Of a DNA stretch of 64,000 nucleotides, positions 1 through 64,000 are shown piece by piece. Under the pieces are notes generated by a model. That model was not told the origin of the DNA. It saw only the letters and a program-made list of their open reading frames with translations, and did no database searches. The first letter of the stretch is position 1; every line of letters starts with the position of its first letter. The stretch is taken from the NCBI GenBank assembly GCA_000004985.1, contig GG738855.1; one strand, 5' to 3'. The translations under genes were made by a program, and so were the position numbers. This DNA is from Naegleria gruberi. Its lineage: Eukaryota.

Positions 1-3000
1 ATTAGAGTTGTTACACCAAAGAGTGGCACAGAATATAAAACAGATGGAAAATATGCCAATAGTAATGATGAACAAAAAGTTAAAAGTAATTACCTTATTG
101 CTGTAGGAACAGACTATAACCTCTCTTCTCTGACAAGATCAGAAAATGGTGATGGTGATAAAACCAGTAATGAAGAGTTTGTAGTTAGTCAATCCCTTCA
201 AAAAGAAGCAATTCTTCAAGAAGAAGTTAAAATCAAAGTCTTTGAATGGAAAGGTGCCTTTAAAAATTCTGATTTATTGAGTATTCCAAAATCAGAAATA
301 ATTCTACCAAAATATGATAAGGAGGATAAGATCATTAATTCTATTGATCAATTCGAGGTTACTACTGATTTGAAATATCTTGCAATTCCACGAGGAAAAT
401 ATGTCTACTTGTATAATGATGTTGGAAAAAGAAATACTACAAATAATCAAACTGGAGGTGTTGTTAGTTCAACTAAATCTACATCATCTACAAGTTTTTT
501 CAACTTTGGTTCTTCCAATGATAAGAGAGCACCAACAATTCAAGCCTTACCTTCGAATAGTTCTATCAATTCTCTTGGTTTCCTTTCAAATCAAGATAAA
601 CAAGGAAATTGGGTATTGTATGCAACAGATAAGAATGATGTTTACAGATGGGATTTGGCTCGTTCTTTGGGAAGTGGATTTGTGAAAATACCACTCTCAA
701 GTTCAACTCTTGTTTCGTCTGCCAATCAAAATAATACTAATCAAGATGGTACTGTTGTAAATTTTGTTGGTAATTCTGATCCAATTGAATACGGTTGCAC
801 TTGTACTTCAACACCTTTCTTTGCTTCATCATTTTTAGAACATCAAGATGCCAAGTACAATTCACACAGTAGAGGATTGCATAACCAAAATATGCTCTAT
901 GATACAACTATTGGCAAGTATCACTCTGCCTTTATTGTACTCAAGGGTGACGAAATTCATGCCTTCAAATACAACCATAATCCAAATGTACCAATTACCT
1001 CCAATTCTGACAATGCAGCAAACACCAATGACAAGATTGTAAAACTCCCTCCATCCCATGCATCTCACCACAACCAAAGTATTGTACGTCGTAAATTATT
1101 TTGGTATCAAAATTATTTAGGTATGGCTCGTGTAGAGAATAATACACCTTCAAGCGTATATGGTTCTGTTAACAGTAAGAAAGGAAATGTTGTTCTCAAT
1201 ATGTATGATCTCAATAATACATACATTACTTATGATTTCAGAACTCAAAATCTCCACATGGCTAACAATATGTCAACTCAAAACGGTTCAGCTCCTCAAG
1301 GTAATAATGCTGTTTCTACAATTGAAAGAAATAGGAAATATCAATTTATTGACATTGTTCCAGTTTTTCAACAAGGAGTAGATACAGGAACAATATTTTT
1401 AATTGTCAAGAGAGAAGGTCCAATGGGAAAGGAGGCAGGTAGTGAAAATTTCATTTACCAACTCAAAGAAAAGCCACCTCAAAGCAAATTAGAACTTCTC
1501 ATCAAAAAATACCAATATCGTTATGCAATTGAATTGGCTAAAACCATTCAACAATTGGATTATGATGCTTTCAACTCTGAAACTCGTCGTAAATATGGTG
1601 ATTATTTATTCTCTCAGGGAAGATATCAACAAGCTGTTCGTCAGTACATGCAAACAATACCTCTCGTTGAACCATCCTATGTCATTAGAAAGTTCCTTGA
1701 TTCTCAGAAAAATGCATTCCTCATCCAATATCTTTTAAAACTTCACTTGGAACGTAAAAACAATAGAGATCACACTACTTTATTGTTGAACTGTTTCATG
1801 AGATTAGACGATCATAGTGAAGAACAAATTCAACTCATGACAAATCCTTCTGGTATTGGAGCCAATCTTGCTTCTAGGGATAGTAAGGATATTATGGGTA
1901 TGGATATGTTAATGGATGACGATGATGACGCACAAGATGATACTGGAATGGAAGAAGAGGAAGTAGAAGCTCAATTAATGGCTAAATTTATGGAACTTGT
2001 TGATGGAAGAGACAAATCAAAGATATTTGAAGAATTTATTCATCCAAAGAATGCAAAACTCTTGAATTATGATGTTGAGACAGCAATCAAAGTTTTGAGA
2101 GAAAATGGTTTTAGAGATGAAGCATTAAAACTTGCCGAAAGTACAGCTCCACTTTTCAACAATAATCCAGAAAAGCAAAGAATTCTTAACGACTGGATCA
2201 TACGTATCTATATTGAAGATTTTGGTAAATGGAATGAAAATCCAAAAATGCCAGAATACAAACTCAACTTTAAAAAGGCTCTTCGTCACATAGAATCTCT
2301 AAGCCTTGATCAAAGCAAAGAGTTCATGAGAAGATATGGTAAAAAACTGGTTGCAAACCTCCCTGAAAGATCTACTAATTTATTAATTAGAATGTGTATT
2401 AATTATAGACCAATTCCTGCTAAAAAGCAAGTGAATGGATTGATTCCACAAATGACAGAAGTTGCAGACAATATTGATGACAAGAGAAGAATTTTCTTGA
2501 CACAATCAGCTTGTGACGAATTACATTTAACTGATAATGATCTTTTGTCTGTTGCTGTAAATAGAATGAATGATGCCTCGACATTTGATCAAGCACCTGA
2601 GGATTATATTTTCTGCTATGCTGCTGATAAAGACCACAATCAAAACCAATATTGGTTAATGGTTTTCCTTGAAGTTGTCACCAGTTACCACAAGGATAGT
2701 CTTCATTTTAACATGGATAAGGTTGTGTATAATACCCTTCTAGAGTTGTATCTTCAATTTTGGTCAAAAGAAAATTCTGTGAATACAACTTCAAAGGTAA
2801 TTAATAATGAGGAAAATGCTGATGAAGGATTCAGTATTACAAATGGACAATATTATGATTATAAGGGAGAAGGTTTAGGTGTTAATAGTCCTACCGAAAA
2901 TATTTATATACCTCGTGTAGATGAAAGTAACGACTTTTACAAAGTCTATCCAGTTCACTCAACTGATATTAGTACATCTTATAGAGGAAAAATAATGGAC

Positions 3001-3897
3001 ATTTTACAACAAAGATCATATGGTGATGATTCAAAACCAAAATATGATCGTGAACATGCCCTAGTTTTGGTTCAATCCTCTAAATTTAGAGAAGGTATTC
3101 TCTATCTGTATCAAGTTTTGGGATTACATTACGATATTATTCAATACCATATGGATAAAGATGGTGTGGATCCAGATAGAAAATTCCAAGATATTTTATC
3201 AAGATGTAGAGAAAAGGAGTGTAGAGATGATAGAAATGTTTGGATACAAGCTTTGTCTTTCTATGCTAAGGGTCCTGGAAGTGAGGAACCAAATGCTGAA
3301 AAGTATCTTACATCTCTACTAGATGAAATTAAGGATAACGACGTAATTCCTCCACTCATGGTTGTTGACATTCTTTGTCAAAATGGTAAAATCAAACTCT
3401 CCACTATCAAGCAATATCTCCAAATCAAACTTAAATCTGAACAAGAAAGTATCAAAGATCAAACAACAACCATCAAGGAATTACAAAAAGAAACTCAAAA
3501 ACTCAGTTATGAAGTTGAAGAATTGAGAACAAGTGCTAAAATTTTCCAACTTACTCAATGCTCTTTCTGTAATTCTCAACTTGATTTACCAGCTGTTCAC
3601 TTTATGTGTATGCACAGTTATCACCAACGTTGTTTGGAGAAGGATGAATGTCCAAAATGTGCAGAAAAGAACAAGTCTCACCTCAATGAAATGGAAGTTC
3701 TCAAACGTGCCAAAGAATCAGGAGGAAGATACAATCCTGGCTCTTTAAGTAAGCAAGAACAACGTGATAACTTCTTCAAGAGACTCGCTACTAATGGTTT
3801 TAGTGTTGTAGCAAGAGAGTTTGGTATGGGAACTATTGGCTCCAGTATTGCCGGACACGAATTGAATCCTTACGATGATTATGATGACAAATTGTAA
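1..3897 (+). CDS. Vps11-like class C Vps (HOPS/CORVET) subunit with C-terminal RING-H2 finger. 5' end lies outside the window: the frame is open from base 1.
   Basis: Uninterrupted frame from 1 to the stop at 3895-3897 (ORF track 277..3897, plus 92 in-frame codons upstream with no stop). C-terminal motif CSFCNSQLDLPAVHFMCMHSYHQRCL....CPKC is a Vps11-type RING-H2, preceded by a coiled coil. The long N-terminal region is consistent with a beta-propeller/alpha-solenoid. No introns. Confidence 0.65.
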   Translation: MRVVTPKSGTEYKTDGKYANSNDEQKVKSNYLIAVGTDYNLSSLTRSENGDGDKTSNEEFVVSQSLQKEAILQEEVKIKVFEWKGAFKNSDLLSIPKSEIILPKYDKEDKIINSIDQFEVTTDLKYLAIPRGKYVYLYNDVGKRNTTNNQTGGVVSSTKSTSSTSFFNFGSSNDKRAPTIQALPSNSSINSLGFLSNQDKQGNWVLYATDKNDVYRWDLARSLGSGFVKIPLSSSTLVSSANQNNTNQDGTVVNFVGNSDPIEYGCTCTSTPFFASSFLEHQDAKYNSHSRGLHNQNMLYDTTIGKYHSAFIVLKGDEIHAFKYNHNPNVPITSNSDNAANTNDKIVKLPPSHASHHNQSIVRRKLFWYQNYLGMARVENNTPSSVYGSVNSKKGNVVLNMYDLNNTYITYDFRTQNLHMANNMSTQNGSAPQGNNAVSTIERNRKYQFIDIVPVFQQGVDTGTIFLIVKREGPMGKEAGSENFIYQLKEKPPQSKLELLIKKYQYRYAIELAKTIQQLDYDAFNSETRRKYGDYLFSQGRYQQAVRQYMQTIPLVEPSYVIRKFLDSQKNAFLIQYLLKLHLERKNNRDHTTLLLNCFMRLDDHSEEQIQLMTNPSGIGANLASRDSKDIMGMDMLMDDDDDAQDDTGMEEEEVEAQLMAKFMELVDGRDKSKIFEEFIHPKNAKLLNYDVETAIKVLRENGFRDEALKLAESTAPLFNNNPEKQRILNDWIIRIYIEDFGKWNENPKMPEYKLNFKKALRHIESLSLDQSKEFMRRYGKKLVANLPERSTNLLIRMCINYRPIPAKKQVNGLIPQMTEVADNIDDKRRIFLTQSACDELHLTDNDLLSVAVNRMNDASTFDQAPEDYIFCYAADKDHNQNQYWLMVFLEVVTSYHKDSLHFNMDKVVYNTLLELYLQFWSKENSVNTTSKVINNEENADEGFSITNGQYYDYKGEGLGVNSPTENIYIPRVDESNDFYKVYPVHSTDISTSYRGKIMDILQQRSYGDDSKPKYDREHALVLVQSSKFREGILYLYQVLGLHYDIIQYHMDKDGVDPDRKFQDILSRCREKECRDDRNVWIQALSFYAKGPGSEEPNAEKYLTSLLDEIKDNDVIPPLMVVDILCQNGKIKLSTIKQYLQIKLKSEQESIKDQTTTIKELQKETQKLSYEVEELRTSAKIFQLTQCSFCNSQLDLPAVHFMCMHSYHQRCLEKDECPKCAEKNKSHLNEMEVLKRAKESGGRYNPGSLSKQEQRDNFFKRLATNGFSVVAREFGMGTIGSSIAGHELNPYDDYDDKL

Positions 3898-4006
3898 ACA
3901 AAAACCCTAACTGTCCATAAAATCGTCACACAAATTATCATACGTGTTTTCAGCTTCTCTACATTAAAAATAAATTAAATAAATCCAATTCAAAATTAAA
4001 AAAAAT

Positions 4007-4684
4007 ATGTTCTCTTGGTCTAATCGTTTGAGTAGCATCATCACCGATGCAATTTCGATATTAGGATTGATGGCCATTTGTTACGGAGCCTCATCATACT
4101 TTTTGGCAACAAAACCAAGTGATATGGATATTAGTGTAAAAGTGAAACAATTACTTAAATTGTAAGTGATGAGGATTGATCATCGGAAATATTTAAATTA
4201 TTTATTATGCAGCAACCGATTAGATTATGTTCGTAATTATAGCCCAGATAGAGCTGCTTTCGTATTTGATTTTGATTCAAATTTGACACCACTTTTCCAT
4301 TGGAATGTTAAAGTACTTCATGTAATGCTCTATGCAGAATATAAAACAGATTCCAATGAATTAAATCAGGTAATTTTATGGGATGATATTTTGGAAAGAA
4401 AATACCTTTTGGAAGGAAGACAATCAGCTCATTTAAGATATGGTTTTTTGAATGGAAAATATACATTGATTGATTATGGAAATGAATTAAGAGACAAGAC
4501 TATCACTTTGAAATTGAGGTGGAATGTTGTGCCATATGTTGGACTTCTTTATGATCAAGAAGATGTTGTTGGACAATACTTACTTCCAAAACAATATAAG
4601 AGAAGTGGTCCAGAAAGAGCCAAAGTTGTCTATGATGAAACCTACGATGAGGAATTGATTCGATCTCATTTCAGTCAACAATAA
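4007..4684 (+). CDS. Signal peptidase complex subunit 3 (SPCS3/SPC22-23). Two exons, approximately 4007..4161 and 4213..4684.
   Basis: ATG at 4007 encodes an N-terminal signal-anchor (MFSWSNRLSSIITDAISILGLMAICYG). GTAAGT donor at 4162, acceptor ..tatgcag at 4212. The second exon (ORF 4166..4684 frame) contains LFHWNVKVLHVMLYAEYKTDSNELNQVILWDDIL, matching the conserved SPCS3 core (..FDWNVKQLFLYLSAEY...NQVVLWDKI..). Confidence 0.7.
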
Positions 4685-4718
4685 GACTATGTACTATTGA
4701 ATAAAAAATGTATTTATT

Positions 4719-7700
4719 TTACATGACAATAGCAAACAAGGATAAAAGTAAAGTAATGACATGTGAAACACCAATCTTAGAACTTGCACCTATTACTGTA
4801 CTCTTGATTGGGTCAACTGTTGTTTCAGAAGTAACAATATAGGTACCAGTGCTAGAGACTGAAGCTGTGATTGTACCATCACTATTGGTGTTAACAGTAC
4901 AACCTGAAGTAGTTGAATAGGTGTTTGTTGTTGGATTAAGAACCTTACACTTGTAAGTTGTTCCCAAAGTGCTTCTCTTCTTGATAGTTCCAAATACTAA
5001 ATTGGCAATAGAATTACTATCAGAAACAGAGATTGCACTACTATCAACCAATTTGAAGTCAATAGCCTTTGTAACTGTATTATTGACATCTACTACATCC
5101 ATAATCTTGGCAACTACGCTTACAGTCTTGAGAGCTGCAATTTGGCTCAATTGAGCAAATTTGGAAGACAACTTGATCATATTGTTCCCAAGAATCTTTT
5201 CAGAGAGTGAGTTCAAGGTAGCAACGTTTACCTTACGAGTAAGAGTTGTAACTCCACCAGCATTAACAATTGTAGAAGGCAAGTCAGCTACAGTATCCTT
5301 GACTGATAATGAGGCCAAAGAATCATAAACAGAGTTAATATTAGTCAAGTCAACCTTACTAAAAACCCTCTTTCTTTGGATATTCTTTTGAATAACATCC
5401 AGGAACTTGTCAGCAGACTTTCTAACATTCTCAATCATTTCAGCACTGATACTAATTCCGTTCGTATAAACAGAAGAGGCAGTAGAAGAGAGTTTTTCAA
5501 CAACCTTCGAAGTAGTACTATCCGGTACAACTCCAGAAGCAACGGAGGCACTGAATGAAGATGTGAAAGAGAAACCATTTTCAGCAGAAGTCTTTGAAAC
5601 AGATGTAATACTTTCAGTCTTGGTTTGTTGTTCTAGGAATGAATTGGCAATTGCAGCAGCAGCTTGCTTGATTGAATCAATTTGTTCAGAGTTGAGCTTT
5701 GAAATATCAACACTACTGATGACTGACATGGCTGATGAGGCTGCTGACAAGGTAACTGTACCCTTTGATGAAGCAATTGAAGATAAGGCAGAAACAGATT
5801 CTTCAGCAGTTGGTTTGGTAATTGTTACATCAAATGTTGAATATGAAGATGCTCCCAAAGAATCATATACAATTGCCTTAACAGTCAAAACATTACCAGA
5901 AGTTGGTTGAGGAAGAAGAATACTTGTTGATGGTTCTTCAGTTCTGTCAGTCAAAGCATTCCACTTACTATTGGTCTTATCATAATACATGAATTGATAG
6001 GTTAATGGGGTTTGAGGATCTGACCAACCATTACCACATTTGAGATCGAAAATATCACTCAATGCTTTACCACTTGTTGGATAAACATCAAATTGACCTT
6101 GAGTTGGAGGAGAATTAACAGTGAATGAAACCTTAGCTGAACCTTCCTTTACACCATCAGTTACTTTCAATGAGACAGTGTAGGAATCACCAGGAGAAAG
6201 CAAACTTGATGGAATTTTCAAATAACTCAAAGTAGTTGTAGCATTAGAGTCAAGAGCAAAGTTTTCAGCTGTCCAAACAAATGATGGATTTGACAACAAT
6301 ACACCCCAAGTTGTGTAGGTCAAGAATAAATCCTTTGATGGATCAACAACGCTCAAATCAACATTGGAAGTAATAGAAACCTTGAGAAGAGAATCTTTAG
6401 CTTGATCAAGAAGAGTAACATACAAGTAGCGAGTGGCCTTTCTTGATCCCTTAGATACAGTTGCAGTGAACATATAGGAACCAGAAGAGAACTTATCACT
6501 GGTGAATGTTTCAACAGAACCTGGTTGAATGGAGCAATCTTTACCATTAGTCAAATCATAACAGGTGGTATTAATGACTTGGGAATCGGTGGTTCCACTA
6601 GGGTCAACAACCTTAACAGTGAAAGAAATTGGGTCATGAACAGATTGGACAATATCATCAATAGAGAAGGAAAGAGACAATGGTTGGGCAATAGCTGTAA
6701 CTTTGAAAGATATTGAGACTGCATCAGCTCCATTAGCAGTTGCCTTGACAATAAAGTAATAATCACCTTCTTGATTGATTTCTGTGAATGTCTTTCCTAA
6801 AACCAATAAACCATTCTTTACAACAGGTACTACAGCAGCCTTTGAAAGAGAACTGTCTAATGAGTATTCATATTGAACACCACCATTGCCTCCATAACAA
6901 ACTGGATATTTGATAATTGGTGTAATGGTAGATACTGAACCAATCATGAATTTACTTTCAGAACCTTGTTTAATGGTAACTGAAGGAACAGCACTAGTAA
7001 TTAAAGAGAACGCAAATGTCTTGCTGTCTGATTTTCCAAACTTACTGGTGACAGTAACTTGAACAACATAAGTACCAGTTGACAAACCAAGTCCGCTAAA
7101 TTTGATTCTCAAACCACCTCTAACTTCAGCCTTAATGAGATTTGAAAGAGTTTCCATATCTGTAGTGGTTGGACCTGACTTAACTGACCAAGTAAAGTTC
7201 AATGGACGACGATCCAATGAAACTGAACCATAAGCATTTAAGAATAAATCATCACAAGATGAAACAACATTCTTATCACCAATAAGTGAGGAAGTCGGTG
7301 TGGAAGCAATAAAGGAACCACTCAAAACTTCAACATTAATAGTTTCCTTACTTCCTGGATATTTGAATGCCTTAAGAGTGTTACCGTCAACCAAATCAGC
7401 ATTTGGTCCTAAAATAACTTCCAATGAACTCTTTTCAGAGCTAAACAGACACTTGGATTGATCACCAAATTTAGAAACATCTTGGAATACTTGATTACAT
7501 GGAAGTGGTCTCTTGAGGGTTGAGTAAACAGTTGCTGTAAGTTTGTCACCATTGGCATTGAATTTAAGGGAGGTATTATCGAATTTGTAATCACAATCAT
7601 CACCTTCAAATCCATTAATGCATTTACCAGGAGCACACTTGGCAAATGGATCAGCATTAACATTCTTACATTCACAAGATCCATCACTCTTACAAGATCC

Positions 7701-10700
7701 TCCATTACAAGTTTGTGGACTACAAGAAATTGAACAATTACCACCAACCCATCCATCAATACACTTATCACAGAAATTACCAGCATATTTATCAAAACAA
7801 GCACACTTTAAACCTTGACATTTACCTTTTCCACCACATGTACCTACATCTGTACAAACTTGTTCTTGGCAACTTGTTCCCTTAAATGCTGGACTACAAC
7901 TTGAACAATCTTGAGCTCCGTTCCAAGCAGTTTCACAGGCACATGAGTTTGCAGAAATACACTTACCGTGTCCGCCACATACTTGAGCACTAGCTCTATC
8001 AATACCAAAACATGAGTATAATTGACAAGAAGAGCCACTGAAACCAGATAAACATAGACAAGTGTTTGGTCCTTGGCATGATCCCTTTCCATTACATACT
8101 GATCTATCAGTAGCTGGAGTATTGAAACAAATAGGAATTTCACAATTAGCACCAGTATATCCAGCTTTACATTTCAAACAGAAGGTGCTTGGCTCAAAGT
8201 TACCTCTACATTGACAAACATCAATATCAGTACATTTACCATTAAATGAACAACCACCAGCTTGTTCGGTCTTTCCATTACAAGTTGGAGCTTCACATTG
8301 AGCACCAGCATATCCCTTACATTGGCATGTATCGGGAGAAATACATGTACCCTTTCGGTTGCAAACTTTAGAGTCAGATGAAGCTAATCCAAAGCACATT
8401 GGTAAGTTACATTGTTCACCAGTGTAACCAGCAAAACAAGTGCAAGTATTCTTATCAATACATTTTCCATTGGATGAACAAACAGAGGCATCCTTAATAC
8501 CCTTGCCGAAACAAGTTGTAGTATTTGAAACATATACACCAGGAGTACAACCTGATGTTGCGAACCTTGCACAAAAGAGTTCCTTAGTAGTGTTCAAGCT
8601 TTCAGCTTGGTCAACCAAAATTTCACAAGCATTCTTACAGAGTGCAAGTGAGGTTTGAGTGGTGTTTTGGCATGTATTGAAAATTGAATAACAACTATAT
8701 CTCTTCACTTCCTTAATACAACTTAAAGATGTACAACTGGAGAATTGTTGTAAGAGTGAGTTGGCATTACTTTTAGCCAAATTATCCCTTTCACGAACAA
8801 AGTTGTTCATTTTAGAATCAAATTCTGCCTTATTACTGAAAGAAACATTGCTTGGAGAGTATGTCATGCTATACAATGAAGGAGCAACACCAACACCAAA
8901 ACAGAAAGGACTAGTTTGAGAACTCATTGCAACAACGCATTCACCTTTAGGCATGAATGAAGAGCAGTCCGATCCTGTAAATCCTTCAGCACAAGCACAT
9001 GAGTTTGGAGCATTACATTGTCCACCATTCTTACAGGTGGTAGAACAAATTGGATCTTGGCACTGATTACCTCCATATCCTTCTTGACATTTACAAACAT
9101 TATCTGCTATACAGCTTCCTCTACCATAACAAACATTTGAACTTGTTTCTTGTAAACCAAAACAAGTATAATGCTTCTTTTCACAATTAGTTCCGTAATA
9201 GTTGATAGCACAATTGCATGCTCCATTGACACAGTTACCATTGTTACATTTAACATTTAAACATGGATCGACAACTGGTGTTGGTGTCGGAATTTCACAT
9301 TGGGAAATAGAATAGACTGCCTTTGAAACACAGTTTCGTGACATATTACAATATACACAACTGGATTCAGCTCTACAATTATCAATAGAATTGTCATAGA
9401 CATTGCAATTGACTTGTGTTGTTGGACAAACTTTTGTCTTGGCAGTACAAGTATTAGATGAGCTACACCATTGACAGGTAGAATCAGACAAACAGCTTGA
9501 CATGGCTGTCGCACTGCAAGCACCTTGAGCTGGGCATGTTGACATTTTACCTTGCAAACAGGATTGAGAAATTGGGCACCATTTACACAAATCGTCAACA
9601 CATCCACTAGCTGAGATACCACCACAATTATAGAAGAAGGTTGAGCATGATCCTTCGCCACTACTTTGCAAACTACCTGCTTGTGGATAATAGTACACTT
9701 GATTCATAGCATCAGTAACAATAAAGATATAGTTTCTACAAGTACCAGAAGAAATCTTTGAAATGGATAATCCAAATGTACCAAATTGAGATTTTGGATC
9801 ATCTCCATATGGATGCAATAATTTCATGTTATACAAAGTGCCATCCAAACTCAATTTGACAGTTGGTGCTAAACCTTTAGAGTTTTGTGTAGCATTATAG
9901 ACAGTGACCATGAATGTGATATGGGTTGTATTTAAGAAAAAGTGAGTACCAGAGCTAACAATTGATGTAATGTTTTGAGTGCCTGTGGCATAATTGACAG
10001 TCCACTTGTTTGACTTGAAACCAGAACCAACAACTCTATAGGAATTATTCATGATTGTTGATCTAGAGGTGCTAGTTTCAAACCATTTCTTAACTGTTGC
10101 TACAGCATTTGTTTCAGTATTACCGATAACTTCTCCAATTTGAGTTGAAGGTTCAGTATAATAATTTCTAACACGAGATTCCATATTATTCCATCCATTA
10201 CAGTCATTATCACTGAAACAATCATTAGTGTTCATGTCAGTGGAATGGGATCTTGCAGCTCTGTCTAATTCATAGTGTTCGTACAATGGGTCGACAGCAG
10301 ATTGACTCAAAGATGATAAACCTGTATAGGCAGTAGCAAATGTTGCAGGACTCATTCTAGCAACATTTACCAAGGTAGTAACTTGTCTTTCTTCCCAACT
10401 TGGAGTTCCATAAAATACTGAACCATACCATAAGAATGAATTGATATACATCGGATTACCATATTTTTTAAGGATACAACCAACAGTTGGAAGCCACCAA
10501 CAATCCACTGAATTTGTGTACAAACATTCACTCTTTGTGGTAGTAGCTGTGCAAGTGCTCATTCTGAAACAAGCACCAGAGGGACTTAAAGGAGCACAAT
10601 TTTGAGTATATGAACACCACTAATGTGAAGACAATTAAGATTGATTAAATAAACAAAAATACTTACTTGACACGTGTTGTCACTGGTACAAGTATCAGCG

Positions 10701-13700
10701 AATGTACCATTACATTTACCTTGAGGATTGCACTCCTTACTCTTATGTGAACAACTAAGAGATAATGGACACCAATTACATTGAGCGTCAGCCAAACAAG
10801 TAGATGCAGAACTGTATGAGCAAGCACTTTGTGGTATACACATTGTACTTGCTTGCTCACAAGTTTGTGTTGATGGGCATACCTTACATTGAGGATTTGT
10901 ACAGTTTGAAATTGAAAAACCATTACAAACTAGTGGTGCTGAACAAGGTTGATCGAGAGGCGTACAATATGACCCAGAGGAACACCAGTGACATGACAAA
11001 TCTGAATTACATGAATTCATATCGTTTGAAACACAAGAGCTTTGTTTCTTGCAAGTTGTTGAACTATATTCACAACTTTGAGTGGAATTGCACCAAACAC
11101 AAGTAGCGTCGGTTTGACAAGAATCGGCAGTAAGACCATCACATGGTGCTTGGTTTTGTGATGGTACAACAGCGTTCTCATCCAAAGTAGCATAAATGTA
11201 ACCATTGGCATTGATATCCTTAACATAAACATTGTAAGAATAGGTAACACCTTTCAATGTGGCAGAAAGTGAATAAGTTCCAACAGCAGAAACAACTGAT
11301 TTAGTTGATACATCAGAGGTGCCGTAAACTGAGCTCAAATCTCTTGGACTTGGGGAAAGATTAGAAACAGCTCCAGTAATAGTTGAGACACTTTGGAAAA
11401 CTCTGATATTTCTAACAGATACTTCACAGAGTGGAGCATAGACTTGAATGAATTGAATCTTCTTGTTGTAGGATGTGACATCTGATCCAATCGTAGAAAT
11501 TCTAATACCATTCCATGCGCCAGTCAAAACTTTACTAGTTGAGGAGGCAGCCTTACAACCTGGACACCATGAAGTAGCATTACCATAAATGATATATTGA
11601 ATACCACTAATGTATGAATTTGGAGCTAATCCAATACCAAACATGGCACATTTTCCTTGAATCATGTATTCCAATTCAATTTCGGCAGTATTAGATAAAG
11701 TCATCTTGTTGTGAATATTAAATTGGGCAACTCTGTATAAATAAACAGTTGCTAAATTGATAATAGAGTAATCTCTCCCACTAATAAGTGAAGGGTTGAA
11801 AAGTGAAATAGTTGATGCATGCATGTGAGCAGTTAAGTGAACTGCCTTTCCTGATGGGGCTGGTCTCATTACTAGTTGTATTTGATGACTCTTATCATCA
11901 ACTATAGTAATTGTAAGAACAGGGAGTGAGGTAAATAACTCTTCATAATAAGATGAATATGAACTGAAAGCGTATGGGCCAAGTGAGTCTTTAACAATTG
12001 AAACAAATGTATGGACACCAGCTAAACTGAAATTAGTGCCTGTTGTTGGAATGGTTGTTTGAAGTTGATTGGAAAAAGCTGCATTATCCTTTGAGGTTGC
12101 AATTTTCTCATTCCACATAATATACCAACCTGTATAATTACCAGTTGTACCCAAGTTAAGAGTTGCTGAAAGACTCTTTCCGCCAACAGTACTCAATGTC
12201 AAACCAGTAATTCCACAAGTTGCTTTCCAATTCCATTCTAAAGGTCTATAATTTTGACCATTACTGTTTGAAAATACAAAGAAGGCATATTGCTGACCAC
12301 TAGGTCCATAGAAAGGTTCTTGATGGTGGAGTGGAACAAAACCTTCGTCTTGGAACCAATCAGTCATATAAATAGGTGAAGAAAAGTGTACGATACTGGA
12401 GAATGGACCATTCAAAGCATATTCAAAGTTTGTGGTTAATCCGTTGCATGTTGTTAACTTTAAATCGGATGGGAATGGTACTTCGTAGTAATTCCATCCA
12501 ACCATTGGTGTGGCAATCGTGGTTGTATACATTGGATTTTCAGGAGCAGTTAAATCTTCAAATCTAATTTGAACTGAGGCAACACACTTTCCATTAGTGC
12601 AAGTACGTTTAGTCATTGTGATATATACTCTTCTAGATCCAGAGTCATCAAAAAAGGTAAATCCCAATCTCAATGGACTGAAACGATAATTATATTCCAT
12701 TTGATAAAGTGAATTAAGCATGTTTGTAGATGCACTACTATCAATTGCTCCAGTAATCATGTGAATTTCGACGGCTCCATACTTGAGCATAGATAAACCA
12801 CCGTCAATATTTCTGAATGAGACAACATAGGAGGTTCCTTGTGCAGGATCATGAGAAATCAATAAAGCCATGTTCTTTCCATAAGAACCAACTTCGTCAA
12901 ATGGGTAAATGTCATAAGTTCCAGGACTTGTAATGTTCATAATCATTGAATCATCAATATAGTTCACTAAACGCTTATGGATAAGGTTGTATTGTAAATT
13001 ACCATTACCCATAACATCATGTGGCTCATTCTGATTTACGCTGGAACAAGTATCTCCACCGTATGCTCTTGGTGTTGAGCACATTATGGAATTGGCATGT
13101 CCAAATCCAAAATTGTGACCAATCTTTTAGATATATTAATAAAAATTAGTTCAACAATAATAAACTTACTTCATGCAAAAAGACACGGTCACTAGTATAA
13201 CCACCGTTTAACCAAAATAGACCACGACTTCCACCTGATGTACCAACACCTCCCCAATTGTAAATAGTTGGGAATCTAATTTTCCATAAACACATGTCTA
13301 GTTTCAAACATAATTTTAACACTACAATAACTTACCCAATACCAAAGAAATCATAAGTATCAGCATCAATTCCATAATCACTCAATAACAAAGCCTTAGC
13401 TTCTTCCATCAACGCACTAGGACCACCTCCATCTTGTGGATACTTTGAGGATTCTTGACTCATTCTGAGAGGTCTATTTCAAAATTTAAAAGAAAAATTC
13501 AGTAAACAACATACCCTGGAATGAGAGTATAATTGACAATATTGAGCTGATTGAATGAACCAACCTTCAATGTGTTTGTTAAACTTGCAAATCGAGAATT
13601 AAGCTCATCAAATGTTGGCTTTGACACTCCTGCAACAGCAGGCTTATTGGACCAATCTAGCCAAGCAAATAACATTCTTCTATTTCCCTTATACAACGGA

Positions 13701-14104
13701 ACCTAATGTGTGTGAGTGAAAATACATAATAATATACTTACTCCAGGAGCTTCTCTTCTAACAATTGGGATTGAATTAATTAAGACTACTCTGTCATTGA
13801 CCTTATAGCCTTCAACACTAGATTGAGGAAAGCTTCTACGTGGAAATGGTTCACTCAAGGGAATTGCCTTATACATGTATCCACTGCCTTCGAGAATAAA
13901 TTCTCCATTACTCATGTACATTAATCTAGAGTTGGTAAAACGTTCCAGAGGAACATTGTTACTTGTTTTCAAATAGGATCTTGCTGCTTCAGGATTAGTG
14001 AGAGCAAGAGAAACCAAGTCTTCTACTTCCATTGTGCTGGACTCTATGAAAGAGGCAGCCAAAACGAAGAGTAGAAGCAATATAGCAAGAGCTTGTTGTT
14101 TCAT
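4719..14104 (-). CDS. Giant mosaic secreted/membrane protein, about 3150 aa, with 6 exons. Domain order: signal peptide, propeptide, M66 (StcE/dictomallein-type) zinc metalloprotease, beta-rich region, PSI repeats, about 20 tenascin/laminin-type EGF repeats, Ig-like region, Ser/Thr-rich stalk, C-terminal hydrophobic anchor.
   Basis: Exons on the minus strand (approximate): 14104..13742, with signal peptide MKQQALAILLLLFVLAASF and an ATG confirmed at 14102-14104. Then 13702..13515 and 13473..13336. Then 13275..13170, ending ..VFLHE. Then ~13122..10667, starting IGHNFGFGH (ORF 10586..13084). Then 10619..4719 (ORF 4719..10562). Across a ~47-nt intron the HE|IGHNFGFGH join recreates the metzincin motif HExxHxxGxxH, as in M66/StcE HEVGHNYGLGH. 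The 47-nt intron 10620..10666 (GTAAGT...TTAG) joins ..DNTCQ to WCSYTQNC in frame. This continues a series of PSI-like CxWCxxxxxC repeats, so the two big ORFs are one gene. Downstream are many CxCxxGxxGxxC EGF units, an S/T-rich stalk and a terminal hydrophobic segment (..VSHVITLLLSLFAIVM). Confidence 0.75.
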
Positions 14105-14413
14105 TTTTCAATCTGTCTTTACACACTTCAGTATTAAGCAAGAGGCAATAAACATACAATTGTTTACAATGTATTTTGCCAAATTTCGCCATCAAAGATT
14201 AATCTGGATATCCGTGTGGAATGAAATCAATATTTGGTGTTCCGATTAATTATCTCTTATGGACCTCAATCGCTCAATGTATTTTTCAGAGTGGGCACTT
14301 GTTCAAATATGGTCCAATCTCTCTAGATGAAATTATTATAAATTATTCTCCAAGTCAAAAAGTCAATGAAGATTATCAATTATAGATGTTGTATTTTAAA
14401 TATTTGATATTTA

Positions 14414-15141
14414 CTATTTCTTTACTTTTGGTCTTTCATAATCAAATGGTTTTTCATACATGACCATATTAATTAACAAGAATAATGGTACAAAAAAGTA
14501 AATGGCATTAGTTCCAATCAAAACTGGGTGATAATTTTGATACTCGAAAATATAACTACTAATTATTGGAATTAAGGTAGTCATTGTATGGCTGTTTTCA
14601 TGATTTGAATAATTACTGATTGAAAATTACACATACCTGCAATAAATAATGAATGGAATTCTGCACCAATTGCTTCCAGCAATCAAGGCATAACAAGCAA
14701 CAAAAAAGAATGGTAATTGAAATAAAATCTCACAATGCACCAAACTCAAAAACCAAACAGGAAAAGTTTCCATCAATTTATCTACAAGTTCAGTAAAATT
14801 ATTATTTGTAAAAACGTACCTTGATAGGCATTAACCCAATTTTCAATAAAGAAATCTGTCACAGCCTTTGGTGGAAAATTTGGAAAGTGTGGAGAAAGAA
14901 CAGCCTATTAATTTTTCCATCATCATTCCGAAGCAAAATTTTGAATGATATTTAATCATCATTGTTGATTATATAAATATTAATTGTGAATTTAAATTAT
15001 TATCATCATATAATAGTAAAATAATACCTACTCTTGCATCAATGAAAATACTGGCTGGAATATGTGTCAAGAAATAGATAAAGAATAACAAATGCCATGG
15101 ACGAGCAAATATGGATGGAACGTAAGTATTGTTGGTCATTT
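14414..15141 (-). CDS. TMEM97 / sigma-2 receptor-like (EXPERA-domain) small membrane protein, multi-exon. Only the first and last exons were located confidently.
   Basis: Minus-strand first exon starting at ATG ~15141 reads MTNNTYVPSIFARPWHLLFFIYFLTHIPASIFIDAR then a GT donor. This resembles the TMEM97 N-terminus (..LLGLYFLSHIPITLFMDLQ). Last exon ends ..YEKPFDYERPKVKK, stop at 14414-14416. The region between holds several short exons with ACTTAC (GTAAGT) donors. Internal exon boundaries not resolved. Confidence 0.4.
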
Positions 15142-15518
15142 TTTATTTAAAATGTTAAAAATATTAAATTTGAGCGGGTAATCATTAATAAGTCTTATTA
15201 AAATCACACCAAATATAAAAACTGTAGATAAGCATGTACAAAAATGAAAAATCACCAAGTTAACAAACTAATATTTCTTGACATGTTGGTGAGCCAAATT
15301 TCAAGCCCAACGATTACCTTTACAATAATTTACAGTTCAATGAAGAAAGATTCTTCCAAAACAAAGTTGAAATGGGATTTTTTGGTCCAAAAATAACGCT
15401 ACATTTCACAATTCCACACCCACTGTCACGTTTAAAAGCACCAACACCATGAATAAAATAGTATTAATACAATTCAAAAAAAAACAATTCTAAATAATAT
15501 TAATCCACTCGAGTAAAG

Positions 15519-16299
15519 ATGTCAGCTACATTTAATTTCAACTGTACCTATGTTAGACAAAGTGATGGTTTGGTTATTCAATCACAAGCCATGGACAATA
15601 ATGCAACACAATGGCAATGGACATCACCTACCGATCAAGTTTGTGAAGGAAGAATTTTACCAACTAATGAATGGGCTTTCTACTTTAACAATGCTGCACT
15701 CTCACCAACTAATTTGAGAGCTGTTTTGATGAATGTTACGTAAGTGTTTTTAATGTAGTTAGTTCCAATGAATATTTAACTGTCTTTGATGAAATAATTC
15801 GCCTGTCATCATAATTTCACACATTTATTTTCATCCAATCAATAATTCTCTTCTAGTCAAGCTTCACCAACAATCTTACAAGTCAATGCAGTTTTGGGTA
15901 GAACTGCAGAAACCTATTGCCAAACAACAACCGGATCTTCATCATCTTCAAGTACCACTCCTACCACTTCATCAACTTTGGCCGTTCCTCCATCCTACAA
16001 GGATTCAGCCAATAAGACTTGGTTTGTTTCAGGACTCTCCACAACCTTATTCAATGCCACTTGTAGTGATGGTAGAAAGGCAGTTGTTTATTATGCGTAA
16101 GTAATTCTAAATGTTATTTATTCTAATCAATTATTTTAGTTTGTATCCAAATTCAGTACAAACCTCAACTGCTACCTACTCTGTATATGTCAAATTCTAC
16201 AATAGTTCAAATGTTTTGATTGATTTCCAAAGAGGTCAAGGAAATTCCAACATGACTTCAATTGCATTTGATAATAGCTATTCATGGGTTAAACCTTAA
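15519..16299 (+). CDS. Hypothetical Ser/Thr-rich protein with multiple N-glycosylation sequons. Three exons, approximately 15519..15739, 15857..16096 and 16140..16299.
   Basis: ORF 15519..15743 runs to a GTAAGT donor. The 15894..16100 frame continues after acceptor ..tcttctag, and the 16111..16299 frame after ..ttattttag. Phases are consistent across the introns (ac|t and gc|t). No recognisable domain and no signal peptide at the N-terminus. Confidence 0.45.
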
Positions 16300-16440
16300 A
16301 TTATTGATGTATGATTCAAAATTGTAAATAAAAATTGTATATTAGTTCAACCTATTCAAGTACTTCCTCGTTCAAAACCACCAATCATGGTTTTGGCTTA
16401 TCAAAAATCATTTGCTTAGTTAATCAATTAAGGATCACAT

Positions 16441-16514
16441 GCAGCGATAGATCAGTTGGTTAGATCGTAAGCCTAACACGCTTAAGGTCGCGGGTTCAAG
16501 CCCCGCTCGCTGTA
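16441..16514 (+). tRNA. tRNA-Val (anticodon AAC)
   Basis: 74-nt cloverleaf. Acceptor stem GCAGCGA/TCGCTGT (one G-U pair). D arm GATC-AGTTGGTTA-GATC. Anticodon stem TAAGC/GCTTA with loop CTAACAC (anticodon AAC). Variable loop AGGTC. T arm GCGGG-TTCAAGC-CCCGC (B box GGTTCAAGCCC). Discriminator A. Followed by a TTTT Pol III terminator at ~16517. Confidence 0.9.
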
Positions 16515-16522
16515 ACTTTTAA
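16515..16522 (+). terminator. Pol III oligo-T terminator downstream of tRNA-Val
   Basis: ..gctgtaaCTTTTaagg immediately 3' of the tRNA. Confidence 0.5.
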
Positions 16523-17423
16523 GGAATTAGCAGCTATTTTAAAGCCACACCACTAATGGATGCATCTCTTTGTTGTAATGGTAGATAATTGATTGTGCGA
16601 GTTGGTAGTTTTTGTTCCTTAATTCTGTTAATGATTCTTTCTACAAGGAATAGTTCTCCAACATGATTCAGTTCCAAATTCAAAATTATTAAAATAATGC
16701 TATACAAACCAACCAAAAATTGTAAAATTCAGTTTTTTTTATTGTAGTTGTTTACAGTGCCTTCAACACTTTATGTTTCACATTGATTTTAGAAATGAAT
16801 GTTGTATAAAATTGTAAACTTAAAGTTACAATTTCTCACCAAATAATTTTGATTTATTAAAAAAGAATTCATCTTTTTTTATCAAAAAGGCCAATTGTCT
16901 ATATTTGCCTTCAACTCGAATAAGGGTTCAACCAATTCTCTCGTTAGCAAGTAACCTTTCGCCCCTTTCAAAAGTTCTTCAAAGCTTTTCGTTGTTACTC
17001 TCCACAGTGAGCAAAAACACGTGCATTGCATTCGATCTTCACACCTGAGGAGCAAACATAATTGTATTGGAATCGTCAAAAGCTACACAACCACTTCACA
17101 CCAAAAAATTCAAGCATACACCACCTCTGTCAAGCTTGTATATCTGGAAGTAATAGAAACTCTGAAGAAGGACTCTCCGTATGCTCTTTATTGGTTCGCC
17201 TTTACATTGTAGCATACCATTCATACTTTGATTTGTTGTGATCCAATTCCGTACTGCTTCTGTTATTGTTGTAGAAGCACTCTCCCCTGCATTGATCAAG
17301 CAAGTACTTTGTCATTCCGTTTCATCATCTAAATAACAAGAAGAGAACAAATTCATATTGTTATTATAATTATTGAATAATCATACCTTCATCATCATCA
17401 TCTGAAAATACTACAATATCATC

Positions 17424-20132
17424 ATGATGGAAGACCAATCACCAACTAATCCTCTTCCTTCTACCATCATGTCTACGGATACAAATACATCAAAAGACAA
17501 GGTTGTATTCATCTATGTTCTCGATAAGGAGAATGAGGAACAACAAGAGGTGCAATATAGACACCTCTCATGTTATGCTCACTATCACGTTCTTAGTACT
17601 TTATTAATCATGGGTTGTAAACAAGGAGATGCTGCTGAAATTAGTGATTTAGTTTTCAAATGGGTCTCAGAAGCACAATACAACCTAAAACTACAACAAC
17701 AAAAACAACAACAATTAGAGAGAGCAAGACATTCATCATCCGAGGAGGAAAATCTCCTCGAAACTGTTGATAATTATTCTGTAAATGAACTAAACGTTGA
17801 AGGAACATACAGCCAACAACAATCTAAACTTCTCAAACCCTTGTTAAATTATAGAGAAAACAACAACATACTACCAACTAGTATTCAACAAGTAATAGTT
17901 GAAGATCACTTGGATTATTCAAGTTGTTCATCAAATGGTGAAAGTGGTAGTGAATCGGAAAGAGAGGATGATAAAGAAGTTATTACGAATGAGGACTTTT
18001 CTATTGATTCTCCGCCAACACTCTCCAACTATCAAGGAGGAATTACATCATCACCTCACAATTGTAATAAGAATAGTGAAGAAGAATCAATAAATCACCT
18101 CCATCAAGACTCTCACAAGAAGGACAGAAAGAAAAAACACAGAAAGTACAAATCCTCTAAATCTCCCTATGATAGTGGTAATGATATTGATGAATCCGAT
18201 CATGAACACCATTCAGACGATAATGTTTCGCTAACCCCTAATCATGAAAAACAATCCACCACAGTGCCATTCTCTAAATCCATATCTGTACCAATCTCTA
18301 ATCACAACAAGAAAGCACTCTTAACTAATCATTCACTAGAAATTCCAATCACTATAGAACAACAAGCATCTGGAAGTTTTGATTCACAAACTTTAGGTAC
18401 ATCACCAAATAATGTAAATAATCCTTTAAGTAAGAAGAGAATTTTGAGATATGACAAGCATTTGAAGAGCAAGTCTTATCTTGTTAGAGAAATTACCTAC
18501 ATGCTCAAACAGAATAGGTCTCTCAAAATTCCACAAACCATCAGTAAGAGACATGAGAGAAATTATGTAATTTTCCTTACCAGATTCCAATTCCAAGAGA
18601 TTATAAGAATTGCTTTGAACGTTTTTGGTTACAGTAGAGCAAATAGAATTAGAGACTTTTCTATTGCTTGCTCAATGCAAGAAAGAAGAAGACCACTAAT
18701 TATTTTATTTGGAGGAACTTCTGGTACTGGTAAAAGTACATTGGCAAGTCTTATTGCAAGTCGTTTAGGTATTACAAAAGTCCTCTCTACTGATAATATT
18801 AGGCACATGCTTAGAGCATTTATTTCTAAAGAAGAGGAACCAGTTTTATTTGCCTCTACCTATCATGCAGGAGAAGCTCTTGTCAATACACAAGAAGGAA
18901 AGGAACTGAAAGATAAAATGTCACCAGATGAATTAACTGTTGAAGGATTTAGAAGACAATGCAAATTGGTCATTGAACAATTAGAAAAAATCATTGAACA
19001 AGCAATTGAACGTAATGAGGGACTTGTAGTGGAAGGTGTTCACTTATTGACTGATTTTATTGTGGAACTTATGAAAAAGCATCCAACTAGTATCCTACCA
19101 TATATTATTTATATTAGTAATCAACAAAAACATAAGGAAAGATTTGCTATCAGAGCAAAATACATGACTCTCGAACCTAGGAACAACAAATATGTCAAAT
19201 ATTTCCAAAACATTAGACAAATTCAAAAGTATTTATATGATAGAGCTGAGGTTTATAATGTACCAAAAATTGATAACACAAATATCGATCGTTCTATTGC
19301 AGCAATTCATGGCAGTGTATTCAAGTCTATGAAGATGGTCTTTGAAAATAAGAAATTATTTAATTATGAAACTGGCAAATGTTCCTCAGTACATCCTAAA
19401 TCTCTTTTCGATAAGAAACATCAACATTGGTCTTCCAAGAGAATGCTTCAAGCTCTTCAAAAGAAACGAGTCTCTCTAGAAATTAAGGGATTAGCTGAAG
19501 CCTCAACAGTCCCAATAGTAGAAACTGAATTAATAATCCAAACTGATTCTTCCTCAACCAATACTCCAATAATCTCCAATTCATCCATTACCATTCCTCC
19601 TCTTGTACACACCAAATCATCATCAATAGAATCATCCAATACTGAAGAAATTACAGAAACTGTACTTGGAAAGGAAACTAGCAGTAGTAGTGAGGGCGAG
19701 GCAGACGATAAGACAACTCTCTCCAATAGATCGTCAAGAAGGAAAAAGACTCTTACTCTCACTAAGAAAAATGTTGTCTTTGCACCAAATGAACCCTCAC
19801 ACGATAATCAAAAACCTGAATTGGAGGAAAGTTTGGAAATAACTAGAGAAATGCAAGAAAATGTAGAGACTCTGGAAGACCCTGAATCAATATCGCCCAC
19901 AATTGTGAAACCAATTTCTGCTCTTAAAAAGAAGAAGAAGAAATTGGTTGAAGAATTAATCAATCGTCCAGACAGTCCAGAGGAACCACCTCAAACTCCA
20001 CAAAATGGGGAAACTGACACAAACGATACTCCTAAATACAATTACTATACAACAAGTGAAGGTGTTTGCAGTTTGTCAGAAAGAGATCAAGATTTTGAAT
20101 ATGGCCAATGGATTGAAATGGATACATCCTAA
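17424..20132 (+). CDS. P-loop NTPase of the 2-phosphoglycerate kinase-like (2-PGK / LPA1-like) family, with long low-complexity N- and C-terminal extensions.
   Basis: Single 902-aa ORF starting at ATG 17424. Central block RRRPLIILFGGTSGTGKSTLASLIASRLGITKVLSTDNIRHMLRAF.. carries a Walker A (GTSGTGKST) and downstream core typical of 2-PGK-like ATP-binding proteins. Flanks are rich in S/E/K/Q runs. Confidence 0.55.
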   Translation: MMEDQSPTNPLPSTIMSTDTNTSKDKVVFIYVLDKENEEQQEVQYRHLSCYAHYHVLSTLLIMGCKQGDAAEISDLVFKWVSEAQYNLKLQQQKQQQLERARHSSSEEENLLETVDNYSVNELNVEGTYSQQQSKLLKPLLNYRENNNILPTSIQQVIVEDHLDYSSCSSNGESGSESEREDDKEVITNEDFSIDSPPTLSNYQGGITSSPHNCNKNSEEESINHLHQDSHKKDRKKKHRKYKSSKSPYDSGNDIDESDHEHHSDDNVSLTPNHEKQSTTVPFSKSISVPISNHNKKALLTNHSLEIPITIEQQASGSFDSQTLGTSPNNVNNPLSKKRILRYDKHLKSKSYLVREITYMLKQNRSLKIPQTISKRHERNYVIFLTRFQFQEIIRIALNVFGYSRANRIRDFSIACSMQERRRPLIILFGGTSGTGKSTLASLIASRLGITKVLSTDNIRHMLRAFISKEEEPVLFASTYHAGEALVNTQEGKELKDKMSPDELTVEGFRRQCKLVIEQLEKIIEQAIERNEGLVVEGVHLLTDFIVELMKKHPTSILPYIIYISNQQKHKERFAIRAKYMTLEPRNNKYVKYFQNIRQIQKYLYDRAEVYNVPKIDNTNIDRSIAAIHGSVFKSMKMVFENKKLFNYETGKCSSVHPKSLFDKKHQHWSSKRMLQALQKKRVSLEIKGLAEASTVPIVETELIIQTDSSSTNTPIISNSSITIPPLVHTKSSSIESSNTEEITETVLGKETSSSSEGEADDKTTLSNRSSRRKKTLTLTKKNVVFAPNEPSHDNQKPELEESLEITREMQENVETLEDPESISPTIVKPISALKKKKKKLVEELINRPDSPEEPPQTPQNGETDTNDTPKYNYYTTSEGVCSLSERDQDFEYGQWIEMDTS

Positions 20133-20313
20133 ATAAAACTGTAATGACAAATACTTTAGTCGATTAGTGTTGTTTGTTTCAAGACCACATTATGAGAATC
20201 CAATTAAACAATCAACACCATTGTAACCTGTTCGGAAAATTGGTCAAGCTCTTGGACATCCGAGAGCAAGCTTCAATTATGCATCAAACAAATCAACAAG
20301 TCGTTTTATATGC

Positions 20314-22107
20314 ATGAAAATAATCAACATAAAAAAAATGTCCTCCACCATTACCACTCTCAATCAGAGTGTACAATCAAGAATAGATTCTTTAAATGAT
20401 CAGTTGAAGGATATTAAACCTCTCACTCTAATTTTTTATACAACAGCCACCATTGCTTCAACATATTACGGAAAACAATTATGGGAAGCCTCCAAGGAAC
20501 ATCCAAATGGATTGAGTGGAGTTCTTCTCGGAACAATTTTAAAAACTGTTAGAAAATTACCAATGGTTGATTCCAAAATTCAAGAAACACTTGCAAAAAT
20601 TTCAAAGGAGATCAAATTGTCTTTTAAAAAAGGAATTGAACAAGAAGAATACAATGAAAAATTACCATTAGAAGGAATTCCATATCCACAATTATTGAGC
20701 TTACTTAAAAAAATGAAACAACTCGATGGTAAAAAGGTATCTCAAAAGAAATTATCTGGTGTTGTATATATTGATGCTACAGATGATTCAAATGATGAAG
20801 AGGACTCTTTAAGTGTAAATGATCAAGTTGTGTCACAAAGTAGTACTGATCCTCTTGCATTTAGAAAATATCATGAAGACCTCCTTGCCAAAACCTATCG
20901 TTATTTCATGCATACCAATCCATTGCATTCAGATTGTTTCCTCTACACCAGAAAAATGGAGGCAGAAGTTATTAGAATGACTGGAGCCATTATGAATGGA
21001 TCCTACAATAAGGAGACAGGAGAGGGTATTGTTGGTACCACCACAAGTGGAGGTACAGAGTCTATTATTATGGCATTGAAGGCCTATCGTGATCAAGCTA
21101 GACATGAAAAGCCATGGATCAAGCAACCAGAAGTTGTTGCTCCAAGAACTGTCCACTGTGCTTTCGAAAAGGGATGTCACTATTTGGGCATCAAGTTGAG
21201 ACATGTCGAAGTGGATTTGAATACTTTCAAAGTTAGAATGGATTTGGTTAAAAAGGCTATCAATTCCAATACTATTTTATTAGTGGGATCTGCTCCATGC
21301 TACGGCCAAGGTATTATAGATCCAATTGAAGAATTGAGTGAATTGGCTCTCAAGAATGGACTAGGTTTGCATGTTGATTGTTGTCTTGGAGGTTTTGTTG
21401 TTCCATTTGCCAAGAAGCTTGGTTTTGATTTGGGTCTTAAAGATTTTGATTTTACCTTGCCAGGTGTAACTAGTATGAGTGTTGACACTCACAAATATGG
21501 ACTAGCTCCAAAAGGTAGCAGTGTTCTATTGTTCAGATCCAGAGAATTGAGAAAGTACATGTACTTTGTTACTACAAATTGGATGGGTGGTGTTTATGCT
21601 ACTCCTATCTTCTCTGGTAGTCGAAGTGGTGCACTTGTTGCTACTGCTTGGGCCAGTTTGATGCATGTGGGAGAAAAGGGCTATTTGGAGGCTACTAGAA
21701 GAATTGTAACAACTGTTCAAAAGATTAAGAAGGGAGTTCAACAAGAAATACCAGAAATTAGGGTATGTGGTGATCCAAAAGCTATGGTGATTGCCTTTGA
21801 AACCAATACTCAAGTGAGTAAAATTGATATTTACCAGGTTATGGACTTCCTCTCCCATAGAGGTTGGAGTTTGAATCCACTTCAATTCCCTGCCTCTATT
21901 CACTTGTGTGTAACCCTGAATACTGCCACAGATGAGAAGGCCAATGAATTCATCCAAGACATGAAGGATGCTGTCAAGGAGGTCAGTACTCATCCAGAGA
22001 ATGTAAAGGGTTCAGCACCAATGTATGGATTGGCAATTTCCATCCCAGATCGTTCCATTATTGATAGTATGATCACCAATGTAGTTGATGCCATGTTGGA
22101 TCTCTAA
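20314..22107 (+). CDS. Sphingosine-1-phosphate lyase (PLP-dependent group II decarboxylase family)
   Basis: Single 597-aa ORF. N-terminal TM segment (LTLIFYTTATIASTYYG). GGTESIIMALKAYRD block. PLP-lysine motif SMSVDTHKYGLAPKGSSVLLFR. The overall length and order are typical of SPL. Confidence 0.8.
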   Translation: MKIINIKKMSSTITTLNQSVQSRIDSLNDQLKDIKPLTLIFYTTATIASTYYGKQLWEASKEHPNGLSGVLLGTILKTVRKLPMVDSKIQETLAKISKEIKLSFKKGIEQEEYNEKLPLEGIPYPQLLSLLKKMKQLDGKKVSQKKLSGVVYIDATDDSNDEEDSLSVNDQVVSQSSTDPLAFRKYHEDLLAKTYRYFMHTNPLHSDCFLYTRKMEAEVIRMTGAIMNGSYNKETGEGIVGTTTSGGTESIIMALKAYRDQARHEKPWIKQPEVVAPRTVHCAFEKGCHYLGIKLRHVEVDLNTFKVRMDLVKKAINSNTILLVGSAPCYGQGIIDPIEELSELALKNGLGLHVDCCLGGFVVPFAKKLGFDLGLKDFDFTLPGVTSMSVDTHKYGLAPKGSSVLLFRSRELRKYMYFVTTNWMGGVYATPIFSGSRSGALVATAWASLMHVGEKGYLEATRRIVTTVQKIKKGVQQEIPEIRVCGDPKAMVIAFETNTQVSKIDIYQVMDFLSHRGWSLNPLQFPASIHLCVTLNTATDEKANEFIQDMKDAVKEVSTHPENVKGSAPMYGLAISIPDRSIIDSMITNVVDAMLDL

Positions 22108-22237
22108 TTTTGAGACAAGCAATGTGTGAAATTTTCCTGTTGGCCCATTCAAATTTTCCTTACATCAGAGTGTATATCCGGCTCGACACTGGAAAAAAAA
22201 TAAAACTGTTTTTGTTTTTATTGGAAAACTTTGTTAA

Positions 22238-23834
22238 TTATTTGGATGGGTGTTCGCAAAGGGTATCATTATGTAAAGCACACATCCAGTAACCACATTG
22301 GGTACATTTTGTGTGCACTCTTGAGTTGTTACAGTAGTGGCAATTGTGGTAATGATGATCATTGACTTTTACATGTGTATGGGGCTGAGTCAATTTTCTC
22401 CCTACATTATCAACTTGAGCACCACCTTTTCTTGCTAATTCAATAGCAAGCATCGAGAGGTACGAAACTAATGTTGTGTTGGGGTCGACAGCTTCCTTGT
22501 AAAAGATCCAACAATTTGTGACTGCTACTCGAAAAATTCCGAACCAAGCTGCATTTGTCCACCTATGCATCCGATGTGATCCATTGTAAAGATGGGCATA
22601 CCGATCAGACACATCCACATTAACATGGTTCTGCTCATACACTGCCTTCACACTAGGGTGTTCATTTCCTCTAGTTTTGGTTTGTTCAATAGATACTTCA
22701 TTTGTTACAAAGTTTACAACTTTTTTATCAGAAAATCTAATAACAACAAAATCACCATTAGTGACCGAAACCCAATCACCTTTTTCCAATGTATACTCAT
22801 TGAGTATCTGGTTACATGGTTTTCCAAGTCGATTACTCATGCAGTTCATTGTGAAACGAAATCCCATTAAATTCAAAACTGCAGCCGTCTTGTAGTGCCC
22901 GAAGTAAGAATCAACACAAATACTATAATTTCTGGATGGTAGGGCTTGTACAAAATCCCAGACAAGTATATGGACAGGTGGTTGATGACCACAGTATGGC
23001 CAAAGACGATACACGAACCATTTACTATCTGACATTAAATAAAGCTTCACACCAGTGTTAGTGGGTTTTCCTTTAATGTGTTGTTTAAAGCGATACCTAC
23101 CATCAAATTCTATCAATGTTTCATCGACAGCAATTCTTCGGAAGGATCCAAATCACCTTGGAAATTATATTAAATATTCTTGTAAAATGATGAGGGTTTG
23201 CTCTGAAGTGTCTATTGATGTAAAGAAAGTCATCTCGGTTGTTCCAAATATTCTTGATGAATTGGTTACTGGTCAGAAGTGATGTAGAGAAGTATAAATC
23301 CAACTCAGGAAGAGGAGCGAGCATTATTGTGATAATAGTTGCAAAATAGAGGTAAATGTCAGACAAGGTGATTATCTTGCTGAGTGGTAAAGAAGTCACA
23401 TCCTCGTGTTCATCAACACTTTCTTCAGGTAGAGAAGGTATGATAACTTGATCGTCTTCATCAAGTTGTTCATTGTCTTCCGAATTATTTTGAACATGTT
23501 TTCCATACCACTCTTTAATGTGATCACCTTGGTCATCAAAATCCGTTGTTGATGGCTTGTGTGGATGGTTACATAGATCAACTATTCCATCCATTAACTC
23601 ATCAGTCAAGTACTGCTCCAAACATTTAAGAGGAGTCATTGAATTCAAGTGATTGCCATGACCAACAGGGCCTTCCGATACCTGTTTGAATGTCATCTCC
23701 TTTTCAAAAAATTCATAATCACTCCATCCCAAACTGTGTAAAAATTCACTGTGTTGGTTGATGTCCTCTAGAGTAATATTATGAGGTTTGTTCATTACTA
23801 GTTGGTGTGATGATGAAGAAAATATACCATCCAA
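22238..23834 (-). mobile_element. piggyBac-family transposase coding region interrupted by a frameshift (probable decayed or domesticated copy, pseudogene-like). No terminal inverted repeats recognised.
   Basis: Two adjacent minus-strand ORFs in different frames, 23121..23834 and 22238..23116. Upstream part contains NIWNNRDDFLYINRHF and KVIWILPKNC, compare piggyBac SRDRFDFLIRCL and KIWDLFIHQC. Downstream part contains RIAVDETLIEFDGRYRFKQHIKGKPTNTGVKLY, compare [30 protein letters not shown]. C-terminal Cys-rich CRD HNCHYCNNSRVHTKCTQCGYWMC. The frames overlap open only within ~23124..23152, implying a 1-nt indel there. Confidence 0.7.
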
Positions 23835-24177
23835 AGTTGATGCTGACTTTGTAAAAAACGGTATTTTTTTTTACAAAAGTGAACCAACTATACCACCATC
23901 CATATAAGGACACGATCATCAAAATGAAAAAAACAAACTTCAACATCTTTATGAAAATGCAAACACATTGCCCCATTCCGATGATTGCACCCAATAATCA
24001 AGTTTAAACAGCACGTGGCGAGCCTGATATATCAATTATTATTATTTATTAAGTGGACTATCAATTATAAACCGACCATTTTACAGTAATCATTATCAAT
24101 GGCTGTATATGTTGTTGGAACAGGAGCACTGGTAATCTTGCTCCCTTTCACACCACAGTGAACCTCATCATAAAAAA

Positions 24178-25410
24178 ATGTCTGTAAGCCGTGTCGTTCT
24201 TGCCCTCTTCCTTATTGCCATCTTGATGGTGTGTGTTGAGACTAAGGTTATAGTTCGTGATATTTTGAAGGAGAAGAAAGCTCAACTCGAACAAGTTAAG
24301 GATGCCATTCAATATAACAAGATTCTTTTGGAAAGTGTTGAATCATTCCGTACTGGAAGTGATAACATTGATTCCTATGTTCTTCAAAATACGCTCAATG
24401 CTAAGAGTTTGGCAGAGGCTGAACAAGCTTTATCTTTGGAAATTAGAGTTTTGCAAGCCCGATGTGATAAGTTTGCTGGTGATATGTGTGAAGCTACAAC
24501 AACAACAAACACTGTCAAGCCACCAGTTATTACAACACTTTCTGTTGATCCAAAACCAGTTAAGCCATCTACAAATAGTACCGTTAAACTACCAGTTAAA
24601 CCAGTTGTTGGTTTACCAAAGCCAGCTGTTAATTCAGTTGTTACTTGCTTCGGTGTAAAATCTACTGATCCAAAGGTCTGCAATGGTAACGGTGTTTGTT
24701 CAAAGAAGGATACATGCACTTGTAATAGATCTCATAGTGGAAAGGACTGTAAGGAATCATTCCTTCCAGCAGTTAAGCCAGTTTCCCCAACCAATACTAC
24801 CAAACCAAGTACTCCAGCCAAACCACCAGTTAAACCACTTTCTGTTGATCCAAAACCAGTTAAGCCATCTACAAATAGTACCATTAAACCACCAGTTAAG
24901 CCAGTTGTTAACAATACAACCAAACCAATTGAGCCAACCAAGCCAACTAAGCCAGTTACTCCAGTTAAGCCAGTTGCCCCAACCAATACTACCAAACCAG
25001 CTACTGGAATGGTCACTCATTCTGTAGCACCAACCTTGCCAATCAGTTCAAGCAACTCTACTGCTACTCCAAAGACAGTTAGGCCAACCAAACCAGCTAC
25101 TAAATCAGCCAAGAAAACCAAGTCAGTTAAGCAAAGAAAGGTTTCAACAAAATCAGCACTTAAGCCAAGAAAACCAGCCGCCAAGGCAACAAAGGCAGCT
25201 AAACCAGTTAAACTAGCTACCAAGCCAGCCACCAGATCAGGACTAAACAAAAAAGCAAAACCTACAACCAAATCAGTTAAGCCAAGAAAGGTTTCAACAA
25301 AATCAACTGTTAAGGCGGCTAAACCAGCTAAACCAACCAAACCTGCTACTACAGCCACACCAGCCCAACCAACCACACCAACTCAACCAAGCACACCAAA
25401 TAAGAAATAA
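24178..25410 (+). CDS. Secreted mucin-like protein: signal peptide, one EGF-like module, then Pro/Thr/Lys-rich tandem repeats.
   Basis: ATG 24178 with hydrophobic leader (VVLALFLIAILMVCVETK). EGF-like CFGVKSTDPKVCNGNGVCSKKDTCTCNRSHSGKDC. Repeated KPVKPSTNST.KPPVKPVV units. DNA-level ~300-bp duplication at ~24538-24610 and ~24838-24910. KPxK/TKPA-rich basic tail. Confidence 0.6.
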   Translation: MSVSRVVLALFLIAILMVCVETKVIVRDILKEKKAQLEQVKDAIQYNKILLESVESFRTGSDNIDSYVLQNTLNAKSLAEAEQALSLEIRVLQARCDKFAGDMCEATTTTNTVKPPVITTLSVDPKPVKPSTNSTVKLPVKPVVGLPKPAVNSVVTCFGVKSTDPKVCNGNGVCSKKDTCTCNRSHSGKDCKESFLPAVKPVSPTNTTKPSTPAKPPVKPLSVDPKPVKPSTNSTIKPPVKPVVNNTTKPIEPTKPTKPVTPVKPVAPTNTTKPATGMVTHSVAPTLPISSSNSTATPKTVRPTKPATKSAKKTKSVKQRKVSTKSALKPRKPAAKATKAAKPVKLATKPATRSGLNKKAKPTTKSVKPRKVSTKSTVKAAKPAKPTKPATTATPAQPTTPTQPSTPNKK

Positions 25411-25414
25411 ATAT

Positions 25415-26828
25415 TTATTTCTTCTTTTTTTGTTCATGACTTGCTTTCAATCTAGCAAAAACAAACTCAACAATTAATAAAATATTACCCACTAAAAAGA
25501 TTAAGGTAATGAAATAGAAAAAGTTTGCATTACCAGTTCCCTTAAAATTCCAAGTGTTGAAACATATTGGACCAAGGAATAATGTAGCCAATAAAGTACT
25601 GACAATAAAGAAACCATATCTCATATTACCACTGACATCCACAAATAATAATAAAAGAGTCATGTAAAAGTAAAAGTCTCCCAGGCATGGATAATTCTTA
25701 AATACTGAAATAATTGCTATTTGTACTACACACCAAAAAAGTCCATCGTTTTTGAATCTAATTGTCAAAGGAATAATGTATGCAAATACATGAAGATGGA
25801 AAATGAGAAGGAAGAAAGTTCTAAAATCATTAAAAACCTCAATAAAAAAATACCACATAGTTCCCCAATTTGGTGTTAGATCTTCCAGTGACATTGGATA
25901 ATAGTAACATTGATACATGAAACTTTGCATTATTTGAATAGACTTGTCATTGAATATTTGAGTCATGATTGAATTATTAACATTCGTCTCATCATGATTT
26001 AATATGAAAATAGAAGCCAGTACGAGAATTGCCATCCACGCTATGAAAAGCACAGTTGCTTTGAATGCAATTGCTGTTGTTGAAGGCGCTTGATTATTTC
26101 TTAATTGAATGCTTCTCAAAATTAAAACAACTCCAATCAACAGGCACACAGGATAAAGTGTCAAATAAGTCCCAAAGGCCAAGAATAGAGTACTCATGGT
26201 GAGATTTGACTTGCTTGCAAAATATAACGCTCCCACAATTGAAATATTGTTAAAAATAACTGTAGACATACTGATACAACTTCCAATCATTACAGGATTG
26301 AATAAGTACGCTAAAAACAAAAGGGTAGGGAGATTATTAGAATCTTGCTTGTTTTCAATTTTTTGATTTTCAATGTATGCAAAGATTAATCGTGATTCGA
26401 ATGCATTTTTAGCAAGTCCAAAAATTAAATATGCAACCACTAAATCCAATACAATATAAATACATCTGTCAATCCACAAATCAACTTGTTCCATTTCAAA
26501 CATTTCACTCAACTCATTTGATATTCCGAAAGGTATTAACAGTAGAGGAGGTTGTAAATATGATGAACTTGAATATGGGGATTGTCCAATACGCGTCAAG
26601 AATAATCCTTCCTTTACTATTTAATTATTAATAATTAAAAATAATTAAATATTCACACCTACATCTTTTAAAACTTGTTGTTGGTGTCGAAAAATGTATA
26701 TCATTCTCTAATGATTTATCAAATCCGTAATAAAATAGCAAAACTCTTATTAGGATTGCCAATACTGACGCGATCACAAGTGGTGCAAGTTGGTGCGATG
26801 AAGATTTTGGTGAGTTGAGAGGCTGCAT
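25415..26828 (-). CDS. GPI transamidase component PIG-U (CDC91-like). Two exons, approximately 26828..26659 and 26616..25415.
   Basis: Exon 1 (ATG at 26826-26828) reads ..LLFYYGFDKSLENDIHFSTPTTSFKRC. The 42-nt intron GTGTGA..AAATAG runs ~26658..26617. Exon 2 reads ..SKEGLFLTRIGQSPYSSSSYLQPPLLLIPFG.. and downstream LTPNWGTMWYFFIEVFNDF...FYFITLIFLVGNILLIVEFVFARL. Both are collinear with conserved PIG-U segments (..[22 protein letters not shown].. and LTPNIGLFWYFFAEMFEHF...[25 protein letters not shown]). Confidence 0.8.
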
Positions 26829-26935
26829 TTTTTTTATCTGATTTATTACTTTTTATTTGGCCTTCCCGCCTATATTTTGTACAATTTTCGAGAGGTTGGA
26901 TATTAATAAAACAACAAGAAATACAATCATAAAAA
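26829..26935. promoter_or_regulatory. Short divergent intergenic region between PIG-U (-) and the Tctex gene (+), a putative bidirectional promoter.
   Basis: Head-to-head ATGs at 26828 and 26936, only ~107 bp apart. Inference from gene arrangement, no motif identified. Confidence 0.3.
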
Positions 26936-27454
26936 ATGGAAGCAAGTACATCCCAACTTTCCGAGATGGCATCATTTCAATTGAGGCCAAATTTTCGACA
27001 CAAGTAAGTTTATAGTTGTAATTAAAATCGGTTCGATGCCTTTCAATAGGTTTAAATCTGCTGAAGTAAAAGAAATAATTAAAGATGTGGTAACAAACCG
27101 ATTAAAAGGAAAGGAATATCAAATGGAACAAGTACAACAATGGATAAAGGACATTTGTAATGAAATAAGAGACAAGTGTATGGAATTAAAATATGAAAGA
27201 TATAAATTTATTGTAAATGTGATGATTGGAGAACAGAGAGGAGAAGGAGTCAAGTATGTATTAGTATTTTACATGTTGAGCTAAGTGTTCAAAATTTAGG
27301 ATGGGATGTAGATGTTTTTGGGATGAAGATTGTGATTCATACGCTACTCATACATATATGAATGTAAGTCTTTTACATATTTATTGTTATCTTAGAGTTT
27401 TTTTAGCAAAGCTTATTTTGTGCTGTAACAACATTCGGAGTGTACAATTACTAA
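26936..27454 (+). CDS. Tctex-type dynein light chain (DYNLT). Four exons, approximately 26936..27003, 27050..27253, 27300..27363 and 27407..27454.
   Basis: ATG 26936. Exon-1 donor GTAAGT at 27004. Exon 2 = ORF 27036..27284 frame (..QVQQWIKDICNEIRDKCMELKYERYKFIVNVMIGEQRGEGVK) with GTATGT donor at 27254. Exon 3 MGCRCFWDEDCDSYATHTYMN, compare DYNLT1 ..SSCFWDSSTDGSCTVRWEN. Exon 4 QSLFCAVTTFGVYNY*, compare ..KTMYCIVSAFGLSI. All phases consistent. Confidence 0.7.
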
Positions 27455-27479
27455 TAAATTACTACTTTACAAGATCTAG

Positions 27480-30400
27480 TTATTTGATATGAGTTTTGGA
27501 GCCGTTGTACTGCATTAGTGTTGAAAAGTTATGTTTTGGAGTTGGTTTTTTCTTATTTCTGAGTCCTTCTTCCAATGAGTATGGAGATCTAGCTGGAGTT
27601 TTCTTTGGAGATTCTTTTAGAGGAGATGATTTAAGTGATTTCTTTGGTGTAATTGAATCAGAGGAAGAGGATGGCGAAGAAGGCATAACATCTTTGAAGA
27701 GAGATGTTGGTGAAGAGATTTTAGCTTTTGGTGATACACTTGTATTGAGTTTCTTCTCCATGGAAGGACTTTTAGATGTAGTACTTGATTTTGGAGAAAG
27801 CTGTGAAGAACCCTCAATACGATCAACCAGTCTTCTAATAACATTACAAGTTTCCCGCTCTACTTCAGTCTCTTTCTTGTCCACACTTTGGAAGAAATGA
27901 TTAACCTTATCTGGAATGATCAGGAAAAATTCCAAACAAGCATTAATATTTACAGTGGATTCTTGGATTGGGTCTTCAAAATCTTCACTATGTAAAAACA
28001 CCTGTTTCTTTACAGGCGAATTTGTTCCTTTGAATTTTTCCTTAAATGTTCTTAGTTGAGTACTAACTACAGCCTTCTTTCTTTCCATATCTTTGAATAA
28101 AATGTTGGAGCGATTATCGACCTTCTTAATGTCATCTTCCATATACATTTCCATTTCCTTTCTTCCTCTATCAATTCTTTGTTGGGTAACAGATAATTCT
28201 TGGAGTTGTTTACTTGCCACGAATTCCAATTTTTTTGTAACGTGTTGCTCTTGTTGGTGATAAAAGTTAATAATATCTTTTCTCTCCAAATTGGTAATTT
28301 TTTCCTCCATTCCAAGTCCTCTCTCGTACTGTTTCGAAGAGGCTATTAAATTATAAAGTGATCTTTCAGCAAGTGTATTTTTCGAAAAGTTTGGCTTTTT
28401 TCTTCCAAAACTAACTCTTAGCTTTTCTTCTTGTTGAACAATTTCATGTTTGTGTCTTTCTGTAATATCTAAAAGAATCTTACCAGACAATTGATCATAT
28501 TCAAGGATTCTCTTTGTCCACAAATCTAATATTTCTAGTTTTTGATCTTCAAGAAGTTCCTTAATGTTCTTTTTTCTTTGTTCATACTCTCTCTCAAATC
28601 TGTCTTCAATTTTAATCACCTCAGAGAGAATTTCTTTTCGTATCTTGATATCAAATGTATTCAGCGTGTTGAAATCTCGTTGTTTTTCATAAACTAATCG
28701 TTGATTATCGTACTCTTCAATGGAATTTCTTATTGAGAGTGTATTAATTCTTTGATGTGAAAATAATCTTCGTGGAGAAATTCTAGACTTTAAACCATTT
28801 GAGAGGAAATCTTCAATGACAATGTTAAACGAAGGAGAGTCTGGTGTAAATAGTTTAAGATCAATATTTGGTCGTAGTTCAGGTTGGGGAGTGGAAATAA
28901 CAGGCTCTGAGTCTTGAATATCTTTGCTCTTCTTTTCAATGCTCTCGGAGAGGAATCTAATTTCCTCTCTAATTGCTTGTTCATATGATGAAAAATCACC
29001 CTCAAAGGAGGCGAAGACCTTCTTTTCCAAGTCATCATAACCAGCTTCTTCATTAAGCTTGGATAAAAGATATTCTTCAAGTACGGATTGCTTAATAGAT
29101 GATTCGTCAATATCATCTTCATCATTGCCTCTATCAAGAACATCGAGTTGTTCTTCGTAAGGTGTTTGGTACATATAGCTATTGTTGTTACTCATTGCAT
29201 CGGATTTAACAATATCTACAGGTGAGTCTTGTTGTAGCTCCTTTTCTGAAATGTTGTCTTCCTGTTGGGCTTGTTGTTGAACACAGCTATCAGTTACCGA
29301 TTTGCCGTCCTCGTGTGTTCGTTTTTTTGGAAATGAAATTGTTAAATCATCATTTACGGTGGTTTCAAAATTGTGGGGCGTTATCAGCTCGCTTTTTGCA
29401 ACTCTCTCTTCATTACTGCTAATTGTAGGAGGTTCTATTAATTGTGGTGATTGAGAAATTTCGTTTGGAGTGTTGGTATTGGCAATTGTTGGAATTTGAT
29501 CATTGATTTCAGTATTTTGTTCTGGCTGGACTTCTAAAGTTTCCTTAATATTGTCTTTTTCTTCAACCACAGGTTCTGTAACAGTGGTATCGATATCGGC
29601 TTCTGTAGGAGTAGGAGTTTCGCTGGGTTGGGGTATTGTCACTTCTTCGTCTTGTATTTCCACAGAATTCTCTGTGGAAACAGTTATTGGTTCCAGATCC
29701 TCTTCAACTTTTGTGTTAACTTCTGGATGTTCTTCCAAAATATTCCTCATTTCAAGATCATCATGTTGAGCAACTGGAGTTATTTCGTTTGCTTGAATAT
29801 CTGAAGAATTTTCAATTTCGTCATCCTTTTGATCAATTGAAGTTTCATTAATAATGTTGGAATTCAATTCAAAACAACTGACTGGTTCAGCAGGGCTGAA
29901 TTCATCTTGATCTATTGAATGTTGATCTTCTCCCTTTTCTGTACAACTCAATTCAACTGTTTCTGTTTCTGTAACAATACCATTCGTCTCACATTCATTT
30001 TCATTCTCTGTATTTTTGGGTGATTCCTCACTCCCTAACACTTCTGTAGTGGTATCGAGTATTACCTTAAGGTCATATTCAACAGTGGTTTCCTCGCCTT
30101 TAATCATCTCTTCATTGATTGTTGTGGGTTTCATTAATTGTCGTTCAGTGCTCACCTCCTCTGTGTGTTCTATAATTTCTGTTTCTTTTTTCATTATTTG
30201 TGATTCAGTGTTCACCTCTGTCTCGTTTTTCTTCTCTTGAACTTGTTGGACAATTGAATCAGAAATTTCGATAATGTCCTTGTTTTCCTTTTCAACCTCA
30301 CTTATAAGTTCTGAAAAAGACGTTTGTTCCATATTTTCAGCGTCTTTTGCCTCTTTGCTTTCTTCAGTTGGTTTTTGTTCGATATTTTCCATATTTTCAG

Positions 30401-31700
30401 TTTCTGAATCGTTTGAATCCTCTTGAAATATTGGAGTATTGTCAGATCCATTCATTTGGGGAAGCTTATCAGCACTTGTTTCTTCTGTAGTTGCTTGAAT
30501 ATCAATTGAGGTTGTTGTGGGGTCCTCTGATCGAGCTTCCTTAATAATTTCTTTTGAAATCTCGATTAATGGTTCATCATTCATTGGTTCATGTGAGTGC
30601 TCTTCTTGAACTGGAATAGTACTACATTGTTGTTCCTCCTTTTCCACTACAAGTTCATCAGTTTTTTTACACTCCTCCTGTTCTTCCTTTGGTGGATTTT
30701 CCTCAATCGATATTATATTTTCGAGTGGTGAAGATGATGGATCTATTGATTTATCAAGATCATTATTGCTATCTACTATTTCTTCAGTTTGAGTCTCCTC
30801 CCGTATCTCATCCTTTACAATTGTTGAAGGGAAGGAATCATCATTCTTAAGCTCGTAAACTATTGATGATGTAAGGGATTCCGCACTGCTATCATCCTCA
30901 TCTTCCTCGTTTAATCTTTCCAAATAGGAATCATGTTCCGGTGGTGATAGATTCAAGTAGCAAACATTTAAATTAATTAAACTTCTCTTCCTCTCTGTTG
31001 ATGAGGAAGAAGAAGGAGACTGATTTGGAAAGTTATGAAATTCTGTAACAAGATTGTTATCCACAGAGAGTTTCAGTTCAGAAGATGATGATGCACTACT
31101 CTTATCTACAGATGGCGTTGGTGATGCCTCTCCTTGATTCTTAAGCAGATTACTGGCTGCATTCAGAATCGATGAAGAAGTCATGGGTGTGAGTGTGTTT
31201 TTTCTGGATGCTCTTGGTTTTTTAGGGATTTGTTGTGTAACGGTGAGATTTTCTGTTGAGGAAAAGTCTGGCTGTTGAGTTGGTGAATCAATAAGAGCAA
31301 AGTGATGCACTTGTCTTTTTGGTTCAGAAGCAGCATCATGTTTTAGAATTTGTTCTTGTAATTTATAATGATGATAAGGTGATGATACTGAATGTCGGGT
31401 TCTTGATGTTGAGGGAACCGCAGTGTTTGAAGAAGAAGTGGAGATGTGATGCGTGTCACCACCTCCATCATCATGATGTACAACTGGTTTGAAGAAAGCT
31501 CTTGTCCTTCTCCTTCCCTTATTGTTATCAATCCTGTTTCCTTGATCACTGCTTAATGATGATTGGAACTGTCTTAGAGCCTCCTCTTCTACTGTTCCAT
31601 CATCGCGTGAATTATGGTTACTACTGAACCGTATGGTGTGAGACATTCTTTTTGAACATGGAAGTTGATTGTTCAATTCCAATTGCCCTTTAAGAAGCAT
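27480..31700 (-). CDS. Hypothetical 1406-aa protein: S/T-rich N-terminus, very long acidic (E/D/T) low-complexity middle, C-terminal coiled-coil region.
   Basis: Single ORF from ATG 31700 (cat at 31698-31700). No recognisable catalytic motif. C-terminal ~450 aa has heptad-like K/E-rich segments (..EYEQRKKNIKELLEDQKLEILDLW..). Stop is 25 bp from the Tctex stop on the opposite strand. Confidence 0.5.
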   Translation of the reverse strand: MLLKGQLELNNQLPCSKRMSHTIRFSSNHNSRDDGTVEEEALRQFQSSLSSDQGNRIDNNKGRRRTRAFFKPVVHHDDGGGDTHHISTSSSNTAVPSTSRTRHSVSSPYHHYKLQEQILKHDAASEPKRQVHHFALIDSPTQQPDFSSTENLTVTQQIPKKPRASRKNTLTPMTSSSILNAASNLLKNQGEASPTPSVDKSSASSSSELKLSVDNNLVTEFHNFPNQSPSSSSSTERKRSLINLNVCYLNLSPPEHDSYLERLNEEDEDDSSAESLTSSIVYELKNDDSFPSTIVKDEIREETQTEEIVDSNNDLDKSIDPSSSPLENIISIEENPPKEEQEECKKTDELVVEKEEQQCSTIPVQEEHSHEPMNDEPLIEISKEIIKEARSEDPTTTSIDIQATTEETSADKLPQMNGSDNTPIFQEDSNDSETENMENIEQKPTEESKEAKDAENMEQTSFSELISEVEKENKDIIEISDSIVQQVQEKKNETEVNTESQIMKKETEIIEHTEEVSTERQLMKPTTINEEMIKGEETTVEYDLKVILDTTTEVLGSEESPKNTENENECETNGIVTETETVELSCTEKGEDQHSIDQDEFSPAEPVSCFELNSNIINETSIDQKDDEIENSSDIQANEITPVAQHDDLEMRNILEEHPEVNTKVEEDLEPITVSTENSVEIQDEEVTIPQPSETPTPTEADIDTTVTEPVVEEKDNIKETLEVQPEQNTEINDQIPTIANTNTPNEISQSPQLIEPPTISSNEERVAKSELITPHNFETTVNDDLTISFPKKRTHEDGKSVTDSCVQQQAQQEDNISEKELQQDSPVDIVKSDAMSNNNSYMYQTPYEEQLDVLDRGNDEDDIDESSIKQSVLEEYLLSKLNEEAGYDDLEKKVFASFEGDFSSYEQAIREEIRFLSESIEKKSKDIQDSEPVISTPQPELRPNIDLKLFTPDSPSFNIVIEDFLSNGLKSRISPRRLFSHQRINTLSIRNSIEEYDNQRLVYEKQRDFNTLNTFDIKIRKEILSEVIKIEDRFEREYEQRKKNIKELLEDQKLEILDLWTKRILEYDQLSGKILLDITERHKHEIVQQEEKLRVSFGRKKPNFSKNTLAERSLYNLIASSKQYERGLGMEEKITNLERKDIINFYHQQEQHVTKKLEFVASKQLQELSVTQQRIDRGRKEMEMYMEDDIKKVDNRSNILFKDMERKKAVVSTQLRTFKEKFKGTNSPVKKQVFLHSEDFEDPIQESTVNINACLEFFLIIPDKVNHFFQSVDKKETEVERETCNVIRRLVDRIEGSSQLSPKSSTTSKSPSMEKKLNTSVSPKAKISSPTSLFKDVMPSSPSSSSDSITPKKSLKSSPLKESPKKTPARSPYSLEEGLRNKKKPTPKHNFSTLMQYNGSKTHIK

Positions 31701-31796
31701 GCTTGATCACACAACCTCAAAACACCGAAAAACAAATATGATATTTCTGATCTGAAAATTTTGATAAGTAATCCATTTTAATTTATTTTGAAATTT

Positions 31797-34700
31797 TCAG
31801 ATTGTTTGCAACTCTGAACTAGCACTAGGTGGAACAGAAATTTTCTTCTTCTTCACACAATAAACAATCAATCCAATCACAACCAACCCAAAAATCAGAA
31901 TTGGAATAATCAATGCCAATGCTACCAGAGCTACAAGTCCAATAACATTGTTTTGCTTGGTTAAACTAGTTTCTGCAAGAATTGAAGAATTTTCCATTAT
32001 TATTTGTGACGGTGAGGGTTGTGGATTAGTTGAGGTGTAAGTAATAAAAGAAATGGTTCTCCGAACTGTTTCGATCAGAGTAACATTTCTTGCAAATTGT
32101 GAACATTTACAATAATAGTTATTATTATTCACTGTTTCAATTAGGCATGAATCAACAGCACTATGGCACTCAATGTGTGATGATACTGTTTCATTCTTTC
32201 TTGTAGTTGAATTAATGAAAGTAGTAATAGTATGGGAGAGTGTTGTATTTTCAAAGTTGAATGAATAGGAAATAATTTTCTCATTTACAGAAGATTGTTG
32301 ATAGTAATTTTCACAAGATACCATAAATGGTAAACTTCTTATCGTTGTTTGCACTTCAGTATTATTATTAACTTTTTCATAATTTTCTATTTCATTATAT
32401 TTTGTATTATACTTTATAATTCTATTAAATATTTGTTGTCTAGTATTACCAAAATATTTAATCATTTGTTTTGGATATTTAACAAAGTTATTTTCAGAAT
32501 AATAAATTATTGAATTTGAAAATTCGGAAGGATACATTCTTGCAGAAAGGATTGAGTAAAAATTTGTGAGACTCATTATTTGAAAATGATTCTTCAAATT
32601 AATTATATTCAAATTAGTACTAATTTCAATAATTTCTTCCCAATTATCTAATTTCTTTCCATTATTTAATGAAATTCGACTGTTAATCATCATTTCTAAT
32701 ATGTTATTCATTATTTTTCCCAATTGATCTGCTAATTCCAAATAAGTTAATTTTAATATTTCTGTAATTCGGGTTTTAAATAATAAATATACAGAATTGT
32801 ACATTTCCTCATTAATTTCATCATAATTTTCAAAGAGATGATAAATAAAAGCCATTTCAAATGATAATTGATTTCCATTCATTTGGAATTCATTTCTATC
32901 CAACATTTCCTCAATTAGTAATTTAGAAGAATTCCATTTTTCACTTGAGACTTGAATCCATTCATTAAAACTCATACTACAATCACTCTTTTTGAATCCA
33001 TTTACGCATACACATGAGACAGTTTCTTCATTATAACTAGCTCCATTCGCACACATACCTCTTATAGCTCTTTTAGATCCTGAAATTTTCTTAACCATTG
33101 CTTCAGAAGTAATTGTACTGTAGCTGTAAACTATCTTTTTAGGATCGTTGGAAGAAAGGGTTTTATAAATGGCATCCCAAGAAGATTTCTTCTTTTTCAC
33201 GTCAGCGATGGTAGATGCTGGAGGAAGTAATAATGCTCTATTTAAGGTAACTTCTGATTTGGCGCCAGTTTGAATATTCTTATTTGAAATGTACAGTGTT
33301 ACGGTCTCATCATTGCCTGTATATGGCAGGGGTGTTTTAATGATTAAATTTCTTGTCTCTAAAAGTTGAATTTTCAAATTAGTTTTGAGATCTAAAAAAC
33401 TTAATTGTAAAATTTCAGTACTTGATTGTAGACAGCTTGAACATGAGATTGTAAATACTGTATCAATGGCGTATCCAATTGAAGGTGTTATTGAACATAC
33501 ACAAGATGTGGGATTATCTGCAATCTTGAATTCGTAATTATAAATAGCAAAACTATTTACAGATCTAATTGCCATAAATGTGATTACATGTGATGTTGTT
33601 GTAGAGAGTGTGGAAAGGTCTAATAATATTTTGTTCGCATTGACAATATCAGATCCTGGTAATAATATGGAAGATGGTATTGTTTTGTTATCTATTTTCC
33701 ATTCTCTGACCATTAAATAATTAACGTCTTCAGCTTGATTATCTAATTCAACAAGTAGTTGAATTTGTAATATATCTGATGATATAAATACTGTTTTTTG
33801 CGGGTACATTGATAAAACTGTAATGATTGGTACGCTTTCTTGAATTGGAAAGTTAATCAGTATATTTCCAGTCCTATTATTTATGGCTAATCTTAATTCA
33901 ATTGATTCATGAGTTGAAGTTATTGTAAAATTATGTAATTTCATCAGAGCACTGGTATTTAATTGTTTAGTTAAAGATTCATCACATAGATTTTTACCAT
34001 TAAGACAATTCCATTTCCATTCATACTTATCAATTAAATTACTTTTATCCATTGGATCAGTTTCTATATTAATCATAACTTGATTTGATGTCAATGATGA
34101 TTGTAAAAGTATGATATTATAATCTTCATCAGTAGTTATTATTTTAATTTGCTTTGTTGAAGTAAAATTATTAAAATTCAATTTCAATTCGAATACATAT
34201 TCTCCTTTCAATAAATTATTTGATTGAATTAGTAAATCGTAATTTGATAGTGTTTCAACATTTAGAGTGTATCCTAGGATTTGTTTCCATTCTATATCAA
34301 ACTTTGAAATATCGTCTTCATGACATTCATTAAACGTTATATATTTTGAAATGTAGCGAGGTAATCTTTCCATATTTGTGTAAATCGTTTCAGAGTTTGA
34401 TATTTCTAAAATGGGAATACATGTTAATATTTCACATTCAATTCCACTCACAATATAATTCCCAATAGTAGTATTACATTTACAGTTATCGGTTGATTCA
34501 CAAATTCCTCTTCCTGAACAAACAGTTGAGATATTTGAAATCCCAAAGCAATTAACTTTCTCTTCTTTAAATTCACATCTGTTTCCATAAAATCCTTCTC
34601 TACATTGACATTTATCGAAACCAGTACATATTCCTCCTCCAGAGCAAACATTTGAATCGTTCTGAGAAATTCCAAAACACATCAAAAATTCACATACAGA

Positions 34701-37700
34701 TCCCGAATGCAAATCAAGATAACACTCGCATAAATCTGGAGCAATACATAGGCCATTGGATGAGCATGATGATTCGTTTAGATAATGAACTCCAAAGCAC
34801 TCGAATTCCTCACAAGATTCTCCATAGTAACCATCCAAACATTCACATTCAGACGAATTTTGAGGATTGATGAGGGAATTGCTTGGGCATTCCTTTGATA
34901 TCTTTTTAATGGTTATTTCGTTATTCGTATCAATGAAATAAACATCATCACCAACTGATTTCATAAATGTTGGTGAAACACTATTGAAAAAATTGGTTCC
35001 AAGAGCAACTGTTGTTATGTTACCAGATTTAGAATCCACTTTTCTAATTCTGTCATACCCATCTGAAATGAAAATATCCCCATTCGATACCATCACTGCA
35101 CTTATTGGCATATTTAACTTAGCTTTAGTTGCTGGACCATCGTCACCACTATTGCCTGCTTCTCCATTTCCAGCAATAGCTGAAACATTCCCATACCTAT
35201 CAATGATATAGATAGTACAACCAACAGAATCTGTTACGAGATAATTCTCTCCGTTAACAATAACCATGTCTGATACTCCAGAAAAATCAAAATCCAAAGA
35301 ATTTTTCTCTTTCGCAGAGTTTAGTCCAAGCATTGTGCTTCCTGCGAATTGATGAATGATTTGATTCTTATCAATTCTTCTAATATCCCATCTTTCTGTT
35401 ACAAATACATCTCGATTCTTATCTATTTCAATAGTTTCAATATAAATGGAGCTATTTAAAGCCAACCCTTCATTTCCAATTCCACCTGCAATGGTTGTAA
35501 TGATTCCAGTATTGATATCAATTTTTCTTATTCTTTTCAATTCAGAAATTAGTAAGTCACCATTAGGTTGTACATTTAAATCCATTGGCACATCAAGACA
35601 TGCATTAATTGCCAATTTTCCATCTCCTTTATATCCGTTCTGTCCACAACCAGCTACATGATAAATCTTTTCTCCAATTTTAAACTTTCTCACAGCAGGA
35701 TACCCACTGTCAATGAAATAAATTGTATCATTAAATATTGCTATGGAAGTTGGTCCATTCATCTGGGCCTTAGTTGCTAAACCTCCATCACCTGAATGGC
35801 CAAATTTTCCTGTTCCTGCTATTGTTGTAATGTTACCAGAAATGGGATCGACTGATCTTATTCTGTGATTTTTGGTGTCAGCAATTAATAGAGAATTGTT
35901 TTTTGTTATTTTGATGCCAACTGGTAAATTAAGCCAAGTAGAATTGGCTGGTACATTATCTTTCTTAAAACCAGCTGAATTGTAAACCCCAGCATAATTT
36001 GTCACATTCCCAATTCTATTATCTATAAAAATGGTATCTATTTTATAGATAATAGAATTAGAAGTAGATAATACGTAGATAAAATTACCATCACTTGAAA
36101 TTGTGATGTAAGTTGGGTTTGGAATTGAAACCAACGTTGAAACAATTCCACTCAATGAATTAACCTTTCTAATCTTGTTATTAGATAATTCACAAATAAA
36201 GAAATCTCCATTAATTGGAGAAACTTCCATCTTGTACACTCCTTTAAATGAAGTATTCGATCGATGATATCCATCTGGAGTAATAGTACCATCTTTTCCA
36301 GAAAAGAGTGTAATTATTCCATTAGTATCAATTTTTCTTATTGATGATAATGTTGGATAGTACGCATAATCACTAATTTGAGTTACATAAATATCACCCG
36401 TTGAATGGTCAACTGTTAATCCGTTTGCATTTGGTAAGAGTGAAATATTGGCGTAATAGTCATTTCCAGAAAATACATTCCTAGTTCCAGCAATTGTTGT
36501 CAACTGAGTAAAATTGTTCGTAATCTTTCTCAAATAGTAGTTGGTATCACAAAAATACAAGTTGTCTGCGCCACCATTATACACACATGCAGGTGAAACT
36601 CTCGTTTCAGAAGTGATTAAACCATCTTGAGAATAACCATCAACTCCAACCTGACCAACTATGGTAGAAATGATACCACTCGAATCAATATATCTGAGCG
36701 CCTTGTCGTCAGACAGCAACATGGTATTATTGTGTATTGAAATCGATCTCACATGCTTAAAACTTGCTAATTTTGCGTTCAATCCATCTCCTGAATAGGA
36801 TCCCAAGTTTTTAAATACAGTGCTGACAATACCATTGGTATCTATTTTTCTTATTAAAGTGCCATACCTATCAATGATATAAATCTCATCAGTATCCTCA
36901 TTGACATGTACATAAACAGGATAATTAAATTCAGCCAAAAGTGCATAGTTTCCATCCCCAGAATTTCCAGGTGTTCCAATACCTCCCAAAGTGGAAATCA
37001 TAGCAGTGTCATGATAAATTATTCTAATTCTATTATTATTGGTATCAGCAAATATGAAATCATTTTTAGAATTAAATCTTCCATGTGTAGGTGAGTTCAG
37101 CAGTGCATTAATTGCCAATCCCCCATCTCCACCATATCCAAGAGTTCTATTTCCTGCTATTGTTACAATTATTCCATTAGTTAGTATCTTTCTAATTCGG
37201 TTGTTGGAATTGTCCAAAATGAATATTTCACCACTGCTCGAAATTGCAACTCCTTTTGGTGAATATAATTTTGCATTAATAGCCAATTCACCATCTCCTA
37301 TAAAACCATTTGAAATTGATCCAGCAACCGTGATAAGTGTTCCATTAGTCAATATTTTTCTAATTCTATTGTCGTTTGTGAAATATAAATCCCCTTCTTT
37401 GGAAAATATCAAGTCACCATCAGATTTAATAGATACATCAACTGCCAATCCATCCCCAGTTGATCCACCAGATGGTTTTCCAGCAATAACCTTAACCCGT
37501 CCATTAGTAGTTATCTTTTTGATTTGATTACTATCAAAAAAGAACAATTCTCCACTAATTGGATGTCTGGCTATACATTTAGGAGATGATAATGCTGTTT
37601 GAATTGCAATTGATGAAGTTGGATCATATTTGAGAGAGGCAGAATTGACTCCAGCAATGCTCTTGATACTATTTTTCTTTTTATCAAACATTCTAATCAT

Positions 37701-37949
37701 TTTGGTATCGGATATGAATATTTTCTCACCAGCTGTGATAATTGAGATGGGACTTTTCACTCCAATCATAACTCCTTCAGCATATTGATTACCTCCAGCC
37801 ACTTTTTTTATTAAGGTTGGTATCGGAAATGCCTCAATTAACACCCCTTTCTCACATGGTGATTGTAAGAGTAATAAAAGAATGGGAAGAAGAACAATTA
37901 GTACTGCCTTGTGCATGTGGAGGAAAATCTTTGCAACCAATCTTGACAT
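31797..37949 (-). CDS. Large type-I membrane protein of about 2050 aa. Domain order: signal peptide, many NHL (six-bladed beta-propeller) repeats, EGF-like repeats, long beta/Ig-like region, single C-terminal TM, short cytoplasmic tail. Teneurin/tenascin-like architecture.
   Basis: ORF 31797..37976. The first true ATG is ~37949 (MSRLVAKIFLHMHKAVLIVLLPILLLLLQSPCEKG = signal peptide). Upstream 'M' codons are TTG. Recurrent ..NNRIRKI(L/D)TNG../..DSGN.RI.. NHL signatures for about 1000 aa. Cys-rich EGF block (CECLDGYYGESCEEFECFG...CQCREGFYGNRCE...). TM segment VIGLVALVALALIIPILIFGLVVIGLIVYCV followed by KKKKISVPP... Confidence 0.75.
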   Translation of the reverse strand: MSRLVAKIFLHMHKAVLIVLLPILLLLLQSPCEKGVLIEAFPIPTLIKKVAGGNQYAEGVMIGVKSPISIITAGEKIFISDTKMIRMFDKKKNSIKSIAGVNSASLKYDPTSSIAIQTALSSPKCIARHPISGELFFFDSNQIKKITTNGRVKVIAGKPSGGSTGDGLAVDVSIKSDGDLIFSKEGDLYFTNDNRIRKILTNGTLITVAGSISNGFIGDGELAINAKLYSPKGVAISSSGEIFILDNSNNRIRKILTNGIIVTIAGNRTLGYGGDGGLAINALLNSPTHGRFNSKNDFIFADTNNNRIRIIYHDTAMISTLGGIGTPGNSGDGNYALLAEFNYPVYVHVNEDTDEIYIIDRYGTLIRKIDTNGIVSTVFKNLGSYSGDGLNAKLASFKHVRSISIHNNTMLLSDDKALRYIDSSGIISTIVGQVGVDGYSQDGLITSETRVSPACVYNGGADNLYFCDTNYYLRKITNNFTQLTTIAGTRNVFSGNDYYANISLLPNANGLTVDHSTGDIYVTQISDYAYYPTLSSIRKIDTNGIITLFSGKDGTITPDGYHRSNTSFKGVYKMEVSPINGDFFICELSNNKIRKVNSLSGIVSTLVSIPNPTYITISSDGNFIYVLSTSNSIIYKIDTIFIDNRIGNVTNYAGVYNSAGFKKDNVPANSTWLNLPVGIKITKNNSLLIADTKNHRIRSVDPISGNITTIAGTGKFGHSGDGGLATKAQMNGPTSIAIFNDTIYFIDSGYPAVRKFKIGEKIYHVAGCGQNGYKGDGKLAINACLDVPMDLNVQPNGDLLISELKRIRKIDINTGIITTIAGGIGNEGLALNSSIYIETIEIDKNRDVFVTERWDIRRIDKNQIIHQFAGSTMLGLNSAKEKNSLDFDFSGVSDMVIVNGENYLVTDSVGCTIYIIDRYGNVSAIAGNGEAGNSGDDGPATKAKLNMPISAVMVSNGDIFISDGYDRIRKVDSKSGNITTVALGTNFFNSVSPTFMKSVGDDVYFIDTNNEITIKKISKECPSNSLINPQNSSECECLDGYYGESCEEFECFGVHYLNESSCSSNGLCIAPDLCECYLDLHSGSVCEFLMCFGISQNDSNVCSGGGICTGFDKCQCREGFYGNRCEFKEEKVNCFGISNISTVCSGRGICESTDNCKCNTTIGNYIVSGIECEILTCIPILEISNSETIYTNMERLPRYISKYITFNECHEDDISKFDIEWKQILGYTLNVETLSNYDLLIQSNNLLKGEYVFELKLNFNNFTSTKQIKIITTDEDYNIILLQSSLTSNQVMINIETDPMDKSNLIDKYEWKWNCLNGKNLCDESLTKQLNTSALMKLHNFTITSTHESIELRLAINNRTGNILINFPIQESVPIITVLSMYPQKTVFISSDILQIQLLVELDNQAEDVNYLMVREWKIDNKTIPSSILLPGSDIVNANKILLDLSTLSTTTSHVITFMAIRSVNSFAIYNYEFKIADNPTSCVCSITPSIGYAIDTVFTISCSSCLQSSTEILQLSFLDLKTNLKIQLLETRNLIIKTPLPYTGNDETVTLYISNKNIQTGAKSEVTLNRALLLPPASTIADVKKKKSSWDAIYKTLSSNDPKKIVYSYSTITSEAMVKKISGSKRAIRGMCANGASYNEETVSCVCVNGFKKSDCSMSFNEWIQVSSEKWNSSKLLIEEMLDRNEFQMNGNQLSFEMAFIYHLFENYDEINEEMYNSVYLLFKTRITEILKLTYLELADQLGKIMNNILEMMINSRISLNNGKKLDNWEEIIEISTNLNIINLKNHFQIMSLTNFYSILSARMYPSEFSNSIIYYSENNFVKYPKQMIKYFGNTRQQIFNRIIKYNTKYNEIENYEKVNNNTEVQTTIRSLPFMVSCENYYQQSSVNEKIISYSFNFENTTLSHTITTFINSTTRKNETVSSHIECHSAVDSCLIETVNNNNYYCKCSQFARNVTLIETVRRTISFITYTSTNPQPSPSQIIMENSSILAETSLTKQNNVIGLVALVALALIIPILIFGLVVIGLIVYCVKKKKISVPPSASSELQTI

Positions 37950-38196
37950 TTTTTTTTCGCATGAACTTTGATCCAAATAAGGAAAGCGTAAAATCTGATT
38001 AATTAACTCTAAAGTTTCGTTTTTTCATTTTAATAAGAATCTTCAAGGGAGATTTCGATTACTCCAACATCAATGTAGTTGCTCAACTCTAAATTAATTG
38101 TAATTTGATTGTCTGCACTCGGATCCACAATATTTTTCGGATAATCTTCAAAGTCCTTAACGTACTCGTAAGCTAATCGTAAATACTCTGAAACGT

Positions 38197-39744
38197 TCAC
38201 TGTGAGAATTGAATCCCAATTAATAACTCCTCCTCTGGTGCATTTGTTGATTCTGTTGCTGCAGTGAGATTACTAATGGGATTTTCCTCATTTGGCAAGT
38301 TGGTAGCTAGTGTAATATTTTCATTGTTAGGTTCGTTAATGGATTGGTTGACTTCTGAATCATCTTCCTTTTTTTGCTTATTTGCGGAAGATTTATCATT
38401 ATTCTTTCTCTTCTTATGGAGTCTGGTTTTGAGATGCTTTTTGTATTCTGTGTAGCCAACATGAGTACTTCCACATTTTTCACAGAGATATGTTTTGGAT
38501 TCATCTCCAGGATGGTTTGGATTCTTCTCGTATGGTTTTTCAACACAATAGTTATCTTTCAAGTGTTGAGGGATTTCTTGGCCACCCAAAAAGTGTGTGG
38601 TAATTTCTTGAGCACTTTGAATAATATCAGTGGGTGATGAGGCAGAAATGTCAAACTTGAACAATTTACCACTAGAGACGAGAGGCAATTTAGCACTTGC
38701 CCAAGAGGATCTATACCATGTTTCTTGCTTCTTGGCATACTTAAATGTACTGTTAATGAGAGCTTCTAAACATTGCTTTTTGAGAGCTTGCTTTTTCTTA
38801 ACAATAGCCTCATCAGAGGTGTTTACATCCTCCAAATCATTAATTTCCTCCAGATATTTTAGATAGGGTAAAAATTCCTTATATCCAATTGATTGTAGTA
38901 CACCATGCTCAAACGACAAGCTCAGTGACTCCTTATTGTCGATTAAATATTTGTGATATTTAACAACTTCGTCTAACAGACCATTATCCATCATTTGAAC
39001 AGCTCTGTCCTCGATTCTCTTTCTCAGAACTCCTCGATTATCACATGCAAGATAAAAGAATAGGCAGTCATATTTAAGCGTTCTCTGCTTGTCTTGCTTG
39101 GATTCTAATACTTCAGTAAAAACCTGTTGATTATTTTCAAAGAGTAGAATTCTCTTTTTAATCTTTCTAATATCATTAGGATGGATTAACTTGGCAGATT
39201 CTGGATCTATTTCCTTCAATCTTTCATACGTATAATTTTTCATATCTTCTTCATCCTCTTTGGTTTCATTGTACTGTCCACCATTACTATCCTCTGCCTT
39301 TCCAATCAAGTACTGGTCAAAAATCACCGATTGTATATAATAATTAGTTCCTCCACAAATAATAGGAACATTTCCCTTCAAGAATAATTCATTTTCAAAT
39401 AACTCATGACAATCCTTTTGATAATTTAAAACTGTATAAAGTTCAGATCTGTCCGAGACTACTCCTGCTTTTTCTCCAACAAAATAATGTTTAACTTGTT
39501 CCATTTCCGAAGGAGAAGGCTTGTTAGTTGTAATTGGCAGTCCTTCATAAATTTGCATCACATCTGCATTAATAATTGAAGCAGATTTCCAAAATGATAA
39601 TTGTTCCTTCTCTTTAATATATTTTGCCAAAGCAAAGGCCAATGCAGATTTTCCCACTCCTGTACTTCCAGCACAAACAATAATTTTCGGAAGTGTATTT
39701 TTGTTATTGGAGGTCACATCGATTGTAGAGTTGTCTTGTTGCAT
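38197..39744 (-). CDS. tRNA dimethylallyltransferase (tRNA isopentenyltransferase, MiaA/Mod5/TRIT1 homolog) with C-terminal C2H2 matrin-type zinc finger.
   Basis: ATG at 39742-39744. P-loop IIVCAGSTGVGKSALAFALA. MQIYEGLPITTNKPS. Conserved central core. C-terminal ..YLCEKCGSTHVGYTEYKKHLKTRLHKKRK zinc finger, as in eukaryotic Mod5/TRIT1. Confidence 0.8.
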   Translation of the reverse strand: MQQDNSTIDVTSNNKNTLPKIIVCAGSTGVGKSALAFALAKYIKEKEQLSFWKSASIINADVMQIYEGLPITTNKPSPSEMEQVKHYFVGEKAGVVSDRSELYTVLNYQKDCHELFENELFLKGNVPIICGGTNYYIQSVIFDQYLIGKAEDSNGGQYNETKEDEEDMKNYTYERLKEIDPESAKLIHPNDIRKIKKRILLFENNQQVFTEVLESKQDKQRTLKYDCLFFYLACDNRGVLRKRIEDRAVQMMDNGLLDEVVKYHKYLIDNKESLSLSFEHGVLQSIGYKEFLPYLKYLEEINDLEDVNTSDEAIVKKKQALKKQCLEALINSTFKYAKKQETWYRSSWASAKLPLVSSGKLFKFDISASSPTDIIQSAQEITTHFLGGQEIPQHLKDNYCVEKPYEKNPNHPGDESKTYLCEKCGSTHVGYTEYKKHLKTRLHKKRKNNDKSSANKQKKEDDSEVNQSINEPNNENITLATNLPNEENPISNLTAATESTNAPEEELLIGIQFSQ

Positions 39745-39989
39745 TTTTTCTTTTTTTTTGAAAAACTCGAATGCAATTTCAAAGTGGCCACTTTACTTCT
39801 TCAATTTGGCAAGTAAATGGATTGGCTTCCAATTTGTAGGTTGTTAACACCCTTTAAACCTTTAAACAGGTAAAAAAGGATTTTGAAATTTTTTACTTGG
39901 TTTTACTCCCCGTATGTGACAACATTACAACCCCAATTGAAATTGGACGTGAAAACTATTCAGTAAAAAAACAAGCGACACGAGAGAAT
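39745..39989. promoter_or_regulatory. Divergent intergenic region between the tRNA-IPT gene (-) and the Rab-like gene (+), a putative bidirectional promoter.
   Basis: Head-to-head starts at 39744 and 39990. Contains oligo-T/A runs (tttttttttgaaaaactcg). Inference only. Confidence 0.3.
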
Positions 39990-41040
39990 ATGGGTCAAGC
40001 AAGTACACAAGAAAAGGGAACCAAAAGTTCTATGATGGATGCAGATGATGATGAAATTCTCAACAATAATAACAGCAAAACAACAGCAACAACTCATCAT
40101 CCAACTACATCATCAACCACCAGTGCTACAAGCAGCAATACAGTTGGCTCTAAAAATAAGATAAATGAATCAATACAAATAGTATCAATAGAAAAGGAAA
40201 ATGAGGAGGAGTATGATTATTTAGTGAAGGTTGTTCTTGTGGGAGATTATGGAGTCGGTAGGTTTTTAATAATATTCTAAATAGTAATTTAAATTTCTAT
40301 TATTTATTGATCATTCACCTGTGAATAATCTATCGGATACAAATTATAGGTAAAACTAGTTTGGCCAAGAAAATCAGTCAAAGAGGTTTCACAACACAAC
40401 ATCAACCTACTATTGGTATTGATTTTGTTGTTTGTACTCTTATTTTGAACACCAAGGAAACTGGTAAGTTACTGTTAATAATTTATTAACGATTTTCTCA
40501 TCAAATAATATCAGTTCGTCTCCAACTTTGGGATACTGCTGGTAAGTTATATGGAAATTTATTGTAATGATTAATTTCATAAATGCAGGTCAAGGTATGT
40601 TGTCATGATAAAATGTTGTAAAATTTAAACAATTGAAATTGAAAATTTAACCAAATTTAAACCAAATTCAAATTCTTACCTTAATAGAAAAATTCAAGGC
40701 TCTTGCTAGCTCATTTTTCCGTGGGGCTGATGGTATTTTTGTTATTGCTGACATTAGCGAAAAATCATCCTTTGACAGAGTTCCAGGATTTTTGGAAGAT
40801 GGTAAAAAGAATTGTACAGATGATGTGGAATTTATTTTCATTGCATCCAAGACAGATCTTCGTAGTATTGGATCATCAACTCAAGTATTGAGCGAAGAAG
40901 ATACTAAGAGAGAATTCAGAAAGTATGATTCACAAATTCCAATAATAGAAACAAGTGCCAAAGAGGACAAGAATGTTGAAAAGGCTCTCCTAACCATCAT
41001 TCAAAGAATTTACAACAAGAAGAAGGAAGCCAAGAAATAA
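39990..41040 (+). CDS. Rab-like small GTPase with S/T-rich N-terminal extension and no C-terminal prenylation cysteines. Five exons, approximately 39990..40257, 40350..40463, 40515..40541, 40589..40594 (6-nt micro-exon) and 40688..41040.
   Basis: Splicing joins ..LVGDYGVG|KTSLAKKISQRGFTTQHQPTIGIDFVV.., giving P-loop GDYGVGKTS. Then VRLQLWDTAG | Q | EKFKALASSFFRGADGIFVIADISEKSSFD (switch II WDTAGQE). Then ..FIASKTDL.. (NKxD-like) and ETSAKED (SAK). All donors are GTAAGT or GTATGT, and the phases sum to an intact 255-aa frame ending KKKEAKK*. Confidence 0.7.
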
Positions 41041-41187
41041 TGTATTTTTATATAAAGTAATAGTAATAATAACATAGTAGCTAATAGCTCAACCACAAAT
41101 TAGATCCATAATTCATTCAAATGTGTGAATTGGAGTGATTCAGCCATCATCAAATCATTCAAATAAATTATTGATTGAAAAAAAACA

Positions 41188-41670
41188 ATGCCACCAAAAC
41201 AATTCAAAAAATCATTTGCTGCACAAGGCAGACTTGAAAAAGAAAGAGAGGAAAGAAGTATCAGAGAACGTGAATCTCACGTTAAAGCTAAAACATATTT
41301 GGAACATTTAGCTGTGGATTATATTCTTAAAACTGTTGTTTTTGAAAATGTTGAACAGATACCACCACATTCCGAGATGAAGGATATTCTGTTATTGGCT
41401 TTGAAATCATCACTATCAAGACAACAAAGTGAAACCATCACAACATCAAACTCTACACCTAATACTATTTATTCCGAAATTGAAAGATACATTGATGATT
41501 ATACTGAATTTTTAACTTCAGTCTTACAGAAAGAAATTTCAAAAGCCAAGAAACCAAAACCAACCATTCAATTCGACATCAAACAAGTTAAACCATTATC
41601 CTCATCGAAAGCTAGTGAATTTTCAAACAATTTGGAAAAGTTCTCTGTTAGAAATTTAATTACCGAATAA
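41188..41670 (+). CDS. Hypothetical 160-aa protein (K/E-rich, no recognisable domain)
   Basis: Single ORF 41188..41670 lying between two supported genes. No motif recognised. Confidence 0.35.
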   Translation: MPPKQFKKSFAAQGRLEKEREERSIRERESHVKAKTYLEHLAVDYILKTVVFENVEQIPPHSEMKDILLLALKSSLSRQQSETITTSNSTPNTIYSEIERYIDDYTEFLTSVLQKEISKAKKPKPTIQFDIKQVKPLSSSKASEFSNNLEKFSVRNLITE

Positions 41671-41892
41671 TTTGTAAATAATACACAATCACAAAGACAA
41701 ACTACCAAATCCACTAATATTAATATTTTAATTGATATTAATCATATTAATATTAAAGCCTTTCTCCTTCCCCAGAATCCTTCATCATTAAATATATTTA
41801 TTATTAGTATTATTTGATGGTGACGTTGCAATGATGACGATATTAACGAAGGAACATAGAATAAATAAAAATTCATAAATCCAAACTTTGCC

Positions 41893-43796
41893 ATGTGGGG
41901 AAAGCTTCACCAATTTGCCAATGAGTTGATGGCACCTATTGATGATGAAGAGGAGGAAGATCAAGAATACTATGATCATAACAATCAAAAGCATCAACAA
42001 CAACATCATCCTCAACAATCTAACAAGGAAGATGCCTTCTTCTCTCAAACCTTCCTCACTCAACCACAAACATCACTCCATCATCAACAACACTCACACC
42101 ATCAACCACAACAGCAACCACAACTCGTAAATCATCAAAGTAATCACAAGAGAACTTCATCTTCAGCCAGTTTTGGTGGTCAAACCACAACCTCCCGAGA
42201 TTCACCAGTCTTTATGCAACACTCTGCTTCCTATCAGCATTTACCAAGTGCTGCTGGAACAAGTTATTCAAGTGCTACTACACTCTCTTCCTCTCCTCCA
42301 AATTTTAGTTATCAACAACAACAATCAAACTTTAAATCCTCCCTTTTGGAAACTGCAACAACCTTCTTTAAATCAAGTGCATCACCTTCAAGTCAACAGG
42401 CAACTACTTCCACCACTAGAACTCATTCTCCATACAGTGACCATTCTGTTTCGATTAAATCACCAATGGACAATGTATCGGATGGTGGTATTTCAGGTAC
42501 AACATTTCCAATTCCATCCTCTATTATAACAGGTCAACAAATGCAACAAAACAATGTAAAACAATCGAGCATTTCCACTCCAGTGAACCAACAACAGACA
42601 GTTCCTCCTCCACAAATTCCTGGTTTTCTTTTGAGTGGCTATAAATCATCACAGACAGAGGTAACCAAATCTGATAATCCAAATTATATTCATGTAAAAT
42701 TATGTGTCGGAGAGGAAATTACTTACAATGATCAACATGTGGAATATTTACAAAGTCAAATTACTTATTTACAACACGAGATTGCTAATCAAGCTGATAG
42801 ATATGAAAAGGAAAAGAGTGATTTGAAACACTTGTTGGAAAATACTCAACATGCCTGTAGGGAACAACATTTAAAATTGAACGAATATATTGAACAAAAT
42901 AGAAGACTCGAGTATGATTTACAACAAACTAATATGAATGCCAGTGCTCACATTTCAAAATTAGAATCATCAATTAATGAGTTGACAAATCACAAGAAAC
43001 AATTAATTCAAACAATTAATGATCAGGATGTTAAGATGCAACAAATATTAACAGAACTCCAAAAGGAACAAGCTAATTCCAGACAATATCACTCTGAATT
43101 GGAAAGAGAAAGATCAACAGCAAGAAATGTTGAAAGTCAAAACTCAGAAGCTATGAGATTGTTACAGGAACGTGAAAAAGAATTGGCTGATTTGGAGCTA
43201 GCTCTTGAGCAATTACAAATGCTCTCTGGAAAGGAAGGTTCCAAATTGAAACAAGTAATCAAACAAAAGGATGAGGAAATTTCAGAATTGAAAGAAAACT
43301 CTATCAAGTTGTCTCAACAAGTTTCTGAATTGGATATGCTGAGAGTCCAAGTTGAACAATATAAGGAGAAGATTAATGACTTGGAAAGTTCCTCTGCCTT
43401 AACCAACGATTCAAGCAATAGTCCATGTAAGTTTTACTATTACTTAGGAAACCTTATCGAGAATATTTAGCTGAAATATTTAAACGAATGTTGGAAGATT
43501 GTACCAGTAGATTGAATGATGAAAACTTGATTGATAGAAGAGTGGTATCACGAATGCTATTGGCTCTTGTATCTAATCATGCAGATACAAGACAACAACA
43601 AGCAATTTTCAAATTCTTCCTCAAAACCCTCAATATTAACAATCAAGAGGATGAACAATTGTTGCAACAGGCACTAGTTTTTCTCCAACAAGAACGTTAC
43701 AAGCAGCTCTTGGCACGTAAAAAGACATTTTCTGAATTGTTTGTGAACTACTTATTGGAAGAAGGAAAGATAACTCCTGCTGGTGTGAATAAATAA
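41893..43796 (+). CDS. Q/H/S-rich coiled-coil protein. Two exons, approximately 41893..43426 and 43471..43796.
   Basis: ORF 41893..43470 has a poly-Q/H/S N-terminus, then ~250 aa of heptad coiled coil (..LQSQITYLQHEIANQADRYEKEKSDLKHLLE..). A GTAAGT donor at ~43427 and acceptor ..tatttag at ~43470 (44-nt intron) join it in frame to ORF 43488..43796 (..SEIFKRMLEDCTSRLNDENL...). A GRIP-domain assignment was considered and rejected. Confidence 0.5.
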
Positions 43797-43827
43797 TAGG
43801 TGTACTTTTTAGAATTAATTATTTATT

Positions 43828-44666
43828 TTAATATTCCATTTCATCATCATCACCTTCCTCTTCATCTCCTGTAGGTTCTTCCACAAATTTCTCAAGTTTA
43901 TGTGTTTTCTTATCATAGTGACAAACTATTGAGGCATTGAATTCAGTCAATTCATGTCCGAAATGTTTCAAAAGTTTTGCTTGTTGAGCAGTAATTGGTT
44001 CTCCGAATGTACATAAATTGAATGGTCTTAAAATATTGATTACTTTGTTTTTAACTTCAATTGGTAAACCAAGATTGAGGAGTCGTTCTTCCAAGCTAAA
44101 TGGCATCCAATCCACTGGGCCAGCTTCAAGTGTAATAGTTTTAGTGGCTACAAATCCAACCTTTGCGTAATCGCTTCGTTTAAAATTGGCAAAGTATTTA
44201 GCAACTTCTGCTTTTGGACGATCAGTAATGAACAATGCTCGGGTAGCAGTGAGGAATTTACTGGCATTATGGAGATCATTTTCAACTTCATTTTCTGGTG
44301 AGGTTCCCAAAGCGACTCTCATCACTTTATTCTTGGTCATGAAAAATCTATTTGTTTAGATAATATCATCATGAAAATATTAGAAAATATTATTGGTAAA
44401 TATAATATTCGGTTCGTTCATAAAATTGACAAGAAGAGGTTGGTTAATAAATCATCCGATGACGGTACTTACTTGGATTCATTGAAATCTCTTCTAATTT
44501 CTTTAACGTGATTTGTTCTGCAATTAGATAAATCTAAAATGTAAATGTTATTAAATTCTTCGATGGCATTTCGGATTTCCTCTACCAGTTTATTCTTTTG
44601 TTCCTTTGTACTACGTTTCTTGGTTTTAGTGAGTGTGATAAGTTTGTCTCTCTTTGCTTTTGGCAT
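43828..44666 (-). CDS. mRNA turnover protein 4 (MRT4, ribosomal P0-like assembly factor). Two exons, approximately 44666..44473 and 44347..43828.
   Basis: Exon 1 from ATG 44666 reads MPKAKRDKLITLTKTKKRSTKEQKNKLVEEIRNAIEEFNNIYILDLSNCRTNHVKEIRRDFNESK, compare MRT4 MPKSKRDKKVSLTKT... A GTAAGT donor and ~125-nt intron follow. Exon 2 reads FFMTKNKVMRVALGTSPENE.., compare MFFGKNKVMMVALGRSP. Acidic C-terminus ..EEPTGDEEEGDDDEMEY. Confidence 0.75.
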
Positions 44667-44859
44667 TTTGTTATTTTTTTATCAAAATTTTTGTTCCAAT
44701 TTCAATTTTTTATTTGAATGCCTCAACATTCCACAAGGTTGAATATTGAACACATTTTCTTTTTACCTTTGACAATAATTGAACTGCTTCTGTTTTTAAA
44801 TTTGAAAAGAATAGAAATATGATACTTGTGATTTACAATGTTTTAATTACAATAAATTA

Positions 44860-47800
44860 TTAAACAAATTGGTAGGCTTGTTCAAATGAGTTTTCAATAT
44901 CGCTGTCATATTCTTCTCTGAGAGAGTCCAATAAATCAGGATCAATAGGGTAGAAATGAATAGTGCCATCAGAGAGGGCAACAACAGCTTCTCTGTAATA
45001 ATCTTCAGTTGGATGGGCGAGTGTGATGGATTTAATCTCACTGGAACATGTTTCGAAAGTGTGTAATTCAGATAGATCATACAATCTTCTGATGGTAACT
45101 TGTTTCTTCATACCACCACTGATTACATATTTAGAATCAGGTGTTATCTCAATAGATTTCAATCTATCATTAATATCCAAGCTAGTGATATGTCTACCAT
45201 TAATGGTAAACAAGTGAAGACTGCAATCTGTTTCAGAGTGAATCAATACATGGCCATCAGATGAGATTTTAACAATATTAATTTGATTTCTTAATGGGTG
45301 CTCGATTGTTCTAATGTAACTTCCTTCAGTGAGTGTATGTATTAAAACACATCCATCAATATCACCACTTGCAACAATATCCAAATCATTACTAACATCT
45401 ACACACAATACACTAGCTTCGTGACCATACAAAATACGTAATGGTTGATCTGAGAGGGGATCCTTATTACTGACAACAAGTGGAATAGGGATTGGCAAGT
45501 CATCAATAACACTGGCAGCATTTACATTCACGTTGGTAATTAAATCTTTCACTTGATTCTTCAATGCATTACGTTTCAACTTTTTATAGTTGAGTGAGTA
45601 GACATTTACAGTTGCATCAGCAGAACCACTGACCAGATATCTTCCATCAGAAGTCATTGATAAGCATGTAATAATATCAGTGTGATGGAAAATACTTTGT
45701 TTCACCAAGAGTCTATCAAAGAGTGCAGAGCACTTGATACTCTTATCAAAGTGACCACAACTGAAAATCCACTTTCCATCCTTACTGCAAACAAAGCATG
45801 AATTATTTGGAGTAATATCCTTGGCAAATGGAGCACCAACTGTAGCAAATAATGTTGGCTTTTTGATCTTTCCAAGTTGGAATAATTGTCTATTAGAATC
45901 AACAACAATGACCTTATCTTCAGATTTGATGTGTTGAACAAACAAGACATCGTTACTAGATGTACTTTGTGCAGAAGCAATACTAGATGAGAATATTGGT
46001 ACAAATGCATTAGGTTTCCATTCTGGTTTTTGTGTGGATTGTTTGTTGTAACGTTGAGGGTGTGGTTTTTTGAAAAGTTGTGAAGGTGTTTGACCAAAGT
46101 TAATGATTTGAGTCTCGATAGCCTTTCTTTGGAGTGGATCTTCAACTGCATCCAAATCTACAGAACCTTCATAGGTGAGGTAGTAGAAGAGATTATGAGC
46201 CTTTTCAGCTTCAACACCAGTTTGCTTGTAACCAAATATTAAATCAATCCATTCATGCAAATGATTGGAAACATATTCACTTTCTAAGGCTTCTTTGTTG
46301 ATTCTGATAAATTCTTCTGGAGTTTTTGCCCAAGGAGGCAAAATAGCATCATCAACAACCTCCTTATTTTGCTTTACACCTAGATTGAGCTTGTTGTTAT
46401 TTCTCAAAAATTCTGGCAAGTAGAAGAATTCAGGAATTAGTTCCTTAACATCAGAATTAGAGGCCATACAATTTTCCCAAGAGACAGGTAAAGAGTGGAA
46501 TAATCTGTCTGGTAAATCGAATTGACCACCTTGGAGCTTGATATTATAGCTTGTGAAAGGCTCAAGTCTGAGCAAGAAGAATAATACAACACCAACACTA
46601 GAGTAGTGAGAACCATAATGGAATTTTGGAATGGTTTGATCTTGGAAAGCTTCATATCTTTCAAGAATATTCTTCAAACGTTTTTCATTGAGAGCACCAA
46701 CAGGTTTAGATAAATCTCTATAAATGGATGTATCATTGATATCAATGTGATCTGAGGTATAGTCCTTAATAACCCAAGGGAAAACAGGATATTGAGTAAG
46801 GTCATTATAAGTTCTATTGGCGAATGTATTCAGAGCCATGAGGTATTCAAAGTTGGAAATTTCACGATTTTGCCATTTTTGTGTCAATCTTGATTTCTTC
46901 AAGAGAGCAGATGGGGTCAATGCATAGGCATGGAATTTAAGGTTTGGAGGACGTTGACCAACCAAGGTCTTGATTACTGCATCAATGTGAGACTTGTCAA
47001 AGTTGAAGAAAAATGCTGTTCTATTCAGGAAGAAAATTTCAATACCAGTATATCTGAGGAGATATCTTCTCTTATAAATTTCATAAATCTCATCGATTGG
47101 CCATTTTTGATCAAATGCTTCTTTGAGATGTTCAATGGAGACTGTTGTGTTATCCTTTGGTTCAGCATTATCAGCCTCAGCATTGACCATGAAATAGATG
47201 TGCTTGTTTGTAATTTCAAAAGTACCCTTGATGGTGTCGAGAGAAATAACCAATTCACAAGGAACAATCAATAGAGTTTCCTCTTCTTCTCTTTCCAAGT
47301 AGAGTCCTTCCTTTGGTGTCTTGTTAATGGTTTCCCATTCGCCATCCTCGTTTTCATTTATAACTTCTTCTCCATCTTCAGAGACATAACCTTCATCATC
47401 ACTTTCACCAAGAGATTGTTCGTTGTGTTCTTCCTCCTCTTTTACTGGTTGGTTCTTGTTTTTCTCACTTCTTGATGTATGAACAAATGATGAGACTAGT
47501 TCACTTCTACAGCTCCAATCTTCATCATCATTACTTGGACTATCAACTGTTTTTTGGGAAATAATTCTATCTGATTTAGAGGCAGGTTTCATGATAATTC
47601 TCATTCTCATTCTCTTGGAGTTTTCAGTTGGATCGAGGAACATCATGAGATCATCCTTATCTTCGTCTTTAATCCAAACACCAGTTCCAGAGAAGAATTC
47701 AACCTCTTGTTTTCTCCATTCGGTGAGTGTAATCTTGGATCTTCTTCTTTGACCATCTCTCCAGTTGTTCATTCTTTGAAGCTCAGAGAAGCAGACGTGA

Positions 47801-50800
47801 GTCTTGGCATTTTGTGATTCTTGGGTTGCCTTCTTTAATTTTGGAATGTCATTGGATGCATTCTTTTCAATCACTTTGAGAATTTCATTAACTTTTTGTT
47901 CCTTCTTCTTTGAAACCTTTTCTTTTTGATTCTTTTCCTCTTCCTTGACTTCTTGATAGACTGAATTGAATGGTGGTGATTGTTTTACACCAAGCCAACC
48001 TTCTTCAGATTCCAAACTGAGAATAAATTCTTCTTGGGCAGCGTCTTGTTCAATGCAATTCAAACTTGATTGAAGATATTCCTTGGCCACTGGGGAGGTT
48101 AGAATAGTGGCCAATGAACGTTGGTTCTTTCTCAAGATGGCAGTAATGATAGGGATCAAACTATATTGTTTTTCTTCAATCTTGACAAAGAGTTTGGCCA
48201 ATGTATAGAATACTCTAGCTTGACTCATAATTGTATCCTCACTTTCAGTCTTGAAGGTTGGTTTTGGAACTCTGTTGTGTCTAATATCATTACTAAGAAG
48301 AGCTAGCATTCTGATACCGTGTTTGGCTTCTTGAATCTCCTTTTCGTCCAATTCGCACAAAAGGAAGAGTTGCAATCTGAAAAGAACAAAGAAGAGTGAT
48401 GGTGTTGGAATGTTACTTCTTGCGTTTGTTAAATCGGTAGCAATACTGATAATGGTTTGAAGAATGAATGGATTGGTATTCTTCTTGAAACCGTCATGAT
48501 GCAACAATTCCATAGCCTTTGGATCCTTGATAGACATTTTGATAATATAGTCAAAACCTTGCATGAGATATTTGATTATGTAGAGTTTTTCATTGTGACG
48601 GTTGTCTAGTTTGATAATAACACTTGAAGCATCTGGAATTTCTTGCTTACTGTCTGTTGTGAGAACAAATTGTTCGACAGCTAAAGTAATTCTAAAGAGG
48701 TTTCTCCAAAACTCTAAATCCTTATTGAATTGAGTGTTGTTAATTTGGTTAATAACAAATGGTAAGAATCTCTTCAGGAAGATAATAAATGCTGAGGTTC
48801 TATCAATTTCCTTTCTATCGCAAATAATTTCAATTTGGTAGAAGGTTTCCTTCAATTGCTTGTAACCATTGGTAAGATTCAAATGTTCTGACAATACAAT
48901 AGAAATAGTGTCGATAGCGCTTTCAAATAGAGAGTATGCCTTATCAGGTGCAGATCCAGATTCTGGAATAGCAAGAGACAAGATCCAATTTTGCCAACCA
49001 AACTGTTGTCCAAACATTACTCTATTGTGAGGATTTGATTTAAGGAGCATGTTAAAATCTGATAGAGCCTTTTCCTTTGTACTCAGAGACTTGTTAGAAG
49101 TCAAATTAAAGAATGTTCCCAAGAGATCTGGTAAAAGTATTCTTGTTCCTCCTTTGGAAATGTCTGTTGATATTATACTATTGATATTGAAACTAATCTT
49201 ACACAAAATAATTTCTAACAAGGCAGTGTAAGTTTCTTCATCAAAGGTATTCTCGTTAAGTAATAAATGTTCGATAAGTAAAATGTATCCAAGGTTCTTA
49301 AACTTGAGTCTTTTTTCAGAATTTGATCTTTCCATAATTTTACCAATAAGTTTCAGAGAGAAGATACGAATCTTCTTCTTACTATTGGTTAACATGTGAA
49401 GGAGTGGAAGCATTACCTTCTCTTCAGAAAGACTGTCAATAATATTTGGAATTTCCTCATCAATTAATACTAAAACCCATTTGAGAGTTTCGACAACTTG
49501 TTTCTCATCAGAGCAGTCAACAATACATGACACAATTGCCTCTGCTTCAGTCTTGCTTATACCTGATCTAATCATGAGTTTGATAATTTCTGTCAGTTGA
49601 AGTCTAAGAGCATAAATTTCTTCTTCCTTTGGTCTAACTGTTGGTTGATAAATTCTTTCAGGTTCCTTCTCAGGTTTATACCAGAAGAAATATCTCATAA
49701 CGTCCAAAATGAATTGAACTCCAACAATTTCATGGAAATATTCTGGATTTCTGGATACTTCTTCATAGAGGAAATGTAACATGTTGCTATGAATGTCAAA
49801 ATCAACAGATACCCACAACTCGAAACTCAAAAACAATTGAAGGAAAATTTCTCTAATGATTGGATCTTTTGGATCTCCAGCGCATTCAATAAGTCCTTGG
49901 AGGGCTTTAAGAGTATCATGATTAATGTGTTCTGGAGGAATTTGACCAAGAATATGGCCAAGTGTACTTAGACTGTTCTTTTGTATCATATCTTGTTGAT
50001 TTTTCTTATTATGTCTCAACATTTCAGTAATAAGAGAAACAGTTCTAGCACACATGGAATAATCGACAGTCCAGTCTTTTCTCAATAAACTAAACAGTGG
50101 GAAGAGTACTTCAACACCACCAATACAGTTCAATGTATCCTTGACTGGGTGAGTAACAAAAATGGATGTGCCTTGCAAGAGTCTTGCATCAGTTGAATAA
50201 CCTTTCTTTGTACCTGAGTTATCAGGGCACTTGTAATCTTTTGTACATGATCGAGGATTATACAGACAAACCAATCTTTGGGAATATGAATCAGCTCCAG
50301 TCCAATCGAAATACCTTGGTTGAGAATCTCCCTTCTTGAATGTATATTGGAAATCTGGACCAGACCAGTAGATTTTTTGAATTTCTTGAAGAGTGAAGAA
50401 TTTGTCAAATATTGCTATTGGTCCAGCTTGACCACAAAATGAAAGCACTCTTGGTTGTTTGTTATCTGCAGGAATATTTGTACAAAAGTGAGCGAATGAA
50501 ACTTGACCACTGATTGGTGGATATTTCAGTTCTGATATTTGTTTTTGTTCTCCATCAACAAAGAGCACAATATCACTCTTCATCAAGAACTTTTTGTTTT
50601 GACTGAATGAAACAAAGTACCATCTATTTGTGTGGAAAAAGTGATCGAAAGTAATATTTTGTTGTTTTTTGCCACCAGATACAACCTGAACACAAATATG
50701 ATTTCCTTTGAAGAAGAATTCCAAACCATTCAACTTTTTATCAAAAAAGCTGAAAAATCTATAGCAGTTTGATTTGGTGGTTCTTTCAATTCTTAACCAA

Positions 50801-51743
50801 CAACTAAATGTATATCCATTGGAGGGAAACATTAAATTGTCAGCAACTAGACCACAATCAATTCCATCAAAACTGAAAAATGATGAAGGAGAATCATATC
50901 TTGACATCTTTCTAATTACTTCCAAAATCAAAGGTGACAAATCTTTATCCAAAGAATAGCCATCAGAGTCTTCATCTACAGTATTTTTTGAATCACTAAT
51001 CTTTGTTCTCATCAATTTTATCAATGTCTTTAATTCTCTAGCAGACACACTAAAACTTCCAACAATACCAACCAAATAAATTAATTTTTGAATGACATTT
51101 AGACTAAACTTTGAATGTTTCGAAAGTAAATTATTAATCGTTTGTACTAATCCAACTGATGCAGCAACGCTATTATCAATTGTGCATTCCTCCAAGAGAA
51201 CAATAAAAATATCTAGTATTTCAATTTGGATTTCTTCGGCAAGATATGGAAGTAATGTAAATATGACTGTTATGGTTTTTGGTGATTGGAAAATAAAGTT
51301 AGTTTGTGAATCGAAACGTGCTGTTGATCCGACAAGCTATTAATGTTATGTTATAAAAAACAAATAATTCATCATCACCAATTACAATTAATATATAGAG
51401 TATATTTTAGATTCATCAAATAAATACATACTGTATCTAATAAACAATCCATCAATAATTTCATAGATTTTCTATCACTTCCAAAAACTTTAACCAATTC
51501 CGCAATTCTATTCTCCTCCTGTTCAGTCATGACTGATCCTGATGATGAATACATTAATAATTGTCTCAAAATATCATGTTGTTGCGTAGATAGATGAATC
51601 AAAGCAGGTTGATTTGACTTGGGTTCCTCTCTTTGGACAAAGTGTTGTTGTTGTTGCTGTTGTGCCACAACATTATTTCCGGCACGATTGGATGCAGTAG
51701 ATTGTTGTTGATTACTACTTCCGCCTCCAAAGAAAGAGAACAT
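44860..51743 (-). CDS. BEACH-domain protein (LvsA/neurobeachin/LRBA-like) with PH-like and BEACH domains and C-terminal WD40 repeats. Two exons, approximately 51743..51433 and 51336..44860.
   Basis: BEACH signature WQNREISNFEYLMALNTFANRTYNDLTQYPVFPWVIKDYTS in the 2111-aa ORF. WD40-like repeats near the C-terminus (..SGSADATVNVYS.., ..GHEASVLCVDVS..). The 44860..51195 ORF 'M' is a TTG. Its frame stays open upstream to an acceptor at ~51336. A ~96-nt intron (GTATGT..AATAG) links it to first exon 51743..~51433 (MFSFFGGGSSNQQQ..., ATG at 51741-51743). Confidence 0.85.
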
Positions 51744-51924
51744 TTTTTATTGTTGTGATGTGCTGGAAAATCTTTTTTAAAATCCGAATAGCCAACAACG
51801 GTTATCAACCAAAGAACGACACTATCCAATAACATTCCAACACTATTAGAATAGTTTCGTTTTCAAAGAGAAGAGGATCCGATGAAAGTAAATTGAGAAT
51901 TAGAAATAATAAAATTTTTGAGCT

Positions 51925-53592
51925 TTATTGAGATATCAAGGTCAAGTGAGGATAACTTTGCAAATTGAATTTGAGAGGGGAAATGTTGGGACAATCTGAA
52001 AGAGTTAATATTTTCACATTTGGAGCACATTGTAGGAATCTTTCGAGTAGCTGATCATTAATTTGAATACTATGGGATAAATCTAAATGAGTTAATTTTT
52101 CAAATTTGTTGGCAAATGACTTTTGGTTGATTTTCTGTATCTTTAAACTCTTCAAATTTGGACAATCTATTGTACATTCCACAGAGGTATCTCCTAACAC
52201 TGTCAATTCTTCCAAATGTTCAGATCGAACAGCATCATCATGGAGGAAATTCACTTGCACTTCTCTCAATTTAGGGAAGAATGGGAAAATATTTCCCAAA
52301 TCATATTTTACATTATGCAAATGCAAGAGGGTTAGATTAGGTAAAAAGTTTCTAATATTTTCAAAATTAGCACAACAATATGGCTCTATAATTAAATTTT
52401 CAATAGATTCCATTTGTTTGGTAAACTTTTCATCAAAATAGCTCATAATTTTAAGTGTCCTAAGTTGGGTACATCTCTCCATAAACTTTTCAAAATTAAA
52501 GGCATGAACTCGATTAATACTAAGATAGGTCAATGAATCTGTCAACTTTTTACAATTAAAATCCAGAGTTAATGAGGGTGGATTCGTTTCAAAGTCAATC
52601 TCTACATGACTCAATTCGGAAGATTCAGTTGTCAACTCAATACTTGATAATCCTGTACATTCTAACAACTTTAAAATCTGTAAATTTGCTAATTTCTCCA
52701 TGAAAAATCTATAAGTTTCGTCATTCAACTTGCATTTGAACAAGTCTAATACTGTTATATTGGAAAATGTTGCCGACATATCTTCCTCAATACATCTCTG
52801 CAGAACAGTATCTCTTCTATATTCTTCTCTCACACTTTCAATCTTGTTTTCAATTGTATCTTGAGCATTTGCATTGTCAGATGTTGCTGTCGATTTACTT
52901 CTTTTAAAAATTGAGAATATTGACTTTCGTTTTGTAGTTTTTGGTTGTTCTAGAGTGGCATTGATGGCTCTAATACGTTTGGTCAATCTTCCCTTTAGTA
53001 ATGTACATTCGGATAGTTTCAACTCGTTCAATTCTTTCAAATTATAAATCATGTAATAAATCAATTCAAATGAAAATCCATCTCGGAGTTGATCCAATTC
53101 CACTCTTTTCAATTTTTCGAACAAGATAACAGAAGATAACTTTTCAATCTCTTCAATCATTAAATTTTCTTCGAATAATTCTCTCAACAAGTTTGTATTT
53201 GAAAGTTGTTGTGCCGACTGACTACTTCCAGTACTACTGCTACTATTATTACTTGTTGGTGAAGAGGGTGGTTGTAGGAAGGGTTGGAAATATTCACTTT
53301 CATCAACACTCAACGAAGAGGAGTTAATTTTCAATTCGTGTATCATTCCGACCAGAGATTCAAACCACTGCTTACAAACTAAAAGGGTTGAATTTTGCAA
53401 ATGTTCTCTAAAGGAGAGAAATTTGAAAATGTGCACAAGAGTTTCAGGCTGGAGTGGATGATGCCTATTTACACTACTCTTTTCCATAATGAACGAAGAG
53501 GTGAATTCTTCCTCGGCTTGTCCAATTGGTTTCAGCTGTATTTCTTCTTCATTATGGTTGGGATGTGTTGTTGGATACTGTCCATTGGCCAT
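51925..53592 (-). CDS. F-box / leucine-rich-repeat protein
   Basis: ATG 53590-53592. F-box-like LVHIFKFLSFREHLQNSTLLVCKQWFESL. C-terminal half has repeated LxxLxLxxC-type LRR units (..LTHLDLSHSIQINDQLLERFLQCAPNVKILTLSDCPNIS..). Confidence 0.55.
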   Translation of the reverse strand: MANGQYPTTHPNHNEEEIQLKPIGQAEEEFTSSFIMEKSSVNRHHPLQPETLVHIFKFLSFREHLQNSTLLVCKQWFESLVGMIHELKINSSSLSVDESEYFQPFLQPPSSPTSNNSSSSTGSSQSAQQLSNTNLLRELFEENLMIEEIEKLSSVILFEKLKRVELDQLRDGFSFELIYYMIYNLKELNELKLSECTLLKGRLTKRIRAINATLEQPKTTKRKSIFSIFKRSKSTATSDNANAQDTIENKIESVREEYRRDTVLQRCIEEDMSATFSNITVLDLFKCKLNDETYRFFMEKLANLQILKLLECTGLSSIELTTESSELSHVEIDFETNPPSLTLDFNCKKLTDSLTYLSINRVHAFNFEKFMERCTQLRTLKIMSYFDEKFTKQMESIENLIIEPYCCANFENIRNFLPNLTLLHLHNVKYDLGNIFPFFPKLREVQVNFLHDDAVRSEHLEELTVLGDTSVECTIDCPNLKSLKIQKINQKSFANKFEKLTHLDLSHSIQINDQLLERFLQCAPNVKILTLSDCPNISPLKFNLQSYPHLTLISQ

Positions 53593-53962
53593 ATCACCAC
53601 GAGTTGCTGCTGTTGTATTTGTTGAAGAAGGTTGTTCAAATATTATGGGAAAGGAGTGTTGCTGTTGTTGTTAATGATCATTACAGGTTGTTTCGAAGTC
53701 ATCATGATGGTTTTGTTTTTTACGATTGTATGATGGGAAAGTTTGATGTCAATTTTCAACCTCTTGAGAGAATTGAGTTTCCACTAATGATACTCTCCTT
53801 CCATAAGAAAGGTGCGAAGAGCAACATAGTGACTGATACTTCCAAATGGATCAAAACATTTTCATAAGGTAACTTGTTGGGGATAATTGATGCAAATGGT
53901 TGAGCATCTATTAATTATGAATTTAAAATTATTTATTCGAAATATGTAGGCACACTATGTTT

Positions 53963-55763
53963 TTACAATCTCTTAGATTGATTGGCAAATAACCATGGTT
54001 GTAAGAATACACTCACTAACCCAGCTAAACTAATACCAATGGCATCAGAAACTGAAACAACACTCATGGAAAATTCTCTTTCCCTCACTGGTACTTCTGT
54101 AGAGATGCAATAATAGGTATTGACATAGGTGGCTCCTCCTAAAAATCCTTCAAACAAAATGAAACAGAATGTGAAGAAAATTACTGGAACAAATCTAAAG
54201 TAAGCATCCAAGAATAAAAAGATGAATAGACAACATTGTAAAACTGCTGGGACCCACAAACGTTTGATTGGGAAAATATCTGCATGATGAATGCGGTGTT
54301 ATCACAACAATGATGATAAATATACTTACTGACAGATGATCTAGAAATGAATACACCGGCTGTGTTTGATTCGATTTTTGTGATAATAGTTGATCATTCC
54401 AAATATGAAATTCAATAAAAGAAATTACTTACTCTGATATAAGAATTGATAATAAACGTAATCATCCTTCTTTGGAATTAATTCTTTTCTGAATGTTAAA
54501 TTTGGAGAAACACCTTGATTGATTGCATATTCTGCAAAGTAAACAGTGGTCAATGGAAGCATATATTTCAAAGCAAGAGGCTGTATGTTAATAATAATAT
54601 TAAATGAAATTGAAATAAGCAAATCAAACTTTGAAATACTTACCAAAACAAGTTTGATTTTTTCCTTCATTGTTAATGGATTTGTTGGAGTGGAAGATTC
54701 CTTAACCATACCTCTTCCTCTCGAGCAGAAACCAGCAGCATAGTGAGATCCACTCATAATTAAAAATGTGGCCAATAGCATGAGTAATGGCAATGGTGTA
54801 ATAATGGACAGGGAAATACTTGGACTCAGATTTAACCAACCCTTAAGAGCCAAGTATGAAAGAGCACCAAAAATACCAGCACCTCCAGTTCCTATAAATG
54901 AATTACATAATGAAACCAATTTCCATATTAATAATATTTGAATTAGAAATTATATAAAATTATATAAATTATTAGAATATAAAATAATGAACTTTTTGCA
55001 AAAATCTTACCTGAAGACCAAGCAGAAATGGTATTCTTATGATAATATGAAGACATGGCCAAGAAGGTAATTTCACCACCACCAGAAGAAAGAGATGCCA
55101 ACACTACACCCACCAACTTTAAATAAATATTATCAAACCAAGCAACCATTTGGAAACTGGCCAAAGCCAACAAGACAGCCAAACCAACACGAATATTATA
55201 TGGAATGGCATGCATAAAGAACGGAGCAAGAGCTTTCAAAAACAGTGTTGGTAAAATATCGGCCAACAAGACAATACCAGATTGTCCATGAATTAAATCC
55301 TCTACAATAAAATCAATAGATTATTATTCGAAAGTGAAATGATATTTTCCATCATTAACATCAAAATTCATCCGATTATTAATAATGTTTCCAATATTGT
55401 TAATATTATTATTTAACACGTACCAGCTGCTGATAACATAATCACATAACTGTAATTATTTAATAATCCACAAATGAAGAAGGCAATAAGATCTCTCGTC
55501 TTGGCACCTTCCTTCTTTTTCTTTCCTCCTTCATCGGCAGCATCCACTAATTTATCACCATCTTGACTATTCACTGTACTGATTTTTTCAATGAAAATTT
55601 GTTGTTGCTGTTGTTGTTCCTCGGCATCATCATTTAAAAGCCTCAATTTTGAATGATTGAAATGTTGTTGTTGCTCCTCATCATGATGTTGATCCAATAA
55701 TTGTTTATCCCCATAGATTGCCCCATACGAATTATTGTTGAATTTAATTGGATTTTCCTCCAT
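53963..55763 (-). CDS. CLN3: CLN3 / battenin homolog (lysosomal multi-pass membrane protein), at least 4-5 exons.
   Basis: Minus-strand exon ORFs 55413..55826 (true ATG ~55763), 54943..55269, 54425..54919 and 53963..54259, separated by short introns with ACTTAC/GTA.. donors. One or two small exons lie at ~54300-54400. Hallmark segments IAFFICGLLNNYSYVIMLSAAG (CLN3 [20 protein letters not shown]), GTGGAGIFGALSYLAL (CLN3 GTGGAGVLGALSYLGL) and EITFLAMSSYY. Confidence 0.7.
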
Positions 55764-55990
55764 TTTCCTCTTTCCGATGATGAGATTGGGGGAGAGTTTG
55801 ATTGAACGTTTTTTTAAAGATTTCAATTAAAATTGTTTAACAGATATTTGGGTGGACCTCAGAACTGGAAAGCATCACAGGTTCAAAGAGGAGATTGGTA
55901 ATTTAACATGGTGTTATCATACTTTCTATTACAAAAATTCAGTTTCAACTTTAAGCCTTACATTTTATTGGAATTAGACCAAGTAACTAG

Positions 55991-56818
55991 TTAGAGTGAT
56001 TCTTCTTCATTATTAAAAGCAGCGTCCATTGATGACAATCCAAGCATTGACATGGCTCTGGAAACGTCATCACCTCTTTCCTTGAATAAACATTCAAATC
56101 CAGACTCGGCAACTGTAACCAAGACGATAGTATTTGATTTGATATCTTCAGGAATATCATTTTCAAATACATCCTTAATCAATTCAGCAGTAGCAGAATT
56201 ACTAGTCCAAACATGGAGAATTTGCTTCTTCATATTACAATTCAAAACTCCCTTTGTTGAACTAATGACTCCCTCAAGTTTCTTCTTTAAAAGGTGCTTG
56301 ATTGAGCTTCTAGAAACTGTTGAACTAAGGTCCAAGAAATTGAAACATCTTGTAACAGAACATCCAATGAAAACACTTTCCTTTGTGAGGTTATTTTCAA
56401 TTTTAAGAGCAAAATCAGTAATTTTGCTTCCCTCAGCATAGGTCAATTCCATTTCTGTTTTAAAGAGTGAAACTGTAACATTGGATTTGCTAAAAAGTTG
56501 TTTGATAAATTCAAAAGATAAAACTTCAGAAAATACAGAATTTCCTCCGGCATTACTGACACAGAGTAATCTCTTTGAATCTAATGAGAGTTCACAACCC
56601 TTGAATAAATCACAGAACTGAGCAGCATTATCACTACTCGAAGAATTGACGACACCATTCGATTTCCATTCAGTAAGTAAACATAAATGTCCAGAACTTT
56701 CAGAAAATACATTTTCAACAAGTGAATCACTCAAAGTTGTGTCAGAACTTTTGAGTGAGCAATTGATAGATTCACTGTCAAAGGTGCTGCCTGACGAACT
56801 AGACAGTTCTGAAGCCAC
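55991..56818 (-). CDS. Hypothetical 275-aa protein. The ORF has no in-frame ATG near its 5' end.
   Basis: Long open frame (..TFDSESINCSLKSSDTTLS...DAAFNNEEESL*). The track's 'M' is GTG. The nearest upstream ATG (56947) is in the +1 frame and terminates at 56803-56805. No domain recognised. Confidence 0.35.
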   Translation of the reverse strand: MASELSSSSGSTFDSESINCSLKSSDTTLSDSLVENVFSESSGHLCLLTEWKSNGVVNSSSSDNAAQFCDLFKGCELSLDSKRLLCVSNAGGNSVFSEVLSFEFIKQLFSKSNVTVSLFKTEMELTYAEGSKITDFALKIENNLTKESVFIGCSVTRCFNFLDLSSTVSRSSIKHLLKKKLEGVISSTKGVLNCNMKKQILHVWTSNSATAELIKDVFENDIPEDIKSNTIVLVTVAESGFECLFKERGDDVSRAMSMLGLSSMDAAFNNEEESL

Positions 56819-57252
56819 GACAGCACAAGTAGTTCGGGCAAGTAGAGAAACAGATTCCCTCGTTCGGGCATTGGTTCGGGCTAGCTTGAAGACTCAATAA
56901 GCACGAGTCACTAGAGGTGGTTGATGGAGTGGTAGTAGAGGTCATTTGGTTGGGGTTTTAGATCAGTGGTTTTAAGAGCAATCTCTTTTGCGATAGAATA
57001 AATTTTTTTCTTGTTGTTTTTGAAAATGTGTGTCCACACTACCAGATAAAATAGATCTATTTTTAAAAAGTATGTTGTTTATTTTTAGAGTAAGTTCGTA
57101 TGTACATGCATACGGAAGAATTTCCGAGAAAATATCGAGAGAGTTTACAAAAAACAAGTTGCAATTTTTAATCTCAAACGAGAAATTTCTAGTTTCAAAC
57201 AACTTGATTAAACCTCCAATTCCTTAATATATTACATGATTGGATCATTGAC

Positions 57253-57371
57253 GGCTACGGCCATATCACGATGAATGCACCTCATCCCGTCCGATTTGAG
57301 AAGTTAAGCATCGTAGAGCCACATCAGTACTGAGGTTGGAGACAACTTGGGAACCTGTGGTGCTGTAGTCT
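57253..57371 (+). rRNA. 5S ribosomal RNA gene (copy 1)
   Basis: ~119 nt GGCTACGGCCATATCACGATGAATGCACCTCATCCCGTCCGATTTGAGAAGTTAAGCATCGTAGAGCC...GGTGCTGTAGTCT. Termini pair as helix I (GGCTACGG/CTGTAGTC with two G-U pairs). Internal Pol III box A/IE/C region AAGTTAAGC. Followed by a TTTTTT terminator. Confidence 0.85.
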
Positions 57372-57580
57372 TTTTTGCATTCTAAATTCCAGTGTGGCAC
57401 CAATATGCTTGAAACTTTAAATGATTTATTTGACTATTGAAAAGTAGTAACATTCATGTTCTGAAAAAGAAGTTTGTATTAGTGCCTTTACAATAAGCAT
57501 ATTTAAATAAATAATACTCTTATTATGTAATTCAGAGTTTCTTCTTCTAAACTTAGAACATTGCAGAACTTTGTAAAAAA

Positions 57581-64000: not shown

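Follow-up and report, generated by a model that had tools for sequence, protein, structure and literature searches.

A stretch of 64,000 nucleotides from Naegleria gruberi (GenBank assembly GCA_000004985.1, contig GG738855.1; hereafter the window) carries a piggyBac-type transposase sequence that is split over two reading frames and lies beside a gene for sphingosine/sphinganine-1-phosphate (S1P) lyase. The question raised by this locus was what kind of sequence it is. The initial annotation regarded it as a decaying insertion or, alternatively, as a domesticated transposase gene. Two open reading frames (ORFs) of the window were identical to the N. gruberi NEG-M proteins XP_002680116 and XP_002679992. 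The reading that is best supported, to which we assign a probability of about 85%, is that positions 22178-24026 are a copy of a piggyBac-superfamily cut-and-paste transposon of N. gruberi NEG-M, recently inserted at an ATAT site between the lyase gene and a gene encoding a protein of 410 amino acids.

Boundaries of the insertion and the empty site

The S1P-lyase gene was located at 20314-22107, adjoining the transposase sequence as had been reported. A search with the lyase identified a contig of 4565 bp (L004; ENA ERZ929261, run ERR1078381, k127_432244), from a run labelled 'metagenome', that encodes the same lyase with 100% identity. In this contig, only 217 bp separate the lyase gene from the 410-amino-acid gene downstream. 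Two segments of the window, 19135-22177 and 24027-25550, aligned with L004 at 99.4-99.7% identity, with 23 differences in 4563 bp altogether; the positions between them, 22178-24026, are exactly those that L004 lacks. A single ATAT was present at this point in L004, compared with two in the window, and bases 3042-3045 of L004 (the ATAT) aligned with both flanks of the missing segment, 22174-22177 and 24027-24030. The alignment therefore delimits the element exactly, to 22178-24026 (1849 bp, transposase on the minus strand), and indicates that ATAT was duplicated at insertion, one copy of this 4-bp target-site duplication (TSD) being found at 22174-22177, on the 3' side of the transposase gene, and the other at 24027-24030. 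It also reveals a presence/absence polymorphism between two sequences 0.5% apart. The empty allele may never have been occupied, or it may be the product of a precise excision; both are compatible with the transposon explanation. The insertion enlarges the 217-bp intergenic spacer to 2.07 kb and places the transposon 147 bp upstream of the ATG of the next gene (24178-25410).

Some further features of these sequences were recorded. The 410-amino-acid product of 24178-25410 has a signal-peptide-like N-terminus, one EGF-like module and tracts rich in K, P, T and S that are repeated internally; the segment at 24516-24609, for example, resembles that at 24819-24909. The differences between L004 and the window across 19135-25550 cluster at 20205-20214 and 20304-20314. 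The S1P-lyase ORF thereby loses its first ATG, and its product has 589 amino acids in L004 compared with 597 in the window. DNA resembling that of N. gruberi, with 99.5% identity to NEG-M, is thus present in the run ERR1078381, which is labelled as a metagenome. Elsewhere in the window, a predicted protein of 320 amino acids (57581-58543) shares a 90% cluster with the 319-amino-acid N. gruberi protein XP_002668156, which is encoded on a separate 2.4-kb scaffold and is possibly an allelic or duplicated assembly fragment.

The left end of the element reads ATAT-CCGGCTCGACAC at 22174-22189 and the right end GTGGCGAGCCTG-ATAT at 24015-24030 (plus strand). The ends form imperfect terminal inverted repeats (TIRs) of 12 bp, with CCGGCTCGACAC on the plus strand at 22178-22189, the gene-downstream end, and CAGGCTCGCCAC on the minus strand at 24015-24026. 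These agree at 10 of 12 positions and have CC/CA…GG termini. They correspond to the short TIRs of the superfamily, which have 12-19 bp with C first and G last, and their positions are set by the empty site. A run of eight A residues (window plus strand) follows the TIR inward at 22178-22189, just inside the 3' end of the element, and a similar 8-nt homopolymer is found at the same place in the N. lovaniensis elements described below. The 16-nt pattern ATATCMGGCTCGMCAC was present solely at the two ends of the element, with no match in 100 shuffles. Within the 64-kb window, no further copy or MITE bearing these ends was detected.

The initial annotation had reported neither recognisable TIRs nor a TTAA-flanked boundary. 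The first statement was mistaken, as the TIRs lie within both of the intervals that had been inspected, each abutting an ATAT; the lead to them was given by the ends of the block shared by N. lovaniensis copies. The second was accurate, the TTAA-flanked boundary being missing because the duplicated target is ATAT, and it was the expectation of a TTAA-flanked boundary that led to the TIRs being overlooked.

The transposase gene and its frameshift

The transposase is encoded on the minus strand by ORFs at 23834-23121 (237 codons) and 23116-22238 (292 codons), whose frames are offset by one base. Only over 23124-23152 (29 nt) are the two open together, and these coordinates agree with those given earlier. 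In shuffled versions of the element, stop-free runs averaged 75 codons and reached a maximum of 145; the two ORFs are far longer and therefore represent real coding remnants. The N-terminal part of the coding sequence extends from the ATG at 23795-23793 (MNKPHNITLEDINQ…) to …VIWILPKN (23795-23133), and the C-terminal part from AVDETL… to the TAA stop codon at 22240-22238 (23131-22238). The start codon aligns with the N. lovaniensis start MTDKQPSDVTIDLINQ, and the N-terminal part is 45% identical to its N. lovaniensis counterpart. The 5' untranslated or subterminal region occupies 24014-23796, giving a distance of 231 bp from the end of the element to the ATG with the TIR counted. No N. gruberi protein of this family was found in a collection of 5.8 billion proteins, which implies that the transposase gene is unannotated.

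All of the conserved piggyBac peptide blocks quoted in the initial annotation were present in the translation. The C-terminal half alone matched the Pfam domain DDE_Tnp_1_7 (PF13843) with an E-value of 1.4e-19, and a conceptually repaired protein, with the halves joined at …ILPKN|(I)AVDETL…, matched profile positions 33-349 of 349 at 6.7e-25. The best solved structures were those of the Trichoplusia ni (T. ni) piggyBac transposase (6x67; 1.1e-9) and piggyBat (9c0f). The catalytic residues D268, D346 and D447 of the T. ni enzyme align with Asp codons at 23125-23123, 22912-22910 and 22615-22613, all in the C-terminal part. The cysteine-rich C-terminus (approximately 22342-22256) also proved to be present, as claimed, and is complete, with the pattern C-x2-C-x8-C-x2-C-x4-C-x2-H-x4-C at residues 486-514. 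It is assigned as a PHD-like domain by this pattern, the alignment to the T. ni cysteine-rich domain being weak, and its six cysteines are invariant across three members of the clade.

Although a shift of frame is possible anywhere within 23124-23152, comparison with homologues places it at 23132, where one surplus T (minus strand) follows AAT (Asn, 23135-23133) and precedes GCT (Ala, 23131-23129). Over a stretch that takes up 15 codons in the homologues, the window has 14 codons and a single nucleotide, and no gap occurs elsewhere in the alignment. The three homologues are all continuous ORFs through this site. The frameshift is the sole lesion seen in the gene and precedes the first catalytic Asp by three codons. 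The description of the locus as a decaying insertion was consequently right in part: the TIRs, the TSD and the empty site in L004 confirm an insertion, but 'decaying' was an overstatement for a copy with one lesion in which the DDD triad, the cysteine-rich domain and the TIRs are all present.

The extra T is likely to be a real mutation rather than an assembly error. If it were an error of sequencing or assembly, the same transposon would be an intact autonomous element with a transposase of approximately 519-520 amino acids. That the start codon, the DDD triad, the cysteine-rich domain and both TIRs are otherwise intact is consistent with such an error, as are the youth of an insertion that is polymorphic between sequences 0.5% apart and the intact copies known in the sister species N. 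lovaniensis. However, the NEG-M reference is a Sanger assembly, a type in which indel errors are infrequent, the frameshift site GAAGAATTGCTG contains no homopolymer run, lesions are usual in most transposon copies and no intact N. gruberi protein of the transposase family is on record. An error at this position was thus judged unlikely.

That the two frames are joined deliberately, through either a short intron or programmed +1 ribosomal frameshifting, is highly improbable. The 29-nt overlap of the frames could in principle allow a full-length protein to be made, but the three homologues are uninterrupted at this site, a ribosome that shifted at the stop codon of the 0 frame would miss the catalytic Asp codon at 23125-23123, and no slippery or Ty/antizyme-like motif is visible in the sequence; frameshifting of this kind is not a family trait, as three of five N. 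lovaniensis copies have uninterrupted ORFs of 525 amino acids. The alignment with the homologues is gap-free across the junction and leaves no room for an intron, which disposes of a GT..AG intron restoring the frame, the result that would have overturned the initial description of a frameshifted gene.

The homology of its transposase and the structure of its ends place the element in the piggyBac superfamily, as a member whose target is a variant one. Like T. ni piggyBac (IFP2; 6x67/6x68) and piggyBat (9c0f), it has a DDE_Tnp_1_7 core, a DDD triad and a C-terminal cysteine-rich domain, together with short TIRs that start with C and end with G and a 4-bp TSD. The T. ni element is nevertheless distant (E-value 1e-9, with the match confined to residues 221-438), and its target is TTAA, whereas that of the window element is ATAT. 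The staggered 4-bp integration at ATAT, the CC…GG ends and the piggyBac-type DDD transposase were observed directly, and from these features movement of the piggyBac type would be expected, with a transposase dimer binding the CC…GG ends. By analogy with the T. ni structures (PMC7351741), excision would proceed via hairpins that include the four flanking nucleotides, with cuts staggered by 4 nt, and integration would occur into a melted tetranucleotide gripped by the omega loop and the residues around Y439/N440. This Naegleria lineage would differ in preferring ATAT over TTAA. A frameshift before the first catalytic Asp would leave the copy without an active transposase, and hence non-autonomous. 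As both of its ends are intact, transposase supplied by another copy could still mobilise it.

Related elements and the question of domestication

Close relatives of the transposase were restricted, among 5.8 billion protein clusters, to two proteins of N. lovaniensis (50-51% amino acid identity over 97% of the query) and one JGI metagenome protein (37%). A search of the 5.8-billion-protein collection with a profile of the clade alignment retrieved nothing beyond the same three proteins. In an exhaustive HMMER search (5642 matches at E≤1e-3), the score fell from approximately 900 to 263 bits outside this clade.

Five N. lovaniensis copies were examined at five unrelated loci, and all read ATAT|CCTCTACGCGACGG…CCGTCGCGTAGAGG|ATAT, with no similarity beyond. 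The first two loci compared had 1.88 kb in common, at 97.8% identity, and nothing outside it. The elements are 1865 bp long, with the ATG 238 bp from the left end, and the copies are approximately 98-100% identical among themselves, two being identical over the first 1500 nt of the coding sequence. Intact 525-amino-acid ORFs were present in three of the five. 'PiggyBac' repeats of N. lovaniensis appear without detail in Table 3 of the genome paper (PMC6125883). The N. lovaniensis elements (XP_044552974 / P0133 and XP_044552983 / P0001) share with the window element a length of approximately 1.85 kb, a 5' leader of approximately 235 bp, a single intron-less ORF of 519-525 amino acids, a run of eight T or A residues inside the 3' end, CC…GG termini and ATAT flanks. 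They differ from it in the sequence of the TIR past the first two bases (CCTCTACGCGACGG compared with CCGGCTCGACAC) and in occupying other loci. They occur, moreover, in several copies, most of them intact, in contrast to the window copy, which carries a frameshift and is the sole one in the 64 kb.

Several gene models in the N. lovaniensis assembly (GCA_003324165.2) fuse the transposase ORF with flanking host exons (L001 10001-11836, L012 3001-6213 and L009 3001-7775), giving predicted proteins of 575, 969 and 1338 amino acids, one of which is joined to phenylalanine-tRNA ligase (PheRS). These models look like annotation artefacts that arose from insertions. Owing to such fusions, transposases and PheRS proteins fall together in one 90% cluster, a member of which is named 'phenylalanine--tRNA ligase'. 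Two sequences without the element upstream of PheRS (L010 and L011, 83-89% identical) are possibly from another Naegleria species, and their intergenic DNA is too diverged to provide an empty site with base precision. One N. lovaniensis piggyBac copy (L008 1-474) has a reverse-transcriptase/RNase H gene approximately 2.3 kb away, an arrangement suggestive of a small repeat-rich patch.

The metagenomic protein belongs to a complete relative (L003; JGI metagenome 3300038658, Ga0399987_039355) with an intact ORF of 493 amino acids, from a very AT-rich host. This element reads TTAT|CCTTTAGGGGACA…TGTCCCCTAAAGG|TTAT, with perfect 13-bp TIRs (CCTTTAGGGGACA) and a direct duplication of TTAT at 97-100 and 1937-1940, a sequence that is non-palindromic and other than TTAA. 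For the metagenomic relatives L006 and L007, which are shortened or frameshifted, no convincing TIRs were found, and they carry no information on target sites.

Domestication, in which the sequence would be a piggyBac-derived host gene of the PGBD or PiggyMac type adjoining the S1P-lyase gene, had been proposed as the alternative to decay. Amino acids are conserved more strongly than synonymous sites in both halves relative to N. lovaniensis (dN/dS of 0.34 and 0.21, with dS saturated at 1.5-1.8). Active transposases share this pattern, and with dS saturated the dN/dS values do not separate domestication from mobility. The remaining evidence is against a host gene: the TIRs and the TSD are both present, the ORF is interrupted by the frameshift at 23132, and the element is missing from the 99.5%-identical contig L004. 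No transposase was found at the N. lovaniensis S1P-lyase locus (L005), and the N. lovaniensis transposase copies have neighbours unrelated to those in the window. The relatives, moreover, are multi-copy, approximately 98-100% identical to one another and at unrelated loci. The ciliate PiggyMac/Tpb2 and vertebrate PGBD1-5 proteins belong to the same transposase superfamily but are encoded by conserved, TIR-less host genes at single loci, unlike the window element, which is mobile, with TIRs, a TSD and insertion polymorphism. A domesticated gene can accordingly be set aside as having almost no probability. The mobility of the window element is apparent from its polymorphism relative to L004 and from the multiple copies in N. 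lovaniensis; it is an ordinary, young, insertion-polymorphic transposon copy, probably just inactivated by the frameshift.

Target choice in the Naegleria lineage

All six insertions from the two species, namely the window element, for which an empty site provides proof, and five copies of N. lovaniensis, were at ATAT, and TTAT was the target in L003; TTAA was found at none of these elements. In the literature searched, the target of the superfamily is treated as TTAA, with rare single-copy exceptions ascribed to mutation (PMC5381638). ATAT has been described as a minority, non-canonical site for CsuPLE1, at 2 of 21 sites (PMC4273485), and rare non-canonical ATAT insertions of T. ni piggyBac occurred in Macrostomum (PMC8717057). 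The acceptance of ATAT, in which the central TA is kept, is common to piggyBac chemistry in the TTAA-specific elements and in Naegleria, but in the former ATAT is a minority site or one ascribed to mutation, whereas in Naegleria it is the sole target seen (6/6). Domesticated enzymes of ciliates also cut TA-centred 4-nt sites other than TTAA. The consistent ATAT target is a mildly novel variant in a superfamily that is defined by TTAA.

Residues of the transposase that contact the target were compared in an alignment that included residues 264-490 of the T. ni enzyme together with the 148 nearest relatives from the HMMER search. In the T. ni enzyme, N440 makes a base-specific contact with the third target base (PMC7351741). 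At the equivalent position, both Naegleria elements have Glu and the protein of L003 (P0003) has Gln. Among the 148 relatives, this position was occupied by Asn in 88, Arg in 22 and Gln in one, with Glu in none. This might indicate, as a hypothesis from the aligned residues, that Glu or Gln at the N440 position is linked to ATAT or TTAT targeting. The position of Y283, in the omega loop, was also considered; it is His in the clade but also in 49 of the 148 relatives, and was dropped as a specificity determinant because it is not diagnostic.

A tentative proposal, to which we give slightly less than even odds, is that specificity in a recently active Naegleria piggyBac lineage has changed from TTAA to ATAT (or to WTAT if the TTAT of the protist element is included), with the central TA kept, and that this change accompanied the replacement by Glu or Gln of N440, the single T. 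ni residue in base-specific contact with the target tetranucleotide.

The practical outcome for N. gruberi is the correct annotation of a previously unannotated 1.85-kb insertion that is polymorphic between near-identical sequences of the species. For the superfamily, TTAA specificity is taken as a defining feature of piggyBac and is relevant to its use in gene delivery. A natural lineage in which all insertions are at ATAT, and which includes intact copies, would make it possible to test directly how the choice of target is encoded. If the proposed change of specificity is true, the intact 525-amino-acid transposase of N. lovaniensis would be a natural starting point for dissecting and re-engineering piggyBac target choice.

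Follow-up and report, generated by a model that had tools for sequence, protein, structure and literature searches.

The plus strand between 39990 and 41040 hosts a gene split into five exons. Its spliced product is identical (100% across all 255 residues) to the protein XP_002679989.1 / EFC47245.1 / D2V7G1, deposited under the name "rab family small GTPase [Naegleria gruberi]". In Table S8 of Herman et al. 2021 the same protein is denominated RabX15, and is listed as a divergent, lineage-specific Rab paralogue. The window, that is the whole 64-kb stretch of DNA that was analysed, is by this identity N. gruberi NEG-M DNA; it is AT-rich (31-37% G+C) and features short GT-AG introns. The gene model, detailed in Table 1, yields a 768-nt CDS and a 255-aa protein carrying the motif WDTAGQEKF; the ATG at 39990 is the first in-frame ATG found downstream of the upstream stop. 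All four introns begin with GT, end with AG and interrupt codons in phase 1. The first of them divides the P-loop, as exon 1 ends at GDYGV-G.

Table 1. Features of the RabX15 gene, orthologous hexamers and sequences diagnostic of alternative junctions. Coordinates are those of the window unless a locus is named.
Feature	Location	Strand	Description
Exon 1	39990..40257	+	268 nt; start codon, MGQAST, ~75-aa Ser/Thr/Asn-rich linker, start of the GTPase domain to GDYGV-G
Intron 1	40258..40349	+	92 nt, GTAGGT...TAG, phase 1
Exon 2	40350..40463	+	114 nt; GKTSLAKK...TIGIDF...LNTKET, remaining P-loop and switch I
Intron 2	40464..40514	+	51 nt, GTAAGT...CAG, phase 1
Exon 3	40515..40541	+	27 nt; (V)RLQLWDTA and base 1 of the Gly137 codon
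Intron 3	40542..40588	+	47 nt, GTAAGT...TGCAG, phase 1
Exon 4 (microexon)	40589..40594	+	6 nt, GTCAAG
Microexon and immediate borders	40581..40600	+	aaatgcag/GTCAAG/gtatgt
Intron 4	40595..40687	+	93 nt, GTATGT...AATAG, phase 1
Exon 5	40688..41040	+	353 nt including the stop codon 41038-41040
Exon 5 content	40688..41040	+	switch II (EKFKALASSFFRGADG), variant G4 SKTD, G5 ETSAK, Cys-free basic C-terminus NKKKEAKK
G4 motif codons Ser192-Lys-Thr-Asp195	40846..40857	+	Ser replaces the canonical Asn of NKxD; from alignment to Rab1A GNKCDL
Orthologous hexamer, N. lovaniensis	L001 3786-3791		identical GTCAAG
Orthologous hexamer, N. fowleri	L003 2837-2842		identical GTCAAG
Junction if the microexon is included	exons 3-4-5		GGGATACTGCTG-GTCAAG-AAAAATTCAAGG
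Junction if 6 nt are skipped	exons 3-5		GGGATACTGCTG-AAAAATTCAAGG
Junction if 33 nt are skipped	exons 2-5		AAGGAAACTG-AAAAATTCAAGG
cDNA stretch denied if the exon is a modelling artefact	spliced across the microexon		...GGGATACTGCTGGTCAAGAAAAATTCAAGG...

Within the 146 nt separating exon 3 from exon 5, the hexamer GTCAAG is directly bordered by a canonical acceptor and a canonical donor. The context is ...ACTGCTG/gtaagtta...aaatgcag/GTCAAG/gtatgttg...cttaatag/AAAAATTC..., where slashes mark the boundaries between exons and introns. The hexamer is in phase 1 on both sides, and the reading frame is kept. Bases GT are the second and third of the Gly137 codon (G/GT), CAA encodes Gln138, and the last G is the first base of the Glu139 codon (G/AA), which is completed by the AA opening exon 5. 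A preliminary description of this DNA had placed by hand a 6-nt exon at 40589-40594, with junctions connecting 40541 to 40589 and 40594 to 40688. These positions proved exact, and the resulting model reproduces the deposited protein at 100%.

The same description held that the microexon supplies in correct phase the Gln of DTAGQE, and feared that misread coordinates might hide a contiguous exon of normal size. All one- and two-intron GT..AG paths leading from exon 3 to exon 5 were enumerated across the region 40515-40760. Paths open into the exon 5 frame include 4 with a single intron and 33 with two introns, and WDTAGQEKFKALASSFF is produced exclusively by the path that includes the 6-nt exon; the claim was correct, and the coordinates had not been misread. 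In the remaining open paths Gly-Gln is missing, switch II is replaced, or EKFKALAS is lost.

An element this short may look fortuitous, as if AG-GTCAAG-GT had arisen by chance inside one 146-nt intron of a gene devoid of Gly-Gln. Shortness is all that can be said in favour of this idea, whose probability is negligible. When the 146-nt stretch was shuffled 200,000 times, the pattern AG-GNCARG-GT arose in 22 shuffles, corresponding to a chance of about 1e-4; on the two strands of the 64-kb window it has a single occurrence, at 40587. Moreover, the orthologous position is kept in three genomes, and comparative data refute the chance origin.

The orthologous loci compared come from N. lovaniensis (L001), from N. 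fowleri ATCC 30894 (L003) and from two other assemblies of the N. fowleri type (L004, L005). In every one of them GTCAAG is found, preceded by AG and followed by GT. Deposited proteins were also threaded onto their own genomes by a script requiring an exact protein-to-genome match and introns restricted to GT/GC..AG. The 6-nt exon is required, at the same codon and in the same phase, in 3/3 cases (N. gruberi, N. lovaniensis and N. fowleri). The comparison with orthologues, indicated in the preliminary description as a way to check the exon, is thus favourable to it in both N. lovaniensis and N. fowleri.

Internal exons measure 114, 27 and 6 nt in N. gruberi, and 114, 27, 6 and 60 nt in N. lovaniensis and N. 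fowleri; all are of the phase 1-1 type. The introns flanking the microexon vary in length among the three species (47, 92 and 111 nt upstream; 93, 80 and 85 nt downstream), and their identity among orthologues ranges from 0.41 to 0.60, versus 0.36-0.51 in shuffled controls. For intron 3, identity to the orthologous introns is 0.41-0.46, versus 0.36-0.41 in the controls. Identities among the three species are 0.89-0.93 for exon 3, 1.00 for the microexon, and 0.83-0.88 for the start of exon 5. Since the hexamer and the adjacent AG and GT are kept while the introns are nearly random, GTCAAG shows the pattern of a functional exon, and neither that of a chance occurrence nor that of a modelling artefact. 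Invariance of the hexamer and of its splice sites in three species is also the pattern expected for an exon that is obligatorily included.

The microexon is present in all the deposited models examined, which are XP_002679989.1, KAG2393705.1 from N. lovaniensis, and KAF0983705.1 and CAG4710880.1 (one sequence) from N. fowleri. KAF0983705.1 belongs to the ATCC 30894 gene set, which was obtained with BRAKER1 and RNA-seq (PMC6831594). For N. fowleri V212, the RabX15 model listed in Herman et al. 2021 is 'RP13', a re-predicted model given with no automatic g-number. Table S5 of the same work reports gw1.11.162.1 as the name of the N. gruberi JGI model of RabX15, along with an automated Augustus model of N. 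fowleri 986 built with transcript hints, Nfowleri986_g1503.t1, in which exon 2 is joined to exon 5 (...LNTKET-EKFKALASSFF...). The 33 nt omitted in Nfowleri986_g1503.t1 correspond to the 27-nt and the 6-nt exons. The microexon has been therefore in public CDS records since the release of the N. gruberi genome, and automatic prediction has demonstrably stumbled on it. A full-text literature search on Naegleria microexons retrieved no text discussing the one in RabX15.

These records allow a different reading, in which homology modellers forced a 6-nt exon into the gene, and the mRNA joins either exon 2 or exon 3 to exon 5, RabX15 being a pseudo-GTPase or a decaying gene. The prefix 'gw' in gw1.11.162.1 presumably stands for GeneWise, which models genes by homology and might impose a conserved motif, and the name suggests that the N. 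gruberi model is homology-based. The Augustus model lacking the 33 nt had transcript hints, and loss of the Gln is tolerated in a Willaertia relative (WDSTGYDK; see below). Birth-and-death evolution is furthermore described by Herman et al. 2021 for the divergent Rab-like genes of Naegleria. However, had the hexamer and its AG and GT been idle, they would not have remained the same in three species amid a randomised intron. The probability of its arising by chance is about 1e-4 per species. Exon 3, of 27 nt, is likewise conserved (89-93%), the whole GTPase domains of N. gruberi and N. lovaniensis share 86% identity and keep G1, G2, G3 and G5 intact, and models coming from several annotation efforts all carry the microexon. 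That the exon is an artefact is accordingly very improbable. On the evidence of its conservation, the microexon is under selection, and it is already annotated.

How an exon of six bases may be spliced can be envisaged considering how small Naegleria introns are, with a mean of 203 bp for N. gruberi and of 126-144 bp for N. fowleri (PMC8296547; Table 2 therein for the N. gruberi value). Introns of this size fit splicing by intron definition, a process in which the length of the exon would not be limiting. Two introns cut the G3/switch-II motif one codon apart, leaving six bases in between. Each short phase-1 intron (47 and 93 nt, respectively) would be recognised and removed separately, and recognition across the 6 nt of the exon would be unnecessary. 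With acceptor and donor spaced by 6 nt only, the two introns are probably removed sequentially, and either order would leave a normal substrate.

The donor consensus derived from 18 introns of Naegleria RabX15 and RabX16 genes is NNG/GTA(A/G/T)GT, and the microexon donors AAG/GTATGT, AAG/GTAAGT and AAG/GTAGGA match it. Four of the six bases of the microexon double as splice consensus, namely the G at acceptor +1 and the AAG at donor -3 to -1. Replacement of CAA by the synonymous CAG would change the donor context to AGG/GT. The dual role, in coding and in splicing, would explain the invariance of two synonymous positions, though two sites are too few for proof. Recursive splicing was considered, as the microexon begins with GT after an AG, and was discarded because the regenerated donor CTG/GTCAAG fits the local consensus poorly.

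In the preliminary description, skipping of the microexon was said to keep the frame and to delete the catalytic Gln. Both statements are right, but the deletion is larger. In the skipped product G/AA fuses to a Glu codon and the protein reads WDTA-EKF, having lost Gly137 as well as Gln138. In Ras-type GTPases, the DxxG glycine holds the gamma-phosphate through its backbone amide and links GTP to the conformation of switch II. Because the DxxG glycine is lost along with the Gln, this two-residue deletion at the beta3/switch-II junction would be expected to yield a protein that is switch-dead, unstable or misfolded, rather than locked in the GTP form.

This bears on the proposal that the microexon is a regulated cassette, inclusion of which gives an active GTPase, and skipping an in-frame regulatory isoform, either GTP-locked or dominant-negative. 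The proposal has some appeal, as skipping keeps the frame, the fused 146-nt intron would fall within the normal Naegleria range, the exon 3 donor could pair with the exon 5 acceptor, and one automated model (Nfowleri986_g1503.t1) is without this region. Yet the DTA-E product lacks the DxxG glycine, and is predicted to lose gamma-phosphate sensing and not hydrolysis alone. Since all internal exons are phase 1-1, the possibility to be skipped in frame is not special to the microexon, and frame preservation is not a designed property. The exon, its acceptor and its strong donor show no change among the three species, and the alternative donor available after removal of intron 3 (CTG/GTCAAG) agrees badly with the local consensus. 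The automated model drops 33 nt, not 6, and is, in our judgement, better explained by the failure of a gene finder on short exons.

No skip junction was found in JGI metagenome and metatranscriptome contigs, which were scanned for exact matches to exon 3 spliced to exon 5 with 0-6 nt allowed in between; the inclusion junction gave 0 matches in the same scan. A degenerate back-translation of WDTAGQEKFKALASSFF similarly had 0 matches in these contigs, and the protein database searched contains no transcript-derived copy of RabX15. An environmental Naegleria contig (L002, 903 bp) stops before exon 3, and is uninformative on the microexon.

On balance, a regulated cassette is very unlikely, and the switch between GTPase-competent and hydrolysis-deficient isoforms envisaged in the preliminary description finds no support, given the loss of DxxG, the generality of phase 1-1 exons and the invariance of the exon. 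Equally doubtful is a broader version, in which skipping of exon 4, or of exons 3 and 4 together, would be under regulation, for example when amoebae differentiate into flagellates or form cysts, and an isoform without a functional DxxGQ would titrate the exchange factor or effectors. If this were true, a protist probably devoid of the animal microexon machinery would have a dominant-negative small GTPase encoded by splicing. The reading we favour, with a probability of roughly 0.85, is that GTCAAG at 40589-40594 is a genuine coding microexon of the RabX15 gene, to all appearances constitutive, a reading that includes the N-myristoyl anchor proposed below. Conservation and deposited models are the grounds from which we infer constitutive inclusion.

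The encoded protein had been described as a Rab-like GTPase, and this identification is sound. The domain matches Pfam Ras (PF00071) with an E value of 3e-40. The best matches in the PDB are all Rabs, Rab1A/B coming first (E ~6e-35), followed by Rab43, Rab8A and Rab11A, and including also Rab35 and Rab30; Rab5 is absent from the best 60 solved relatives. Identity to human RAB1A is 38%, without gaps across DTAGQE, in an alignment to full-length RAB1A whose domain agrees with the PDB alignment. GDYGVGKT (G1), TIGIDF (switch I), WDTAGQE (G3) and ETSAK (G5) all align to Rab1A, and only inclusion of the microexon makes G3 complete. The G4 motif departs from NKxD, reading ASKTDL where Rab1A has GNKCDL, with Lys and Asp kept and Asn replaced. 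G4 is SKID in N. lovaniensis and N. fowleri, and TKTD in Willaertia.

The motifs typical of the Rab family (RabF) are reportedly IGVDF, KLQIW, RFrsiT, YYRGA and LVYDIT, a set attributed to Pereira-Leal and Seabra in 2000. IGIDF, RLQLW and FFRGA of RabX15 are conservative matches to these motifs, and KFKALA and VIADIS are divergent. In all, RabX15 resembles canonical Rab1/Ypt1 proteins for the EYDYL-K tract before the P-loop, TIGIDF, WDTAGQE and ETSAK, and differs from them for the lack of a prenylation motif, the SKTD G4, the divergent RabF3 and RabF5, and the long N-terminal extension.

Close relatives of RabX15 are confined to a Naegleria cluster in a search of 1.84 billion representative proteins. 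The next specific relative is KAL9647910.1 from Willaertia magna. When it is compared with the 383 Rab-like proteins collected, the three RabX15 proteins score best (134-138 bits), the next one reaching 87. The Willaertia gene is intronless and its motifs are degenerate (WDSTGYDK, ATKTDL, LSTEKD), Tyr replacing Gln, which suggests that not every member of the family needs the Gln. As far as these searches reach, RabX15 is a divergent Rab-family GTPase confined to Naegleria and, in a degenerate form, to the sister genus Willaertia.

Since the Willaertia gene has no introns, those of RabX15 either arose on the Naegleria stem or disappeared in Willaertia. In the paralogue RabX16 of N. lovaniensis there are exons of 22 and 23 nt and an intron at FD/TAG in phase 2, and no 6-nt exon. 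In Acrasis kona, a Cys-less, N-acylated Rab is interrupted by an intron located one codon further upstream (WDT/AG, phase 1), and has no microexon. As to whether the introns flanking the microexon are ancient Rab introns, no intron is found at DTA/G or Q/E in one fern RabE-type gene and one chytrid Rab6 gene. Intron positions in Rab genes are known to be subfamily-specific (PMC3504004).

Both ends of the protein deviate from those of ordinary Rabs. RabX15 terminates in ...IYNKKKEAKK, and the absence of a prenylation signal noticed in the preliminary description holds. No Cys is found in the last 10 residues of 4/4 full-length proteins (three from Naegleria, one from Willaertia), which leaves no room for CC, CxC, CCxx or CaaX motifs. 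Also the N-terminal extension had been correctly described as rich in Ser and Thr; it is a low-complexity tract of ~75 residues, rich in Ser, Thr and Asn.

That description overlooked a conserved N-myristoylation consensus. The pattern, PROSITE PS00008, is, after the initial Met, G-{EDRKHPFYW}-x(2)-[STAGCN]-{P}. It is found at Gly2 in 5/5 N-termini, from three Naegleria species, an environmental Naegleria contig and Willaertia; being truncated, the contig provides the N-terminus only, and was left out of the C-terminal count. The sequences are MGQAST, MGQHSS (twice) and MGNAST, and MGQKGS in Willaertia. In a comparison of N. gruberi with N. lovaniensis, identity is 62% over residues 1-12, versus 25% over residues 13-52. 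Among the other 378 Rab-like proteins of the collection, a PS00008 start and a Cys-free C-terminus occur together in only 3. As to a second membrane signal, RabX15 has no Cys within the first 20 residues and no strong basic patch beside Gly2.

N-terminal myristoylation, as predicted from this short consensus, would provide the membrane anchor, and probably replaces prenylation in RabX15. The Ser/Thr-rich segment of ~75 residues would stand in for the usual C-terminal hypervariable linker, and it may be speculated that the basic NKKKEAKK tail adds electrostatic binding.

Rabs with an exchanged anchor have been described in other lineages. ARA6/RABF1 of plants and Rab5B of some alveolates, as presented in PMC5869587, are Rab5-related, dually acylated proteins, in which C-terminal geranylgeranylation has been lost and N-terminal acylation is used instead. 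Similarly to these, RabX15 has a Rab domain, no C-terminal Cys, and a Met-Gly start fitting the consensus of N-myristoyltransferase. Unlike them, it is not Rab5-like, has no Cys near Gly2 as dual acylation would call for, and has its GTPase domain set apart from the anchor by a linker of ~75 residues. Judging from the protein sequences, RabX15 looks like an independent acquisition of N-terminal acylation in place of C-terminal prenylation.

Plants and animals have constitutive coding microexons of 15 nt or less, often mis-annotated by automated gene finders. As in these, few coding bases are set in RabX15 between GT-AG introns, the frame is preserved, sequence is conserved while introns diverge, and a conserved domain motif is encoded which a gene finder, in this case the one producing Nfowleri986_g1503.t1, has missed. 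Differently from these, the RabX15 microexon belongs to a heterolobosean protist whose introns are short and intron-defined, ranks with its 6 nt among the very shortest, and lies inside the catalytic G3 of a small GTPase. Neuronal microexons of animals, which are 3-27 nt long, alternatively spliced and regulated by Srrm3/Srrm4 (for an example see PMC12626424), are similar in size class, in keeping the frame and in a location able to modulate function. They are however switch-like cassettes with dedicated regulators and documented skipping, whereas skipping in RabX15 would destroy DxxG.

Very short coding microexons, and Rabs that switched to N-terminal acylation, are both known kinds, and the current understanding of either is unchanged. 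RabX15 offers a verifiable 6-nt exon, essential to a catalytic motif, in a deep-branching, free-living protist, and indicates that splicing based on short, intron-defined units may handle exons far below the size compatible with exon definition. It also illustrates why automated models of Naegleria small GTPases needed manual repair, and can be used as a test case for gene finders and read aligners designed to deal with microexons. More informative for biology is the RabX15 protein itself, since the exchange of prenylation for acylation, apparently independent, bears on the evolution of membrane anchors in GTPases.

RabX15 starts with a heptapeptide fitting the N-myristoylation consensus, and a comparison of N-termini revealed the same consensus in N. 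lovaniensis, N. fowleri, the environmental Naegleria contig and Willaertia. The remainder of the N-terminal extension is weakly conserved in these relatives, unlike the consensus start. As judged from sequence, the predicted N-myristoylation site is probably a substitute for the absent prenyl anchor. The nearest RabX15 relative found outside Naegleria is Willaertia magna KAL9647910.1, which starts with MGQKGS and lacks a C-terminal Cys. The protein carries WDSTGYDK (Tyr in place of Gln) and LSTEKD, and its GTPase motifs are therefore degenerate. A C-terminal Cys is also absent from a Rab-like protein of another heterolobosean, Acrasis kona (33% identity to RabX15), the N-terminus of which, MGNCAGQ, is a possible candidate site for both myristoylation and palmitoylation.

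The introns of the A. kona gene are very short (34-46 nt), and one of them, in phase 1 at WDT/AG, is located one codon upstream of the Naegleria RabX15 intron position. RabX16 of N. lovaniensis, a divergent paralogue of RabX15, includes exons of 22 and 23 nt and a phase-2 intron at FD/TAG. RabX16 keeps the catalytic Gln in N. gruberi, but N. lovaniensis and N. fowleri both have His at this position, and Willaertia has Ser. In the deposited Kappamyces Rab6B model (P0092, locus L008; 329 aa), which appears to join two tandem copies of Rab6 into one protein, DTAG and QERF are separated by the 10-residue insert FVGFVLTLCS, probably a 30-nt intron left unspliced.

Intron content varies also at the RabX15 locus. 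A fifth intron, found in N. lovaniensis and N. fowleri, is missing in N. gruberi, where the corresponding position lies between nucleotides 40747 and 40748 of the window; an intron has been gained or lost here during the evolution of Naegleria. For the orthologue in N. fowleri, the automated Augustus prediction Nfowleri986_g1503.t1 reads ...LNTKET-EKFKAL... (Herman et al. 2021, PMC8296547, Table S5), a model in which exon 2 runs into exon 5 and both small exons (27 and 6 nt) are missing. The strain V212 entry in the curated GTPase table is instead a model named 'RP13' (Herman et al. 2021, PMC8296547).

The ORF upstream of RabX15, a predicted tRNA isopentenyltransferase, is divergently transcribed from it across a 245-bp spacer. 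This neighbour is common to the window and the environmental Naegleria contig; an Endonuclease V gene is found upstream of RabX15 in N. lovaniensis and N. fowleri instead. The downstream ORF had no Pfam match. Elsewhere in the window, the product of a very long uninterrupted ORF contains NHL-like repeats (...RIRKI...), EGF-like segments rich in Cys and, at its C-terminus, a hydrophobic stretch; it has the appearance of a large surface protein. The window also contains two 5S rRNA genes, which share a strand and are about 1.7 kb apart.

Coordinates of the features in the window and in the loci used for comparison
Feature	Location	Strand	Evidence or remark
tRNA-Val (AAC) gene	window 16440-16516	+	ARAGORN and Rfam
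ORF, 2059 aa	window 31797-37976	-	
Upstream neighbour, single ORF, 515 aa	window 38197-39744	-	IPP transferase, Pfam PF01715, E 2e-55
RabX15 start MGQASTQ	window 39990-40010	+	sequence fit to N-myristoylation consensus
RabX15 G4 nucleotide-specificity motif SKTD	window 40846-40857	+	sequence; canonical NKxD
Downstream neighbour, ORF, 160 aa	window 41188-41670	+	
5S rRNA gene 1	window 57253-57371	+	Rfam RF00001, 106.5 bits
5S rRNA gene 2	window 58982-59100	+	Rfam RF00001, 105.4 bits
Fifth RabX15 intron, N. lovaniensis	L001 3932-4063		phase 1, Ala159 codon (GIFVI/AD)
Fifth RabX15 intron, N. fowleri	L003 2988-3121		phase 1, Ala159 codon (GIFVI/AD)
W. magna KAL9647910.1 gene	L009 2501-3376		intronless
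N. lovaniensis RabX16 (P0265)	L010 801-1910		
A. kona Rab-like protein gene (P0351)	L011 801-1610		

In place of the G4 sequence SKTD of N. gruberi RabX15, the N. lovaniensis and N. fowleri proteins both carry SKID, and the Willaertia protein carries TKTD. The conserved Asn is substituted across the whole RabX15 family (N. gruberi, N. lovaniensis, N. fowleri and Willaertia), and this substitution may lower or alter the affinity for guanine nucleotides.
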